Part shown: positions 1-64,000 of the stretch, one piece after another | Layout: each line of letters starts with the position of its first letter | How positions within the stretch are numbered: position 1 is the first letter of the stretch | Origin: an uncultured Actinomycetota bacterium | GTDB taxonomy: Bacteria > Actinomycetota > UBA4738 > HRBIN12 | Length of the DNA: 64,000 nt | NCBI GenBank assembly: GCA_963839395.1 | Contig: CAWIUW010000002.1 | Coordinates: 64,057 to 128,056 of the forward strand | Direction: 5' to 3' | Translations under genes and position numbers: made by a program | Notes under the pieces: generated by a model | Database searches by the model: none | What the model was told of the DNA's origin: nothing | The model's input: only the letters and a program-made list of their open reading frames with translations

Positions 1-500
1 TCTCACTCGCGGACGAAGCGGAGTTCCTCGAGCGGGTGCGCGCATCGAGAGCGTTCCATCGCCCCTGGTCGTATCCGCCGTCCACCCCGCACGCCTTCCG
101 CGAGCACGTCCGAGGGGCCCCCGCGCACGACGAGCGTCTGGTGGTCTGCCGGAACGAGGATGACGCGATCGTCGGCTATTTCAGCCTGAGCCGGATCGTT
201 CTCGGGATGTTCCGCAACGCCTACCTCGGCTACTACGCGTTCGAGCCCTACGCCGGGAAGGGGTACATGCGTGAAGGGTTGGAGCTCGTCCTTCGGCACG
301 CCTTCGACGACCTGCGTCTCCATCGGGTGCAGGCGAGCGTGCAACCCGGCAACGAGCGTTCGGCCGAGCTGGTCCGCCGAGCCGGATTCCGGAACGAGGG
401 CCTCGCGCTGCGCTACCTGAAGGTGGGCGGTCGCTGGCGCGATCACGATCGATGGGCGATGACCGTCGAGGACAGGAGGGAGCGCCGCCGACCGGCCTAG
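1..500 (+). CDS. GNAT acetyltransferase, RimJ/RimL family (5' end probably outside window)
   Basis: Motifs AYLGYYAFEPYAGKGYMREGL, LHRVQASVQPGNERS and GRWRDHDRW; the frame is open back to the window edge. Confidence 0.85.
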   Translation, partial: SLADEAEFLERVRASRAFHRPWSYPPSTPHAFREHVRGAPAHDERLVVCRNEDDAIVGYFSLSRIVLGMFRNAYLGYYAFEPYAGKGYMREGLELVLRHAFDDLRLHRVQASVQPGNERSAELVRRAGFRNEGLALRYLKVGGRWRDHDRWAMTVEDRRERRRPA

Positions 501-588
501 GTCCAAGGGCTCGTTCCGAATCGGCCGTCCGTCCGGTGGAGCGCACCACGCGGGGGACTACAGTTGGCCGTGCAGGGAGGGAGATCCG

Positions 589-978
589 TTGGACGCAGGC
601 ATGCCCCAAGACCACACCGTCGATTCGCCGCTGGCGACCGTCCGCGCGATCCTGCCGTCCCCACACCTGCTGTCGAACGGTCCGGTCCGGTACCTCCTCG
701 TCGCAGGTGAGCGGGACGATGGCGGGTGGGGATCGATCGGCGCCTTCTGGCGCACGATCGACGGCTGGAACGGAGGGTTCCTCGTGAGCCCCGACGCGAT
801 CTGGGCCGGGAGCGAGATGGTGCGGAGCTTCCGCAGCGCGCAGGGACGAGGTTGGTCTGTCGACAAGATCTACGGGTACTGGCAGTCGCACGTGGGCGTG
901 GCCGGAACGCTCATGATCGACCCGCAGCAGCACGCGGACACGCTGTTCCAGGTCGCGCGGCGCGTCGGCGCGATCTGA
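589..978 (+). CDS. hypothetical protein (Trp/Gly-rich, 129 aa)
   Basis: SD-like GGGAGGGAG before the TTG start; fills the gap between the GNAT gene and the ftsK end; no recognisable motif. Confidence 0.6.
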   Translation: MDAGMPQDHTVDSPLATVRAILPSPHLLSNGPVRYLLVAGERDDGGWGSIGAFWRTIDGWNGGFLVSPDAIWAGSEMVRSFRSAQGRGWSVDKIYGYWQSHVGVAGTLMIDPQQHADTLFQVARRVGAI

Positions 979-985
979 TCGAGGC

Positions 986-3292
986 CTAGGCGGAGCGGCG
1001 CTCCTCCCACTCGTCCCACGTGAGGAGTACATCTCTGGCCTTCGAACCCTGGGAAGGCCCGACGAGACCTTGCTCCTCCATCAGATCCATGATCCTGCCG
1101 GCCCGGGCGAACCCGACCTTGAGCTTCCGCTGCAGCATCGAGGTCGACCCCAACTGCGAGCGGATCACCAGCTCGGCCGCCTGTTCCAACAGGTCGTCGT
1201 CGTCACCGATGCCGTGCTCACCCGTGCCCTCGCCGGGCGGGAGCGCCAATCCCTCGACCGTGTTCTCGTAGACGACCTCCCGTTGGGCGCGGATGAAGTC
1301 GGAGATCGCTCGGACCTCACCTTCCGTGACCCAGGCGCCCTGGATGCGGACCGGCTTCGAGATGTTGGAGGGTGCGAACAGCATGTCGCCGTGCCCCACG
1401 AGCTTCTCGGCACCGTTCATGTCGAGGATCACGCGTGAGTCGGCCTGCGATGACGTCATCAGCGCGATGCGCGAGGGGATGTTCGCCTTGATCAGGCCGG
1501 TGACGACGTCGACCGAGGGACGCTGCGTCGCGACGACGAGATGGATCCCGACGGCACGCGCCATCTGCGCCACGCGGCAGATCGCGTCCTCGACCGCGCG
1601 CGGGGCCACCATCATCAGGTCGGCCAGCTCGTCGATCACGACGACGATGAACGGCATGTGTTCGAACTTCTCCTCCATGCCGGGTGGGATCCGCAGCGTG
1701 CCGTCGCGCAATCCCTCCTCGTAGGAGTCGATGTCGCGGACACCGACGGTCGCGAGCAGCTCGTAGCGCATCTCCATCTCGCGGACGATCCACTGCAGCG
1801 CCTCGGCCGCGCGCTTCGGATGCACGATCACCGGCGAGAGCAGGTGCGGCACGCCGCCGAAGTGACTGAGCTCCACGCGCTTGGGGTCCACGAGGACGAG
1901 CCGGACGTCCTCGGGGGTCGTCCTCGCGAGCAACGAGGTGATGAAGGAGTTCACGAGCGACGACTTCCCGGCTCCGGTGGCGCCGGCGATCAGCAGGTGC
2001 GGCATCTCGGCGAGGTTCACCATCCGCGCCCGGCCGTGGACGTCCTTGCCCAGCGCCACCTCGAGTGGATGGGTCGCCTGCTTCGCGGCCGGGGAACGGA
2101 GGACGTCTCCCACCATGACGAAGTCCCGATGCGTGTTGGGGACCTCGATGCCGATGGCCGACTTGCCGGGGATCGGCGCCTGGATCCGGACGTCGGGCGA
2201 CGCGAGCGCGTAGGAGATATCGCTCGAGAGGCTGACGACCTTGCTCACCTTGGTGCCGGACGCGACCGCCACCTCGTACATCGTGACCGTCGGGCCGCGG
2301 TGCGCACCCACGACCTTGGCGTCGACCCCGAAGGTGTGCAGCGTCCGTTCCAGGGCCGCCAACGTGTCGCGCTCGGCGCGCGAGTCCGCGTTGGACGGAG
2401 GTGCCGTCCGCAGCAGGTCGAGCGGCGGAAGCTGGTAGGGACCGTTGGGGGTCGCCACCGTGCGGGTGGACGAGGCTTTGGCGGCCGGCAGTCCGGGTTC
2501 GGTCGCGAACACCGGCTCCTCCTCGACGGCCGGGATCGTTTCCGTGGAGGTGGCGTCGTCCGCATCGGGCACGAGGACGACGTCCCCGTCGTCGAGTCCG
2601 AACGCCTGCCGCCACGACCACCGCCGTCGCGGCTTCACCTGTTCGGTCTCACGAGCCTTCGCGGAGACGGGGTCTCGCTCGTCTCGCTCCTCTCGGAACG
2701 TGTCGATCTTCTCCTTGACCGCTGCGAACGGCGTCCCGGTGAAGATCAACAGCCCGAGGGTCGCGAGCCCCGCGCACACGATCGCCGCGCCGATCGGCGA
2801 GATGACCCGGGCGAGGGGCCAGGCGGCCAAGGCGCCCACGATCCCGCCGGCGTCGGCGAGCGCTTCCTGGCCTTCGGTGAAGCTCGGGTTGCCCGCGAAC
2901 AACGAGACCAGACCCAGGACGCCGGCCACGAGCACGCAGCATCCGATGAACATCCGGACCCGGTCCTCGCGCGCCGTGTCCTTGAGGAGCACGAAGCCCC
3001 ACCACGCACCGAAGACCGGGAACGCGTAGGCCCCGATGCCGAAGGCTCCTCCGATCAGCCAGGCGATGCCTCTGCCCAGCGGGCCGCCGGCCTCGAACCA
3101 GACCGAGAGCACGGCGAGAAGGGACAGGACGATGAGCCCGATGCCGAGGGCGTCGCGCGCCCACGGCGACAGCACCGTCCGGACGGAGGTCTTGGACGGC
3201 TTCCTCTTCCTCGAGGGCGCCTTCTTCTTCGAGGGTCGCGAGCGCGACCCGCTGCTCCCGGACCTCCGGGAGGGGGAAGTCTTCGTGGCCAT
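986..3292 (-). CDS. ftsK: DNA translocase FtsK/SpoIIIE
   Basis: N-terminal 4TM region, PHLLIAGATGAGKS Walker A, VVIDELADLMM, ATQRPSVDV, C-terminal gamma domain. Confidence 0.97.
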   Translation of the reverse strand: MATKTSPSRRSGSSGSRSRPSKKKAPSRKRKPSKTSVRTVLSPWARDALGIGLIVLSLLAVLSVWFEAGGPLGRGIAWLIGGAFGIGAYAFPVFGAWWGFVLLKDTAREDRVRMFIGCCVLVAGVLGLVSLFAGNPSFTEGQEALADAGGIVGALAAWPLARVISPIGAAIVCAGLATLGLLIFTGTPFAAVKEKIDTFREERDERDPVSAKARETEQVKPRRRWSWRQAFGLDDGDVVLVPDADDATSTETIPAVEEEPVFATEPGLPAAKASSTRTVATPNGPYQLPPLDLLRTAPPSNADSRAERDTLAALERTLHTFGVDAKVVGAHRGPTVTMYEVAVASGTKVSKVVSLSSDISYALASPDVRIQAPIPGKSAIGIEVPNTHRDFVMVGDVLRSPAAKQATHPLEVALGKDVHGRARMVNLAEMPHLLIAGATGAGKSSLVNSFITSLLARTTPEDVRLVLVDPKRVELSHFGGVPHLLSPVIVHPKRAAEALQWIVREMEMRYELLATVGVRDIDSYEEGLRDGTLRIPPGMEEKFEHMPFIVVVIDELADLMMVAPRAVEDAICRVAQMARAVGIHLVVATQRPSVDVVTGLIKANIPSRIALMTSSQADSRVILDMNGAEKLVGHGDMLFAPSNISKPVRIQGAWVTEGEVRAISDFIRAQREVVYENTVEGLALPPGEGTGEHGIGDDDDLLEQAAELVIRSQLGSTSMLQRKLKVGFARAGRIMDLMEEQGLVGPSQGSKARDVLLTWDEWEERRSA

Positions 3293-3344
3293 GTTCGGAC
3301 AAGCATGACGGGTGAGGCGGACGCTTCAAGGACCCGAGGTGTGC

Positions 3345-5024
3345 TCAGACCTCCATGATCACCGGCAGGATCACCGGCTTGCGCTGCGTCACCTCGTTGA
3401 AGTACCTCTTGAGCACGCGACGGACGTTCTGCTGGAGGGCGGACTGGTCGGTCACGTGCGCCTCCGCGGACTCCTTCACCGCCTGGATGACCCGCTCCCG
3501 CGCCTCCTCGAGGATGTCGCCCGAGGTCTCCTCGTGGACGAATCCGCGGTTGACGACGTCCGGGCCGCCGACCAGCTCGCCGGTCTGTGAGTCCACGATG
3601 ATGACGACCACGACCACCCCGTCCGCCGAGAGCTTGCGGCGGTCCCGCAGCACCTCACCGCCGACGTCACCGATCCCGAGCCCGTCGACGAACGTCATCC
3701 CCGCGCGGATCCGGTCGAGCTGCCGCAGCTCCTCGCCCACCTCGACCACGTCGCCGTCCTCGCAGACGAGCGTCCGCTCCGGAGGGATCCCGACCTCGTG
3801 CGCGAGCCTGGCGTGATGCTGGAGGTGGCGCCGCTCGCCGTGGACCGGGATGAACCAGCGAGGTCGCACGAGGGAGAGCATCAGCCGCAGCTCCTCCTGG
3901 GCGGCGTGGCCGGAGGCGTGCACCGGGTCCGAAGGCATGTGGAAGACGTCGGCGCCCGTGCGGTAGAGAGCGTCGACCACGCGATGGATCGCCGGCTCGT
4001 TCCCGGGGATCAGCGAGGAGGACAGGACCACGGTCTCGCCCGGTCCGATGTCGACCCACTTGTGCTGGCGCTGCGCCATGAGCGACAGCGCCGAGTACGG
4101 CTCTCCCTGCGAGCCGGTGCAGATGACGACGACGCGGCCGGGATCCAGCCGATCGATCTCCTCGATGTCGACGACGTCTTGATCCTCGACGTTCAGGAGT
4201 CCGAGTCCCCTGGCTGCGTCCACGGACTTGTGCATCGATCTGCCGAGGAACGCCACCACGCGCTCGTTGGCGCGCGCCGCGTTCACGATCTGCTGCACCC
4301 GATGGACGTGGCTCGAGAAGCAGGCCGCGATCACCAAGCCCGGAGCGCCCGCGACGATGTCCTGGAGCACGGGTCCCACGGTGCGCTCGCTGACGGAGTA
4401 CCCCGGCTCCTCGGCGTTGGTGGAGTCGGAGAGGAGCAGGTGCACGCCCTTCCCCCGTCCTGCCTCCTCGGCGAGCCCGTGCAGGTCGGTCGCTCTCCCG
4501 TCCAAGGGTGTCTGATCGATCTTGAAGTCGCCCGTGTGCACGATCGCCCCGAACGGGGTGTCGACCACGACCGCCATCCCGTCGGGGATCGAGTGCGTGA
4601 CCCGGAGGAATCGCATCGTGAACGGCCCGGTGGTCGCTTCCTCACCCGGCGTCACGGTCCTCAGATCGACGAGGTGGGTCACCTGGTGTTCCTCGAGCTT
4701 GCTCTGCAGCAGGGCGAGCGTGAACGCCGTTCCGTAGACCTCGAGCCGGCGATCGATGTCCCGAAGGAGATACGGGAGCGCCCCGATGTGGTCCTCGTGC
4801 CCGTGGGTGAGGACGACCCCCTGGATCTTGTCCGCCTGCTGGCGCACGAACTCGAAGTCCGGCAGGACGAGATCGATCCCCGGCATGTCGCCCGACGGGA
4901 ACGAGAGCCCGACGTCGATGATCAGGATGCGGTCGTCGAGCTCGAGGCAGGCCATGTTCCGACCGACCTCACCCACCCCTCCGAGGAAGACGAGTCGCGC
5001 GGGCGATCTAGAGGAGACCGGCAT
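3345..5024 (-). CDS. rnj: ribonuclease J
   Basis: LGGVGEVGRN, THGHEDHIG, HTGDFK, HASGHA motifs; downstream of dapA. Start at 5024 or 5057. Confidence 0.95.
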   Translation of the reverse strand: MPVSSRSPARLVFLGGVGEVGRNMACLELDDRILIIDVGLSFPSGDMPGIDLVLPDFEFVRQQADKIQGVVLTHGHEDHIGALPYLLRDIDRRLEVYGTAFTLALLQSKLEEHQVTHLVDLRTVTPGEEATTGPFTMRFLRVTHSIPDGMAVVVDTPFGAIVHTGDFKIDQTPLDGRATDLHGLAEEAGRGKGVHLLLSDSTNAEEPGYSVSERTVGPVLQDIVAGAPGLVIAACFSSHVHRVQQIVNAARANERVVAFLGRSMHKSVDAARGLGLLNVEDQDVVDIEEIDRLDPGRVVVICTGSQGEPYSALSLMAQRQHKWVDIGPGETVVLSSSLIPGNEPAIHRVVDALYRTGADVFHMPSDPVHASGHAAQEELRLMLSLVRPRWFIPVHGERRHLQHHARLAHEVGIPPERTLVCEDGDVVEVGEELRQLDRIRAGMTFVDGLGIGDVGGEVLRDRRKLSADGVVVVVIIVDSQTGELVGGPDVVNRGFVHEETSGDILEEARERVIQAVKESAEAHVTDQSALQQNVRRVLKRYFNEVTQRKPVILPVIMEV

Positions 5025-5892
5025 CCTCCAGTGCTTTGCGAACCCGGTCGCGCTCATCCGCCGTCGCAGGGACGAGCGGCAGGCGTGGCGGACCGGCGGG
5101 CCGGCCCAGCATGTCGAGGGCGGCCTTCACCGGGATCGGGTTGGACGTCACGAACAGGGCATTGAACAGCGGCGAGAGGTCCTCGTGCAGCTTGCGAGCC
5201 GCGGGGACGTCTCCGGTCTCGATCAGGTCGATCATCTGTCGGATCTGGGAGCCGACGAGATGCGATGCGACGCTCACCACTCCGACCGCTCCGAGGCACA
5301 CGTAACCGAACGTCGCCCAGTCGTCGCCGGAGTAGACCTCGAACCCGTCGGGAACCTCTGAGATCAGGTTCGAGATCGCCTTGAAGTCTCCCGTCGAGTC
5401 CTTCACGGCGACGATGTTCGGCTTCTCCGCGAGCCGGAGCATCGTCTCGTGCTCGATCCGCGTGCCCGTGCGGCTCGGGATGTTGTAGACGATGATCGGA
5501 AGCTCCGTGGCATCGGCGATGTGCTCGAAGTGCGCGATGAGCCCTCGCTGCGGCGGCTTGTTGTAGTACGGCGTGACGACGACGATGCCGTCCGCACCGG
5601 CGTCCTCGGCGGCCTGGGTCAGCTCGAGGGTCTCCGCGGTGGAGTAGGTGCCGGTGCCGCAGATGAGCTTCCCTTTCCCGCGGATCGCATCGCCCACCGC
5701 GCGGAACAGCTCGGCCTTCTCCTTGTGGGACAGGGTCGGGGACTCACCCGTCGAACCGACGACGAAGATCGAATCCGAGCCGTTGTCCGTGAGCCACGAG
5801 GCCAGCTCCTGCGCCCCGTCGAGGTCGACGGCGTGGTCGGACCGGAACGGCGTGACCATCGCGGTGACGACGGATCCGAACGTTCCGGCCAT
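5008..5892 (-). CDS. dapA: 4-hydroxy-tetrahydrodipicolinate synthase
   Basis: TAMVTPF, GSTGESPTL, YNIPSRTG, VKDSTGD. Confidence 0.95.
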   Translation of the reverse strand: MAGTFGSVVTAMVTPFRSDHAVDLDGAQELASWLTDNGSDSIFVVGSTGESPTLSHKEKAELFRAVGDAIRGKGKLICGTGTYSTAETLELTQAAEDAGADGIVVVTPYYNKPPQRGLIAHFEHIADATELPIIVYNIPSRTGTRIEHETMLRLAEKPNIVAVKDSTGDFKAISNLISEVPDGFEVYSGDDWATFGYVCLGAVGVVSVASHLVGSQIRQMIDLIETGDVPAARKLHEDLSPLFNALFVTSNPIPVKAALDMLGRPAGPPRLPLVPATADERDRVRKALEDAGLL

Positions 5893-5975
5893 GCGAAGCC
5901 TCCTAGGTCTGGCGGTCCTCGGGATCCCGAACGGATCGTCGGGGCGCCCGCAGCGACGCCCTATGCTAGCTCCCC

Positions 5976-6524
5976 ATGCCGCGCATCTACACGAAGACCG
6001 GCGACGACGGCACCACGGGGCTCTTGTATGGAGGCCGTGTCCCGAAGGACGACGCCGCGACCGAGGCCTACGGGACGACGGATGAAGCCGTTGCCGTGCT
6101 CGGACTGGCTCGAGCGTCGTCCGAGCCGATGATGGCGGAGGAGCTCCTTGCCCTGCAACGGGACCTCTTCGTGGTGGGCGCCGATCTGGCGACGAACCCG
6201 GCCGAGCGCGCGAAGCTCCAGCCCGGCGTCTCGCTCGTGACGGCCGACATGACCGAGCGCCTGGAGCGGCGGATCGACGAGTTGGTAGCCGAGCGTGCGT
6301 TGCCGCAGGCGTTCATCGTGCCCGGGGCGAACGAGGGAAGCGCGGCGCTCGACCTCGCCCGGAGCGTGATCCGGCGGGCGGAGCGTCACGTCGTGGCCCT
6401 CGAACGCGAAGACCGCGACGTGAACCCCGAGGTCAGGCGTTATCTGAACCGGCTGAGCGATCTCGTGTTCGTCCTCGCCCGCCGGCAGGCGGGCGAGGAC
6501 GAACCCGCGAGTCGCGAACGCTAG
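5976..6524 (+). CDS. cob(I)alamin adenosyltransferase, PduO type
   Basis: RIYTKTGDDGTT, AYGTTDE, RRAER, YLNRLSDLVF. Confidence 0.93.
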   Translation: MPRIYTKTGDDGTTGLLYGGRVPKDDAATEAYGTTDEAVAVLGLARASSEPMMAEELLALQRDLFVVGADLATNPAERAKLQPGVSLVTADMTERLERRIDELVAERALPQAFIVPGANEGSAALDLARSVIRRAERHVVALEREDRDVNPEVRRYLNRLSDLVFVLARRQAGEDEPASRER

Positions 6525-7713
6525 CCCAGGACCGCGTCGATCCCGAAGCCTGTGCCGGATTCAACGGTGAACTCGAACGTCGTGTCGCAGGTCGTCGAGG
6601 AGTAGAGAACCTCTCGCTGCCCACCCGTGTCCGTCGGATGTGATGTCGCCCTGGGCGTTGCCGTCCGCTGTCACACTCACGGTCCAGGTATCCGTGCGAG
6701 GACCGATCAGTTCGAAGAGACAGTCGCCCGGATCGCCGAATTCGTAGGTGAAGACGTCGGTCACCGCCATCTCGGAGTATGACGTCCAGCTCGCCGAACG
6801 CGGCGGGCTCGTCGGAACGGGCGTCGGAGCGACCGAGAAGCCGGCCTGGACGACCGAGATCGTCGTCGTCGATGGGGATGTACACCCGACGGATCCTGAT
6901 CCTCTGGTTCCCCTGCTTATCGACCGCGACCACGCGGTAGTCGAACCGGGTGCCTTCGGCGCCGACGACGTCGGGGCTCTTGGCTCCCCCGCTCGTGCCC
7001 GAGGTCACGAACAGCCACGATGGGAGTCCGAGCTGGCGGCGCTGCAGGGTCCACGACTGGATCCCCGAGTGCGCATCGGAGACGGAGAACGGGAAGGTGA
7101 AGTTCGCCGTCGTCGAGTTCTCCCACACGCGGAGCGGGGTCGGTTCGAGGTTCACGCCCGGCGGGATCATGTCGTGGAGCATGTCGGGGAAGTTGTTGGG
7201 TACGAAGTCGATGCAGGCCCCGCACGGAGCCCGCCCCTCCCAGCGGCTCGCGACAGCCCACCAGTACACGTTGCCCGTCTGGCTCTTCGGGATCGTGATC
7301 GACGCGACGGTCCCCGAGAGCTTCGCCACGGGAAGGTATCGGATGAACTGGTTTCCGCAGTTCGTCAGCGACCCTCGGAGCCGCGTGGTGTAGAAGATGA
7401 ATGCGCAGCGCTCGTAGTCCCCCTGCGGGCCGTTGTTCTTGTCGATCTGGATGAGGAAGAACGAGTCGTGGCCGAGTGCCTTCGGTTTCCAGGATTCGAA
7501 GGTCCTGACCTTGTGCACCACGGCCGTGGATGTGTGACTCACCGAGACCGACCGGAGATCGAGCCTGCCCGGGGAGTCGTTGCCGTCGATCCTGGTGGAG
7601 TTGTGCGCGGCGGCCGGCCCCGCCCACAGCACAGTCGAGACGAGCAGAAGGGCGACGGCCGTGAGGAGCATCTTCATCGTGGAGCGGCGGGACCTGGCTG
7701 CGTTCCGAGACAT
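6521..7713 (-). CDS. secreted protein with FN3/Ig-like segment; 3' part frameshifted in this sequence
   Basis: Signal peptide (MKMLLTAVALLLVSTVLWAGPAAA), YRVVAVDKQGN FN3-like motif. Coding-like text continues in other frames (MAVTDVFTYEFG...; ...FTVESGTGFGIDAVLG*) to a stop at 6521. Confidence 0.6.
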
Positions 7714-7806
7714 CGAACCTCCAAGGGGCGAGCCCGCGACCCTACACTGCCGTTGCGCCCGGAGGCAAGGGACCGATCGGCTCCATCCCCGCTGACGCGG
7801 GTGATG

Positions 7807-9021
7807 TCAGAAGTCGATCACGCACCAGGGCGCCGGCGTCGAGGCGAACATCGCGTCGGCCCGGTCGAGCGCACCCGCCGAATGCTCGATCACCTGGCCC
7901 GCCCACGCCAGCTGCCGGAAGCTCGCGCCGCCGAGGTACGTCGCACCGAGCATGTTCACCGAGCCGGAGAGGTCCGGGTCGGCATCGGTGCGGGCCGATC
8001 GACCCGCGCCCCCCTCCGCGATCAGCTCGTACGTGCCGGAGGTGTCCGGCCGGAAAGGGTCGTCGATCCGGAAGACCACACGGCCGTCCGCCGTGTAGCG
8101 GCGCGCCTCGAGCGCGGCGACGACGTCCACCAGCCGCAGCCACAGGCCGTCGGAGACACTGAACCCCAGACGCCGAGGCTCTCGCAGCAGGTGCAGGAGC
8201 GGCTCGTCGACGGGACGGTTCCAGGCCTCGACCGTGGCCACGAGATCCACATCGAAGAGGTACCGCCAGATGTCCGCGTAGCCGGACGGCGTGGACGCGA
8301 CGCACTCCGTCAGGTTGAGGGTGCCGGCCGGGATCGATCGAGTCCAGTCATGCTTGACCCAGTAGACCGCGTAGGCGTCGGCCTCGTCCTTCTCGTCCAG
8401 ATGCACCGCGTACATCCACGCCCGATCCTTCTCCTCGCCGACGATGGAGAAGATCTGATCCCGCAGCACTTCGTTCCGCTCGACGCCACCGGGGCGGAGC
8501 GCGGCGTCGTACACCCGATCGATCACCGGCAACGCGTCCTCCTTCGAGAGGAGCTCGACACGCCCGCGGGGCTCGTATCCGCGCACGAACGCCGTCCGCG
8601 CGGACTCCGCCTTGATCTCACCGAAGAGTCCGGCGAGCCCGTAGCCGAAGCGTCCGTAGATCGCTCCCTCGGATGCGAACAGTGCGGCGAGCGGCTCACC
8701 TCGGTCCGCCGCTTGGTCGAGGATCGCGCTCATCATGCGCGTGTTGATCCCGCGACGACGATGCGTCGGATGCACGCCCACCATCGTCACGCCCGCGGTC
8801 GGGATCCTCGCTCCACCCGGCACCATCATCCGGAACGTGATCGCGGCGGACGTGCCCACGATCCGGCTGCCGTCGACGGCGGCGAAGGAACGATCCACCT
8901 CGATCACGGGGAGCGAGGCTTCGATCTCGTCGTCCTTGGCGGCCGAGCTGAACGCGGTCTCTGCAGCCCGAACCCAATCGGCGCGTTCCTCGCTCGTGAT
9001 GGTGCGGATCTCGACGTCCAT
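7807..9021 (-). CDS. Eis-family GNAT acetyltransferase with C-terminal SCP2-like domain
   Basis: VTMVGVHPTHRRRG, ALFASEGAIYGRFGYG, DGLWLRLVDV, C-terminal WCVIDF. Confidence 0.9.
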   Translation of the reverse strand: MDVEIRTITSEERADWVRAAETAFSSAAKDDEIEASLPVIEVDRSFAAVDGSRIVGTSAAITFRMMVPGGARIPTAGVTMVGVHPTHRRRGINTRMMSAILDQAADRGEPLAALFASEGAIYGRFGYGLAGLFGEIKAESARTAFVRGYEPRGRVELLSKEDALPVIDRVYDAALRPGGVERNEVLRDQIFSIVGEEKDRAWMYAVHLDEKDEADAYAVYWVKHDWTRSIPAGTLNLTECVASTPSGYADIWRYLFDVDLVATVEAWNRPVDEPLLHLLREPRRLGFSVSDGLWLRLVDVVAALEARRYTADGRVVFRIDDPFRPDTSGTYELIAEGGAGRSARTDADPDLSGSVNMLGATYLGGASFRQLAWAGQVIEHSAGALDRADAMFASTPAPWCVIDF

Positions 9022-9065
9022 GAGGCACGGAGCCTATCGGCTCTGTGCCGGCGTCTCGGCCGGCC

Positions 9066-9833
9066 TCACGCCAGGATGGCGTCGAGGCCCACGGTCAGGC
9101 CCGGATGCGAGGGCACCCAGCGGATCGCCATCAGGACTCCAGGCACGAACGACGTCCGGTCCGTGGAGTCGTGCCGGATCGTGAGCGTCTGTCCCTGGCC
9201 ACCGAAGATGACCTCCTGATGCGCCACGAGGCCGGGGAGCCGGATCGAATGGATCCGGATGCCGGCTCGTTCGCCGCCCCGGACCCCGGGGACGGACTCG
9301 GAGGACGGTGCGCTCCACGTGTCCGGGCGAGTGGCCGCGACGGCATCCGCCGTCGCGGCCGCCGTCCCGGACGGGGCGTCTGCCTTCTGGTCGTGATGCA
9401 GCTCGACGATCTCGACCGCCGGCAGATATCGCCCGGCCTGCGCCGCGAAGCGCTGCATCAGCGCCGCGCCGATCGCGAAGTTGGGCGCCACGAACACACC
9501 GACGGGCGCGGCGCGCCACGAGTCGTCCAGCTCGAAGCCGGTGGTGCCCACGACGATGTGCATCGCGTGCTCGATCGCCCAGCCGATGTGCTCCGGGGCG
9601 AACTCGGCGTTCGTGAAGTCGACCGCGACCTCGACGCCCGCCTCGATGAACGAGTCCAGGTTCTCCGCGAGCACGACGTCCGAGCCCTGCAGCCCGAGCG
9701 CTTCGGAGACCTTCTCCCCCGCCTTCGAACGGGAGATCCCCGCGACGAGCTCCATCTCCGCGTCGGCGTGGACGGCGCGGCACACCTCGGCGCCGACTCG
9801 TCCCGTCGCGCCGATCACGCCGACGCGGATCAC
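9066..9833 (-). CDS. dapB: 4-hydroxy-tetrahydrodipicolinate reductase
   Basis: VIRVGVIGATGRVG, VVGTTG, ELHHDQKADAPSGTA; GTG start overlaps the stop of the M16 gene. Confidence 0.95.
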   Translation of the reverse strand: MIRVGVIGATGRVGAEVCRAVHADAEMELVAGISRSKAGEKVSEALGLQGSDVVLAENLDSFIEAGVEVAVDFTNAEFAPEHIGWAIEHAMHIVVGTTGFELDDSWRAAPVGVFVAPNFAIGAALMQRFAAQAGRYLPAVEIVELHHDQKADAPSGTAAATADAVAATRPDTWSAPSSESVPGVRGGERAGIRIHSIRLPGLVAHQEVIFGGQGQTLTIRHDSTDRTSFVPGVLMAIRWVPSHPGLTVGLDAILA

Positions 9834-11105
9834 GCCATGACCCCCGCGAGATCCTGCTTCGCGAACGGCCCGAGCACCGTGAGCGTCATCGGCTGCGACA
9901 AGACCCGCTTCGCCACGCGTCGCGCGTCGCTCAGGGTGACGTCCTCCACGCGCTTGAGGGCCTGGCTGACCGTCAGGATCTCGCCGTGGCCGATCTCGGA
10001 CTTCCCGATCCTCGACATGCGGCTCCCCGGGTCCTCGAGCGAGAGCACCATCGAGCCCTTCACGTGGCCCTTGGCGCGCTCGAACTCCTCCGCCGTCAGC
10101 CCGTCGCCCGCGACATCGTCGAGCTCGCGGCGGAGCAGCCCGATCACCTCTCGGGCGCGCGCGGGCGTCGTCCCGGCGTAGCACGAGAAGAGGCCCGCCT
10201 CCGTGTACTGCGAGTGGTAGCAGTAGACCGAATACGCGAGCCCGCGCTTCTCTCGTATCTCCTGGAACAGACGCGAGGACATCCCGGTGCCGAGCGCGCC
10301 GTTCACGATGAGGAAGGCGAACCGGTCGGGGTCGCTGCGTGGGAGGCCGTTCGTGCCGAGGCAGATGTGGGCTTGCTCGGTCTTCCGCCGCTTGACGAGG
10401 GGCCGGGCGGAGGACTCGGGCGCGGTCCCGACTCGCACGCAGGTCCCAACCCTGGGGGTCTCCCGTGCCGACGATCTTGCCGGTGTCCATGCGGGTCCGC
10501 AGCATGTCGAGCAGGTCCTCGTGTCGGAGGTTGCCCGCGGCAGCCACCACGAGGCGGCCGGGCACGTAGTGGCGACGGTAGAACCGGTGGACCTTGTCCC
10601 GTGTGGCGGCGCGGATCGTGTCGGCGGTTCCCAGGATCGGCCGCCCCAGGGGATGGTTCGGCCACAGGGCCTCCGTGAAGAGATCGTGCACGATCTCTTC
10701 CGGCGAGTCCTCGTGCATGTTGATCTCCTCGAGGATCACCTGCCGCTCCGCGTCCAGGTCCGCGGATCGCAGCAAGGAATGCTGGAACATGTCGGCGAGG
10801 TGATCCACCGCCAGCTCCATGTCGCGGTCGAGGACCCGTGCGTAGTAGCACGTGTACTCCTTCGAGGTGAACGCGTTGGCGTCACCACCGACCGCGTCGA
10901 AGTTCTCCGCGATGGCCAGCGCCGTTCGCTTCTTCGTCCCCTTGAAGAGCAGGTGCTCGAGGAAGTGGCTCGAGCCGCTGATCGCCGGCGGCTCGTCGCG
11001 GGATCCCGCGAGCACCCAGAAGCCGAGGGACACGGAGCGGACGCCAGGCATCCGCTCCGTGACCACCCGCAAGCCCGAGGAGAACTCGGTTCGCTCGATC
11101 CCCAC
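9830..11105 (-). CDS. M16 family zinc peptidase (frameshifted near 10435)
   Basis: HFLEHLLFKGT in the N-terminal frame; GTGMSSRLFQEIREKRGLAYSV in the second frame (9830-10438); usual pnp-M16-dapB synteny. Confidence 0.88.
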
Positions 11106-11129
11106 TGTCCGCCTCCGGAGGTCGGCTCG

Positions 11130-13430
11130 CTAGGACGACCCCTTGTCGGCGTCGCGGAACCGTCGGCCGTGGCGTCGCTGCCCGCCATCGGCCCCGTTCT
11201 TCGGCTCGCGCGACTCACCACGCGGCTCGCGGGGCTCCCGTCGCTCACCGCCCGAGGACCGCTCCCCTTCGGGAACCTCCCACTCCGGTCCGACCGGCTT
11301 CAAGCTGATCTTGCCCTGCGCGTCGACGTCCTCGACGAGCACCGTCAGCTTGTCGCCCTCCCGTACGGCCTCTTCCACCGAGTTCAGGCGCTTGCCCTTG
11401 CCCAGCTTCGAGATGTGCACGAGACCGTCCCGGCCCGGTACGAGGTTCACGAAGGCACCGAAGGTGGTGGTCTTCACGACCGTGCCGTCGTAGGTCTCGC
11501 CCTGGAGGACGGGTCGCGGATTCGCGATCTCTTCGATCATCCGGGCCGCGTCGTCGGCGCCCTCGCCTTCGTGCGAGCCGATGAACACCGTGCCGTCATC
11601 TTGGATGTCGATGTCGGCGCCGGTCTGCGCGATGATCTCGTTGATCCGCTTGCCCTTGGGGCCGATCACCTCGCCGATCTTGTCCACCGGGATCTGGATC
11701 GAGATGATCCGCGGCGCGATCGGGTTGACGGACTCACGAGGCGCCGGGATCGTCGCCTCGATCACGTCGAGGATCGTGAAGCGAGCCTCACGGGCTTGCT
11801 CCAACGCCCCCGACAGGACCTCCGCCGGCATGCCGCTGACCTTCATGTCCAGCTGGATCGCCGTGACGAACTCGCGTGTGCCGGCGACCTTGAAGTCCAT
11901 GTCGCCCAGCGCGTCCTCGGCGCCGAGGATGTCCGTCAGGGTCACGTACGTCCCGTCTTCGGCGATCATGCCCATCGCGATCCCGCCGACCGGCGCCTTG
12001 ATCGGCACACCGGCGTCCATCAACGAGAGCGTGGACGCGCACACGCTGGCCATCGATGTCGAGCCGTTGGAGGCCAGCACATCGGAGACCAGACGGAGCG
12101 TGTAGGGGAAGTCCTCCTCCGAAGGGATCACGGGCTTGAGCGCCCGCTCCGCCAATGCGCCGTGACCGATCTCACGACGGCGAGGCGATCCCACGCGGCC
12201 CGTCTCCCCCGTGGAGAACGGCGGGAAGTTGTAGTGGTGCATGTAGCGCTTCGAGTCCTCGAGATCGAGCGTGTCGATCATCTGGTTCATCCGGAGCATC
12301 CCGAGCGTCGTGACGTTCAGTGCCTGGGTGTCTCCTCGCTCGAACAGCGATGAGCCGTGAGCCCGGGGCAGGAGCCCGACATGAGCCGAGAGCGGGCGGA
12401 TGTCCTTCGCCCCGCGACCGTCCAGCCGGACCCCGTCCGCGATCACGCGCGCGCGCATGACCTTCTTCTCGAGGGACTTCCAGGCGGGCGAGAACTCGTG
12501 GCTGCGCTTCGCGAACTCGTCCTCCCCCAGCGTCTGCACCAGGTGGGCCTTGGTCTCGTCCTTGACGGCAGACATGTTCGATTCGCGCTCTTTCCTGTCC
12601 GGCACGAGCGCGGCGCGGACCTTGTCCTTCGCGAAGGACTCGAGGGCGTCCCAGAGATCCTGCTGATACAGCGGGTGCGGCTCGAAGTCCGACGGCTTCA
12701 CGCCGACCGCGGCGAGGAACTCCTCCTGGAACTCGATGACCTCGGCGATGACTTCCTTGGCCCGTTCGAGGCCTTGCGTGACGACCTGCTCGGTGGGTGC
12801 CTGAGCGCCCTCACCGGCCGCCAGGAGCGGCCAGGTGTTGTCGGGCGCCTCGCCCTCGATCATCAAGATGTCGATCCCGCCCTGATCGTTCTTGGAGCCG
12901 GCGACGACGATGTCGAACGTCGCGTCCTCGAGCTCCTCGAACGTCGGGTTCACGGCCCACTCGCCGCCGATCAGGCCGAGGCGCACGGCGCCGACCGGAC
13001 CGTCGAACGGCAGGCCGGCGATGCCGACCGCGAGCGACGCCGCGTTCATCGCGGGGATGTCGTAGGGGTTGGCCATGTCGACAGACAGGACCGAGATGAT
13101 CACCTGGACCTCGTCCCGGTATCCCTCGCGGAACGAGGGTCGCAGCGGGCGGTCGATCAGGCGCGCCGTGAGGATCGCCGTCTCCGACGGACGTCCCTCG
13201 CGACGGAAGAAGCTGCCGGGGATCTTCCCCCGGGCGTACATGCGCTCCTCGACGTCGATCGTGAGCGGGAAGAAATCGATCCCCTCGCGGGGGTTGGAGC
13301 TGACGCACGTGGCGAGCACCATGGTGTCGCCGTAGCGAGCGACGGCGGCGCCGTCGGCGAGCTTCGCGAACGTGCCGGACTCGAGGAGCAGATCCTTGGT
13401 GCCGATCTGCCGTGACATGCTGGTGGCCAT
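11130..13430 (-). CDS. pnp: polyribonucleotide nucleotidyltransferase
   Basis: RLIDRPLRP, RRREIGHG, GDMDFKVAGT, KH and S1 domains; GGAGG SD. Confidence 0.98.
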   Translation of the reverse strand: MATSMSRQIGTKDLLLESGTFAKLADGAAVARYGDTMVLATCVSSNPREGIDFFPLTIDVEERMYARGKIPGSFFRREGRPSETAILTARLIDRPLRPSFREGYRDEVQVIISVLSVDMANPYDIPAMNAASLAVGIAGLPFDGPVGAVRLGLIGGEWAVNPTFEELEDATFDIVVAGSKNDQGGIDILMIEGEAPDNTWPLLAAGEGAQAPTEQVVTQGLERAKEVIAEVIEFQEEFLAAVGVKPSDFEPHPLYQQDLWDALESFAKDKVRAALVPDRKERESNMSAVKDETKAHLVQTLGEDEFAKRSHEFSPAWKSLEKKVMRARVIADGVRLDGRGAKDIRPLSAHVGLLPRAHGSSLFERGDTQALNVTTLGMLRMNQMIDTLDLEDSKRYMHHYNFPPFSTGETGRVGSPRRREIGHGALAERALKPVIPSEEDFPYTLRLVSDVLASNGSTSMASVCASTLSLMDAGVPIKAPVGGIAMGMIAEDGTYVTLTDILGAEDALGDMDFKVAGTREFVTAIQLDMKVSGMPAEVLSGALEQAREARFTILDVIEATIPAPRESVNPIAPRIISIQIPVDKIGEVIGPKGKRINEIIAQTGADIDIQDDGTVFIGSHEGEGADDAARMIEEIANPRPVLQGETYDGTVVKTTTFGAFVNLVPGRDGLVHISKLGKGKRLNSVEEAVREGDKLTVLVEDVDAQGKISLKPVGPEWEVPEGERSSGGERREPREPRGESREPKNGADGGQRRHGRRFRDADKGSS

Positions 13431-13490
13431 AGGCCGTGTACCTCCTGTTGTGGGCGGCGCCTCGTGGCGCCGCGGCTGCGGGAGGCGGCT

Positions 13491-13590
13491 GGCCGGTTGT
13501 CAGTGGTGGGCCTCCGGCTCGTGGTGCTGGGCGCGGCGCGGGGTTCTGGGCGCTGCGCACCTTCCGGGGGTCCGCGACTGAGAACCGACC
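13491..13590 (-). promoter_or_regulatory. long imperfect stem in rpsO-pnp intergenic region (probable RNase III site / pnp leader)
   Basis: On the minus strand GGTCGGTTCTCAGTCGCGGACCCCCGG can pair with CCGGAGGCCCACCACTGACAACCGGCC; the position matches the known pnp autoregulatory hairpin. Confidence 0.6.
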
Positions 13591-13669
13591 TGAATGGGGC
13601 CTCCGCCTCCGATCGGTCGGTCAGTGGGTCGTTCGCATCACTCCTCTTCGGTGCTCCTGACGCTGTCGG

Positions 13670-13939
13670 TCAACGACGCAGCCCGAGCTTCGCGATGAGC
13701 GCTCGATAGCGTTCGATGTCCTCGCGCTTGATGTATTCCAGGAGCCTTCTCCGTCGCCCCACCATCTTCAGCAGGCCGCGCCGCGAGGCGTGATCCTGCT
13801 TGTGGGTCTTCAGATGCTCGGTGAGCTCGGCGATGCGCTGCGTGAGCACGGCGACCTGCACGTCGGCAGATCCCGTATCGCCGCTGGAGAGGGCGTGCTC
13901 CTGGATGATCTCGCTCTTGGCTTCTTTGGTCAGCGTCAT
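13670..13939 (-). CDS. rpsO: 30S ribosomal protein S15
   Basis: [35 protein letters not shown]. Confidence 0.98.
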
Positions 13940-15333
13940 GGTTGCAGGTCAAGGCTACCAGCACCGTCCGCGTCCAGACCGTCCGGGGAGGGTGCCCCCG
14001 TGTCCGACGTCGCAGCTCGGACGGCATGTGCCAGGTGGGCGCGGCGGGCGCGCAGGTCCTCCACGAGGCCCGACGCCTCGGCCAGCCTCCTGAGGCCCAG
14101 CCGCGCCCGCCGCGCCCGGACCGCCCGCCCCACGCACCAGAGAGCGGCGGCGCCGCAGATCGGCCCGAGGGCGACGGTGAGGAGCCACGGATAGGTGGTG
14201 GTGTCGAACACGACCCACCTGAGGACGGCCCAGTTCGCCGGGAAGAGCACGAGCGCGGCGAGGAACTTGGTCGTGGCGTGGGTCACGGGAGGCTGAGCCC
14301 GGCGTCCGACCAGGTACACGCCGAGCGAGGGCACCAGATTCGCCAGGAGCCCGATCGCGGCGAACGGCGCGAGTCCCAGCGTCACGAGCCAGCCGATCCT
14401 GCTCCCCCGGGCGAGTGCCTCTTCCGCTCCGGGCGCGACGACGGCATCGGGGATCCGTGCGGTCGCGAGCGCCTCGCGATACTCGCTCGCCGCCGCCCGC
14501 ACGGCCTCTTCCAGCGGCGGCGGCGCCTCCGCGAGGCTGTCGGCGAGGCGTTCCACCTCTCCTACGGGAGGCCGTCCTCGAGGATCACCGTGCTCCCATC
14601 GGAGCGCGACGTTCGCCGCCATCCGCAGGGCGGAGCGCTGTTCCGCGCTCTCGAAATCGATCGCGGCATCGGTCAACCGTGCCTCGATCCTCCTCGTGAG
14701 CGTCTCGACGGCTCCGCGGTCGGTCTCGTCGGGAGGGACGGCCGGATTCGTCGCGAGGTCCGAGTCCATCTCGATCGGCTCCCCGACACGGACGTAGGCA
14801 CGGGAGCGCGCTCGCTGCTTGTCCTCGTAGATCAGGCCGACGGGCACGATCCGCAGACCCATCGCGCCGCGCGAATGGGCGCCGAGGGCGATCCGGGCCG
14901 CGCCGGTCCGGATCGGGAGCAGGTGGGCTTCGTCGCTCGCCTGCCCCTCCGGGAAGATGCCGATCGCACCGCCGTCGCGCAGGTGCGCGAAGCACGCGCT
15001 GAAGGTGTCGACGTTGCCGCGGGTTCCTTCACCGTCCCTCGCAGCATCCTGCGCCCGATGGACGGGGATCGCGCCTCCGAGCGCCAGCAGCGGGCGAAGA
15101 GGCAGGATCCGGAAGAGCGAAGCCATCGCGAGGAAGCGGACGGGCCGAGGGACCGTGGCCACCAGGAGCGCAGGGTCCACGAATCCGCCGTGATGGTTGG
15201 CGACGAGCAAGACCGGTCCCGTACGAGGGATGCGCTCGAGACCGGTGACCTCCACGGCTCGGAACCAGCCGAGGGTCGCGGCCCTCGCGATCAGCCGCAC
15301 GAGACGGTCGGCGACTCGCCGCATGGGCCGCAT
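13936..15333 (-). CDS. glycerol-3-phosphate/lysophospholipid acyltransferase (PlsC-like) with C-terminal TM region
   Basis: NHHGGFVD (HxxxxD) and IFPEG motifs. Confidence 0.85.
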
Positions 15334-15356
15334 GGTCGCACCTCTACGATGTCGGC

Positions 15357-15986
15357 GTGGCGAGGAGCGATCGTCTCGGGGCGCTCTGCGGGTTGCTCGG
15401 ACCCGCCGCGTTCACCGCGGCCTGGTTGATCGCACAGCGTCGTCAGGACGAGTACCAGTTCCGGCACGAGCACATCAGCGGCCTCGCCGCGAAGGATGCG
15501 AACGATCCACACGTGATGACGGCTGGCTTCGTCGCGCTCGGCGGCTGCACCGTGGCGTTCGCCTCGGCGCTGGACCGGAGGCTCGGCCCGCGAGCCGGCC
15601 TGGGACCCGCGCTGATCGGCGTCGCGGGCCTCGCCACGATCGTGGCCGGCCTGTTCCGGCGGGATCGACGCTCGAACTTCCCGGCGCCCGGCGAACCCGA
15701 TGGCCAATCCTCGGAGAACGACGTGCACGACGCGGCCGCGGTCGTCGGTGGCGTCGCCGGCATGGTCGGTCTGCTCGCGCTCGCGCCGCGGCTCGCGCAA
15801 GACGAGGAGCTTCGGGACCTGGCGAAGCCTGCACTGCGCGCTGCCGGCGCGAGCGCAGGCCTCTCGACGTGGTTCCTCCGCGACGTGGTCCGTCCGGGGA
15901 ACGGTCTTCTCCAGCGCGCGAACACCACGATCCCACTGGCGTTCATGGCCCGGCTCGCGTTCCGCCTCCTCAGGGAGCGACGCTGA
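15357..15986 (+). CDS. DUF998-like membrane protein
   Basis: Several TM helices, HEHISGLA, HD and GLLQR motifs; TACGAT -10 element 6 nt before the GTG. Confidence 0.7.
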   Translation: MARSDRLGALCGLLGPAAFTAAWLIAQRRQDEYQFRHEHISGLAAKDANDPHVMTAGFVALGGCTVAFASALDRRLGPRAGLGPALIGVAGLATIVAGLFRRDRRSNFPAPGEPDGQSSENDVHDAAAVVGGVAGMVGLLALAPRLAQDEELRDLAKPALRAAGASAGLSTWFLRDVVRPGNGLLQRANTTIPLAFMARLAFRLLRERR

Positions 15987-15996
15987 GCATGTCCAG

Positions 15997-16755
15997 CTAG
16001 ACGCGGCCCCGGGCCGCCCAGGCGACGGCCGTCAGGACGAACGGTGGCGTCGGCAACATCTCTCGGCAGCGTTCACGTAGCCTCGCTCGCCGTTCCTCGT
16101 CGAGCCCGGCCGTGTAGCCGCCGGCGGGACCGACGCCGAGGGTGTACGGCTCCCACCAGTCCTCGAAGGTGCGGTGCTCCGCGCTGACCGAGAGTGTGCT
16201 CTCCTCGACCTCGTGCAATCCGGCCGCCTGGAAGAGCTCGTGGAGGTGACCACGGCGTGCGCCCGCGAGGCCCGACTCCCCCTCGATGTGGGGGTCGAGG
16301 TCACGCGCCGCGTGCCAGAACACGCTGAGCGGTCCCCGTCCACCGGCGTGATCCCAGACGCATGCTGCGACGACACCGTGCGTCCGGGTCACTCGAGTCA
16401 TCTCACGAAGTCCGACGACGGGGTCAGCCATGAAGTGGACGACCAATTGTGCCAAGGCAGCGTCGAACGACCGATCCTCGAAGGGCAGGTTCTCCGCCGC
16501 TGCGCGTAGCACGCCGACTCCGGGATGTCGCTCGCGAGCTGCCTCGACGAATGGTTCGGACGGATCGATGGCCCAGACGGCGCCCGGCCCCAGCCGTCCG
16601 ACCAGCTCGGCCGTGAGGGAACCGGGGCCGCAGCCCACATCGAGCACCCGTTGACCCGGGTGCACCGATGCGAGGTCGGCGAAGCGTGGGGCGAGCGGCG
16701 CCGAGTATCGACCCATGAACCGGTCGTACCGGTCGGCCCCGACGACGAAGCTCAC
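15997..16755 (-). CDS. class I SAM-dependent methyltransferase
   Basis: YDRFMGRYS, VLDVGCGPG, AENLPFED. Confidence 0.88.
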   Translation of the reverse strand: MSFVVGADRYDRFMGRYSAPLAPRFADLASVHPGQRVLDVGCGPGSLTAELVGRLGPGAVWAIDPSEPFVEAARERHPGVGVLRAAAENLPFEDRSFDAALAQLVVHFMADPVVGLREMTRVTRTHGVVAACVWDHAGGRGPLSVFWHAARDLDPHIEGESGLAGARRGHLHELFQAAGLHEVEESTLSVSAEHRTFEDWWEPYTLGVGPAGGYTAGLDEERRARLRERCREMLPTPPFVLTAVAWAARGRV

Positions 16756-16768
16756 CCGCGGACCTCGA

Positions 16769-17707
16769 TCAACGCTCGGTCCCGATCACCGCGCGGGTCC
16801 GCTCCACGTCGTCGGCGATCGCGGCCACGAGCTCATCCACCGAATCGAACTTCACCTCGTCTCGGAGCCGTTCCCAGAACCCGACGGTGAGCGTGTCACC
16901 GCGCAACTCGTCGTCGGGGAAGTCCAGCAGGAACGCCTCGACGTGCAGCGGCTCCGTCCCGAACGTCGGATTCGTCCCGACATCGATCGCCGCGACGTAG
17001 CGGGTCCCTCCCTCGAGCTCCGCGACACCTGCGTAGATCCCCTGCCCGGGAAGCAGGAGCCGGGGCCAGGTTCGGAGGTTGGCGGTCGGGTACCCGAGAC
17101 CTTTGCCTCGACCCGCCCCGGACACCACCTCGCCGTCGACGGCGTACCTTCGTCCGAGCGCGGTGCGCGGCCACGCGAGGTCGCCAGCGGCGAGCGACTC
17201 CCGGACCGAGGACGAAGAGACGACCCGTCCGGCGATCGTGAACAGCTCGACCTCGTCCGCGGTCATGCCGAGTGGCTCACCGACCTCGCGGAGCGTGTCC
17301 ACCGTACCGGCAGCTCGATGTCCGAACGTGAAGTTGGCCCCCACGCGCGCGTGCACGGCGTGCAACCCGCCGACCAGCACGTCGCGGACGAACCCCTCGG
17401 CCGAGATCTTCGAGAACTCCTTCGTGAACTCGAGGACGACGAGCGCGTCGATGCCGCACGCCTCGATCAGCGACGCCTTCCGCTCGACGGTGGTGAGCAG
17501 GCGCGGCTCCTCACCCGGCGTGAGGATCTCCCGGGGATGCCGGTCGAAGGTCACGGCGACGCTGCGCGCGTCTCGCTCCGTGGCTGCCTCGACGGTGCGG
17601 CGCATGACTTCCTGGTGGCCGAGGTGCACCCCGTCGAAGAACCCCACGGTGACGACCGATGGCCCGGCGGGCAGCGGCAGTGCGGACAGGCCCCGGACGA
17701 TGTCCAT
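16769..17707 (-). CDS. ribF: bifunctional riboflavin kinase/FAD synthetase
   Basis: GFFDGVHLGHQ, GRGKGLGYPTAN, VEAFLLDF. Confidence 0.96.
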   Translation of the reverse strand: MDIVRGLSALPLPAGPSVVTVGFFDGVHLGHQEVMRRTVEAATERDARSVAVTFDRHPREILTPGEEPRLLTTVERKASLIEACGIDALVVLEFTKEFSKISAEGFVRDVLVGGLHAVHARVGANFTFGHRAAGTVDTLREVGEPLGMTADEVELFTIAGRVVSSSSVRESLAAGDLAWPRTALGRRYAVDGEVVSGAGRGKGLGYPTANLRTWPRLLLPGQGIYAGVAELEGGTRYVAAIDVGTNPTFGTEPLHVEAFLLDFPDDELRGDTLTVGFWERLRDEVKFDSVDELVAAIADDVERTRAVIGTER

Positions 17708-17726
17708 AGGCGATGGAGCGTACCGG

Positions 17727-18575
17727 TCAGTCCGAGGCCAGGATGACCTGCGGACGAGCCCGCGGGCCGTCGTCCTCGTAGACGCCGATCAGACGACCGC
17801 CAGGTTCGAACACGCCGTACGGACCGGAGAGGCCGGCGGGGCCGAGCGGCCTCCCGTGGGAAGCGGCGATCGCTTCCTCGGGATCCAGGTCGAGACGAGG
17901 GAGGTGGATCACGGCGGCCTCGATCGGCAGTGGGTCATCGGCCTCGTCCGGGGCGACGGCGTCGTCGACCGGATACGGCCCGATCGCCGTTCGGCGGAGG
18001 GCGGTGAGGTGGGCGCCGCACGAGAGGGCGGAGCCGACGTCGGCCGCGAGCACGCGCACGTACGTCCCACCCGAACAGGTGACCCGGAACGCCGCGTCCG
18101 GAGCGTCGAACGAGACGAGGTCGAAGGCGTCGACGCGGATCCGGCGCGGCTCTGCCTCGAGGTGCTCTCCCTCCCGGGCTGCCTCGTAGAGCTTGCGGCC
18201 GCCGACCTTCACGGCGCTGTACGCCGGTGGGCGTTGGAGCGACTCCCCGGCCAACGCTCGCATCGCTGCCGCGACGTCCGTCTCCGATACGTCGACGTCG
18301 GTCTCGCGCACGACGTCGCCGTCGGCGTCCAGCGTGGTCGTCTCCACGCCCAGCCGCAGCGTCCCCTCGTAGGTCTTCGGCAGCGCTCCCAGGAAGCGGA
18401 GGAGCCGGGTGGCGCGCCCGACCCCGATCAGGAGCAGACCCGTCGCCATCGGATCGAGCGTGCCCGCGTGGCCCACCTTCCTGGTGCCGAGCCCACGTCG
18501 CACGACGTCCACGACGTCGTGCGACGTCACACCAGGAGGCTTGTCGACCAGGAGCAGCCCTTCCGCCGGCGTCAC
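17727..18575 (-). CDS. truB: tRNA pseudouridine(55) synthase
   Basis: DKPPGVTSHDVV, KVGHAGTLDPMATG, CSGGTYVR. Confidence 0.97.
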   Translation of the reverse strand: MTPAEGLLLVDKPPGVTSHDVVDVVRRGLGTRKVGHAGTLDPMATGLLLIGVGRATRLLRFLGALPKTYEGTLRLGVETTTLDADGDVVRETDVDVSETDVAAAMRALAGESLQRPPAYSAVKVGGRKLYEAAREGEHLEAEPRRIRVDAFDLVSFDAPDAAFRVTCSGGTYVRVLAADVGSALSCGAHLTALRRTAIGPYPVDDAVAPDEADDPLPIEAAVIHLPRLDLDPEEAIAASHGRPLGPAGLSGPYGVFEPGGRLIGVYEDDGPRARPQVILASD

Positions 18576-18582
18576 GAGTGGC

Positions 18583-19587
18583 TCACGAAGCCTGGCGGAG
18601 CGCCGCGACGAGCCGCTCGATCGTTCCCTCCGGGCCGTGTTCGGACGTGTACCCGGCCGCGAGCCGATGCCCGCCTCCGCCGAACGAGGACGCGACGGCC
18701 GAGAGATCGTGTCCCCCGCGAGACCGAACGCTCACCTTGAACTTCCCGTCCCTCTGTTGCTTCAGGACGGCGGCGACGTCCACGTCGCGGGCGGTCCTGA
18801 GCACGTCGATCAGGTCGTCGGTCTCGCCTGGCCCGATCCCCGCTTCCGCGAGATCGGCCTGGGTGAGGTAGGTCCAGACCACGCTCGCTTCAGGCAGCTC
18901 GGCCATCCGCCCGAGGGCGATGCCGAGCAGCCGGAGGAACGACGGGTCGTTGTCCTCGTACATCGCGCGCACGAGCTGCGCGTGATCGAAGTCGTGCTCG
19001 CGCAGCCGGGCGGCGACCCGCAAGGTCTCGGGGGTCGTCGCCTGGTACTGGAACCGCCCCGTGTCCGTCACCAGGCCGGCGTAGAGGCACAGGGCGACGT
19101 CGCGATCGAAGTCGCCACCCATGGCTTCGATCAGTCGGAACACCATCTCGCACGTGGACGAGGCGTCGGGGTCGACCAAGCGAACCGTGCCGTAGCCGTC
19201 GTTGGAACGATGGTGGTCGATCCAGATCAGCTCGCCTGCGCGCGAGGCGGACGCTCCCAACACGCCCAGCCGGTCGAAGGATGCACAGTCGCACGTCACC
19301 ATCACCGCGGTGTCCGCGGGGAACGCGCTCGGGGGGACCAGGTGATCGGTCCCCGGCAGGAGCGATGCCCACCGCGGCGGGTCCAGCGGCTCGTTCCCGT
19401 AGGAGCACACCGTCCGGACTCCCCGAGCACGCAGGAAGTTCGACAGGCCGAGCATCGAACCCAGCGCATCGGCATCGGGGTTCATGTGGCATGCGAGCGC
19501 CACGTCCTCGGCGTTCGAGAGGACCTCGGCCGCTCGTCGGAGCGCTTCTTCCTCAGTCATTGCCTCACCATCTTGGGCCTCACTCAT
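18583..19587 (-). CDS. nrnA: DHH/DHHA1 oligoribonuclease / pAp phosphatase
   Basis: HMNPDADALGS, IDHH, TDTGRF, GGGGHRLAAG. Confidence 0.9.
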   Translation of the reverse strand: MSEAQDGEAMTEEEALRRAAEVLSNAEDVALACHMNPDADALGSMLGLSNFLRARGVRTVCSYGNEPLDPPRWASLLPGTDHLVPPSAFPADTAVMVTCDCASFDRLGVLGASASRAGELIWIDHHRSNDGYGTVRLVDPDASSTCEMVFRLIEAMGGDFDRDVALCLYAGLVTDTGRFQYQATTPETLRVAARLREHDFDHAQLVRAMYEDNDPSFLRLLGIALGRMAELPEASVVWTYLTQADLAEAGIGPGETDDLIDVLRTARDVDVAAVLKQQRDGKFKVSVRSRGGHDLSAVASSFGGGGHRLAAGYTSEHGPEGTIERLVAALRQAS

Positions 19588-19939
19588 CTTGGGCCTCCCC
19601 CCGATGGAGCCGGCCGATGATCTCCTCGATGCGGTCGTACTGGGCCAGCGTCTGGTCCAGTTGGAACTCGAGCTCGGGGAGACTCTTCAGCCGGACCTGC
19701 CGTCCGAGCTCCTTCCGCAGATGCGGGGTCGCGGAGCGCAGCCCCGCGGCCGTGGACCGCTGCTGCTTGTCGTCCCCCAGCACCGTGTAGGACACCCAGG
19801 CCCGGCGCAGGTCCGCGGTCACCTGCACGCCGGTGACCGTGACGAAGCCGATGCGCGGGTCCTTCAGCCGCTGGATCTCCTCCGCGAGGACCTCGCGGAA
19901 CTCCTCCGCGACCCGAGCTCTCCGAGCACCCTGCGGCAC
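19580..19939 (-). CDS. rbfA: ribosome-binding factor A
   Basis: KDPRIGFVTVTGV, PELEFQLD; infB operon position. Confidence 0.93.
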   Translation of the reverse strand: MPQGARRARVAEEFREVLAEEIQRLKDPRIGFVTVTGVQVTADLRRAWVSYTVLGDDKQQRSTAAGLRSATPHLRKELGRQVRLKSLPELEFQLDQTLAQYDRIEEIIGRLHRGEAQDE

Positions 19940-19957
19940 GTCATCCCCCCGCGTCGT

Positions 19958-20251
19958 TCAATCATCCGGCGAGTGGAGCGTCAGATCGCTGTCGATGATC
20001 TCGACCTCGGCCCATCGCTCCACGAACCGCTCCACCGAGTGCATCACCTTCTTGAGGTGATACCCCTCCGCCGCCACGGCGGCGACACCGAGCTCCGCCC
20101 GCTGCCACTTGTCGTGGTAGCCGGTCTCCGCGACCGCGACCTCGAACGTCGAGCGGATCCCGCCGGTGAGGGCCTTGACCACGTGACGCTTCTCCTTGAG
20201 CGACCCACAGGCGGGGATCCGGAGATCCAGCCGGAGGGCGGCCATCAGCAT
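19958..20251 (-). CDS. DUF503 family protein
   Basis: SLKEKRHVVK...VAVAE...DKWQRAELG; ATG overlaps the infB stop. Confidence 0.85.
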   Translation of the reverse strand: MLMAALRLDLRIPACGSLKEKRHVVKALTGGIRSTFEVAVAETGYHDKWQRAELGVAAVAAEGYHLKKVMHSVERFVERWAEVEIIDSDLTLHSPDD

Positions 20252-22485
20252 CAGGAGGAGATCTGGCGAGCGAACTCCTCGATCTCGAAGGCTTCGATCA
20301 CGTCGCCCTCCTTCACGTCTTGGAAGTTCTCGAGCCCGATGCCGCACTCGAACCCTTCGCGGACCTCCGCCACGTCGTCCTTGAAACGACGGAGCGAGCC
20401 CACCCGACCCTCGTAGACCACGACACCGTCACGGATCAGCCGAACCTGCGAGTTCCTGCGGATCGTGCCTCTCGTGACGTAGCAACCCGCGATCACGCCG
20501 AGCTTCGGCACGCGGAACGTTTGGCGGATCTCGGCCTCTCCGAGGATCGACTCGCGCTCCTCCGGCTTGAGCATGCCGGAGAGCGCTGCTTTCACGTCGT
20601 CGATCGCGTCGTAGATGACTCGATACAGCCGGATGTCGACGCCCTCCTGCTCCGCCAGCTCACGGGCGTTCGCGTTCGGTCGGACGTTGAAGCCGACGAC
20701 GATGGCGCTCGCCGTCTTCGCGAGATCCACGTCGTGCTCCGTGATCGCGCCGGCGCCCGAGTGGACGAGGTTGACCCGCACCTCGTCCTGCGGCAGCTTC
20801 AGGAACGCGTCCGTGAGCGCTCCGAGCGAACCCTGGACGTCTGCCTTCACGACGAGGTTCAGCTCCGGGATGTCCTGGCGCTCCTGGCGGCGGAGCAACT
20901 CTTGCAGGGACGCAGGCCGCTGGTTCACGACCTCGGCCGACCGGACGCGCGACTCTCGCTCGGCAGCCACATGCCGGGCCTCGCGTTCGTCCTCGACCTC
21001 GCGGAACTCGTCGCCGACATTGGGAACACCGTTCCAGCCGAGCACCTGCACCGGCTTCGCCGGGCCGGCAACGTCGACGGGTCGCCCGTTCTCGTCGACC
21101 ATCGCGCGCACCTTGCAGTACGTGGTGCCGCACACGAGGGCATCGCCCACCTCGAGCGTCCCCTTCTGCACCAGCACGGTGGCCACCGGGCCTCGGCCCT
21201 TGTCGAGGTGCGCCTCGAGGACGGTGCCACGTGCAGGGCCGGTCGGGTCTCCCTTGAGCTCGGCGAGGTCGGCGACGATCAATACCGTCTCCAGCAGCCC
21301 ATCCAGGTTCGCGTTGGTCTTCGCGGACACGTCCACGAACTCGGTCTCGCCGCCCCACTCCGAAGGGACGAGGCCGCGCTCCACCATCTGGGTCCGCACG
21401 CGGTTCGCGTCGGCCTCCTCCTTGTCGATCTTGTTGACCGCCACGATCACCGGCACACCCGCGGCTCTCGCGTGATCGAGCGCCTCGACGGTCTGCGGCA
21501 TCACGCCGTCGTCGGCGGCCACGACGAGCACCGCGATGTCGGTGATCTGCGCGCCGCGGGCGCGCATCGCCGTGAAGGCTTCGTGCCCGGGGGTGTCGAT
21601 GAACGTGATCTCACGCCCGTTGACGTGCGCCTGGTACGCCCCGATGTGCTGGGTGATCCCGCCGAACTCGCCGGAGACCACGTCCGTCACCCGGATCGCG
21701 TCGAGGAGCTTCGTCTTGCCGTGGTCGACGTGACCCATCACCGTGACGACCGGCGACCGAGGCACGAGCTTCGACTCGTCCACCTCGTCCTCACGTTCGC
21801 GTTCCTCGGCCTGGATCTCGTCTTCGAGACCGACGACCTCCACGTGATAGCCGAGCTCGGATCCGAGCGTCTGCAGCGCCTCGTCGGAGAGCGAGGTGGT
21901 CGCGGTGACCATCTCCCCCGACATGAAGAGGATCTTCACGATCTCGGCCGGGGACCGGTTGGTCTTCTCGGCGAAGAGCTGCGGGGTCGACCCCCTGACC
22001 ACCTGCAAGACCCCCTCGGGCGGCGCGTCCGGCGCAGGGGCGACCGGCGCCGGAGCGGTCAGGACCTGCGTGGGTGCCGCCCCGGGGGCCGAAGCCGGCG
22101 CGGTCGCGGGCGGGGCCGCCGCGGCGGGAGCGGGCGTCGGGGGAGCGGCCGGGGAAGGAACCGATGTCGGGGCAGCGGGCGCCGCCGGGGCGGGGCGGGG
22201 TCCGTCGCCTTCCGGCTCGGGCTTCTCAGCGGCGGGTGCGGCGGCGGCTTTCGGCGCCGCCGGCTTCTTCGGCTTGGGCTTGGCCCGCGGCTTCGGTGGC
22301 GGCTCCATGACCTGGCGAGGTTTCGCGGCCTTCGTCGCCTTGCCGCCGGATGCCCGGAGCCGCGGCACGAGGTCCTCGGGCACGCTCGAGGAGGCGGATT
22401 TCCCCGCCACACCCATCTTCTCGAGCGTCTCCAGCAGCTCTTTGCTGGACACGCCGAGCTCCTTCGCGAGCTCGTGGATCCTCAT
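20251..22485 (-). CDS. infB: translation initiation factor IF-2
   Basis: [37 protein letters not shown]. Confidence 0.98.
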
Positions 22486-22751
22486 GTCGCCTGGAACGCC
22501 TCCTCGATCTCACTCTTTAGCCTAGCGAGTTCCTCTTTGGTCAACCCCGTACGCAGCGCGCTCGTGAACGCACCCTTCCGCAACGCCTCCGCCACACACG
22601 CCGGGTCGCGGTGGACATACGCACCTCTTCCCGGTGCCGTGCCGTGCGGGTCGACCCGCACGCCTGCCGGCGTGCGCGCGACCCGCAGGAGCTCAGCCTT
22701 CCTCGCCCGCATCCGGCACCCGACGCACGAACGTTCCGGCTCGTGCGCCAC
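22482..22751 (-). CDS. YlxR/RnpM family protein (DUF448)
   Basis: PERSCVGCR...ELLRV...GRGAY; lies between nusA and infB. Confidence 0.9.
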   Translation of the reverse strand: MAHEPERSCVGCRMRARKAELLRVARTPAGVRVDPHGTAPGRGAYVHRDPACVAEALRKGAFTSALRTGLTKEELARLKSEIEEAFQAT

Positions 22752-22757
22752 GTCTCG

Positions 22758-24029
22758 TCATTCCCCCGCCGGCGCCTCCGCTGGCGCGGCTTCGGCCGGC
22801 ATCTCGTCCACCGCGACCGGTTCGGCGGCGACCGGTTCGGCCTCGACGGGCTCGACCTCCTCAGGCGTGGGCTCGGCTCCGGCGCCTGTTGCCACGTCTT
22901 CCTCGGTCTCCGCGGGCGCTTCCCCGGGTGCTGCCGGCGGCTCCTCCTCGGGCACGACCGGCGCCGGGACGACGGCGGGCGCCGCCGGCTCCGCCGCCTG
23001 GCTCTCGGACTTGATGTCGATCCGCCAGCCGGTCAAACGGGCGGCCAGCCTCGCGTTCTGACCCTCCCTGCCGATCGCGAGCGACAGCTGGTAGTCGGGG
23101 ACGATCACGAGGGCGGTCTGGGTCTCGGGGTTCACCGTGACCTCCTTGACCTTCGCCGGCTGGAGCGCGTTCGCGACGAAGGTCGCCGATTCGTCCGACC
23201 ACGGGACCACGTCGATCTTCTCCCCGCGCAGCTCGTTCACCACCATCCGCACCCGCGAGCCCTTCGGGCCGACGCACGCACCGACCGGATCCACGGCGGG
23301 CTCGTTGGAGGCCACCGCGATCTTCGAGCGGTGTCCCGGCTCCCGGGCCACGGCCATGATCTCGACGATCCCCTCGTTGATCTCCGGGACCTCGAGCGCG
23401 AACAGTGCTTTCAGCAGACCGGGATGCGTCCGCGACACGACGATCTGTGGTCCCTTCGTCCCTCGACGGACCTCCGTGATGAACGCCTTGAGGCGCTCGC
23501 CGTGCCGAAGCGGCTCCGACGGTACCTGCTCGCCTTGTGGAAGCAGCGCCTCCACCTTGCCGAGGTCGAGCAGCGTGTACCTGCGTTCCTGCTGCTGGAC
23601 GATGCCGGTGACCACGTCGCCCTCACGGCCGGCGAACTCCTCGTAGGTCATCTCGCGCTCCGCGTCCCGGAGCTTCTGGAAGATGACCTGCTTCGCCGTC
23701 TGGGCGCCGATCCGTCCCTTGAAGTCGTCGGTGACCTCGACCTCGGCCTCCGAGATGACCTTCATCTCGAGGCCGGGCTCGTCGCTCCCCTCGATCGGCG
23801 GCGTGTCGACCTCTTCGAGCTCCTGCTGCCACATGCGAAGATCCCCCGTCTCGGGGTCGATCACGGCGCGGAACCCGACGAACTCGTCGCTCCCCTCAGG
23901 GTGCTCCTGCTTCCAATGCGCTTTGTAGGCGGAGGCCATCGCCTCCTCCAACCCACCCAGGATCGTTTCGAACGCGACGCCCTTCTCCCGCTCGAGCTCT
24001 CGCAGTGCGGCGATCATCTCGGCGTTCAT
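22758..24029 (-). CDS. nusA: transcription factor NusA with acidic C-terminal tail
   Basis: GRIGAQTAKQV, DPVGACVGPKGSRV, LSLAIGREGQNARLA. Confidence 0.97.
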   Translation of the reverse strand: MNAEMIAALRELEREKGVAFETILGGLEEAMASAYKAHWKQEHPEGSDEFVGFRAVIDPETGDLRMWQQELEEVDTPPIEGSDEPGLEMKVISEAEVEVTDDFKGRIGAQTAKQVIFQKLRDAEREMTYEEFAGREGDVVTGIVQQQERRYTLLDLGKVEALLPQGEQVPSEPLRHGERLKAFITEVRRGTKGPQIVVSRTHPGLLKALFALEVPEINEGIVEIMAVAREPGHRSKIAVASNEPAVDPVGACVGPKGSRVRMVVNELRGEKIDVVPWSDESATFVANALQPAKVKEVTVNPETQTALVIVPDYQLSLAIGREGQNARLAARLTGWRIDIKSESQAAEPAAPAVVPAPVVPEEEPPAAPGEAPAETEEDVATGAGAEPTPEEVEPVEAEPVAAEPVAVDEMPAEAAPAEAPAGE

Positions 24030-24511
24030 CGGTCGCTCCCCTTCAACTCCGCGTCCCAGTCCACGACGGTCCTGGCCGCGGCGACCTCCTCGATGGCGAC
24101 GCGATGCTCGTCGTCGTGGGCGGCGATGCGGATCTCATCCTCTTCGGCAGCGCGCAGCTCACCCTCGAGCACGCCCTCGCCGGTCTTCACCCGCACCCGC
24201 TGACCCACGGCGCGGCGGAAATCCTGCGGACGGCGCAGCGGCCGCTCGATCCCCGGCGTGGTCACCTCCAGGGCGTACGGACCGGGCTCGAACCCTTCCA
24301 GGTCGAGGCGGCGCGACACCTTCTGCGAGAGCTGCGAGATCGTGTCGAGATCGACGCCGCCCTCCCTGTCGACCGTGAGACGGAGGATGCGACGCCCGTC
24401 CTCGCGCCCGAAGGTCACGTCGACGAGCTCGAGTCCTTCACCCTCGATCACGGGTCTGACCAGCGGCTCCGCGTCCACGTTCCCCTCCTCTCGCTCTCGG
24501 GTCGATGTCAC
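24026..24511 (-). CDS. rimP: ribosome maturation factor RimP
   Basis: YALEVTTPGIERPL; the start may be the GTG near 24478. Confidence 0.93.
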   Translation of the reverse strand: MTSTREREEGNVDAEPLVRPVIEGEGLELVDVTFGREDGRRILRLTVDREGGVDLDTISQLSQKVSRRLDLEGFEPGPYALEVTTPGIERPLRRPQDFRRAVGQRVRVKTGEGVLEGELRAAEEDEIRIAAHDDEHRVAIEEVAAARTVVDWDAELKGSDR

Positions 24512-24524
24512 CCCTCGAAAAAGA

Positions 24525-24580
24525 AAGTGGGCGGCGAGCCCACTTCCGGCCGTGCAGATCGTCGTCGACCAGCCAGTATA
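24525..24580 (-). promoter_or_regulatory. rimP promoter (-10 TATACT) and conserved rimP leader hairpin
   Basis: TATACT at 24580-24575; hairpin AAGTGGGC-N5-GCCCACTT at 24525-24545 followed by a T-run on the minus strand. Confidence 0.6.
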
Positions 24581-24615
24581 GACAGGGCTCCCAGGAACCG
24601 AGGAGACGCCCTGCG

Positions 24616-26323
24616 CTAGAGGGCGGTGCTCAAAGCGTCCGCGACCGCCTGCGCGGCCTCCGCCAGGGGAGCCTTGGTGCGCTCGCCCGTGGCTCGAGCT
24701 TTCAGGTCGACCGTGCCGGCCTCCAGACCACGGGATCCGACGACGACCTGCACGGGATACCCAACGAGGTCGGCGTCGGCGAACTTGACGCCCGCTCGCT
24801 CCTCACGATCGTCGAGGACGGCGTCGATCCCGCGTTCCCCTAGCTCCCGATAGATCCGCTCGGCCTCCTCGGCGACCGCCGGCGCGTCGGCGTTCGCCAT
24901 GATCACGGCGACCTCGTAGGGGGCGAGGAGCTTCGGCCAGATCATCCCGGCGTCGTCGTGGTGCTGCTCGATCACCGCCGCCATGATCCGGCTGATCCCG
25001 ATCCCGTAGGACCCCATCACGTAGTGACGCTGTGACCCGTCTTCGGCCTGATAGGTGGCCCCCAACGGCTCCGAGTAGTAGGTCCCGAGCTGATAGATGT
25101 GACCGACGACGATCGATCGTCCGATCTCCAGTCGTCCGCCGTCGACCGGACAGCGGTCCCCGTCGCGGATCTGGACCAGGTCCTCCCAGCGATCGACACG
25201 GAAGTCTCGATCGAGTGTGGCTCCGGTGACATGGACGTCCGGGCGATTCGCGCCGGTGGCCCAGTTGGCCCGCCCACGGATCGAGAGATCCGCGAAGACC
25301 GTCACCTCGGGTCCGAAACCCTGCGGCCCCACGAAGCCTTTGGCGAAACCCGTCCGCGTGAAGTCCTCGTCCTCGAATCGCCGGACGCGCTCGGGGAAAT
25401 GCAGAGCGGTCGAGCTTCTCCTCCCCCACCTCGCGATCCCCCGGTACCAGCACCGCGACCGTCCGGCCCTCGACGTCGAACATGATGCACTTCATCGTGG
25501 CCTCGGCCGGGACACCCATCTGCTCCACCATCAGGTCGATCGTCACCGCGCCCGGCGTCTCGACCTCGATGAGCGGCTGATCGTCGCCGGTTGCGGTCTC
25601 CGGCGCGCGCGGAGTGGCGGCCTCGGTGTCCGCGAGGTAGTCGCCGTTCTCGCAGCGGACGAAGAGATCCTCGCCGACGTCCGCCAGCGCCATGAACTCG
25701 TGGTTGATGCCGCCGCCGATCGTGCCCGGATCCGCCTCGACGATCACGTGGTCCAGGCCGAGGCGGTCGAACACGCGCTGGTACGCCTCGTACATCACGC
25801 GGTAGGACTCGCGCATCCCGTCCTCGTCACGGTCGAACGTGTACGCGTCCTTCATCAGGAACTCGCGTGCGCGCAGCAGCCCGTACCGCGGCCTGAACTC
25901 GTCGCGGTACTTCCACTCCACCTGGTAGATGTTCACCGGCAGGTCGCGGTACGAGGGGAACTCCTGCTGCACGAGCGGAGCCGCGATCTCCTCCTGTGTC
26001 GGACCGAGGACGAACTGCCGTCCGTGACGATCCTGCAGCCGGAACATCAGGTCCCCGTAGGCATCCCATCGACCCGTGAGCTTCCACGGCTCGGCGTGCA
26101 GGACGATCGGCATGCGGAGCTCCTGGGCTCCGGACGCGTCCATCTCCTCGCGCACGATCCGTTCGATCTTGCTCATCGTTCGCAGCCCGAGGGGCATCGA
26201 GGTGTAGATCCCCGCCGCCACCTTCCGGATGAACGCCGCTCTCAGGAGGAGTCGGTGCGACGGGACCTCGGCCTCGGCCGGATCCTCCCGCAGCGTGCGC
26301 GCGAACAGCTTGGAAACCCGCAT
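24616..26323 (-). CDS. proS: proline--tRNA ligase (frameshifted near 25405)
   Basis: LGPTQEE and RPRYGLLRAREFLMKDAY in frame 1; GHIYQLGTYYS, MGSYGIG and AGVKFADADLVG in frame 2. Confidence 0.93.
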
Positions 26324-26365
26324 GGAACGAACAAGGATACCGGCGGGCTCGTGCCCGTCGGGCCG

Positions 26366-27949
26366 CTACACGTCCGTGAGGGTGGCGATCACCTGTTGCC
26401 AGAGATCGGTCGTGGTTCCTCCCACGTCGTCGTCGATCGGATATTGGCCGTAGGCCGCCATCGCCGTCGGATCCAGCGGATCCCGCGAGATGGCCGTGTA
26501 GTCACCCCACCGCTCCAGGCCGGACCCGTATTCGTATCGGCCGTCGCCCGCGTGGATGAGCACGGAAGCGGCACCGGTCGCACCCGGCTGCACCACGCCC
26601 GCGTAGGCCGCCAGGCATTGGGTGGCTCCCGACCGCGCGTAGTTCACCCAGAGCTTGCCGTCACCATCGGTCGCCACGGAGGGCCAGGCGAGGTCGCGAC
26701 CGACGGCGGCCACGCGGCCTTTGCGGCTCACGTTCGAGTCCGCCAAGGGCGAGGCCGGATCGACCTCCCACCAACGGATCACCGACTCCACGGCGCCGCC
26801 ACCGACGTTGCCTCGGATCGCGGTGGCCGTGAAGAGGCGTCCGAGTGCGCCGTCCCAGAAGGATGAGGTCAGTCGAAGGTCACCGGTATCCCACTTGGTC
26901 TGGAGGCCGGATGTGTTCCCGCATTGTCGCCCGAAGGGGGGGAAGTCCATCGCGCCCCCACCCAGCGACACCCGGGTCAGCTTCAGGACGCCGTTCACGA
27001 CCTTCAGCCGCCACAGGATCAGCTTGCCGGTCGAACCGTTGTAGTCGAGCGACGTCATGAACTGTGTCGTCGGTGCGCCGCCGATCGAGATGGCCGGCAC
27101 GATCGTGAACGCCCGAGAGCCGTCCGGATCATCCGTCTGGTTCCGGCTGAAGACCTTGATCGGGACGACCGGTACCGAGCAATCGTAGAGCTGGGCCTTG
27201 CGGAACGAGATGACCTGCGCGTATCGGAACCCACCGGCGAACGGCGCGTCGGAGTAGTCGAACTGGTTGGTGGTGAGCGTCACCCTGTCCTCGGTGAATC
27301 CGACCATCGGGTAGTCGGCGAGTTGCTTCCCGTTGCCGGCGACCTGGTCGCCGGACATGTGGAGCACGCACCAGTCCGCGGTGGTCCCCTCGGATCCCTC
27401 GGGGATCACGACGAGGGAAAGGAAGCTCTGCGTGCTGCTCGCGGACGCGAACGCCAAGATGAAGTGCTGGCGGTAGTGGTCGTAGACCACCTTGGGGTCG
27501 AAGTCGTCGACTCCCGCGGGGAGCGCGTCATCGAGCGATCGGAGGCGCCTGGGCGGATCCAACTCGAGCCCCGCCCGATCGTAGAACGCCATGTGGACGT
27601 TCACGGCCGCGAGATGGTGGGTGACCCCGAGCGCGCCGGTCGGATCCCCCGGCGAGACGACCGCGAGGTCGGAGACGCCGTCGAACGTCGGGGGAACGAC
27701 GGTCGGAGCGAGCATCCCTCCGCTCGGACCCGACACCGATCCCGACGGAACTGCCGGACCCTCGCGGAGATCGCTCCCCGGGCGAACCAGCCTCGGTAGC
27801 GGGGTCGATCTGGGCCCTCCCGAAGCGGCGACTCCGATCCCCGCGACATGGACCTTGGGGGAACGATCCAGCGCGCTCTCGGACCGCGCGGGTATGGGCA
27901 TGGCGAGCACCGCGACGAGTGCCGTGAGCCCCCAGGTGAGACGACGCAT
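26366..27949 (-). CDS. secreted hypothetical protein (probable beta-propeller)
   Basis: GGAGG SD then MRRLTWGLTALVAVLAMP signal peptide; DPKVVYD, ADYPMVG and RWGDY motifs. Confidence 0.7.
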   Translation of the reverse strand: MRRLTWGLTALVAVLAMPIPARSESALDRSPKVHVAGIGVAASGGPRSTPLPRLVRPGSDLREGPAVPSGSVSGPSGGMLAPTVVPPTFDGVSDLAVVSPGDPTGALGVTHHLAAVNVHMAFYDRAGLELDPPRRLRSLDDALPAGVDDFDPKVVYDHYRQHFILAFASASSTQSFLSLVVIPEGSEGTTADWCVLHMSGDQVAGNGKQLADYPMVGFTEDRVTLTTNQFDYSDAPFAGGFRYAQVISFRKAQLYDCSVPVVPIKVFSRNQTDDPDGSRAFTIVPAISIGGAPTTQFMTSLDYNGSTGKLILWRLKVVNGVLKLTRVSLGGGAMDFPPFGRQCGNTSGLQTKWDTGDLRLTSSFWDGALGRLFTATAIRGNVGGGAVESVIRWWEVDPASPLADSNVSRKGRVAAVGRDLAWPSVATDGDGKLWVNYARSGATQCLAAYAGVVQPGATGAASVLIHAGDGRYEYGSGLERWGDYTAISRDPLDPTAMAAYGQYPIDDDVGGTTTDLWQQVIATLTDV

Positions 27950-28056
27950 CGAGGCATCCCTCCGATGACTCTGTGCGGCGTCCTGCCGCCGCGTGAGTCG
28001 ACAACGGTAACAGGCCGTTGACTCCGCACGAACCGGGATGGGACCATCCACCCGCG

Positions 28057-28125
28057 ATGACGGCAGCGAGGGAGAGCTGGGCGTGGCCGATGGGCTCGAT
28101 GAGCCCCGGGCCGCCGTCGCGCTGA
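28057..28125 (+). CDS. trpL: putative trp leader peptide MTAARESWAWPMGSMSPGPPSR
   Basis: 22-codon ORF with two TGG codons directly upstream of a hairpin and trpE; not in the ORF track. Confidence 0.6.
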   Translation: MTAARESWAWPMGSMSPGPPSR

Positions 28126-28175
28126 TCCCGTTCACACCCGAAAGCGACGAGCCCCGGAGATCCCGGGGCTCCTTC
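28107..28175 (+). terminator. attenuator: terminator GAGCCCCGG-AGATC-CCGGGGCTC (28149-28171) with overlapping antiterminator
   Basis: 9-bp perfect stem; 28108-28120 can instead pair with 28144-28154. The U-tract is weak. Confidence 0.55.
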
Positions 28176-28196
28176 ATGACAGGAGCGGAGACGTCC

Positions 28197-29711
28197 TTGG
28201 ACGAGCAGCAAGGCGGTTCGCGCGCGCCGAGGCTGGCGATGCACCCGGATCGAGAAGGGTTCGACGCCCTCGCCCGAGAGTGGGCGCTCGTTCCCGTGTG
28301 GGCCGAACTGCTGGCCGACGTGTCCACACCGGTCGGTCTGTTCCCCGCCGTGGCGGGGGAGGGCCCGGGCATCCTGCTGGAATCCGTGGAGCGCTCCGAG
28401 CGCTGGGGTCGATACTCATTCGTCGGAGGTGATCCGGCGGCGACGCTGATCCTGGACGGGTCGGGACTCCGTATCCAGGATGCGGTTCGAGACCTGCCCC
28501 TCGAGATCGGGAACCGGGGCTCGGCTCGGGAGGAGCTGATCGCCGCGGCGCGCTCGATCCGTGGGCCGCGCCTGCCCGACCTTCCTCCCCTCACGGGCGG
28601 CCTGATGGGGTACCTCGCCTACGAAGCTGCCGGACTGCTCGATGGCCACCCGGCACCCCATCCCGAGGAGGCGCCGTGTCCGCCGATCGGTCTCCTCGCG
28701 ATCGACCGAGCGGTGGTCTTCGACCACTGGCGTCAGCGGCTCATCCTCGTCGCGCACGTCCCGGCCGGAGGCTACGACGGCGGCGTCGCGGCCCTGGAGG
28801 ATCTCGCCGCTCGGATCGCGTCGGCCGCGACGCCGGCACTCGCCACGATGAACGGAACCGGAACGACCGGGGTCGGTGACTCGAACATGGCGGATGACGA
28901 CTACCGGGGGATCGTCTCCTCGTTCAAGGAGCACATCCTCGCCGGCGACATCTATCAAGGCGTCCCTTCGCGGAGGGTGTCGTTCGACGCACCGGAAGGT
29001 GGGTTCCCGATCTACCGGCGGCTGCGCGTCTCGAATCCCGCGCCGTACATGTTCTTCCTCCGGATGCTCGGCATGGAGCTCGCAGGGTCCTCGCCCGAAC
29101 CGCTCGTGCGCGTGGAGGGACGTCGGGTGTCCGCCCGGCCGATCGCCGGCACCCGACCGCGGGGACGCACGGAGGTCCGCGACCGCCTGCTCGAACACGA
29201 GCTGCTCGCCGACCCGAAGGAACAGGCGGAGCACGCGATGCTCGTCGACCTCGCACGCAACGACCTGGGTCGCGTGTGCGTTCCCGGCACCGTTCGCCCC
29301 ACGGAGCTGATGGAGGTCGAGAGATTCTCGAAGGTGATGCACATCGTCTCGACCGTCGAGGGCGACCTCCGGGAAGACCGACATCCGCTGGACGCCCTCG
29401 CGGCGACGTTCCCGGCAGGGACGGTCACCGGCGCACCGAAGCGCCGGGCGATGGAGCTGATCGCCGAACGAGAGCCGACCGCGCGCGGCCCCTACGCCGG
29501 CGCGGTCGGCTACCTCACGTTCGCCGGAGACCTCGACTTCTGCATCACGATCCGGACGGCGGTGGTCGCGGACGGCCGTGCCCACGTGCAGACGGGCGCG
29601 GGGGTGGTTGCCGACTCCGACCCGCAGACGGAGCTCGTCGAGACGAAGGCGAAGGCGGCGGCGTTGCTCCCGGCCGTCGGTACCCTCGTGGAGAGGGGGC
29701 GAGACGGATGA
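28197..29711 (+). CDS. trpE: anthranilate synthase component I
   Basis: LLESVE...WGRYSF, NPAPYMF, GSSPE, AEHAMLVDLARND, PAGTVTGAPK. Start uncertain (28176, 28197 or 28239). The Trp leader favours TrpE over PabB. Confidence 0.85.
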   Translation: MDEQQGGSRAPRLAMHPDREGFDALAREWALVPVWAELLADVSTPVGLFPAVAGEGPGILLESVERSERWGRYSFVGGDPAATLILDGSGLRIQDAVRDLPLEIGNRGSAREELIAAARSIRGPRLPDLPPLTGGLMGYLAYEAAGLLDGHPAPHPEEAPCPPIGLLAIDRAVVFDHWRQRLILVAHVPAGGYDGGVAALEDLAARIASAATPALATMNGTGTTGVGDSNMADDDYRGIVSSFKEHILAGDIYQGVPSRRVSFDAPEGGFPIYRRLRVSNPAPYMFFLRMLGMELAGSSPEPLVRVEGRRVSARPIAGTRPRGRTEVRDRLLEHELLADPKEQAEHAMLVDLARNDLGRVCVPGTVRPTELMEVERFSKVMHIVSTVEGDLREDRHPLDALAATFPAGTVTGAPKRRAMELIAEREPTARGPYAGAVGYLTFAGDLDFCITIRTAVVADGRAHVQTGAGVVADSDPQTELVETKAKAAALLPAVGTLVERGRDG

Positions 29712-30274
29712 TCCTCGTCGTGGATCACTACGACAGCTTCACGTACAACCTGGTCCAGCTGATCGAGGGGTTCGGCAGAGCCGCCGAGGTCGTGAAGTCC
29801 GACGAACTGCCGGCGGCCGAGCTCGTCGCCCGCGAGCCGGACGCCGTCGTCCTCTCCCCCGGTCCGGGTCACCCGAAGGACGCCGGATGCTTCCCGGAGC
29901 TCCTGCGCCTGCTGCCCGCGAGCACGCCGATCCTCGGCGTGTGCCTCGGCCATCAAGCGCTGGGCGTCGCGAGCGGGGGAACCGTCGACCGCACGACGCC
30001 GTTCCACGGGAAGGCATCCCTCGTGCACCACGAGGGGCGCGGGATCCTGGACGGCATCGCGAGCCCGTTCGAGGCGGGCAGATACCACTCGCTCGTGGTG
30101 ATGCGTGACGACCTCCCGGCCGAGCTCGAGCTCACCGCGTGGACGGAGGACGGGCTCGTGATGGCGACCCAGCACCGCGAGCTCCCCCGGTTCGGCGTCC
30201 AGTTCCACCCCGAGTCCATCCTCACGCCGGAGGGTCCGCGGATCGTCGAGAGCTTCCTGGCGCTGGCCGGTTGA
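29708..30274 (+). CDS. trpG: anthranilate synthase component II (glutamine amidotransferase)
   Basis: DHYDSFTYNL, LSPGPG, GVCLGHQ, QFHPES; ATGA overlap with trpE. Confidence 0.88.
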   Translation: MILVVDHYDSFTYNLVQLIEGFGRAAEVVKSDELPAAELVAREPDAVVLSPGPGHPKDAGCFPELLRLLPASTPILGVCLGHQALGVASGGTVDRTTPFHGKASLVHHEGRGILDGIASPFEAGRYHSLVVMRDDLPAELELTAWTEDGLVMATQHRELPRFGVQFHPESILTPEGPRIVESFLALAG

Positions 30275-30275
30275 G

Positions 30276-31232
30276 CTACGGCGCCGGGCAACCGGGCCCG
30301 TACGCGAACGCGCCGGAGTTGGACGCCACCCGGCAGGCGGAGGCATCGACCGCGACGAACGCACCGGCGGGCACCCGCTTCAGCTGATCGACGAACGAGT
30401 ACGTCCATCGCGGATCCACGGCTCCCTGGACGTACCAGTCGCTCCCGTTGTCCGCCACGATCACCCCGTAGCGCTTCATCGCGCGGAGCACGACCTGGGC
30501 CCGCACCGGATACCCGCTCATGTCGTACCCCGCCTTGAGCCGGAACCTCGCGCCCATGGGTGGGCACGTGGGATCCGCCACACCCGCGTGGTGACGTGCC
30601 GGCCAGACGTGGCTCCGACGGGTACAGCCGACGGTGAACCGCAGCGCGTGATGGATACCGGCGTTCGGCCCGAAGACCTCGTCGTAGCGAACGAGGCCGG
30701 GGAAGATCGGGAGTCCGGCCGCGTCGGCGCTGGTCCACCCGGCGGGGCGGAGGGCGTTGGAGTGCAGATCGAAGATCGCACCGCTGCCCGCGGTCGGGTG
30801 GCCTCCGTTCCGTCGGACGGCGAAGAGCTCGTACAGCACGCACGTCCCCTCGTCGATCATGATCGCGTGCCGGTCGGAGCCGCCCTCGATCCGCACGTCG
30901 CTTCCGAACGGATAGGGGCCGGGGTCACTCTCGTCGGCGTAGTGGAAGTCGATCGCGACCTTGGCGTGAGACGACGGCACGACGTCGAACGGGATCCCGT
31001 AGGACGGCGGGCCGAAGTCGGGGTGCAGGCGAGTCGAGCCTGCGTGGGTCGCGCGCTTCCACGTCGCGCTCTTCGGATGCACCGGGAGCTTGCGGACGTC
31101 CATGTTCCAGACGTTGTCGGCCGGGAACACGCCGCAGGAGGTGCCGGGCACGTCGGCCGCCGCGCTCGGCAGCACCGAGGGGCCGGACGCGAGCGCCAGG
31201 GTGGCAGCGCACAGCCCGAGGATCCTCTTCAC
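30276..31232 (-). CDS. conserved secreted hypothetical protein
   Basis: Signal peptide from the GTG at 31232; PADNVWN, DRH, WTSADAAGLPIFPGL, HALRFT and ADNGS motifs. Confidence 0.7.
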   Translation of the reverse strand: MKRILGLCAATLALASGPSVLPSAAADVPGTSCGVFPADNVWNMDVRKLPVHPKSATWKRATHAGSTRLHPDFGPPSYGIPFDVVPSSHAKVAIDFHYADESDPGPYPFGSDVRIEGGSDRHAIMIDEGTCVLYELFAVRRNGGHPTAGSGAIFDLHSNALRPAGWTSADAAGLPIFPGLVRYDEVFGPNAGIHHALRFTVGCTRRSHVWPARHHAGVADPTCPPMGARFRLKAGYDMSGYPVRAQVVLRAMKRYGVIVADNGSDWYVQGAVDPRWTYSFVDQLKRVPAGAFVAVDASACRVASNSGAFAYGPGCPAP

Positions 31233-31273
31233 GGACGAGGTATCGGCCGCCGCGACGGTCTCGTTGAGCGCGG

Positions 31274-32362
31274 TCAGTCGGATGAGGTCGCGGCCGCCGC
31301 CAACTTCTTCGCCTCGGCGACGAGCCGCGGGACGAATTCCGACTCGGGGATCTTGTCGACGACCTCGCCTTTGACGACGAGGAAGCCCTGCCCCTTGCCG
31401 GCCGCGATCCCGAGGTCGGCCTCGCGGGCCTCCCCCGGACCGTTGACGACGCAGCCCATGACCGCGACGCGGATCGGCGCCTTGAGTCCCTCCCGCTCGA
31501 GCGCCTCGTTCACCTGTTTCGTGAGGCCGAGCACGTCGACCTCCGCGCGGCCGCAGGAGGGACAGGCCACGAGATCCAGTCCTCTCTTCCGCAGACCGAG
31601 CGACTGGAGGATCGCCGTCCCGACCTTGACCTCCTCGACCGGATCGTCCGTCAGCGAGACGCGGATCGTGTCCCCGATACCCTCGGAGAGCAGCGTTCCG
31701 ATCCCGACCGCGCTCTTCACGCCGCCGATCGGCATCGGGCCCGCCTCGGTGACCCCCAGGTGGAGCGGGTAGTCGCACTTCTCCGCGAGCTGGCGGTACG
31801 CCTCGATCATCACGAGCGGGTTCGAGTGCTTCACCGAGATCTTGATGTCGAAGAAGTCCTCGTCCTCGAGGATGCGGGCCTCGTACAGGGCCGACTCGAC
31901 CAACGCCTCCGGGGTCGGCGCGCCGTATCGCGCCAGCAGGTCCTTCTCGAGGGAGCCGGCGTTCACCCCGATCCGGATCGGCACGCCTCTGGCCTTCGCC
32001 TCCCGCGCGATCACGCGCACCTTGTCGTCGTACTTGATGTTCCCGGGATTGATCCGCAGTCCCTGGATGCCTGCCTCCAGTGCCGCCATCGCGTACTTCC
32101 ACTGGAAATGGATGTCGGCGACGACCGGCACCGTGGACTTGGCCGCGATCGCCTCCAGGGCCTTCGCGTCCTCCCAGTGCGGGACCGCCACGCGCACGAT
32201 GTCCACCCCCGCGGCCACGAGCGACGCGATCTGCTGCAGCGTCGCGTTCACGTCGGCGGTCTTGGTGGTCGTCATCGATTGGATCGAGATCGGCGCGTCA
32301 CCGCCCACGGCGACATGTCCCACGTGGAGCTGCCTCGTCGTCCGGCGTTGGATCATCACCAT
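31274..32362 (-). CDS. ispG: flavodoxin-dependent HMB-PP synthase
   Basis: [37 protein letters not shown]. Confidence 0.97.
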
Positions 32363-32369
32363 CAGTCTC

Positions 32370-32819
32370 TCAGCTCCCGAACACGTGGAAGGTGACGGTC
32401 CGGTCCTTCGGCTCGTCCATCTCGAAGAAGATCAGGCGCTGCCACGTGCCGAGCGACGGTTCTCCGCCGATGACGGGGATCGCGTGCGACGTGGCGGACA
32501 GCAGCATCGCCTTGACGTGCGCGTGGCCGTTCTTCCGCTCGTCGGGATGCATGTTCTGCGTGCGGATCTCGAAGTCGTCATGGCGGTAGTACGTCCCCTC
32601 GTGCGGCACCAGCTCGATCAGGTGCCGACGGAAATCCTCGAGGGCTCCGTCCTCCCATTCGTTGATCAACAACGCACACGTCGTGTGGGCGCAGAACGCG
32701 ACGGCAACTCCCTCCGTGACGCCGGCGTCCTTGATCGCCCGGCGCAGCTCGTCGGTGAGGTCCAGGTAGGCGTACCGCTCCGGCGGAGTGACGGTGACGC
32801 TCGTCGTGCTGGACGTCAT
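32370..32819 (-). CDS. YjbQ/UPF0047 family protein
   Basis: [30 protein letters not shown]. Confidence 0.9.
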
Positions 32820-34165
32820 GGGTCGCCCCCGTTGGCCGCGGGAAGGTCGAAGGTGAACACGCTCCCATGGCCCGGTTCGCTCTCGGCTCTGATCTGACCA
32901 CCGTGCGCCTCGACGACCGAACGCGCGATCGCGAGTCCGATCCCCGTTCCCCCACCTTCCCGGGCGCGCGCGGGATCGGCGCGGTAGAAGCGTTCGAACA
33001 GCCTGGGCAGGTGCTCCGGGGGGATCCCGGCTCCCGTGTCGGAGACGGCCACCTCGACCGAGCCGTTCCGTCGCCGGGCGGAGACCGTGACGCGGCCACC
33101 GTCCGGGGTGAACCGCACGGCGTTGTCGACGAGGTTGAACAGGACCTGGTGCACCCGCTCCCTGTCGACGGACAGGGCGGGGAGGTCGGCGGGCACGTCG
33201 TTGTCGACCCGCACGCCCCGGCCGGGAAGCGCCACATCGATCTCGGAGATGAGGTCGTCGACGAGCGGGTGCAACGGGAGCTCCTCGATCCGAAGCGGGA
33301 CCTCGCCGGACTCGAGCCGGGACAGGTCGAGGAGCTGATCCACGAGCCTGCCGAGCCGCTCGACCTGGGTGAGCATCACCTCGAGCGTGGCCGGCTCGGG
33401 CTGTTCGACACCGTCGAGGAGGTTCTCGAGGTGCGCGCGGATCGCCGTGATGGGTGTCTTCAGCTCGTGCGAGACGTTGGCCACGAGGTCGCGACGGCTC
33501 TTCTCGAGGTTCTCGAGCTCTGCGCTCATGCGATTGAACGCGGTCGCGAGTCTCCCCACCTCGTCACGGCTGCGGGTCTGCACCCGGACGGAGTAGTCCC
33601 CCGTCTCCATCACGCGCGCCGCCGACGCCATGTCTCGGAGCGGCTGTGTCATACCCCTCGCGAAGAAGCGCGCGACGCCGAGCGAGACGGTGGCGGCGAC
33701 CACCCCGACGAGGAGGAACTGCCACCACACGCTCTGGAGGAAGCCGGTTGTCGCCGACAACCGCCCGAGGAATCCCCTGGACGGCGATCGGGTCAGCGCC
33801 GTGACGGAGCCACCGTCGGCGGTCGGAACGGTCGCGAAGACGTTCGCACCGACAACGCCCCAGCGCGGAGCATCCACCCGAAGGCGAGGCAGCTCGCCGA
33901 GGTCCGTGCCGTGGACCTCGGTGGATCCGTCCGGATGGCGGATCACCACCATCGCGCCCGACGGTATCGAGTCGAGCCTGCCCGTCGCCGCTCTCCGGGC
34001 GAGGCTGAGGGCATCGATCGCCTCGGAGTCCCGCGGCGAGTTCCGGAGGGCGAACCCGATGAGCACGTAGCTGATCGCGAGCGCGATCGCGACGGCGATC
34101 ACCACCGTCGATCCGAGCTTCGCTCGGATCGACGTGAGCCTGTCCAGCGGCCGTGTCGCCATCAC
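32816..34165 (-). CDS. sensor histidine kinase (HAMP-HisKA-HATPase)
   Basis: ANVSHELKTPI, NLVDNAVRF, DTGAGI, GGTGIGLAI. Confidence 0.93.
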   Translation of the reverse strand: MMATRPLDRLTSIRAKLGSTVVIAVAIALAISYVLIGFALRNSPRDSEAIDALSLARRAATGRLDSIPSGAMVVIRHPDGSTEVHGTDLGELPRLRVDAPRWGVVGANVFATVPTADGGSVTALTRSPSRGFLGRLSATTGFLQSVWWQFLLVGVVAATVSLGVARFFARGMTQPLRDMASAARVMETGDYSVRVQTRSRDEVGRLATAFNRMSAELENLEKSRRDLVANVSHELKTPITAIRAHLENLLDGVEQPEPATLEVMLTQVERLGRLVDQLLDLSRLESGEVPLRIEELPLHPLVDDLISEIDVALPGRGVRVDNDVPADLPALSVDRERVHQVLFNLVDNAVRFTPDGGRVTVSARRRNGSVEVAVSDTGAGIPPEHLPRLFERFYRADPARAREGGGTGIGLAIARSVVEAHGGQIRAESEPGHGSVFTFDLPAANGGDP

Positions 34166-34854
34166 TGTTCCTTGAACGCGTACCCGACACCGTGGACGGT
34201 CCGGATGAACCGCGGATCGTTGCCGTCCTCGCCGATCTTCCGCCGCAGCCGCGCCACGTGCGAATCGACCACTCGGCCACCCGCATGGTCGCGATACCCC
34301 CAGATCCGATCCATCAGCTGATCCCGCGACAGGACGACACCCGGCTCGCGCGCGAGCGCGTGGAGGATCTCGAACTCGAGGGGCGTCAACGGCACCTCGG
34401 CGCCGTCGACCTCGACGCGACGGCGCTTCGCGTCCACGAGCAATCCGAGGCGCTCGATCGGTTCGCCGTCCACCGCTCCCTCGATCCGCTCGCGTCGCCG
34501 CAGGATCGCGTGGACCCGGACGACGAGCTCTCGCAGGCTGAAGGGCTTGGTGAGGTAATCATCGGCGCCGACGGCGAATCCGGCGATCTTGTCCGCTTCC
34601 TCCGTCCGGGCGGTGAGCATCAGCACCGGCGTCCATCCGTTCCTCTGGATCCGCGTGCAGACCTCGAGTCCGTCCATCCCCGGCAACATCAGGTCGAGCA
34701 CGACGAGGTCGGGACGCTCCTCGGTGTGTCTGCGGATCGCCTCGGGGCCGTCGGAGGCGACCACGACGTGGTACCCCTCGCTCTGGAGGCGAGCTCGAAC
34801 GGCTTCGGCGATCGCGTCCTCGTCTTCGACGACGAGCACGGTCTGAGGTGCCAC
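34162..34854 (-). CDS. OmpR/PhoB family response regulator
   Basis: VVEDE, LDLMLPGMDG, GADDYLTKPF, RTVHGVGY. Confidence 0.94.
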   Translation of the reverse strand: MAPQTVLVVEDEDAIAEAVRARLQSEGYHVVVASDGPEAIRRHTEERPDLVVLDLMLPGMDGLEVCTRIQRNGWTPVLMLTARTEEADKIAGFAVGADDYLTKPFSLRELVVRVHAILRRRERIEGAVDGEPIERLGLLVDAKRRRVEVDGAEVPLTPLEFEILHALAREPGVVLSRDQLMDRIWGYRDHAGGRVVDSHVARLRRKIGEDGNDPRFIRTVHGVGYAFKEQ

Positions 34855-34934
34855 GGGGTCATCGTATCCGGCGGGTCCGGGGCGAAATGGGGCCCGAGGA
34901 TGAAGAAATCGTGACGGGCGCAGCGTGCCCGTCG

Positions 34935-36059
34935 CTAGATGACCGGCAGCGGCTCGGTGATATCCAGGAACACGGTCGCGAGCGCGAAGATGGAGAGGAA
35001 GACGATCACGGCCGCGGAGACCGGGACCAGCTTCCGGTAGTCGACCTGACGACCCGTCAGCTTCTCCCAGAGGAGGAGTGCGAGGTGGCCGCCGTCCAGC
35101 GGAGGCAACGGGATGAGGTTGATGATGCCGATGAAGATCGTGACGTACCCGGCGTAGGCGAGGAACGTGCCCCAGTCACCGCGATCACCCGCGTCGCCCA
35201 CCTGGCGGCTCACGCCCCAGAGACTGGTCGGGTCGTCCGCGCGACGCGGTTCGTCGCTGAACAGGACCGAGAGCGTTCGCCCGACGCCCTCGGTGAAGAT
35301 CTTCGGGATCGTCGTGACGGCGTTCCAGGCCGTCGCGCCCACGTAGCGGACCGACACGACGGCGGCTTCGGGGACGGAGAGCGGCTCGGCGCCCAGCGTG
35401 AATCCGATCCTTCCCTTGGTCACACCGCCCTCGGTCACGAGCTGCGGCACGATGGGGAGGGTGAAGCGACGACCGTCTCGCTCGATCACGTACTCGAGGG
35501 GTTCGCCGGGATGTTCCTGCGCGTATCTCGTCACGTACCGGCCGAGGGCATCGGGGGTCGGGTTCTCGAGATCTCCGACGCGAAGGACGACGTCGCCGGG
35601 TTGCATCCCCGCCTCCGCCGCGGGAGATGGGTGGTTGGCGAGCGTCGGCGCGACCTCGCCTGCGACGACCACATCCGTGTTCGCGTCGCCGTACGTGGCG
35701 AACAGGACGAGGAACATGAGGGCTCCGAGCAGGAAATGCGAGAGCGGTCCCGCGAGGATCACCAGCGCTCGCTGCCAGATCGGCTTCGACCCGTAGGCGC
35801 GAGGCAGGTCCTCGGGCGCGACAGACTCGTACGGGTTCATCCCGGCGATCTTCACGTAACCACCGGCAGGGATCCCCTTGAGGCCGTATTCGATCTCGCC
35901 CGGCTTCCGCGACCAGATCTTGGGACCGAATCCGATGAAGTACTCCGTGACCTTGAAGCCGAACCGACGGGCCACCAGCATGTGACCGAGCTCGTGGATC
36001 GGGATGACGACGAAGACGATCAAGGCCAGGAAGGCGACGATCGCGAAGACGCTCCCCAC
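34935..36059 (-). CDS. RIP metalloprotease RseP/Rip1 (M50 + PDZ)
   Basis: HELGH, NLIPLPPLDGGH; directly follows dxr. Confidence 0.93.
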   Translation of the reverse strand: MGSVFAIVAFLALIVFVVIPIHELGHMLVARRFGFKVTEYFIGFGPKIWSRKPGEIEYGLKGIPAGGYVKIAGMNPYESVAPEDLPRAYGSKPIWQRALVILAGPLSHFLLGALMFLVLFATYGDANTDVVVAGEVAPTLANHPSPAAEAGMQPGDVVLRVGDLENPTPDALGRYVTRYAQEHPGEPLEYVIERDGRRFTLPIVPQLVTEGGVTKGRIGFTLGAEPLSVPEAAVVSVRYVGATAWNAVTTIPKIFTEGVGRTLSVLFSDEPRRADDPTSLWGVSRQVGDAGDRGDWGTFLAYAGYVTIFIGIINLIPLPPLDGGHLALLLWEKLTGRQVDYRKLVPVSAAVIVFLSIFALATVFLDITEPLPVI

Positions 36060-37217
36060 TTAGCGGGCCTCGATGATCTCCGCCGTGCGACGACGGGCCC
36101 ACGCATCCGCCCGCTCGATGTGCACGACCGAAACCACCGAGGGTGGTTCGTGTTCGTCGATGATCGCCTGCACGACTTCGACGATACGCGGGAGCGGGAT
36201 CTTCCCCTCGAGGAACGCCATCACGGCCACCTCGTTCGCCGCGTTCATGACCGCGGGGAAGGTGAGGCCGAGCCCGCCGACGCGGTACGCGAGATCGACC
36301 GCCGGGAACGCTTCGTGATCGACGGGCTCGAACGTGAGCGGCGTCTCCGTGAGGGGCAAAGACGCCACGCCGGTCGGGAGGCGTTCGGGCCACGCGAGGG
36401 CGAGCTGGATCGGCAGGCGCATGTCGGCCGTGGCCATCTCCGCTCGCATGGAGCCGTCGCGGAACTCGGCGATCGCGTGCACCACCGCCTCGGGATGGAT
36501 CAACACATGGATCTGCGAGTACTCGAGACCGAAGAGGTAGTGGGCTTCGATCACCTCCAGGCCCTTGTTCATCATCGTCGCCGAGTCGATCGTGATCTTC
36601 GGACCCATCGACCAGACCGGATGCTGGAGGGCTTCCTTCATCGACGCCTTAGCGAGCTCGGTGGCCGTCCAGCCGCGGAACGGGCCTCCCGAGCCCGTGA
36701 TCACCACGCGTTTCAGGTCTTCCCGGCGCTCGCCCCGAAGAGCCAAGGCGAGCGCCGCGTGCTCGGAGTCCACGGGCAGGAGTCGTTCGGGCTCGCCCTT
36801 GATCAGGTCAAGGACCAACTCCCCACCGACGACGAGGGATTCCTTGTTCGCGAGCGCCAGGGTCTTCCCGTTCTGCAACGCCGCCAACGTGGGCCCGAGG
36901 CCCGAGGAGCCCACCAGGGCGTTCAGGACGATGTCGGCCTCGGTCTCCGCCGCGAGTCGCTCGGCCGCGTCCGGGCCGCTGCGAACCTCGACACCTCGGA
37001 GCGAGCCGATGTTGTTCCGGACCTCCTCGGCCGCCGCCTCATCCGCGATCGCGACCACGGGAGGAAGGAACTCCCGGATCTGCCCCATCAACAGCTCCTG
37101 GTTCGTCCCCGCCACCGACAGGCCGACGACCTTGAAACGGTCGGGATTGCGCCGGACGACGTCCAGGGCCTGTGTCCCGACGGACCCCGTCGAACCGAGG
37201 ATGCTGACCATCCGCAT
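36060..37217 (-). CDS. dxr: 1-deoxy-D-xylulose-5-phosphate reductoisomerase
   Basis: LGSTGSVG, LANKES, PVDSEH, MGPKITIDSATMMNKGLE. Confidence 0.97.
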   Translation of the reverse strand: MRMVSILGSTGSVGTQALDVVRRNPDRFKVVGLSVAGTNQELLMGQIREFLPPVVAIADEAAAEEVRNNIGSLRGVEVRSGPDAAERLAAETEADIVLNALVGSSGLGPTLAALQNGKTLALANKESLVVGGELVLDLIKGEPERLLPVDSEHAALALALRGERREDLKRVVITGSGGPFRGWTATELAKASMKEALQHPVWSMGPKITIDSATMMNKGLEVIEAHYLFGLEYSQIHVLIHPEAVVHAIAEFRDGSMRAEMATADMRLPIQLALAWPERLPTGVASLPLTETPLTFEPVDHEAFPAVDLAYRVGGLGLTFPAVMNAANEVAVMAFLEGKIPLPRIVEVVQAIIDEHEPPSVVSVVHIERADAWARRRTAEIIEAR

Positions 37218-37270
37218 GAGGAACAGACTACCCCCGTCCGCAAGGGAACAAGCAGCGGTCGACCGAGAAC

Positions 37271-38827
37271 CTAGAAGGCGATGACGCGAAGGAGGAGCAG
37301 CGCGGCAGGAGCCACGAACAGGAGCGAATCGATCCTGTCGAGGACTCCGCCATGTCCGGGAAGGACGCTCCCCATGTCCTTCACACCAACGTCTCGCTTG
37401 ACCAACGACTCCGCGAGATCACCGAACGTCGCCGCGAGGGAGACGACGAGACCGAGCAGCACCGCGTTCAGACGGCCGTCCTCGAAGATCCCCGGAGCCG
37501 CGTCCACGAACGCCGTGACGAAGGCGGACGACACGATGACGGTTCCCAGAGACGCCACGATCAGCCCCTCGACCGACTTCTTCGGGCTCGTCGCGGGCGC
37601 GAGTGGCCGCTGGATGAACGATCCGCCCCAGACGGACCCGGTCAAGAACGCCAACGTATCGAAGACGAACGTGAGACCGATGACGGCGACCACGACCGAG
37701 GTGTCGAACGTCGTCAGGATGATCAGCAGCGATCCGGCCAGACCGGGGATCCACACCAGTCCGAGCACGGTGAGGCCGATGTTGCCCACGACATCCTTGC
37801 GGTGCGGCGCCGGGACCGTCATGTACCAGAGGAAGGTCGCCAGCAGGCCGAGCGCCAGCATCGAGAAGAGCCCCGCCTCGCCGTGGTAGTAGGCGCCTGC
37901 GAGCACCAACGCGCCGCTCACGAGCCCCACCGCGGTTGCCGGCTGCCGATGGTGCTTCACCATCACCCCGTACAGCTCGCCTTGCGCGATCAGGGCGATG
38001 AGCGCTGCGAAGAATGCGAAGACGCCCTCCCCGATCAAGAGCGCCACGAGCGCGACTCCAGCGAGAACGATGCCCGTCAGGAACGCCGCCGGCACGTCGC
38101 GCTCGGCTCCACGCCGGTCGAGGTCGGCTCCGACCTCGACCGAGGCCGGCTCCTGCCAGCTGGGTCCGCCGAGCCCCTCCGCCCCGACGATGATCGCCCG
38201 CGACGGGTCCTCCTCGGCCATCGCCGCGAAGTCGTCCTCGTCGTCTGAGTCCGCGGGATACGGCTCCGCGCCCAGCTCGTCCATCAGGTCCGCCGCGTTG
38301 TCCTCATCGATCTGGACGACGCGAGGAGCCGCCGCCTCCGTTCCCTGATCACCCGCAGAGTCCGAGAAGTGAGCCGCCGCTTCCTCGAGCTCGGCGTCGG
38401 AAGGCCGTTCCCCCTCCTCCGCATCGACGGGCCACTCGTCCCCCACGGCCGGCCGGGCGAAGAGGTCGCCCTGATCGTCGTCGGGGCGATCCATCTGCGC
38501 CGGAGCGCCGACGACCCCTGCGTCGTCCCGGTCGCCGCCTCCCCCGAGCGCTTGGTCGACGGGATCGAGCGATGCGGTGTCGTACCAGTCGCTCGAGTCC
38601 TCTTCGTCGTCGTCCTCGAACGTGGGGCCCGTCTCTGGCGACTCCCCGGCCGTGGGGGGGACGGTCACGACCGCTTCCGATCCGCTGCGGACGACGACGT
38701 GCTCATCCCCTGTGTCGGCGGGCGGAGCGGGTTCCTCCGGCTCGTCCCAGTCGACGTCTTTGATCGGGGCGAAGAACTTGTCGAGGTCCTCGAACAGGTC
38801 GTCGCTCTCGCGCTCGTCGTCGGGCAC
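37271..38827 (-). CDS. cdsA: phosphatidate cytidylyltransferase with long acidic N-terminal extension
   Basis: SPKKSVEG, GDLAESLVKRDVGVKDMG...PGHGGVLDRIDS. Confidence 0.9.
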   Translation of the reverse strand: MPDDERESDDLFEDLDKFFAPIKDVDWDEPEEPAPPADTGDEHVVVRSGSEAVVTVPPTAGESPETGPTFEDDDEEDSSDWYDTASLDPVDQALGGGGDRDDAGVVGAPAQMDRPDDDQGDLFARPAVGDEWPVDAEEGERPSDAELEEAAAHFSDSAGDQGTEAAAPRVVQIDEDNAADLMDELGAEPYPADSDDEDDFAAMAEEDPSRAIIVGAEGLGGPSWQEPASVEVGADLDRRGAERDVPAAFLTGIVLAGVALVALLIGEGVFAFFAALIALIAQGELYGVMVKHHRQPATAVGLVSGALVLAGAYYHGEAGLFSMLALGLLATFLWYMTVPAPHRKDVVGNIGLTVLGLVWIPGLAGSLLIILTTFDTSVVVAVIGLTFVFDTLAFLTGSVWGGSFIQRPLAPATSPKKSVEGLIVASLGTVIVSSAFVTAFVDAAPGIFEDGRLNAVLLGLVVSLAATFGDLAESLVKRDVGVKDMGSVLPGHGGVLDRIDSLLFVAPAALLLLRVIAF

Positions 38828-39387
38828 TAGACCTCCATGAGCTCAGATTCCTTGTGGCGTTGCATCTCATCGATCTCCGCCACGTACCGGTCCGTCAGCT
38901 TCTGGAGCTCCTTCTCTCCCCTCGAGAGCTCATCTTCCGAGATGGAATGCTCCCGCTCAAGCTTCTCCATATCATCCTTCGCGTGTCGCCGGACGTTCCG
39001 GACGGCGACGCGGCCCTCTTCGGCCCGATGATGCACCTGCTTGACCAGCTCCTTCCGGCGCTCCTCGGTGAGCGGCGGGAAGGCGAGGCGGACCACCTGT
39101 CCGTCGTTGGAAGGCGTGATCCCGAGATCGCTCTGCTGGATCGCCTTCTCGATCTGCGCGATGGAGCTCTTGTCGAACGGCTGGATCACGAGAAGCCTCG
39201 GCTCGGGGACGTTCACGGACGCGAGCTGGTTCAGGGGAACGGGCGAACCGTAGTACTCGACCATGATGCGGGTGAGGACGGCGCCGGAGGCTCGCCCGGT
39301 CCTGACCGACGACAGATCCTCACGCATGTGGACGAGCGCCTGCTCCATCTTGTGGTCCGCATCCTTCAAGGAGGAGTCGACCGTCAT
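38827..39387 (-). CDS. frr: ribosome recycling factor
   Basis: [31 protein letters not shown]. Confidence 0.97.
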
Positions 39388-40115
39388 CTCGCCCCCCCGT
39401 GAACCAGCGATCCCACCGGCTCACCGGTGACGACCCTGCGGATGTTCCCTTCCTCCCAGAGGTCGAACACGATGATCGGGAGCTTGTTCTCCATACAGAG
39501 GGAGATCGCCGTCGCATCCATCACCTGATAGCCCTCACGCAGGATGTCCACGTACTCGATCGTGTCGAGGCGCGCGGCCCCGGGCACCACCTTCGGGTCG
39601 GCGGTGTAGACCCCGTCGACCTTCGTTCCTTTGAGGAGCGCCTCGGCGCCGATCTCCAGGGCACGCTGCGCGGCACACGTGTCGGTGGAGAAGTACGGCA
39701 CGCCCAATCCGGCGGCGAAGATGACGACCCTGCCCTTCTCGAGGTGGCGTTTGGCGCGCAGGGGGATGAACGGCTCCGCCAGCTGCGTCATCTGGATCGC
39801 GGTCTGGACGCGCGTCGTGACGTGGAGCTTCTCGAGCGAGTCCTGCAGCGCCAGCGCGTTCATCACGGTGGCGAGCATCCCCATGTAGTCGGCGCGGCCC
39901 CGCTCGATGCCCGGAGCCTGGCGTCCCCGCCAGATGTTTCCGCCACCCACCACGACGGCGATCTGGGCCCCGAGATCGACGACCTCGGCGAGCTGCCTGC
40001 CCACCAGTGCGGTCGCCTCGGTGCTGATCCCGGATCCTTCCGGGGACGCGAACGCCTCGCCGGAGAGCTTGAGGAGGACGCGGTGGTATTCGGCCCTCCT
40101 GGCTCTTTCCGTCAC
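39384..40115 (-). CDS. pyrH: UMP kinase
   Basis: [25 protein letters not shown]; GTG start after a GAAGGAG SD. Confidence 0.96.
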
Positions 40116-40155
40116 GTTCGCGCGCGCTCCTTCCTCGATCGCCCTCGTACCGACC

Positions 40156-40767
40156 TCACCCCTGGGTGGATTCACCCAGCTTGTATCGGACGAACCGACG
40201 TACGGCAACCTTCTCGCCGACCTTGGCGCCCACCTCGTCGAGGAGCTGCTGGATCGTCTTCGAGTCGTCCTTCACGAACGGTTGGTCCAACAGGACCGAG
40301 TCTTCGTAGAACGCCTTCAGCTTCCCCTCGACGATCCGGTCGATCACGTTGTCCGGCTTCCCGGATTCCTTGGCCTGCACGCGCGCGATGTGCTCCTCCT
40401 GCTCGACGACATCGGAGGGAACCTCCTCGCGTGCGAGCCAGCGGGGCGCCGCCGGGCTCGCGATGTGCAGCGCGATGTCCTTCACCAACTGCGTGAACTC
40501 GTCCGTGTTGGCGACGAAGTCGGTCTCGCTGTTCACTTCGAGGAGCACTCCCACCGTGTTGTTGAAGTGGATGTAGCTGTCGATGCGGCCCTGGTTCGCG
40601 GCACGGCCCGCGCGCTTCGCTGCCGAAGCCAGACCCTTCTCCCGAAGGAGCTCGATCGCCTTGTCGATGTCACCGTCCGTCTCCTGGAGGGCGCGCTTGC
40701 AATCCATCATCCCCGCGCCTGTGAGGTCGCGGAGCTGCTTCACCTGTTCGGCCGAGATGTCACTCAT
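40156..40767 (-). CDS. tsf: elongation factor Ts (short form)
   Basis: [18 protein letters not shown]. Confidence 0.97.
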
Positions 40768-41687
40768 CCCGCATCCCCCGCCGCCGTCTCGCTCGGAGCG
40801 TCCTCGGCACCCTCGACCGGCTCGACGACGACCTCGGGTTCCTGTTCCGGGAGATCGGGTTCGAAGACGGTGCTGGCCGCGATCTTCGCCGCGTCCTCGG
40901 GGGACGGCACGTCCTCGTCCGCGGGCCCGGGAGCGGCCGTCGTGGATCGCCGAGGCGCGGCGGTCGGCCGGCGCGCGGCCGTCTTCTCGACGACCTCGTC
41001 CTTCGCCATCCCGTATCCCTCGGTGAGTGCGTCGGCGACGACTCGAGTGACGAGGCTCACGGCACGGATGGCGTCGTCGTTGCCGGGGATCACGAAGTCG
41101 ACCTCGTCGGGGTCACAGTTCGTGTCCACGATCGCGATCACCGGGATGTCGAGCTTCCGCGCCTCGGTGACCGCGATCTGCTCCTTCTTGGTGTCGACGA
41201 TGAACACCGCATCCGGAAGGCGCTCGAGCGCCTGGATCCCGCCGAGGTTCCGCTCGAGCTTCTCGCGCTCGTGCTGGAGGCGGATGACTTCCTTCTTGGG
41301 GAGGTTGTCCATCGCGCCCGAGGACTCCATCTCCCGGAGCTCGCGCAGGCGGATCAGCCGGCGCGAGATGGTCGTGAAGTTGGTGAGCATCCCGCCGAGC
41401 CACCGATGGTTCACGAACGGCATGCCGACCCGATTGGCGTGCTCTTCCACGACCTCCTGGGCCTGCTTCTTCGTGCCGATGAACAGGATCGTTCCGCGAC
41501 GTCGGCCGAGATCGCGGACGAACTCGTAGGTCTCCTCGATCCCCTCGAGGGACTTCTCGAGGTCGATGATGTAGATCCCGGATCGCTCCCCGAACAGGTA
41601 GCGCTGCATCTTCGGGTTCCACCGTCGGGTCTGGTGGCCGAAGTGCACGCCGGCCTCGAGGAGCTCCCGCCTGGTGACGACAGGCAC
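40764..41687 (-). CDS. rpsB: 30S ribosomal protein S2 with acidic tail
   Basis: [37 protein letters not shown]; GGAGG SD before the GTG. Confidence 0.97.
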
Positions 41688-41871
41688 GTATCCCTCCTGA
41701 TGTGTGGTTTCTTCCTCCGTCCGGATCTTCCCGCGGGCGGCCCGGTCCATCTGTGACTTGGGCCTGGGACCCCGCCATCGCGGTCCTCGGACGTGTGTGC
41801 TCGACGCCTTCCGGCGTCGGCGCGGGGCAGTCTACCAGCGGCGATGCACGCTCATGGCCCGACCGCGCTCG

Positions 41872-42783
41872 CTAGCGCCTCCGCCCGCCCCCGCGCTCGC
41901 GCACAGCACGGACGGGCGCGTCCGGCACCTCGTCCGCCACCGCCAGATACCGCAGTGCGAACGCCGCCACGATCGCGATATGCAGCAGGTTCATGAGCAC
42001 CACGTAGATCCACGCCGTGTAGGGAGGGTTCACGTCGAGGAGCACACCGGGCAGGCCGGGCGAGAGGAAGGTCGCGAAGATCGGAACGACATAGATCGCG
42101 GCGAACGTCAGGTTGCCGGATCCGGGCATCCGAGCGGCGCGGACCGAGCGGCCGAGACAGTCGAAGAGCTTCCGGTGCTCCGTGACCGCGATCGCGGGCG
42201 CGAAGGCGAACACCCACGTCGCCACCACGAGCGCGGCCATCTGGATGATGAGCGCCAGCCCCGTCCCACCGATCGCCGCCACGATCTGGGCGCCGAACAC
42301 GACCGCCACACCGATCACGTGCAGCGCGAAGACCACGGGGAACGCGCGGAGCCCTCGGACGGCGCCCCAGCGCGTTGCCGTCCCGCTCTCCAGCGCTTCG
42401 ATCGCCATCCCGACCACCACCGAGAACCACAGCGCGTGCACGGCCGCCGTCGCGAACACGAACAGGAGCCCTTGACGCACCCCGAGCACCCCGGTCGAAA
42501 GGGAGAGATCGGTGAACGTGCTGAGCGGCGTCGGAGCGGAGACGTGCGCGAGGAGGGCGAACGGGCCCGGGTAGCCGAGCGCGATGACCACCAGCCATTC
42601 CGCCAACAGCCAGACGAGGAGCGACCCCACGATCAGCGGGCTCGACCACGTCGCAGCGAGGCCTCTCGTGAAGGCGGTCCGCATCTTCGGCATCGAGTCC
42701 ATCGGAGGAGCGGACATGCCGGAGAGGAGGCCCCTGCGCGCGGGCACCGGCGCTCCCTTGTTCCCGCGGCTCCGCGCACTCAT
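41872..42783 (-). CDS. hypothetical multi-pass membrane protein
   Basis: About 6 hydrophobic segments; ATGA overlap with the upstream propeller gene. Confidence 0.65.
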   Translation of the reverse strand: MSARSRGNKGAPVPARRGLLSGMSAPPMDSMPKMRTAFTRGLAATWSSPLIVGSLLVWLLAEWLVVIALGYPGPFALLAHVSAPTPLSTFTDLSLSTGVLGVRQGLLFVFATAAVHALWFSVVVGMAIEALESGTATRWGAVRGLRAFPVVFALHVIGVAVVFGAQIVAAIGGTGLALIIQMAALVVATWVFAFAPAIAVTEHRKLFDCLGRSVRAARMPGSGNLTFAAIYVVPIFATFLSPGLPGVLLDVNPPYTAWIYVVLMNLLHIAIVAAFALRYLAVADEVPDAPVRAVRERGGGRRR

Positions 42784-44285
42784 CGTGCGTCCCCGTCGGC
42801 ACCGGTGGCGGGAGGGAGCGCCGGACCCAGTCGTCGTTGCAGCGGACGCGCGAGCAGGACCGCGACGACACCGAGGACGAGCCCACCGATGAGGAACCCG
42901 ATGAGCAGTCGGCCGATGTCGAGCGTGGTCGGGGACGGCTCGGCGAGCAACGGTCGGCCCGGATCGGCCCCGAACGCCACCACCGCGGCATCCTCGAACC
43001 CCGTGACGCCGACGAGGAGATCGCCCGCGTCGGACAACCCACGGAGGATCGACCCGCCGGCGTCGACGCGCCAGACGAGCTGTCCGCTCCGGCGATCGAC
43101 CGCGTACAGGGTGCCGGAGTCCGACGGGACGAGCACGTGCTCGCTCGTCAAGAGCGGCGGCGAGAACTGAGACGGATCGTTCAGCGCGTGATCCCACAGG
43201 AGGGTGCCCGTCTCGGCGTCGAACGCGTACACGCGCCCGGTCACGTCGACGGCGAACACCTGACCGTCCGCCGAGACCGGCGCCGGGGCTCCCACACCTT
43301 GCAGGAGGAAGGGCTGGCCGCGCGGCGCGATCGGGTTGATGACCTCCGTCCGCCAGAGGAACCGGCCGTCGTCGGCGTCGAAGGCGATCACCCCGCCGAT
43401 GACATCGAGGGTCAGCACACGCCCGTCCGCCACGACAGGCGCGCTCACCAGGTTCGAGGCATCCTCCGCACTCGCGTGCCACAGGTCCTCACCGCTCTCA
43501 GCGTCGAGTGCCACGACCTCCGAGGGCTCGTCCCGGCCCCCGAGCGTCGTCACGAGCGCCCTGCCCGCGTCCAGGGTGACGGCTCCGGATATCGGTGATC
43601 CCAGGTCCTCCGTCCAGCGCACCTCACCCGTCGTCAGCTCGACGGCGGTGACTCGCCCGACGACATCTGCGACGTACGCGCTGGTCTCATCCAGCGCCAC
43701 GGGCTTCTGCACGACGTCCTCGAGCGGGACCGGCGATGCCCACGCGGGCTCGCCTGTCGCGAGATCGATGGCGTTCACGTGCGAGTCGAACTCCTCCTCT
43801 TCCTCCCCCGCCTGCGAGTCCGAGGGAGTCGGGGACGGGGAGACGGCGGCCGATGCCGTCGAAGAAGGGCCGCGGTCACCGAAGCCCTCCGTGAAGACGA
43901 CGATCGGCCCGTCGGGCCCCGGACCGATGGCGGGCTGCGAGGTCGGCCCGAGGTCGCGATCGGCGCTGAAGACCTCAGAACCGTCGCGGCCGTCGAACGC
44001 CAGCACCGCGGTCGGCGCGACCACCACGATCGTGCCGTCTTCCGCGAGGGCCGGCAAGGACAGCCCACCGGTGACGTCCGTCGCTTCGAGCTCGATGTCC
44101 CGATTACTCCAGGCCACCGCCAACGGCGCCGTGGGACCGTCGGAGAGACCGTTGTGCGCACCCGATCCCTGGAACTGGCTCCAATCGGCGAGCGCCACAA
44201 GTGGCGCGCCCACGACGATCAGGACCGTGATGGAGGCAACGGCCAGCGAGCGATGTGACACGCGGGAGGGACGCAAGGGGTGCAA
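42780..44285 (-). CDS. PQQ-binding-like (BamB-type) beta-propeller protein, secreted and C-terminally anchored
   Basis: WSQFQG, repeated AxDxxTGxxxW motifs, N-terminal signal and C-terminal TM helix. Confidence 0.85.
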   Translation of the reverse strand: MHPLRPSRVSHRSLAVASITVLIVVGAPLVALADWSQFQGSGAHNGLSDGPTAPLAVAWSNRDIELEATDVTGGLSLPALAEDGTIVVVAPTAVLAFDGRDGSEVFSADRDLGPTSQPAIGPGPDGPIVVFTEGFGDRGPSSTASAAVSPSPTPSDSQAGEEEEEFDSHVNAIDLATGEPAWASPVPLEDVVQKPVALDETSAYVADVVGRVTAVELTTGEVRWTEDLGSPISGAVTLDAGRALVTTLGGRDEPSEVVALDAESGEDLWHASAEDASNLVSAPVVADGRVLTLDVIGGVIAFDADDGRFLWRTEVINPIAPRGQPFLLQGVGAPAPVSADGQVFAVDVTGRVYAFDAETGTLLWDHALNDPSQFSPPLLTSEHVLVPSDSGTLYAVDRRSGQLVWRVDAGGSILRGLSDAGDLLVGVTGFEDAAVVAFGADPGRPLLAEPSPTTLDIGRLLIGFLIGGLVLGVVAVLLARPLQRRLGPALPPATGADGDAR

Positions 44286-44324
44286 GGCCGCGTCATCCTA
44301 GCGGCTCGCCCGTGTCGAAGCGTC

Positions 44325-44825
44325 TCAGCCCGCGTTCATCGGGGCGAGCCGGATGAACCGCCAGACCTCGATCGGTCCGAGGTAGTCCAGCGGATCCACG
44401 TAGGCGTCGAGCAACCGGACACCGAGGTGGAGGTGGGGCACGAGCGAGCCCGTGTGCCCAGCGCCCGATCGGCCGATCACCTGCCCACGCTCGATCGCAT
44501 CGCCCCGCCGCGCGGTGATCCCGTCGAGCCATGAGTACGTCGACTCCACGCCGCCGCCGTGGTCGATCGTCAGGAAGAGCCTGCCGCCGACCGGACCGGC
44601 GAACGTCACCGTCCCCGCCGCCGGCGCCCGCACCGGCGAGCCGAGGGCGACCGCGATGTCGATACCCCGATGACCGGAGCCGAACGGGGTGTCGGGCGGA
44701 TCGAACCCTCTGATCACCGGACCGACGACCGGCCACGACCAGTCTCCGGCGGCGATCGCCGGCCCGGCGGCCGAGGACGCGAGCACCAAGCACGCGAGCG
44801 CCACGGGCAGGACGAGCTTCCTCAC
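44325..44825 (-). CDS. M23 family peptidase
   Basis: WPVVG, GHRGIDI, PHLHLG, YVDPL; signal peptide from the GTG at 44825. Confidence 0.88.
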   Translation of the reverse strand: MRKLVLPVALACLVLASSAAGPAIAAGDWSWPVVGPVIRGFDPPDTPFGSGHRGIDIAVALGSPVRAPAAGTVTFAGPVGGRLFLTIDHGGGVESTYSWLDGITARRGDAIERGQVIGRSGAGHTGSLVPHLHLGVRLLDAYVDPLDYLGPIEVWRFIRLAPMNAG

Positions 44826-44893
44826 GTCGAGCGACGCTATGGGGTCAGGGCAGCGCGCACCATGACGCGCGTCACAGCCGAGAGGAACCGGCT

Positions 44894-45751
44894 TCAGTCG
44901 ACCTCGGTGAGCTGCCCGCGGAGGCCGCCGACCGCCTTCGTGTGGATCTGACACACACGGGACTCCGTCACGCCGAGGATCTCACCGATCTCGGCGAGCG
45001 TGAGGCCCTCGAAGTAGTAGAGGGTGACGACGATCTTCTCTCGCTCCGAGAGCGAGTTGATCGCGGCGGCGAGCAAGCCGCGCGTCTCCTGACTCTCGAC
45101 TCCCCAGGTGGGATCGAGGCCCTTGTCGGCGATCGTGTCGATGAGCGCGACCTGGTCGCCTCGATCGCTCCCGGAGGAGACGACCTCGTCGAGGGCGAGC
45201 ACCGAGACGAAGGAGATCTGCGAGACCATCGCGTGCAGCTCCGGCCGAGTCATCCCCAACCGGTCGGCGAGCTCCTCCTCCGACGGCTGTCGCTTCAACA
45301 TCGCCTCGAGGTCGGCCTGTGCCTTCTCGAGCTCCCGTGCCTTGAATCGGATCGATCGAGGAACCCAGTCCATCGCTCGCAGCTCGTCGATGATCGCGCC
45401 CTTGATCCTCGGCACCGCGTAGGTCTCGAACTTGTTGCCGCGGCCCGGCTCGAACTTCTCCAGGGCATCGATGAGCCCGAACATGCCGTAGCTCACGAGA
45501 TCGTGCTGGTCCACGCTCGAGGGCAAACCCGTGGCCACCCGGCTCGCGACGTATTTCACGAGCGGCGCGTAGTGGAGGATCAGCTTCTCGCGCGCGTCGG
45601 TGTCGGCGCCACTCTTGAAGGCATCCCACCGCAGCCCGAGCTCGTCGTCGACGGCGGGCGGGATCGTGACCGTCTTGGAGGGCCCGAGCTTCGAGGGACC
45701 TTTCCGAGCCCGTTCCACCGTCTTCGTCGCGACCTTCTTCGCCGTCGCCAC
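44894..45751 (-). CDS. RNA polymerase sigma factor, FliA/WhiG family
   Basis: LILHYAPLVKYVA, KFETYA, DELRAMDWVPRSIR, LGVTESRVCQIH. Confidence 0.93.
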   Translation of the reverse strand: MATAKKVATKTVERARKGPSKLGPSKTVTIPPAVDDELGLRWDAFKSGADTDAREKLILHYAPLVKYVASRVATGLPSSVDQHDLVSYGMFGLIDALEKFEPGRGNKFETYAVPRIKGAIIDELRAMDWVPRSIRFKARELEKAQADLEAMLKRQPSEEELADRLGMTRPELHAMVSQISFVSVLALDEVVSSGSDRGDQVALIDTIADKGLDPTWGVESQETRGLLAAAINSLSEREKIVVTLYYFEGLTLAEIGEILGVTESRVCQIHTKAVGGLRGQLTEVD

Positions 45752-45752
45752 G

Positions 45753-46679
45753 TCAGGCCCTCGGGTGAGCGCGTCCGTAGGCCTCGAAGAGCCGTCGTCT
45801 CGAGACGTGCGTGTACCGCTGCGTCGTCGCGACGCTCGCGTGCCCGAGCAGTTCCTGGACAGCTCTGATGTCGGCCCCTCCTTCCAGAAGGTGAGTCGCG
45901 AACGAGTGCCGCAGGGTGTGCGGGGTGACCCGCCTCCCCGGCAGCAGGGTAGCGCCATACCGCTCCACCATCGAACGGATATCGCGTTCACTGAAGGGTT
46001 TGCGGCGCCGATTGAAGAAGAGAGTGCGAGATCCTTCCGCGGCCATCGCGGCACGTCCCTCAAGCAGGTAGGCGGACAGGGCGTCTCCGGCATACTCGGA
46101 AATAGGTACTTCGCGCTCCTTCGAGCCTTTCCCGAGCACGAGCACCCGCCCCCGTGCGACGTCGACACGATCCAGCGTGAGGGTCGCAACCTCACCGACC
46201 CGGAGACCGGAGCCGTACAGGAGCTCGAGGACGGAGCGGTCGCGAAGTGCGATCGCGCGTTCGAGTGGGTCACCGTCCTCCGACCAGCTCGGCGCCTCGG
46301 CGAGACCATCGGCCTCCTTCGGGCGAAGCACGGTGGGGAGTCGATTGACGACCTTGGGCCGCCCGAGGAGCAGCGAGGGGTCGGCTTGGATACGCCCTGC
46401 GGAGACCGCCCAGCGATAGAAGGTCTTGATCGCCCCGACGCGCCGCGCGATCGTCGCGCGAGCGTAGCCGAGGGTGTGCTGCTGGGCGAGGAACCGGCGA
46501 AGGAGCGGATAGGGGGCATCGCCGAGGGAAGAGCGATTCCTCGTCAGGAACGTGGCCAGCTGCTGGAGATCGACCCCATAGGCAGCGACCGTGTTCGAGG
46601 ACAGACGGCGCTCGAGGGCCAGATGGTCCTCGAAGGCGCGGAGAAGCTCGCGCTCGGGTTGGGGAAGTCCTTCGGCCAT
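45753..46679 (-). CDS. xerC: tyrosine recombinase XerC
   Basis: ELLYGSGLRVGE, GKGSKER, HTLRHSFATHLL, LGHASVATTQRYT; dprA-xerC synteny. Confidence 0.9.
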   Translation of the reverse strand: MAEGLPQPERELLRAFEDHLALERRLSSNTVAAYGVDLQQLATFLTRNRSSLGDAPYPLLRRFLAQQHTLGYARATIARRVGAIKTFYRWAVSAGRIQADPSLLLGRPKVVNRLPTVLRPKEADGLAEAPSWSEDGDPLERAIALRDRSVLELLYGSGLRVGEVATLTLDRVDVARGRVLVLGKGSKEREVPISEYAGDALSAYLLEGRAAMAAEGSRTLFFNRRRKPFSERDIRSMVERYGATLLPGRRVTPHTLRHSFATHLLEGGADIRAVQELLGHASVATTQRYTHVSRRRLFEAYGRAHPRA

Positions 46680-46812
46680 GCACGCTCCCGGTGGGTGGCG
46701 TCCCTGTGTATCAACCGGAAGGGTGGTGCGCAAGGTCCCTCATGAGGACACCGTCATCCCCCGGGCGAGCCCACGGGCCCTCCATCCAGCCGACGGCGAT
46801 CGCCGCGCGTGG

Positions 46813-47940
46813 TCAGTCCCCGGCGATCGGTGCCGCCGGTCGATGACGCCGTTCGTATCGGCCGCCGACGCTCACGATCAGGCCGCGCAGCTCCAGCTGG
46901 ATCAACGTGGTGACGGCGTCCGGGATCGACATCCCTGCCTCACGGGCGACGCCGTCGGGCAGCGACCCTCCCGAGAGCGCGTCCCACACCCTCCCCTCGT
47001 CGTCGGTCAGGTCCGGGGGCGCGGGAGGAGGCGCTTCGCGATCGATCCCGAGGTCGTCGAGGAGATCGCCGGCGCCTCGGATGAGCGTCGCCCCGTCGCG
47101 GATCATCTCGAGCGGCGTCTCCGCGAGTGGACTCGTCACGGGTCCCGGAACAGCGAAGATCTCCCGGCCGAGATCGAGCGCGTGGTCGACGGAGATGCGT
47201 GATCCGCTCTTCGCCGCGCCCTCCACCACCACCAACGCGCGCGCGAGCGCCACGACGATCCGGTTCCGTGCCGGGAAGTGTTGCGGTCCGGCCGGCATCC
47301 CCGGCGGGTACTCGCTCACGATCGTGCCGCTCAGGGCGATCGCCTCGATCAGGTCGCGGCTGCTGGCCGGGTATGCGACGTCGATCCCGGAGCCGAGGAC
47401 CGCGACGGTCCGGCCCGCGGCCTGGAGCGCTCCCCGGTGTGCCGCAGCGTCGATACCGTGGGCCGCTCCGGACACGACGGCGAGGCCGCACGCCACGAGC
47501 GCCCGGCCCAGGTCCTGCGCCACATCTCGCCCGAGGTTCGAGCACTTCCGTGAGCCGACGATCGCCACACGGTCGGGCGACCCCGCGAGCGGCTTGCCGA
47601 GCATGAAGAGGCAGGCCGGCGGATCCCTGAGGTCGAGCAGCCGATCCTCGTACTCGGGATCCGCCGGCGTGACCAACCTCGCCCGGGCCTCCTCCACGCG
47701 AGCGGCGGTCGTCCGAGGGTCGATCTGCGGCAGCCACTCGCGGTCGCCATCGCTCCCCAGCCGGCCGCGACGAACCGACCCGACGCATCCGCGCGCCGAG
47801 CCGGTCCTCCACGCCTCCGCGTGCACCTTCAACGGGCGCAGGCTCCGCAGCTCCGACAACGTCAGGAGCGCGAGCCGTTCGTCCTCGCCCCGCCCGAAAC
47901 CCCGCGGCCATCCTCGCGGCGGCGGCGGCTCATCCGGCAC
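46813..47940 (-). CDS. dprA: DNA-processing protein DprA
   Basis: AIVGSR, VSGAAHGIDAAAH, FPARNRI; C-terminal winged helix. Confidence 0.93.
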   Translation of the reverse strand: MPDEPPPPRGWPRGFGRGEDERLALLTLSELRSLRPLKVHAEAWRTGSARGCVGSVRRGRLGSDGDREWLPQIDPRTTAARVEEARARLVTPADPEYEDRLLDLRDPPACLFMLGKPLAGSPDRVAIVGSRKCSNLGRDVAQDLGRALVACGLAVVSGAAHGIDAAAHRGALQAAGRTVAVLGSGIDVAYPASSRDLIEAIALSGTIVSEYPPGMPAGPQHFPARNRIVVALARALVVVEGAAKSGSRISVDHALDLGREIFAVPGPVTSPLAETPLEMIRDGATLIRGAGDLLDDLGIDREAPPPAPPDLTDDEGRVWDALSGGSLPDGVAREAGMSIPDAVTTLIQLELRGLIVSVGGRYERRHRPAAPIAGD

Positions 47941-49468
47941 GCGCGAACACCTCCGGCCCGAAACCCGTTCGGTACGAGAGCGCCTCGGCCAGGTGATCCC
48001 TCTCAACCCGGTCCGACCCGACGAGGTCGGCGACCGTCCGGCCGACCTTGATGGCTCGGTCGAATCCACGGCCGGTGAGCGCCAACGTCTCCACCGCCTT
48101 CGTGAGCAGGCTCTCGGCGGCCGGAGAAAGCGAGCATGTCCGTCGCGCCACCGGCCCGGGCAGGTGGGCGTTGCACGACACACCCAACGGCGCCCAACGT
48201 CGGCGCTGCCGTTCCCGGGCATCCTCCACCCGTGCCCTCGCCAGCGAGGATGCCTCGCCCGGCGCGGAACCCAGCAGCTCCTCCTTGGTGAGTCGCGGGA
48301 TGCGAAGACGGATGTCGATCCGATCGAGCAGAGGTCCCGACAGCTTGTTCCGGTACAGCTGGACGCGGTCCGGTCGACATACGCATCGCCTCGAGCCGTC
48401 CCCATCGAAGCCGCACGGACACGGATTGGCGGCCGCGACGAGCGTGAACCTCGCGGGGAATTCCACCGAGCCCACGGCCCGCGTGATGACGACGCGACCG
48501 TCTTCGAGCGGCTGTCGCAGTCCCTCGACGGCGTCGCGACGGAATTCCGTGAGCTCGTCGAGGAACAGGACGCCGTGATGCGCGAGGCTGACTTCGCCCG
48601 GTCGGACGTAGGTGCTGCCGCCGCCGAGCAACCCCACCGTCGAGACCGAATGATGCGGCGCGCGGAACGGGCGGGCGCGGAGCAGTCCCCTCGAGGAACC
48701 GAGCAGTCCGGCGACGGAATGGAGCTGCGTGGCCTCCAATGACTCTTCCCGTGAGAGCTCGGGCAGGATCGTCGGCAGTCGCCGGGCGAGCATGGTCTTC
48801 CCGGCGCCGGGCGAGCCGACCATCAACATGTTGTGGCCGCCGGCCGCCGCGATCTCGAGCGCGCGGCGCGCCTGCGTCTGGCCGCGCACCTCCGACAGAT
48901 CCACGGTCGCGGCGGCCGGCGCGTCGTCGGTCGGGGTCACCACATCGGGCGGCGACCACGTTCCTCGTAGGAATCCGACCGCATCAGAAAGCGTCTCCGC
49001 GCCGATGACGTGGAGTCCCTGCACCTGCGCGCCTTCGACGGCGTTCGCGGCGGGGACCACGATGCCCTCGAGTCCCGCTCTCGCCGCGGCGATCGCCACG
49101 GTGAGGATGCCCGGGGTCGTCAGCAGCTCACCCTTCAGGGACACCTCCCCGGCGAACGCGAACGCATGCAGACGATCGCTCGGCACCTGCCGTGTCGCGG
49201 CGAGCACGCTCATGACCAATGGCAGATCCAACCCCGGGCCTTCCTTCCGGACGTTGGCCGGCGCGAGGTTCACGACGACGCGCCGAAGCGGCCACTCGAG
49301 CTGGGCGCCCTCGACCGCGGGCCGGACGCGCTCCCGGGCGTCCTGCACTCCCGCCCCGGGCAGTCCGGTCACGATCAGCGCCGGGAGGCCACGGCCGACG
49401 TGAGCTTCCACCGTGACGAGGTGCCCGCCGACGCCGAGCACCGCCACCCCCAGGACCCGCCCGTACAT
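47930..49468 (-). CDS. YifB/ComM Mg-chelatase-like AAA ATPase
   Basis: VNLAPANVRKEG, GSPGAGKTMLA, PFRAPHH, LFLDELTEF, ANPCPCG. Confidence 0.93.
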   Translation of the reverse strand: MYGRVLGVAVLGVGGHLVTVEAHVGRGLPALIVTGLPGAGVQDARERVRPAVEGAQLEWPLRRVVVNLAPANVRKEGPGLDLPLVMSVLAATRQVPSDRLHAFAFAGEVSLKGELLTTPGILTVAIAAARAGLEGIVVPAANAVEGAQVQGLHVIGAETLSDAVGFLRGTWSPPDVVTPTDDAPAAATVDLSEVRGQTQARRALEIAAAGGHNMLMVGSPGAGKTMLARRLPTILPELSREESLEATQLHSVAGLLGSSRGLLRARPFRAPHHSVSTVGLLGGGSTYVRPGEVSLAHHGVLFLDELTEFRRDAVEGLRQPLEDGRVVITRAVGSVEFPARFTLVAAANPCPCGFDGDGSRRCVCRPDRVQLYRNKLSGPLLDRIDIRLRIPRLTKEELLGSAPGEASSLARARVEDARERQRRRWAPLGVSCNAHLPGPVARRTCSLSPAAESLLTKAVETLALTGRGFDRAIKVGRTVADLVGSDRVERDHLAEALSYRTGFGPEVFARAG

Positions 49469-49538
49469 GAGCGCCGGACGATAGCGACGACCACCGACAC
49501 GGGCCGGCTCGGCGAGTCGTCGCGATAGCATCCGCCGC

Positions 49539-51050
49539 GTGCCCGAGCCCACCGATCACCCGGAGCCCGAGCTGATCGATGTTCGCGATCCGGAACGGTC
49601 GCGCGCGGCGCTCGAACGCCTCGGCGAGCGGACGTGGGCCGAAGCGCTCGACTGGCTCTACGGACCGGCTGCGGAGCGCGCCACGGCGCCGGACCTGTAT
49701 CCGGACATGCGCCGATCCTTCTTCGGTGAGAGCGGTTCACCCGGCCCCGCGCCGGCAGAGGGTCGCACCTCGGATGAAGTGCTCGCCGAGTTCCGCGAGC
49801 GCCTCGCCCCCTTCGCCTACGCCGCCCAACACCCGGGCTCCTACAGCTACTTCACGCCCCCGCCGCTTCCCATGTCGATCGCGGGCGAGACCCTCGCCCA
49901 GTGGCTGAACCAGGGCATCGACGTCTGGCTCTCGGGGATGGCCGCACCGTTCGTCGAGGAGGAGGTGATCCGATGGCTCTGCGACCTCTGCGGCTTCGGC
50001 GCCGACGCGTGGGGCGTCCTCACGAGCGGCGGCGTCATGGCGAACATCATGGCCCTCACGATCGCCCGGGACGTCCACCTGATGAAGCTCCTCGGCGATC
50101 ACACGCCGCCACGCGCGACAGAGCTCGAGGGCGTACGCGTCTACGCCTCGGACCAGACCCATTTCTCGGTCGAGCGCGCCATCGACATGCTCGGCTTCCC
50201 GGAGGGAACGCTCAGGATCGTTCCCTCCGACGACTCGTTCCGATTGCAGGCCGAACCGGTCGCCGACGCGATCGCCGAGGATCGGGCGGCGGGGCTCACG
50301 CCGTTCGCGATCAGCGCGGTCGCCGGTTCCACCAACACCGGCTCGATCGACGACGTGCCAGGGCTCGCGGACCTTGCCGAACGAGAAGGGCTCTGGCTCC
50401 ATGTGGACGCCGCGTACGGCGCGGCCGCCCGTCTGTCGGCGCGTGAGGCGCACAAGCTGCCCGGCCTCGAACGTGCGGACTCGCTCACGGTCGATCCGCA
50501 CAAGTGGCTCTTCCAGCCTTACGACATCGGCGGGCTGCTCGTGAAACGGCGTGAGGATCTCCTTCGAACCTTCCACCGCGAGCCCGAGTACTACGCCGTC
50601 TGGGGTCCGGAGGAGCGTCCGCTCCACTGGTACCAGTACTCGCTGGAGGGGACACGACGGTTCCGAGCCTTGAAGCTCTGGCTCTCGTGGAAGCACCTCG
50701 GTTCGGACGGCTTCGCGCGCCTCATCGAGCACAACGTCGATCTCGCGGAGCATCTCGCCTCGCGAGCGCGCGGCCTCGGCTTCGAGGTGATCGCACCGGA
50801 GCTCGCGGTCGTGTGCCTGCGACGCGCGCCCTCCCGCCTCGACGCGGCGAAGACCGACGAGCTGCAGCGGAGGCTCCAGCGCGCCTTGGAGGTGTCCGGC
50901 ATCGGATGGCTCTCGACCACGACGCTCCACGACCGCACGTGGCTGCGCGCGGGGGTGATCAATTACCTCTCGACGGACGCCGACGCGGATCGGATCTTGG
51001 ACACGCTCGTCGACGCCTCAGAACGCGTCCTCGAAGACCTCGACGGTTGA
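49539..51050 (+). CDS. PLP-dependent group II amino acid decarboxylase
   Basis: TSGGVMAN, THFSV, HVDAAYG, DPHKWLF (PLP lysine). Confidence 0.9.
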   Translation: MPEPTDHPEPELIDVRDPERSRAALERLGERTWAEALDWLYGPAAERATAPDLYPDMRRSFFGESGSPGPAPAEGRTSDEVLAEFRERLAPFAYAAQHPGSYSYFTPPPLPMSIAGETLAQWLNQGIDVWLSGMAAPFVEEEVIRWLCDLCGFGADAWGVLTSGGVMANIMALTIARDVHLMKLLGDHTPPRATELEGVRVYASDQTHFSVERAIDMLGFPEGTLRIVPSDDSFRLQAEPVADAIAEDRAAGLTPFAISAVAGSTNTGSIDDVPGLADLAEREGLWLHVDAAYGAAARLSAREAHKLPGLERADSLTVDPHKWLFQPYDIGGLLVKRREDLLRTFHREPEYYAVWGPEERPLHWYQYSLEGTRRFRALKLWLSWKHLGSDGFARLIEHNVDLAEHLASRARGLGFEVIAPELAVVCLRRAPSRLDAAKTDELQRRLQRALEVSGIGWLSTTTLHDRTWLRAGVINYLSTDADADRILDTLVDASERVLEDLDG

Positions 51051-51368
51051 TCTCGCGTGCTGAACCGCCACGCTCGCCACATCGAACCGGATCGCGTGCG
51101 GGTGCGAACCACTCGCCTGCAAGAACGCCTGCGCGAGGGATCGGAGCTTGGCTCGCTTCTTCCAGGTGACGGCCTCGTAGCCGCCGCCGAAGGCACCGGA
51201 CCGGCGCGATTTGACCTCACAGAACACGAGGACTCCGCGGCGTTCCACGATGAGATCCAGCTCGCCGAGGCTGCAGCGCCAGTTCCGGGCCAGCACCCGA
51301 TACCCGCGCCGGCGGTACGCGTCGGCGGCAGCGTCCTCCCCGTGCGAACCGATCGGTCCCGTCACCAC
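51018..51368 (-). CDS. YraN/UPF0102 family protein
   Basis: GEDAAA, RNWRCSLGELDLI, FCEVKSR, RFDV. Confidence 0.9.
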   Translation of the reverse strand: MVTGPIGSHGEDAAADAYRRRGYRVLARNWRCSLGELDLIVERRGVLVFCEVKSRRSGAFGGGYEAVTWKKRAKLRSLAQAFLQASGSHPHAIRFDVASVAVQHARSTVEVFEDAF

Positions 51369-51401
51369 CGGAAGGACGGTAGTCGGCGATGCCGACAGGG
51401 A

Positions 51402-52043
51402 TCAGGTGACGGCGGGCCGGCGACCGGTGAGCGCCGAGACCACCCCGAGCCCGATCAACGTGAGACCCGGCAGCCACCGTCGCACGGCTCCCGAGCGCCG
51501 GCGGGTCGCCAGCGTCCGTGACACGCGGGCGGAGATGAGGGCATACGTCCCGTCCGAGATGAACCCGAGGAGGATGAACGTGATGCCGAGGAGGACGATC
51601 TGCAGCGGGACCGCTCCTTCCGACACGTCGACGAACTGCGGGAGGAACGCCAGGAAGAACAGGGCCGTCTTGGGATTCAACACGTTCACGACCACGCCCT
51701 GCGCGTAGACGCGTCTGAGCGAGTGACCTTTCCCTGCCACGTCGGGTCGCTCGTCGTCGCGACCGCGAAGCGCTCGGATCCCCAGCCAGATGAGGTACGC
51801 GGCGCCGACGTACTTCACGATGCCGTACGTCAGCGCGGACGACGCGAGGATCGCCGACAGGCCGAGGGCCGCCGCCGCGACGTGCACGATCGATCCGGTG
51901 TGGATGCCAAGCACCGACACCAGCCCGGCAGCCCTTCCCTGATCCATCGATCTCGTCACGATGTAGAGGACCGACGGGCCGGGCACGACGAGCAGCGCGA
52001 GCGACGCCACGGCGAACGCCGCGAAGACCTCAGGCGAGGGCAT
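51402..52043 (-). CDS. LysE/RhtB family translocator
   Basis: VPGPSVLYIV, NVLNPKTALFFLAFLPQF. Confidence 0.92.
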   Translation of the reverse strand: MPSPEVFAAFAVASLALLVVPGPSVLYIVTRSMDQGRAAGLVSVLGIHTGSIVHVAAAALGLSAILASSALTYGIVKYVGAAYLIWLGIRALRGRDDERPDVAGKGHSLRRVYAQGVVVNVLNPKTALFFLAFLPQFVDVSEGAVPLQIVLLGITFILLGFISDGTYALISARVSRTLATRRRSGAVRRWLPGLTLIGLGVVSALTGRRPAVT

Positions 52044-52351
52044 CAGACCTCCGGCGAGTCCGGGATCGCCGTGGCGTCCTGACGGAGCTCCTCGACGTTG
52101 ACGTCGTGCCGGGTGACGACGCGGACAGTCGAGACGAAGCGAGCGGGCCGGAACATGTCCCAGACCCAGGCGTCGCTCAGCTCCACACGAACCCAGCCGC
52201 CATCGAGATGCTCGATATCCACCTTGTTCGCCAGGTAGAAGCGACGCTCGGTCTCGATCACGTAGGCGAACATCGGGAGCACGTCCCGGTACTCGCGATA
52301 GAGCTCGAGCTCTCGCTCCTCCTCGAAGCGCTCGATGTCGTCCTCGTTCAT
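52043..52351 (-). CDS. DUF2469 family protein
   Basis: LYREYRDV...ETERRFYLAN...DAWVWDMFRPARFV, an actinobacterial signature protein. Confidence 0.9.
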   Translation of the reverse strand: MNEDDIERFEEERELELYREYRDVLPMFAYVIETERRFYLANKVDIEHLDGGWVRVELSDAWVWDMFRPARFVSTVRVVTRHDVNVEELRQDATAIPDSPEV

Positions 52352-53052
52352 CGGGTCATGCTCTCACTCTCGGCCCCCTCCCAGGTCGGGAGCCCGACCG
52401 ACCTGTCCATCCCGGGGAGGAGCGGTTGACCCACGCAGGCGAACGACAGCCGGTGGATCGGTGTGGGCCCGAGCCGATCGAGCACCTCCAGGTGCTCGGG
52501 CGTGCCGTAGCCCACGTTGTGATCGAAGCCGAACGCCGGGTACCGGCGATGCATGCGGACCATGATCCGGTCCCTGGTCACTTTCGCGACGATCGAAGCG
52601 GCCGCGACCGAGACCGCGACAGCGTCGCCCTTCTTGATCGCGAGCGACGGGCACGGCATCCGGGGCACCGGGAACCCGTCGGTGAGGGCGTACTCCGGCA
52701 CCGGGTCGAGGGCGCGGACGCACCGACGAAGGAGGGCGAGGTTGGAGCGGTGGAGTCCGCGATCGTCGATCGCGCCGGGCTCGGCCTTGGCGACGGCGAA
52801 CAGCGCCACCGCGACGATGCGCGCGTACGCCGATTCCCGCTGGTTGCGCGTCAGGACCTTCGAGTCGTCGATCCCTTCGGGGTCGAAGCCGTCGGGCAGG
52901 ACGACCGCCGCCGCCACGAGCGGGCCGGCCAGCGCGCCGCGGCCGGCTTCGTCGGCGCCTGCGACCCGTGTGAATCCCTGCTCTCGCAGGGCACGTTCGT
53001 AGCGGCCCAGGTCGCCGGTCAGTCGATCCCTCCGATCCTCCCGAGAGGCCAT
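52348..53052 (-). CDS. rnhB: ribonuclease HII
   Basis: GADEAGRGALAGP, DDSK, KGD...VAAASIVAKVTRD. Confidence 0.95.
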   Translation of the reverse strand: MASREDRRDRLTGDLGRYERALREQGFTRVAGADEAGRGALAGPLVAAAVVLPDGFDPEGIDDSKVLTRNQRESAYARIVAVALFAVAKAEPGAIDDRGLHRSNLALLRRCVRALDPVPEYALTDGFPVPRMPCPSLAIKKGDAVAVSVAAASIVAKVTRDRIMVRMHRRYPAFGFDHNVGYGTPEHLEVLDRLGPTPIHRLSFACVGQPLLPGMDRSVGLPTWEGAESESMTR

Positions 53053-53774
53053 GCGATCACGATCGCTTCCCCGATCACCTTCTCCTCCGGGATATAACCG
53101 AGCCCGCCCGGGGGCGGGAACCTCGAATCACCTGAGTGCAGCCGATTGTCGCCCAACACGAAGAGCATGCCATCCGGAACCGTCTCCGGGCCGAAGTCCC
53201 GGGAATCTCGTTCCGCAGCCACGTACGGCTCGCGGACCTCTGTGCCGTTCACGAACAGCACACCTCGGCGCATCTCCCACGTGTCCCCCTCGAGGGCGAC
53301 CACGCGCTTGATGAAGTCGTCGTCCTCGGGTCGCGCCACGCCGATCCCTTCTCCGAGCCACTTGAGGAACCCGCCGACGATCCCGCGCTCCTCGTGCGGC
53401 GCCGGATCGGGATCGGAGAACACGATGACGTCGCCGTACGTCACGTCGTCGAACACCTTGCAGATGCGACACACGATGATGCGATCCCCCGGCCGGAGCG
53501 TGGGCTCCATCGAGACGGACGGGATGAAGAAGGCTTGGATGAGGAAGCTCTTGATCAGGATCGCGAGCACGAGCGCCGCCACGATGAGCGGCACGAGCTC
53601 CCGGAGGGCGCCTCCAACGCCCTCCGACTTCGGCGTGTCTCGTTTCGAGCCTCTGCCGGCCGCGGCGTGGCGGCCCAACCGGCGACCGACGGGTGCGTCC
53701 GCGTCCGCTTCAGGGGTGTGCGTGGAGGGCGGTGCCGGGCCGGCCTCCTCGGCCGGGTCCCGTGTGTCGGCCAC
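53019..53774 (-). CDS. lepB: signal peptidase I
   Basis: IPSVSMEPTL, FIKRV, GDNRLHSGDSR. Confidence 0.94.
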   Translation of the reverse strand: MADTRDPAEEAGPAPPSTHTPEADADAPVGRRLGRHAAAGRGSKRDTPKSEGVGGALRELVPLIVAALVLAILIKSFLIQAFFIPSVSMEPTLRPGDRIIVCRICKVFDDVTYGDVIVFSDPDPAPHEERGIVGGFLKWLGEGIGVARPEDDDFIKRVVALEGDTWEMRRGVLFVNGTEVREPYVAAERDSRDFGPETVPDGMLFVLGDNRLHSGDSRFPPPGGLGYIPEEKVIGEAIVIAWPLGRIGGID

Positions 53775-54374
53775 TCAGGCCTCGGCCTGCTCCTCCGCCT
53801 CGGCGGCGGATGCGTCCGGGCCGGCCTCCTCGACCGCGTCGACCTCGGCGGGCTCCGATCCGGTCGCCGGCTCGTCCGTCGCGGGATCGTCACGATCCGC
53901 GGCGGCGTCCGGATCGAGCTCGGCGGCGGTCTCCGCCTCCTCGATCGCATCCATCGAGCCCGCGTCGACGGGGTCCTCGATCTCTTCGTCCTCGGCGGCC
54001 ATCGCCTCCATCGCCGCGAGCTTGGCCTCGTCGATGCGCCGCTCCTTGATGCGAGCCTTCTTCCCTCGGAGGTCGCGGAGGTAATAGAGCTTGGCCCTTC
54101 GGACGTGGCCACGCTGCGTGATCTCGAGCTTGGCGATCGAGGGCGAATGCAAGGGGAACGTGCGCTCGACACCCACGCCGAAGGAGATCTTCCGGACCGT
54201 GAACGTCTCGCGGAGGCCGCCGCCCGAGCGCCGGATCACGACGCCCTGGAACACCTGCACGCGCTCCCTGTTCCCTTCCACGACTCGGACGTGCACCTTG
54301 ACGGTGTCGCCAGGCCTGAAGTGAGGGAGCCCCTTGCGCAGGTACGACTTCTCGACGAGATCAGTGGTGTTCAT
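53775..54374 (-). CDS. rplS: 50S ribosomal protein L19 with acidic C-terminal extension
   Basis: [39 protein letters not shown]; the true start is inside the longer track ORF. Confidence 0.96.
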
Positions 54375-54539
54375 AAGGGCGGCGAGCAAGGATACCAGCG
54401 GGGCCTCCCGGTCCGGCCGCAGGACCCCGTGTGCCGACCCTGCGATGTCCGTTGCGAGGAAGTGACGACCGCGTCGCAGGGAGGTGACGTTCGTGGCCAC
54501 GCCGTTGAGCGCGCCGGGATACGGGCGAAGGATGGCCCG

Positions 54540-56003
54540 ATGAGCCCGCAGAAGAACACGCAGCTGCCAACGCTCGGCGGCGCTGTCATCCTCGGCTGGG
54601 CGCTCGCCTTCGGTCTCGTCGTGGACGTCTGGTCCCAGGGTCCACCGGGACTCGGGATGCTCCTCGCGGCCACGCTCGCCGCGCTCGGGCTGGTCCTCAC
54701 CGGCCGACCGAAGCCATGGTCGGCCGTGTTCCTCGGCGGCGGCCTCCTGCTCGTGTCCTTCGTGGTCATCCGTGACAGCCCTGTGCTCGCTGGCCTCGAC
54801 GTCCTCACCGCGATCGGACTGTTCGCCCTCGCGGGTTCGTTCGCCCGCCAAGGCGACCCCCTTCATGCCGGCATCCGTGCCTACGCCGCTCGCGCGCTCG
54901 CGTGGACCATGTCGATCCCGGCGGCCGCCGCGATGGCTCTTCGGCCGCTCACTCGGCTCGTCCCCGGTCGGCGTCGCCCGCTCGTCCTCCCGCGCGCCCT
55001 GTTGATCGCGCTCCCCGCCGGATGCGCGTTCGCTCTCCTGCTCGGCTCGGCCGACGCGGTCTTCGCGAAACTCCTCAGAGCTCCCTTCGAACACGTGCCG
55101 TTCGGCGATCTGCCCGAGCACGTCTTCGTGGTCGCGGCGGCCGGCGGCGCGTTCCTCACCCTCGCCGTCCGGTCGTCGGTCCCACCCGCGTTGGGATGGA
55201 CCGAGAAACCCATCGAGGGCGGCGGGCTGCGCCCCCTCGATTGGACCGCGCTCCTCGTGACCGTGGATGCGGTCTTCGCCCTGTTCGTCGGCGTGCAACT
55301 CGTCGCGTTCTTCGGAGGCCGAAGCCACGTGCTGGCCGAGACGGGTCTCACGTTCGCCGAGTACGCACGATCGGGCTTCTGGCAGATGCTCGTCGCGGCG
55401 ACGCTCACCGGGCTCGTGATCGCCGCCGCATGGATCGGCGGACGCCCCGCTGTCGGTCGAGAGCGAACCAGGTTCAAGGTCCTCGCCTCGGTGCTGGTCG
55501 GCCTCTCGCTGGTCGTCCTCGCGAGTGCGTTCCAGCGCCTCGTGCTGTACGAGACCGAGTTCGGCTATACCTGGCCGCGGCTGATCGGGCACGCCGCGAT
55601 CCTGCTCACGGCGGCGTTGCTGGCATCCGGCCTGGTCGCCGTGTTGACGGGCCGGACGTCCTGGCTCCCCGCCGCCGCGCTCGGCTTCGGGTTGCTCACC
55701 CTCCTGGGACTGAACCTCCTCGACGCCGAGGCGTTCATCGCGGAGCGCAACCTCGCTCGCGTCGAGCGCGGCTACGAGCTGGACACGAGGGAGCTGGCAT
55801 CGCTCTCCGCGGATGCCGTCCCCGCGATCGCCGCCGCCATCCCCGAGCTGGATCCTTCGATCCGGCCGCAGGTCGAGCGGGACCTGTCGTGCATGCGCGC
55901 TGCCCTCCGCAGGGACGTCGATCGTTTCGGCTGGAGCTCCTTCAACGTCGCGCGGGACGTCGCCCTCGAGCGGCTCAACCCGATGGTCCTTCCTCCCTGT
56001 TAG
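54540..56003 (+). CDS. DUF4153/DUF4173 family membrane protein
   Basis: [41 protein letters not shown]. Confidence 0.8.
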
Positions 56004-56671
56004 CCGGCCAGATCCGGCCGATTCCGTCGTGTCTTCTCATGGGCGGCGTCGCGTCGCCATCGCTCGACCGCGCCGTGATCGCCCGAGAGGAGCACCGCGG
56101 GCACGGCCCTCCCGCGGAACTCCGCCGGCCGGGTGTAGTGGGGATGATCCAGCAGCCCGGGCTCCGCGAACGAATCTCGCTCGTGCGACTCCTCCTTGCC
56201 GATCACACCGGGGACGAGCCGGGTGACGGCCTCGATCACGACGAGCGCCGGGACCTCCCCACCGGCGAGCACGTAATCACCGATCGACACCTCCTCTGCG
56301 GGGAGAGCCTCGGCCACCCGCTCGTCCACGCCCTCGTACCGGCCGCACAGGAGCGTCAGGTGCTCCTCTCGGGCGAGCTCCCGAACGAACGCCTGGTCGA
56401 GGCGTCGACCCGCCGGCGACAGGAGCAGCACGCGCCCACGATCGGGGTCGAGCGACTCAACCGCAGCGAAGAACGGCTCGGGCTTCATCACCATCCCCGG
56501 GCCGCCGCCGTAGGCCTCGTCGTCGACCGTCCGGTGACGATCCTCCGACCACTCGCGGAGGTCGTGGACGCGGACGTCCAGGAGCTCGTCATCGATCGCC
56601 CTTCCCAGGAGACTCTCCCGCAGAGGACCTTCCAGGATCGCGGGGAAGATCGTGAACACATCGATCCGCAT
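56000..56671 (-). CDS. trmD: tRNA (guanine-N1)-methyltransferase
   Basis: [35 protein letters not shown]; own -10 element (TAGCCT) 6 nt upstream. Confidence 0.97.
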
Positions 56672-56767
56672 CGAGCGAGGCTAGCAACGTTGCGTCCGCG
56701 AGCGTGGCGCGTCAGGATGCCGCCGGACCGACAGCCCGTCGGTGAAGGCGGGGAGAGCTCGAGTGCC

Positions 56768-59062
56768 ATGAATGCGATGACCTGGATCGTCGTCAGCGTG
56801 ATCGTGTTCATCGCGCTCGTGATCGTGGTCGACGGCGTGCGGCAGCGCCGGATCCGGGCAGCCCGGACGATCGACCTGCGCGGGCCGGTTGCCGCGCGCC
56901 TCGCGGAACGTGGGCCCGCGGTGCTCACGTCGGCGCTCGCCTCGGCACTCACACGGGAGCCGCCCGTTCACGCCGATCTCTACGTCAACCTCACCGAGGC
57001 GTTGGAGGTCGCGAACCTGCGTCCGCGCGTACAGGACCGTGCGGAGGTGAAGATCTTCCGCCTTCGGTGGGGGAACGATTACGCGATGCTGTCGCGCGCG
57101 GACCGTGAGCTCCACTATCGCTTGGAGGTCTGGGAGGCAGAGCTCCTGCCGAAGATGGACGGCACCCGCACGGTCGGAGAGCTCGTGGTCGAGCGGATGG
57201 AGGCCGGGGGCGGCCTCGACGCAGAACCGGTCACCGATCTCGTGTTGGCTCTGCAGGCGGGAGGATTCCTCGATCCCGCCCCCATCCCCACCGACGAGCT
57301 GATCGTCGACCGCCTGGATCCCTCCTCCCCGGGACGGAAGAAGTTGAAGCGCTTCGGAAAGACCTTGTCGATCGACTGGAAGGGGGCGGATCGGTTCGTC
57401 CGCTTCTGCTACCGGAACCTGCTGCGGCCCTTCTTCTGGTGGCCGGTGGCGTTGGTCTCCGGACTCGTCGCGATCGCCGGCCTCCTGGCGTTCTTCGAGG
57501 TCCATGCCTCGGGGCAGTTCGCGAAGGTGTTCGATGAAGAATCGGCGCCGGCCGAGGCGGGCATCCTGCTCGCGCTCGCGTTCTTCCTCACGTTCATGCA
57601 CGAGCTCGGTCATGCCGTCGTGATCTCGCGCTACGACCGGAAGGTGAAGAGCGCGGGGTTCATGATCTACTTCGGCGCGCCCGCGTTCTTCGTGGAGGCG
57701 ACGGACAGCCTCATGCTCGACCGCCGCCAGCGGATAGTCCAATCGTCTGCAGGACCTTTCACGGAGCTGATCATCGCCGGGGTTGCCTCCATCGCCGTCT
57801 TCGCGTTCCCCACGAGCCCCGTGGCGGGACTGCTCTACAAGTTCGCCTGGCTGAACTATCTGGTGATCTTCTTGAACCTCATCCCGCTCCTCGAGCTCGA
57901 CGGGTACTGGATCCTCTCCGACGCGATCCAGGTCCCGGATCTCCGTCCGCGGTCCCTGCGGTTCATCCAGCACGACCTCTGGCACAAGCTGCGCGTCCGC
58001 GAACGGCTCACGCCCCAGGAGTGGGGGCTCGGTTGGTACGGCATCGCCGGCGTCGTGTTCACGATCTTCTCGTTCTGGACGGGGTACATCTTCTGGAAGG
58101 AGATCTTCGGCGAGCTGATCGTCAGTCTGTGGAAGGGGAACCTCGGGTCCAAGATCCTCCTGGTCCTGCTCGGCGTGTTCCTCGCGGGGCCGATCCTGCG
58201 TGGGTTGCTGAACCTCGGTCGGATCTTGTTCCGGAGACTGCGAGGGCTGATCAACTCGATCCGGTTCCGGTTCGAGACCTCATGGCGGGTCGAAGCGGCG
58301 GAACTGATCGACGCCTTGCCGGCGTTCGACGATCTGCCCGAGAGCGTGCTCTCGGACCTCGCGGGACGCCTCCACCTGCGGATCATCCGACCGGGCGAGC
58401 CAGTGTTCCGGCAGGGAGATCGACCGGACGCCTTCTACGTCGTTCGGCGGGGAACCGTGCAGATCGAAGATGAAGATCAGGAAACGGGAGATACGCGGGT
58501 GCTCCGAGCTATGACGCGAGGCGAGTCGTTCGGCGAGATGGGCCTCCTCGGATCACACCGGCGCCAGGCGACCGTCCGGGCGGTCGACGACGTGGAGTTG
58601 TTCGTGGTCGACAAGGGGACGTTCGATCGGCTCCTGGCAGAAGACATGCGGGCGCCGGACTTCGCGCACACGATGCAGGCATTGGCCGAGCTCCGGGAGC
58701 TCTCGGTCTTCCACGGACTCGACTCGGAGCAGTTGAACGGGATCCTCGAGCACGGGGAGTGGGTCACGGCGGCGCACGGCGACCGTCTCGTGACGCAAGG
58801 GGAACCCGGTGACCGCTTCTACGTGATCCAGTCGGGCAGGGCAGAGATCGTTCGGGACGGCACCGTCATCGACTCGGTCAGCAAGGGCATGTATTTCGGA
58901 GAGGTGGCGCTGCTCCGCGACATCCCCAGAACCGCAACGGTCGTCGCGGCCACGCCGATGCGCGTCTTCGCCCTCGATCGGGACGGCTTCGAGCTCGTCG
59001 TCGCCGATGCCTTCCGCCGCGGTACGCTCCGCCCCGCCGCCGACCGTATCTGGCAGCACTGA
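56768..59062 (+). CDS. membrane protein: N-terminal TM + PqqD/RRE-like domain + YydH-type M50 peptidase + two cyclic-nucleotide-binding domains
   Basis: RRE-like ...MDGTRTVGEL...LVLALQAGGFL; HELGH, AGP and NLIPLLELDGY; cNMP cassettes FGEMGLLGSHRRQATV and FGEVALLRDIPRTATV. Start at 56717, 56768 or 56777. Confidence 0.85.
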   Translation: MNAMTWIVVSVIVFIALVIVVDGVRQRRIRAARTIDLRGPVAARLAERGPAVLTSALASALTREPPVHADLYVNLTEALEVANLRPRVQDRAEVKIFRLRWGNDYAMLSRADRELHYRLEVWEAELLPKMDGTRTVGELVVERMEAGGGLDAEPVTDLVLALQAGGFLDPAPIPTDELIVDRLDPSSPGRKKLKRFGKTLSIDWKGADRFVRFCYRNLLRPFFWWPVALVSGLVAIAGLLAFFEVHASGQFAKVFDEESAPAEAGILLALAFFLTFMHELGHAVVISRYDRKVKSAGFMIYFGAPAFFVEATDSLMLDRRQRIVQSSAGPFTELIIAGVASIAVFAFPTSPVAGLLYKFAWLNYLVIFLNLIPLLELDGYWILSDAIQVPDLRPRSLRFIQHDLWHKLRVRERLTPQEWGLGWYGIAGVVFTIFSFWTGYIFWKEIFGELIVSLWKGNLGSKILLVLLGVFLAGPILRGLLNLGRILFRRLRGLINSIRFRFETSWRVEAAELIDALPAFDDLPESVLSDLAGRLHLRIIRPGEPVFRQGDRPDAFYVVRRGTVQIEDEDQETGDTRVLRAMTRGESFGEMGLLGSHRRQATVRAVDDVELFVVDKGTFDRLLAEDMRAPDFAHTMQALAELRELSVFHGLDSEQLNGILEHGEWVTAAHGDRLVTQGEPGDRFYVIQSGRAEIVRDGTVIDSVSKGMYFGEVALLRDIPRTATVVAATPMRVFALDRDGFELVVADAFRRGTLRPAADRIWQH

Positions 59063-59073
59063 GGAGGGATCGC

Positions 59074-59286
59074 GTGGATTGCTGGCACTGCCGCAGGAAC
59101 GCCGTGGGGAGCTGTCGCTTCTGCGGTCGCGGGGTCTGCGAGGACCATGCGGAGACCCAGCCGTTCGTGCTGGAGCTCTACAGGAGCAAGGACGTCACGC
59201 GAGCGCTCGTGGTCGAGGACGCCTTGTGGTGCGCTGCCTGCACGCCCCGGCCCGATCCGGTGGACCTGCCGGAGCTCGACGCCTGA
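59074..59286 (+). CDS. small zinc-finger protein (DUF2180/B-box-like)
   Basis: CWHC...CRFCG..C..H...CAAC; GGAGGG SD directly after the M50 gene stop. Confidence 0.75.
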   Translation: MDCWHCRRNAVGSCRFCGRGVCEDHAETQPFVLELYRSKDVTRALVVEDALWCAACTPRPDPVDLPELDA

Positions 59287-59295
59287 GACCCCATC

Positions 59296-59432
59296 CCGGA
59301 TGTGACCTGCGTCACATCCGGAGGCTGTTCGGCGTCACATCCCGGACCGGCCGCGCATCACACCGATCGGCGTGACGAACGACACCCCTCCTTCGTGACC
59401 TGCGCCACCGACCCTCCGTGACCCGGGCGACA
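59296..59432. promoter_or_regulatory. array of six CRP/GlxR-type boxes, 23-bp period
   Basis: Perfect TGTGA-N6-TCACA at 59301, within a 10-bp inverted repeat (59296-59321); partial boxes at 59324, 59347, 59371, 59394 and 59417. Confidence 0.7.
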
Positions 59433-59495
59433 TGATTCGGGTGTCGAAGAACGGGGCCCGACCCGGGCCCAAGGACTCAGGAGGAGGACCCTGGG

Positions 59496-59654
59496 ATGGC
59501 GGACAAGAAGATCACCCCGAAGGCTGCGGACTCCAAGGACAAGCAGACCGGCGACCGTGCCGCTGCTCGCGTCTCGCTGAAGAAGACCGCGAGGCAGACG
59601 AAGCGTCAGACGACCAAGAAGACCGCACGGAAGATGACCCACAAGAAGATCTGA
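59496..59654 (+). CDS. 52-aa Lys/Arg/Thr-rich peptide MADKKITPKAADSKDKQTGDRAAARVSLKKTARQTKRQTTKKTARKMTHKKI
   Basis: Strong SD (AGGAGGAGG) before the ATG, all 13 Lys codons are AAG, terminator downstream; below the ORF-track size cutoff. Confidence 0.8.
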   Translation: MADKKITPKAADSKDKQTGDRAAARVSLKKTARQTKRQTTKKTARKMTHKKI

Positions 59655-59673
59655 TCCTCGATCCCACATCGTT

Positions 59674-59706
59674 CGAAGAGCGGGGCCCCTCCGGCCCCGC
59701 TCTTCG
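59674..59706 (+). terminator. probable intrinsic terminator after the peptide gene
   Basis: 14-bp perfect stem CGAAGAGCGGGGCC-N5-GGCCCCGCTCTTCG. Confidence 0.75.
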
Positions 59707-59751
59707 CGTTCAGGCTGGCCTGAGCGATGCGGCGAGGCTAGTCTCCTGGTC

Positions 59752-60453
59752 ATGCGGCGCTCCGACGACCTCCACGTTGGCAAGGTGATGGCGGGCGCCC
59801 CGTTCCTCGAGGACGTGCCGCGGAAGGCGCTCGACCGCTTCTCCTCAGAAGGCGCCGTGCATCGGTTCCGCCGCGGCACCTACCTGTGCCACCAGGGTGA
59901 CCCCGACGGTGACGTGTTCTTCCTCGTCTCGGGCCGGGTCGAGATCAGCTCCGAAACGGCCAACGGGAACCGTGTGCTGCACGCGACCCTCGATAGCCCG
60001 GGATTCGTCGGCGAGCTGTCGGCGCTGGGGAAGATGCCGAGGACGGCGAGCGTCCTCACGCTCGACGACTCGGACGTCTGGTCCACGGGACCGGAGACGT
60101 TCCTCGATTTCGTGACCGCTGAGCCGGCTGCTTCCCGCGGCTTCCTCCAGGCGCTCGCCCGACAGGTCCGGGAGCATCAGTCCTTCACCGACGACCTCCT
60201 GCACCTCGATCTCAAGGGGCGGCTCGCGAAGAGACTCCTCCAGCTCGTGACACCAACGCTCGATGAGCTGCCGAAGGACGGGGTGCTCGTCCCCGCCGTC
60301 ACACACGCGGACCTCGCGAGCCTGTGCGGCGGGAGCCGAGAGAACGTGACCCGCATCCTCACCGAATGGCAGCGTCGGGGGCTCGTGGAGCGTGACGGCC
60401 ATCGCTACGTGCTCAAGAAGGTCGCGGGGCTGGCGAAGATCGCCGACCTCTAA
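59752..60453 (+). CDS. Crp/Fnr family transcriptional regulator
   Basis: cNMP cassette VGELSALGKMPRTASV; HTH THADLASLCGGSRENVTR; TAGTCT -10 element 7 nt before the ATG. Confidence 0.92.
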   Translation: MRRSDDLHVGKVMAGAPFLEDVPRKALDRFSSEGAVHRFRRGTYLCHQGDPDGDVFFLVSGRVEISSETANGNRVLHATLDSPGFVGELSALGKMPRTASVLTLDDSDVWSTGPETFLDFVTAEPAASRGFLQALARQVREHQSFTDDLLHLDLKGRLAKRLLQLVTPTLDELPKDGVLVPAVTHADLASLCGGSRENVTRILTEWQRRGLVERDGHRYVLKKVAGLAKIADL

Positions 60454-60983
60454 TCCTCGGTCTGCTCTGCTGTTCCTTCTGGCACGGTCAGTCCCGGGAC
60501 GTCGTCGACCACGATCGTTCGGGCCTCGACGTCGACGTCGATCAGGAGGTCGGCGAGCGCAGGCACGAGCGTTTCGACCCCCTCGTCGTTGACAGCCACC
60601 CAGATGTCGTTCGCAGGATTGGGGATGACCTCCTTGACGACCCCGAGGGCGCGGCCGGACGCGGTCCGCACCTCGCAGCCCTCGAGCTGATGTGCCCACC
60701 ACTCTCCCTCGGCGAGATCGGGGAGCCAGGACTCGGGGACGACGAGGACGGTCCCGCGGATGCGCTCGGCGGCGGTCCGGTCCGCGATGCCGGCGAATTT
60801 CACGAGCAGCCGGCGCCCGTGTCGCCGGCTCGACTCGATCGTCAGGGCGGTGCCGTCTTCGCGAAGGACGGTGCCACCGGGCGCCCAACGATCGGGGTTG
60901 TCGGATCGATTCTGGATGGAGACGTCGCCACGGAGGCCGTGGACGCCGGTCACGACGCCGACGACCACGGTCGGCTCGTCCAC
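60450..60983 (-). CDS. rimM: ribosome maturation factor RimM
   Basis: VGVVTGVHGLRG, DRTAAE, EWWAHQLEGC, ANDIW, LVPA. Confidence 0.9.
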   Translation of the reverse strand: MDEPTVVVGVVTGVHGLRGDVSIQNRSDNPDRWAPGGTVLREDGTALTIESSRRHGRRLLVKFAGIADRTAAERIRGTVLVVPESWLPDLAEGEWWAHQLEGCEVRTASGRALGVVKEVIPNPANDIWVAVNDEGVETLVPALADLLIDVDVEARTIVVDDVPGLTVPEGTAEQTED

Positions 60984-60984
60984 C

Positions 60985-61215
60985 TCAGTCTTCGATGTCC
61001 ACCATGGCGCCGTGTCCCTGGCGCTGGGCGGCCGCGCGGACGACCGTCCGGATCGCCTTGGCCGTGCGGCCGCCCCGGCCGATGACCTTGCCCATGTCCT
61101 CGGGAGCGACGCGGACGCGATAGCGCGGCCCGCGCTCATCGTGGGTCTCTTCGACGGTCACCGCGTCCGGTTCGTCGACCAGCTCCTGGACGAGGAACTC
61201 GACGAGGTCTTTCAC
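60985..61215 (-). CDS. khpA: KH-domain RNA-binding protein KhpA
   Basis: LVDEPDAV...DMGKVIGRGGRTAKAIRTVV. Confidence 0.93.
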   Translation of the reverse strand: MKDLVEFLVQELVDEPDAVTVEETHDERGPRYRVRVAPEDMGKVIGRGGRTAKAIRTVVRAAAQRQGHGAMVDIED

Positions 61216-61822
61216 TCGTCCTCCGCGGCGGGCGCTTCCTCAGCGGGTGTGTCCTCCTCGGCCTCGACCGTATCTGATGCAGGTGCCTCATCGTCGGGCG
61301 TCGATGCATCGGCCGCGGGTGCCTCGACGGCCTCGACGGTTTCCACGGCCTCGGAGCGGCCTCGACGGCTTCTACGGCCTCCGCGGCGTCCGCCTCGACG
61401 ACCTCCGGCTCGACGGTCTCCGGTTCAGCCGTCTCAGCGGCCGTCTCCACGACAGGCGGAGTCTCGGGCTGGGCGGCCGCGGCCTCGGCCTTCTGCTTCG
61501 CCTTCTTCGAAACCTTCGGCTTCTCCGGCCGTTCCTTGGCCGGCTCGAGCGCAGCCGATGGGCGCTCCTTCACGAACTCGTCCCAGATCCCGATCTTGTT
61601 CATCAGGTTCCGAACCTGGTTCGACGGCTGGGCCCCGACACGCAGCCAGTGCAACGCGCGGTCCTGGTCGATCTCGATCACGCTCGGATCGTCGAGCGGG
61701 TGGTACTTGCCGATGTTCTCGATGAAGCGGCCGTCGCGGGGACTCCGCTGGTCCGCCACCACGACGCGGAAGAACGGGCGCTTGTTGGAACCCATCCTTC
61801 GCAGCCGGATCCTCGTCGTCAT
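61212..61822 (-). CDS. rpsP: 30S ribosomal protein S16 with acidic tail (frameshift near 61355 in the tail)
   Basis: IRLRRMG...PFFRVVVADQRSPRDG; the Ala/Glu tail continues in another frame to a TGA overlapping the khpA GTG. Confidence 0.93.
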
Positions 61823-61838
61823 GTTCCGTGTCCTCTCG

Positions 61839-63185
61839 CTATCGCTTCGGCACCCGGGGCATGGACAGCATCCCCGGAAGGCCCTTCCCGCCGCCCATCA
61901 TCGTCCGCATCATCTTCCTCGCGCCCTCGAAGTCCTTGAGGAGCGTGTTGACGTCGGAGGTGGTGGAGCCCGCCCCGCGGGCGATCCGCAGGCGGCGAGA
62001 CCCGGAGATGATACCGGGATTCCGCCGCTCGTCCGGCGTCATGGACAGGATGAGGGCTTCGGCCTGACGGAGCTTGTCCTCGTCCACCTGGCCGGCGATC
62101 TCCTTGATGGCGTTCTTCCCGCCCGGCATCCCCGGCAGCATCTTCAGCAGATCCTGGATCGGCCCCAGCTGCCGCATCTGCCGCAGTTGCGCCAAGAAGT
62201 CCTCCAGGGTGAACGCGCCCTGGAGCAGCTTCTCGGCCGATGCCTTCGCCTCGTCCACATCGAGCTTCTCCTCGGCCTTGTCGATCAGGCTCAGCACATC
62301 GCCCATCCCCATGATCCGGCCGGCCAGACGGTCGGGGTGGAATTCCTCGAGGTCCTCGGGCTTCTCCCCCACGCCTGCGAAGAACACCGGGCGCCCCGTC
62401 ACCGCGGTGATCGACAGGGCGGCGCCGCCTCGCGCGTCTCCGTCGAGCTTCGTCAGGATGAACCCGGTCGTCTCCACCTCGTTCTGGAACGCGCGCGCCT
62501 GGATCACGGCGTCCTGTCCCGTCATCGCGTCACACGCCATCAGGACCTGATCGGGCTTCACGGCGTCGCGGATGCGGCGTGCCTGCTTCATCATCTCCGC
62601 ATCGACGTGCAGACGCCCTGCGGTGTCGACGATCACGACGTCGTTGCCCCTCCGCTCCGCTTCCTTCAGCGCGTTCTTCGCGACCTTCACCGGATCGCGG
62701 CCTTCGGACACGACCGGGACGCCAACCTCGCCGCCGAGGGCGAACAGCTGCTCGACCGCGGCGGGGCGCTCGAGGTCGGCGGCCACCAGGAGAGGTCGTC
62801 GCCCGTCCTTCTTCAGGCGGAGGGCGAGCTTGGCGCAGGCGGTCGTCTTCCCGGAGCCCTGCACGCCCGCCATCATCACGACGGCGATGCGGCCTGAGGG
62901 CAGGACGAACTTCCGGTACTCGCCACCGAGCGTCTCCTGGAGCTCGTCCCGGACGATCTTGACCACCTGTTGGGCCGGGGTGAGGCTCTTCATCACCTCC
63001 GCCGAAAGCGCGCGAGCGCGCACCCGGCCGAGGAATGCGTCGGCGACCTCCACGGCCACGTCGGCCTCGAGCAGGGCCGTCCTGATGTCATCGAGGGCGT
63101 TGTCGACCTGCTTGGGATGCAACTTGCCCCGGGAGCGGAGCTTCTTGAACGTGTGGTCGAGCTTTTCGGTCAGGGTGTCGAACAT
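61839..63185 (-). CDS. ffh: signal recognition particle protein
   Basis: GVQGSGKTT, DTAGR, TKLDGDARGG, GMGDV, Met-rich M domain. Confidence 0.98.
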   Translation of the reverse strand: MFDTLTEKLDHTFKKLRSRGKLHPKQVDNALDDIRTALLEADVAVEVADAFLGRVRARALSAEVMKSLTPAQQVVKIVRDELQETLGGEYRKFVLPSGRIAVVMMAGVQGSGKTTACAKLALRLKKDGRRPLLVAADLERPAAVEQLFALGGEVGVPVVSEGRDPVKVAKNALKEAERRGNDVVIVDTAGRLHVDAEMMKQARRIRDAVKPDQVLMACDAMTGQDAVIQARAFQNEVETTGFILTKLDGDARGGAALSITAVTGRPVFFAGVGEKPEDLEEFHPDRLAGRIMGMGDVLSLIDKAEEKLDVDEAKASAEKLLQGAFTLEDFLAQLRQMRQLGPIQDLLKMLPGMPGGKNAIKEIAGQVDEDKLRQAEALILSMTPDERRNPGIISGSRRLRIARGAGSTTSDVNTLLKDFEGARKMMRTMMGGGKGLPGMLSMPRVPKR

Positions 63186-63255
63186 CGCGGGTTCTTCCGT
63201 TGGGCCCCTCGCGCGAGCCGGAGCCCGGCCACTGCCCCGGCGAAGTCGAGGAATC

Positions 63256-63642
63256 CTACTCGGCTTGTGTCGGATCCTCCGGACCGAGGACCTCCTCGAC
63301 CGCGTTGAGGAGCGCGATCGGACTGAACGGCTTCGTGAAGTAGTGGTCTGCGCCGCTGGCCATGGCCGCAGCCCGCCCTTCCTCCCCCGTCGCGGTCACG
63401 ACGATCACGCGCACCTCGGTCGTGGCGGGGTCGTTCTTCACCGCGGCGAGCACCTCCGGTCCGGAGACCCCCGGGATGCTCATGTCGAGCAGCACGAGAT
63501 CCGGACGGTCCTCCTGCATAGACGCCAGTGCCTGCGCGCCGTCCGACGCCTCGTCGATGTCGAAGCCCTCCCCCTCGAGCACGAGGCGCATCGCCTCTCG
63601 CATCGTGGGATGGTCCTCGACGATGAGGATGCGAACGCTCAC
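63256..63642 (-). CDS. single-domain response regulator receiver (CheY-like)
   Basis: [23 protein letters not shown]; start overlaps the ftsY stop. Confidence 0.85.
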
Positions 63643-64000
63643 GACGCGAGGATCCTCTCGGCGAACGTCCCCGCGCGGAATGGCTGGAGGTCGTCGGGCC
63701 CCTCGCCGGTGCCGACGAGTCGAACCGGAACGCCGAGCTCTTCGCGGACCGCCAGCACGACGCCGCCTTTCGCGGTTCCGTCCAGCTTGGTCAGCACGAT
63801 CCCCGACACGTCCACCGCTTCCGTGAAGGCTCTGGCTTGGGCGATCCCATTCTGACCGGTCGTCGCGTCGAGGACGAGCAGGGTCTCGGCGACCGCGGCG
63901 CCCGCTTTCTCGACGACCCGCGCGATCTTCCGCAGCTCGTCCATCAACGGGGCTTTCGTGTGCAGGCGTCCGGCCGTATCCACGATGAGGATGTCGGACC
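63639..64000 (-). CDS. ftsY: SRP receptor FtsY (3' part)
   Basis: [26 protein letters not shown]. Confidence 0.95.

Follow-up and report, generated by a model that had tools for sequence, protein, structure and literature searches.

Organization of the locus

The sequence examined here (the window, a 64,000-nucleotide stretch of one contig) belongs to a 2.89-Mb assembly with a G+C content of 68.5% and a completeness of 91%, from a lineage known solely from metagenome-assembled genomes. A row of CRP-like boxes occupies a 209-bp gap between two small genes, and the surrounding genes all lie on the + strand. Upstream of the gap are the gene for a membrane M50 peptidase, recognized by domain match and carrying two C-terminal cNMP-binding domains (~56768-59062), and the syntenic gene for a 70-aa Cys-rich Zn-ribbon-like protein (59074-59286). 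Downstream are an open reading frame for a 52-aa Lys/Arg/Thr-rich protein (59496-59654), which is covered by RNA contigs, and the gene for a 233-aa regulator of the Crp/Fnr family (59752-60453), which starts 316 bp beyond the array. Folding of the + strand between these last two genes predicts a terminator-like hairpin without a U tract at 59675-59705 (13-bp stem, -30.6 kcal/mol, z -6.2), whose position is conserved. A -10 hexamer, TAGTCT (59739-59744, + strand; TAGGCT in relatives), stands 7 nt before the crp ATG and implies that crp has a promoter of its own and a leaderless mRNA. The genome contains 41 places where a class III cyclase domain scores above the Pfam cut-off, which indicates that cyclic-nucleotide signalling is heavily used in this organism.

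The 52-aa protein has a conserved N-terminus (MADKKITPKA...DRAAARVS), with the cross-genus form M-(A/V)-(D/E)-K-K-(I/V)-x-P-K, and a C-terminus made of a variable run of short basic repeats (RQTK, KAVHP, AKKTL, ARN). A comparison of 25 distinct sequences from the genus, covering 27 codons, gave 7, 7 and 21 variable sites at the first, second and third codon positions. Judged from these alignments, the open reading frame is a real coding sequence and the N-terminus of the peptide is under purifying selection. No Pfam or NCBIfam family matched the protein, the ESM Atlas returned sub-threshold hits only (0.81-0.82, in unnamed clusters), and a homologue search found 46 metagenomic proteins named at most "hypothetical protein". 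We also considered whether the Lys-rich reading frame might be an attenuation leader for crp, an idea countered by the purifying selection and by the separate -10 hexamer and leaderless start of crp. The M50 protein keeps its syntenic place in 77 of 80 loci, the remaining three being truncated. It scores 164 bits against the NCBIfam model for a daptide-biosynthesis intramembrane metalloprotease, under the 300-bit cut-off, and 53 bits against a RiPP maturation protease model; as a lead only, these matches suggest that it may process a peptide, possibly the 52-aa one.

Anatomy of the array and its promoter

The original prediction placed six 16-mers in this gap at successive spacings of 23, 23, 24, 23 and 23 bp, followed by a CATGAT at 59431-59436, and the starts, the intervals and the hexamer were all found in the sequence as claimed. 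Its description of all six as CRP-like boxes held in part: box 1 is perfect and boxes 4 to 6 are good, but boxes 2 and 3 amount to right half-sites. We scored each box by its matches to the 10-base core GTGAC-N4-GTCAC, which gave 10, 7, 6, 9, 9 and 8 of 10 for boxes 1 to 6. Promoter positions are numbered with the hexamer at -12 to -7 and a predicted transcription start at 59443.

Box 1, TGTGACCTGCGTCACA (59301-59316, predicted centre -134.5), contains a perfect TGTGAC-N4-GTCACA and a full TGTGA-N6-TCACA. It lies inside an 11+11-bp palindrome (59296-59321) that begins 10 nt past the Zn-ribbon stop codon and would fold, if transcribed, with -20.7 kcal/mol (z -4.6). This box scores 10/10 in all 24 same-genus loci. 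Box 2, GCTGTTCGGCGTCACA (59324-59339, predicted centre -111.5), has a right half-site only, GTCACA (2+5 of 10), and box 3, CCGGCCGCGCATCACA (59347-59362, predicted centre -88.5), a degenerate one, ATCACA (2+4 of 10); with 6-7 of 10 matches, both could be unbound. Box 4, CGTGACGAACGACACC (59371-59386, predicted centre -64.5), reads GTGAC-GAAC-GACAC. Its GAAC spacer is conserved along with the arms (at least 95% column identity over 27 genus sequences), and a GAAC box of this type was found again in other genera. Box 5, CGTGACCTGCGCCACC (59394-59409), reads GTGAC-CTGC-GCCAC, overlaps a poor -35 region (CCGACC) and has its predicted centre at -41.5, the class II position. Box 6, CGTGACCCGGGCGACA (59417-59432, predicted centre -18.5), reads GTGAC-CCGG-GCGACA and runs into the -10 hexamer with its right half; many relatives carry it as a direct repeat, GTGAC-N4-GTGACA. 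Of 27 genus sequences, 22 have the GTGAC of box 6 unchanged and four have lost it, and one genus genome (G017; loci L023 and L053) has a deletion that removes box 6 together with the hexamer. The combination GTGAC-N8-CATGAT is present in other genera too. Boxes 2 and 3 thus retain the promoter-proximal half, whereas boxes 4 to 6 retain a perfect left, promoter-distal half, GTGAC, and the sole 24-bp step falls exactly at the junction of the two types. A seventh in-phase near half-site, GTGTC (59441-59445), lies at the predicted start within the conserved stretch TTCG-N-GTGTCGAAG.

The -10-like hexamer CATGAT (+ strand) predicts a transcription start near 59443. Its form in the genus is CA-N-G-(A/C)-T, other genera have CATGAT, CAGGAT, GATGAT, CACGAT and similar, and the overall pattern is (C/G)A-N-G-(A/C)-T. 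A scan of 58900-59900 for the sigma-70 consensus (TTGACA-N16-18-TATAAT, at least 9 of 12 matches) found no sites. The poor -35 and non-canonical -10 would fit an activator-dependent actinobacterial promoter. To examine the register we took 99 arrays from relatives (described below) and recorded the offset of a hexamer of the CATGAT type or TANNNT from the centre of the last strong box. The hexamer began 28-30 nt after this centre in 42 of the 99 and 5-7 nt after it in 22; a third peak lay at 52-53 nt (7+5 occurrences), and any other offset occurred in at most three arrays. Since the peaks are 23 bp apart, the promoter appears locked to the phase of the array with one box at -41.5. The register proposed originally, in which box 5 lies at about -41.5 if CATGAT is the -10 element and transcription starts 7 nt after it, is therefore a conserved one.

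Further downstream, the 5'-UTR contains a predicted hairpin, GGGCCC-GACCC-GGGCCC (59454-59470, + strand), with compensatory GGGTCC/GGACCC variants, and a Shine-Dalgarno run, AGGAGGAGGA (59479-59488, + strand), that is invariant in the genus. The one hit of our terminator scan, a terminator-like site on the minus strand within the peptide gene, is irrelevant here. Two soil metatranscriptome studies (runs X2 and X3) yielded contigs that match 59452-59661 and 59452-59664 with one mismatch, and two further RNA contigs match 59493-59641 and 59510-59667. Near-identical peptide RNA thus exists as a short separate unit. The contigs, from four runs in all, carry no true 5' end, strand or expression level and cannot map a start; their 5' end at 59452, 9 nt downstream of the predicted start, is consistent with it. 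No contig extends into the array, covers most of crp or links the peptide gene with crp, gaps that prove nothing in assembled contigs from four runs. A 31-nt piece from run X1 matching 59347-59377 had loose ends and was assigned to another organism.

Conservation among relatives

A search of 41 relatives found the regulator in every one of them, with the gene order Zn-ribbon, peptide, crp maintained. A wider scan of species genomes covered 218 relatives, of which the best 80 were all uncultured Actinomycetota metagenome-assembled genomes. From the pooled loci (L005-L034 and L036-L145), 130 had a Crp hit, 124 of them with at least 600 nt upstream, giving 100 distinct upstream sequences; four loci on contigs that were too short (L013, L042, L091 and L109) were left out of the orthologue analysis. 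Our counts include loci from genomes flagged as unpublished (G002, G005, G010, G029, G037, G052, G055, G056, G064, G074, G077, G097 and G099), and no claim depends on these alone.

A cluster of at least two boxes scoring at least 8/10 was found in 99 of the 100 distinct crp-upstream regions, a count to be read with the knowledge that the arrays were defined by the same box score that was then counted. The motif scan of orthologous intergenic regions that had been proposed as a check accordingly returned conserved boxes of the CRP type. Strong boxes numbered two in 11 regions, three in 47, four in 32 and five in nine, and the in-phase positions per array ranged from 2 to 6 across the 99 regions. 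Neighbouring boxes were separated by 237 gaps, 200 of them at 22-24 bp (17, 106 and 77, respectively), 22 at 46-48 bp, 11 at 68-71 bp and four off-phase. Periodicity in orthologues had been set beforehand as a test on which the original prediction could fail, and 233 of the 237 gaps proved to be 22-24 bp or two or three times that; the orthologues are kin and not independent trials, so that such counts overstate the independent support.

Once weak boxes are included, 26 of the 27 distinct genus sequences show an in-phase chain of 5-6 boxes, and 45 of 72 sequences from other genera a chain of three. This difference points to three contiguous boxes as the likely ancestral form. It is likely that the present genus added 23-bp GTCACA units, of which 1-3 copies occur within it, and a box inside the core promoter. 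In the alignment of the 27 genus sequences, the box halves, hexamer, start stretch, Shine-Dalgarno run and 5'-UTR hairpin are conserved while the spacers drift. A protein-free search for a two-box phased pattern recovered it in 102 of 151 genomes of the order, including all 12 other genomes of the genus, as compared with four hits in total for the reversed control. Among 30 loci from this search, 20 lay beside the Crp orthologue, one beside a distant paralogue, one beside the peptide gene only and eight elsewhere.

The arrays are also graded in strength. The distal-most box scores 10/10 in 83 of 99 arrays and the proximal-most in five; the distal score exceeds the proximal in 88 arrays, equals it in eight and is lower in three. 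The strong-to-weak gradient needed by the proposal that the distal box nucleates binding is thus conserved in 88 of 99 arrays, which suggests cooperative loading.

Distribution of phased boxes within the genome

Loose matching to TGTGA-N6-TCACA in the window showed no enrichment (7 sites at up to two mismatches, versus 11.5 expected), and box 1 is the only one of the six that comes within two mismatches of this consensus. What makes the array significant is therefore how its boxes are phased and conserved, and not how many motifs the window contains. At the scale of the genome the array stands out: six GTGAC/GTCAC pentamers in 150 bp are the single genome maximum, the next best being five, against a background of 7044 such pentamers in 2.89 Mb (mean ~0.37 per 150 bp). 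At 23/24 bp, half-sites in register form a chain of six once in the genome, at this locus, and the next best is a chain of four poor boxes. When the spacing was varied over the rest of the 17-34 bp range, chains reached 3-4 at most. Over 59292-59346, Tandem Repeats Finder gives a period of 23 bp and 2.4 copies. Genome-wide there are four perfect TGTGA-N6-TCACA sites, and 15 at up to one mismatch versus two for the reversed control, an enrichment which indicates that a regulon motif exists in this genome. A crude GC3-based filter placed none of the 14 other near-consensus sites in a likely coding region, an outcome that carries no weight because the filter also called no gene near four of them.

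A second phased array, of three boxes at 23/24 bp, was identified just past the lysS stop codon on contig C11. It is followed by a TAGCGT hexamer 29 nt after the boxes, as at the main array, and, ~150 nt beyond the hexamer, by a same-strand hairpin that has a T run. The array is found at the orthologous place in the four other genus genomes examined (three public, one unpublished), with TACGTT, TACGGT or TAGGTT as hexamer. The predicted transcript matched no Rfam family and gave sub-threshold terminator-hairpin hits only, and we saw no convincing open reading frame there. This independent locus suggests that phased rows in class II register are a habit of the regulon and not a peculiarity of one gap.

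The candidate regulator

The neighbouring 233-aa protein is a Crp-family regulator with a CRP-type recognition helix, and its domains are a cNMP-binding domain (PF00027) and HTH_Crp_2 (PF13545). The solved proteins most similar to it are M. tuberculosis Crp (E 5e-21), C. glutamicum GlxR and E. coli CAP. The helix GGSRENVTRIL aligns to GASRETVNKAL of M. tuberculosis Crp (SRENVTR versus SRETVNK), and the phosphate-binding motif G-E...P-R-T-A-S is present. Nine orthologues with 56-100% identity share the stretch VTHADLASL(C/S)GGSRENVTRIL without change, and the R-E-x3-R recognition helix is invariant across families, so that an invariant helix matches an invariant box sequence. In CAP, R180, E181 and R185 of RETVGR read TGTGA (PMC10187061). 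Against the NCBIfam CRP equivalog NF008732 the protein scores 71 bits with a cut-off of 266, and it is therefore a family member, not an orthologue of E. coli CRP. The adjacent Crp/Fnr protein (59752-60453) is the most likely binder of the array. Two other HTH_Crp_2 paralogues in the genome, on contigs C14 and C5, have the helices REVVAR and RESVNR, both of the R-E-x3-R form, and the assignment is consequently not exclusive.

Comparison with known multi-site promoters

That such a long tandem array is unusual was borne out insofar as the six-box chain is unique in its genome, but promoters with several CRP sites are known, among them mtl, malK and whiB1. The five-site CRP operator of the E. 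coli mtl operon is reportedly treated in work by Ramseier and Saier from 1995. The five mtl sites are centred at -262.5, -219.5, -175.5, -102.5 and -58.5, with spacings of 43, 44, 73 and 44 bp, of which the 43-44-bp spacing is read by MtlR; four CRP sites are quoted for malK (PMC13421365). The mtl region resembles the present array in having many CRP sites per control region with a conserved centre-to-centre distance, and its conserved spacing carries function and its upstream sites are needed for full activation (PMC13421365). As described there, mtl leaves free DNA where MtlR bridges the dimers, whereas the present sites adjoin one another, roughly half as far apart; and the nearest mtl site, at -58.5, is class I, whereas the nearest activating position here is predicted to be class II.

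The other close precedent is whiB1 of M. tuberculosis, where CRP1 at -58.5 and CRP2 at -37.5 are immediately adjacent (21 bp) and filled in order, the first CRP site helping the occupation of its neighbour, and adjacent dimers leave the alpha-CTD no room and repress (PMC2844151). Both cases involve an actinobacterial CRP and adjacent TGTGA-type boxes, a stronger one upstream and a weaker one downstream, with the proximal one in the core promoter region. At whiB1 there are two sites 21 bp apart, whereas the array has six predicted ones (3-7 in relatives) at 22-24 bp, so that successive dimers would be rotated and not on one face; and here a box at -41.5 is joined by one at -18.5, and the target is a gene for a small basic protein beside crp. 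E. coli class II and class III promoters share with the array, in its predicted register, a TGTGA-N6-TCACA site on the -35 at about -41.5, a weak core promoter and extra upstream sites (PMC10187061). In the classic class III arrangement described there, two sites lie several helical turns apart on one face (PMC10187061); here the row is unbroken, with a distal-to-proximal affinity gradient and a variable unit copy number that set it apart. Taken as at least two sites before one promoter, the multi-site (class III-like) definition covers the array with its six in-phase boxes. It also has the parts of a CRP-type operator as read in the DNA, namely inverted-repeat boxes and a cognate-type regulator with a cNMP-binding domain and a CRP-type HTH. 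In the literature searched, which left most subscription journals outside, we found no contiguous row of more than two CRP sites with kept spacing and a gradient.

Interpretation of the array and alternative explanations

On this evidence the array is, as judged by motif and conservation, a real, conserved and unusually dense CRP-type operator of a familiar bacterial switch type. It is probably a multi-site operator, in class II register, that controls the promoter of the 52-aa gene. The binder, its ligand, the direction of regulation and any cooperativity are inferred. With 10.5 bp per helical turn, a mean spacing of 23.3 bp turns each site ~70-80 degrees from the one before; the upstream dimers could therefore not all touch polymerase, unlike those of classic class I/III promoters, and would serve an architectural or cooperative role.

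Whether the array activates or represses is uncertain because adjacent dimers repress at whiB1. Box 6, at -18.5 inside the core promoter, may likewise repress, which argues against pure activation. An unlikely alternative keeps the same regulator and boxes and has the filled array mainly repress or give a band-pass response: contiguous dimers would exclude the alpha-CTD, the -18.5 box would occlude the core promoter, and the peptide would be made only at low or intermediate cNMP. At whiB1 the weaker second site, 21 bp from the first, represses, and a maximum of expression is expected at intermediate cAMP (PMC2844151). The conservation within the genus of box 6 and of the in-phase GTGTC at +1, and the recurrence of the box 6 half-site and hexamer in other genera, point the same way. 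Yet the most widespread and probably ancestral layout is three boxes that end at -41.5 and leave the core promoter free, the poor -35 and non-canonical -10 are as expected of an activator-dependent promoter, and the GTGAC of box 6 has been lost from four of 27 genus sequences, with the stretch deleted in one more. It is also conceivable, though we consider it improbable, that the boxes are read by another protein, either a Crp paralogue or Crp together with a bridging partner that has no DNA-binding domain, such as the syntenic Zn-ribbon protein or the basic peptide; such a partner would enforce the fixed spacing, as MtlR does at mtl. The helices of the C14 and C5 paralogues and the synteny of the Zn-ribbon gene with the array are compatible with this, and MtlR is described as binding solely with CRP sites 43-46 bp apart (PMC13421365). 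However, the array lies beside this crp gene in 99 of 100 distinct loci, the helix of this Crp is invariant, and dimers set 23 bp apart have no free DNA between them for a bridging partner to occupy.

The remaining two explanations deny the row its function as an operator. In one, there is a single functional CRP site (box 1, perhaps with boxes 4-5), and the rest is neutral debris of 23-bp tandem duplication whose phasing is a by-product. The tandem repeat of 2.4 copies, the variation of unit copy number in the genus and the identical duplicated 16-mers in locus L028 show what suggested it; but other genera and families retain the spacing even where the spacers have no sequence in common, spacers drift around boxes that stay conserved, the gradient and the -10 register have likewise been preserved, and a second, unrelated locus has the same phasing, so that we regard debris as very improbable. 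To the other, in which the palindromes are RNA or DNA hairpins (for example a structured leader, or a terminator for the M50/Zn-ribbon operon upstream) and not protein sites, we give hardly any credence at all. The stable fold of the box 1 palindrome just past the Zn-ribbon stop and the z of -2.6 for the whole 141 nt are in keeping with it, but no Rfam family matched 58900-59900 on either strand (0 at E<=1), the stems are invariant GTGAC/GTCAC and do not covary while the loops vary, three of the six boxes are without a second arm, the palindrome reaches beyond TGTGAC/GTCACA in some species only, and the near-identical RNA contigs do not cover the array. Box 1 by itself could still double as a secondary terminator.

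If the array is indeed a CRP-type operator in class II register, its layout suggests a mechanism. A cNMP-bound dimer would occupy the perfect distal box first, and further dimers would load side by side every 23-24 bp onto ever weaker boxes; filling of the -41.5 box would then bring about class II activation of RNA polymerase at a promoter that combines a poor -35 with a non-canonical -10, and the outcome would be a steep, threshold-like response. Last to fill would be the half-site box at -18.5 and possibly the GTGTC at +1, which could reduce expression once regulator activity is very high. More speculatively, and as a whole doubtful, a contiguous Crp-DNA filament that starts at box 1 and extends down the affinity gradient to the promoter might act as an all-or-none switch while the M50 protease cleaves the peptide, with one second messenger serving both. 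Were this so, a graded cyclic-nucleotide level would be turned into an all-or-none decision, with a threshold tuned from species to species by gain and loss of 23-bp units (three boxes in most genera, 5-7 in this genus), and a cationic mini-protein would be cut by a cNMP-gated intramembrane protease related to RiPP leader peptidases.

CRP is the textbook example of an activator in bacteria, and if the row loads cooperatively it would be a natural case of a simple dimeric factor building an ultrasensitive switch, in an array that evolves visibly through unit duplication. The array appears to mark the top target of cyclic-nucleotide signalling in a widespread, uncultured order of soil actinobacteria, and that target would be a small basic protein encoded in a conserved four-gene cassette with a cNMP-sensing membrane protease.

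A second phased array downstream of lysS

Phased CRP-type boxes are not confined to the array upstream of the small basic protein gene, as we found a second array outside the window, directly 3' of the lysS stop codon (locus L035, 1490-1549, corresponding to G000:C11:134789-134848 in the organism's own genome). It consists of three CRP-type boxes at a spacing of 23/24 bp, is followed 29 nt beyond the boxes by a TANNNT hexamer, and is kept at the orthologous position in all four other genomes of the genus examined. Downstream lies a conserved stretch of ∼150 nt that terminates with a same-strand hairpin and T run. Since this stretch gave no match in an Rfam search and no convincing ORF was seen in it, its product is a candidate small RNA or tiny gene under Crp control.

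Features of the cassette around the main array

The main array always lies 3' of the gene for a Zn-ribbon-like protein (window 59074-59286; 70 aa, of which eight are Cys, matching DUF2180/Zn-ribbon weakly), which itself starts 12 nt past the stop codon of a membrane M50 peptidase gene (about 56768-59062). The peptidase carries two cNMP-binding domains at its C-terminus, keeps its synteny with the cassette at 77 of 80 loci, and scored 164 bits, under the 300-bit cut-off, against the daptide-biosynthesis intramembrane metalloprotease model NF041824; it may process the adjacent small basic protein. The N-terminal 27 residues of that protein are conserved, unlike its C-terminal half (59574-59651), where short basic tandem repeats change fast among the orthologous peptide genes (L036-L115), examples being RQTK x4, KAVHP x7, AKKTL x9 and ARN x9.

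Box 1 is contained in a perfect palindrome of 11+11 bp (59296-59321), 10 nt past the Zn-ribbon stop codon, which could have a second role as terminator hairpin of the upstream operon. A compensatory pair of changes was found in one relative (L009), but in most relatives the palindrome reaches just 6-9 bp. Between the predicted transcription start and the SD of the peptide gene is another hairpin, GGGCCC-loop-GGGCCC (59454-59470), for which relatives show compensatory GGGTCC/GGACCC variants; the base of this hairpin (59452) is where the RNA contigs from two studies start. A natural deletion of ∼38 bp in G017, a genome of the same genus (L023, L053), has taken out box 6 together with the -10-like hexamer and the region of the start, fusing box 5 directly to this 5'-UTR hairpin.

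The crp gene has a conserved -10 hexamer of its own, TAGTCT (TAGGCT in relatives), which lies 7 nt 5' of the ATG (59739-59754), implying that its mRNA would be leaderless. There was no CRP box at position -41.5 of this promoter.

Crp-family proteins and cyclic-nucleotide signalling

Two further Crp-family HTH proteins with an R-E-x3-R recognition helix are encoded at G000:C14:46280-46492 (REVVAR) and G000:C5:327490-327684 (RESVNR), and in the latter protein the usual motif for binding the cNMP phosphate is apparently absent. Across the whole 2.9 Mb genome cNMP-binding domains are numerous, and the class III nucleotidyl cyclase domain PF00211 was detected above cut-off at 41 places. The cyclic-nucleotide signalling repertoire of this bacterium is thus very large relative to its genome size.
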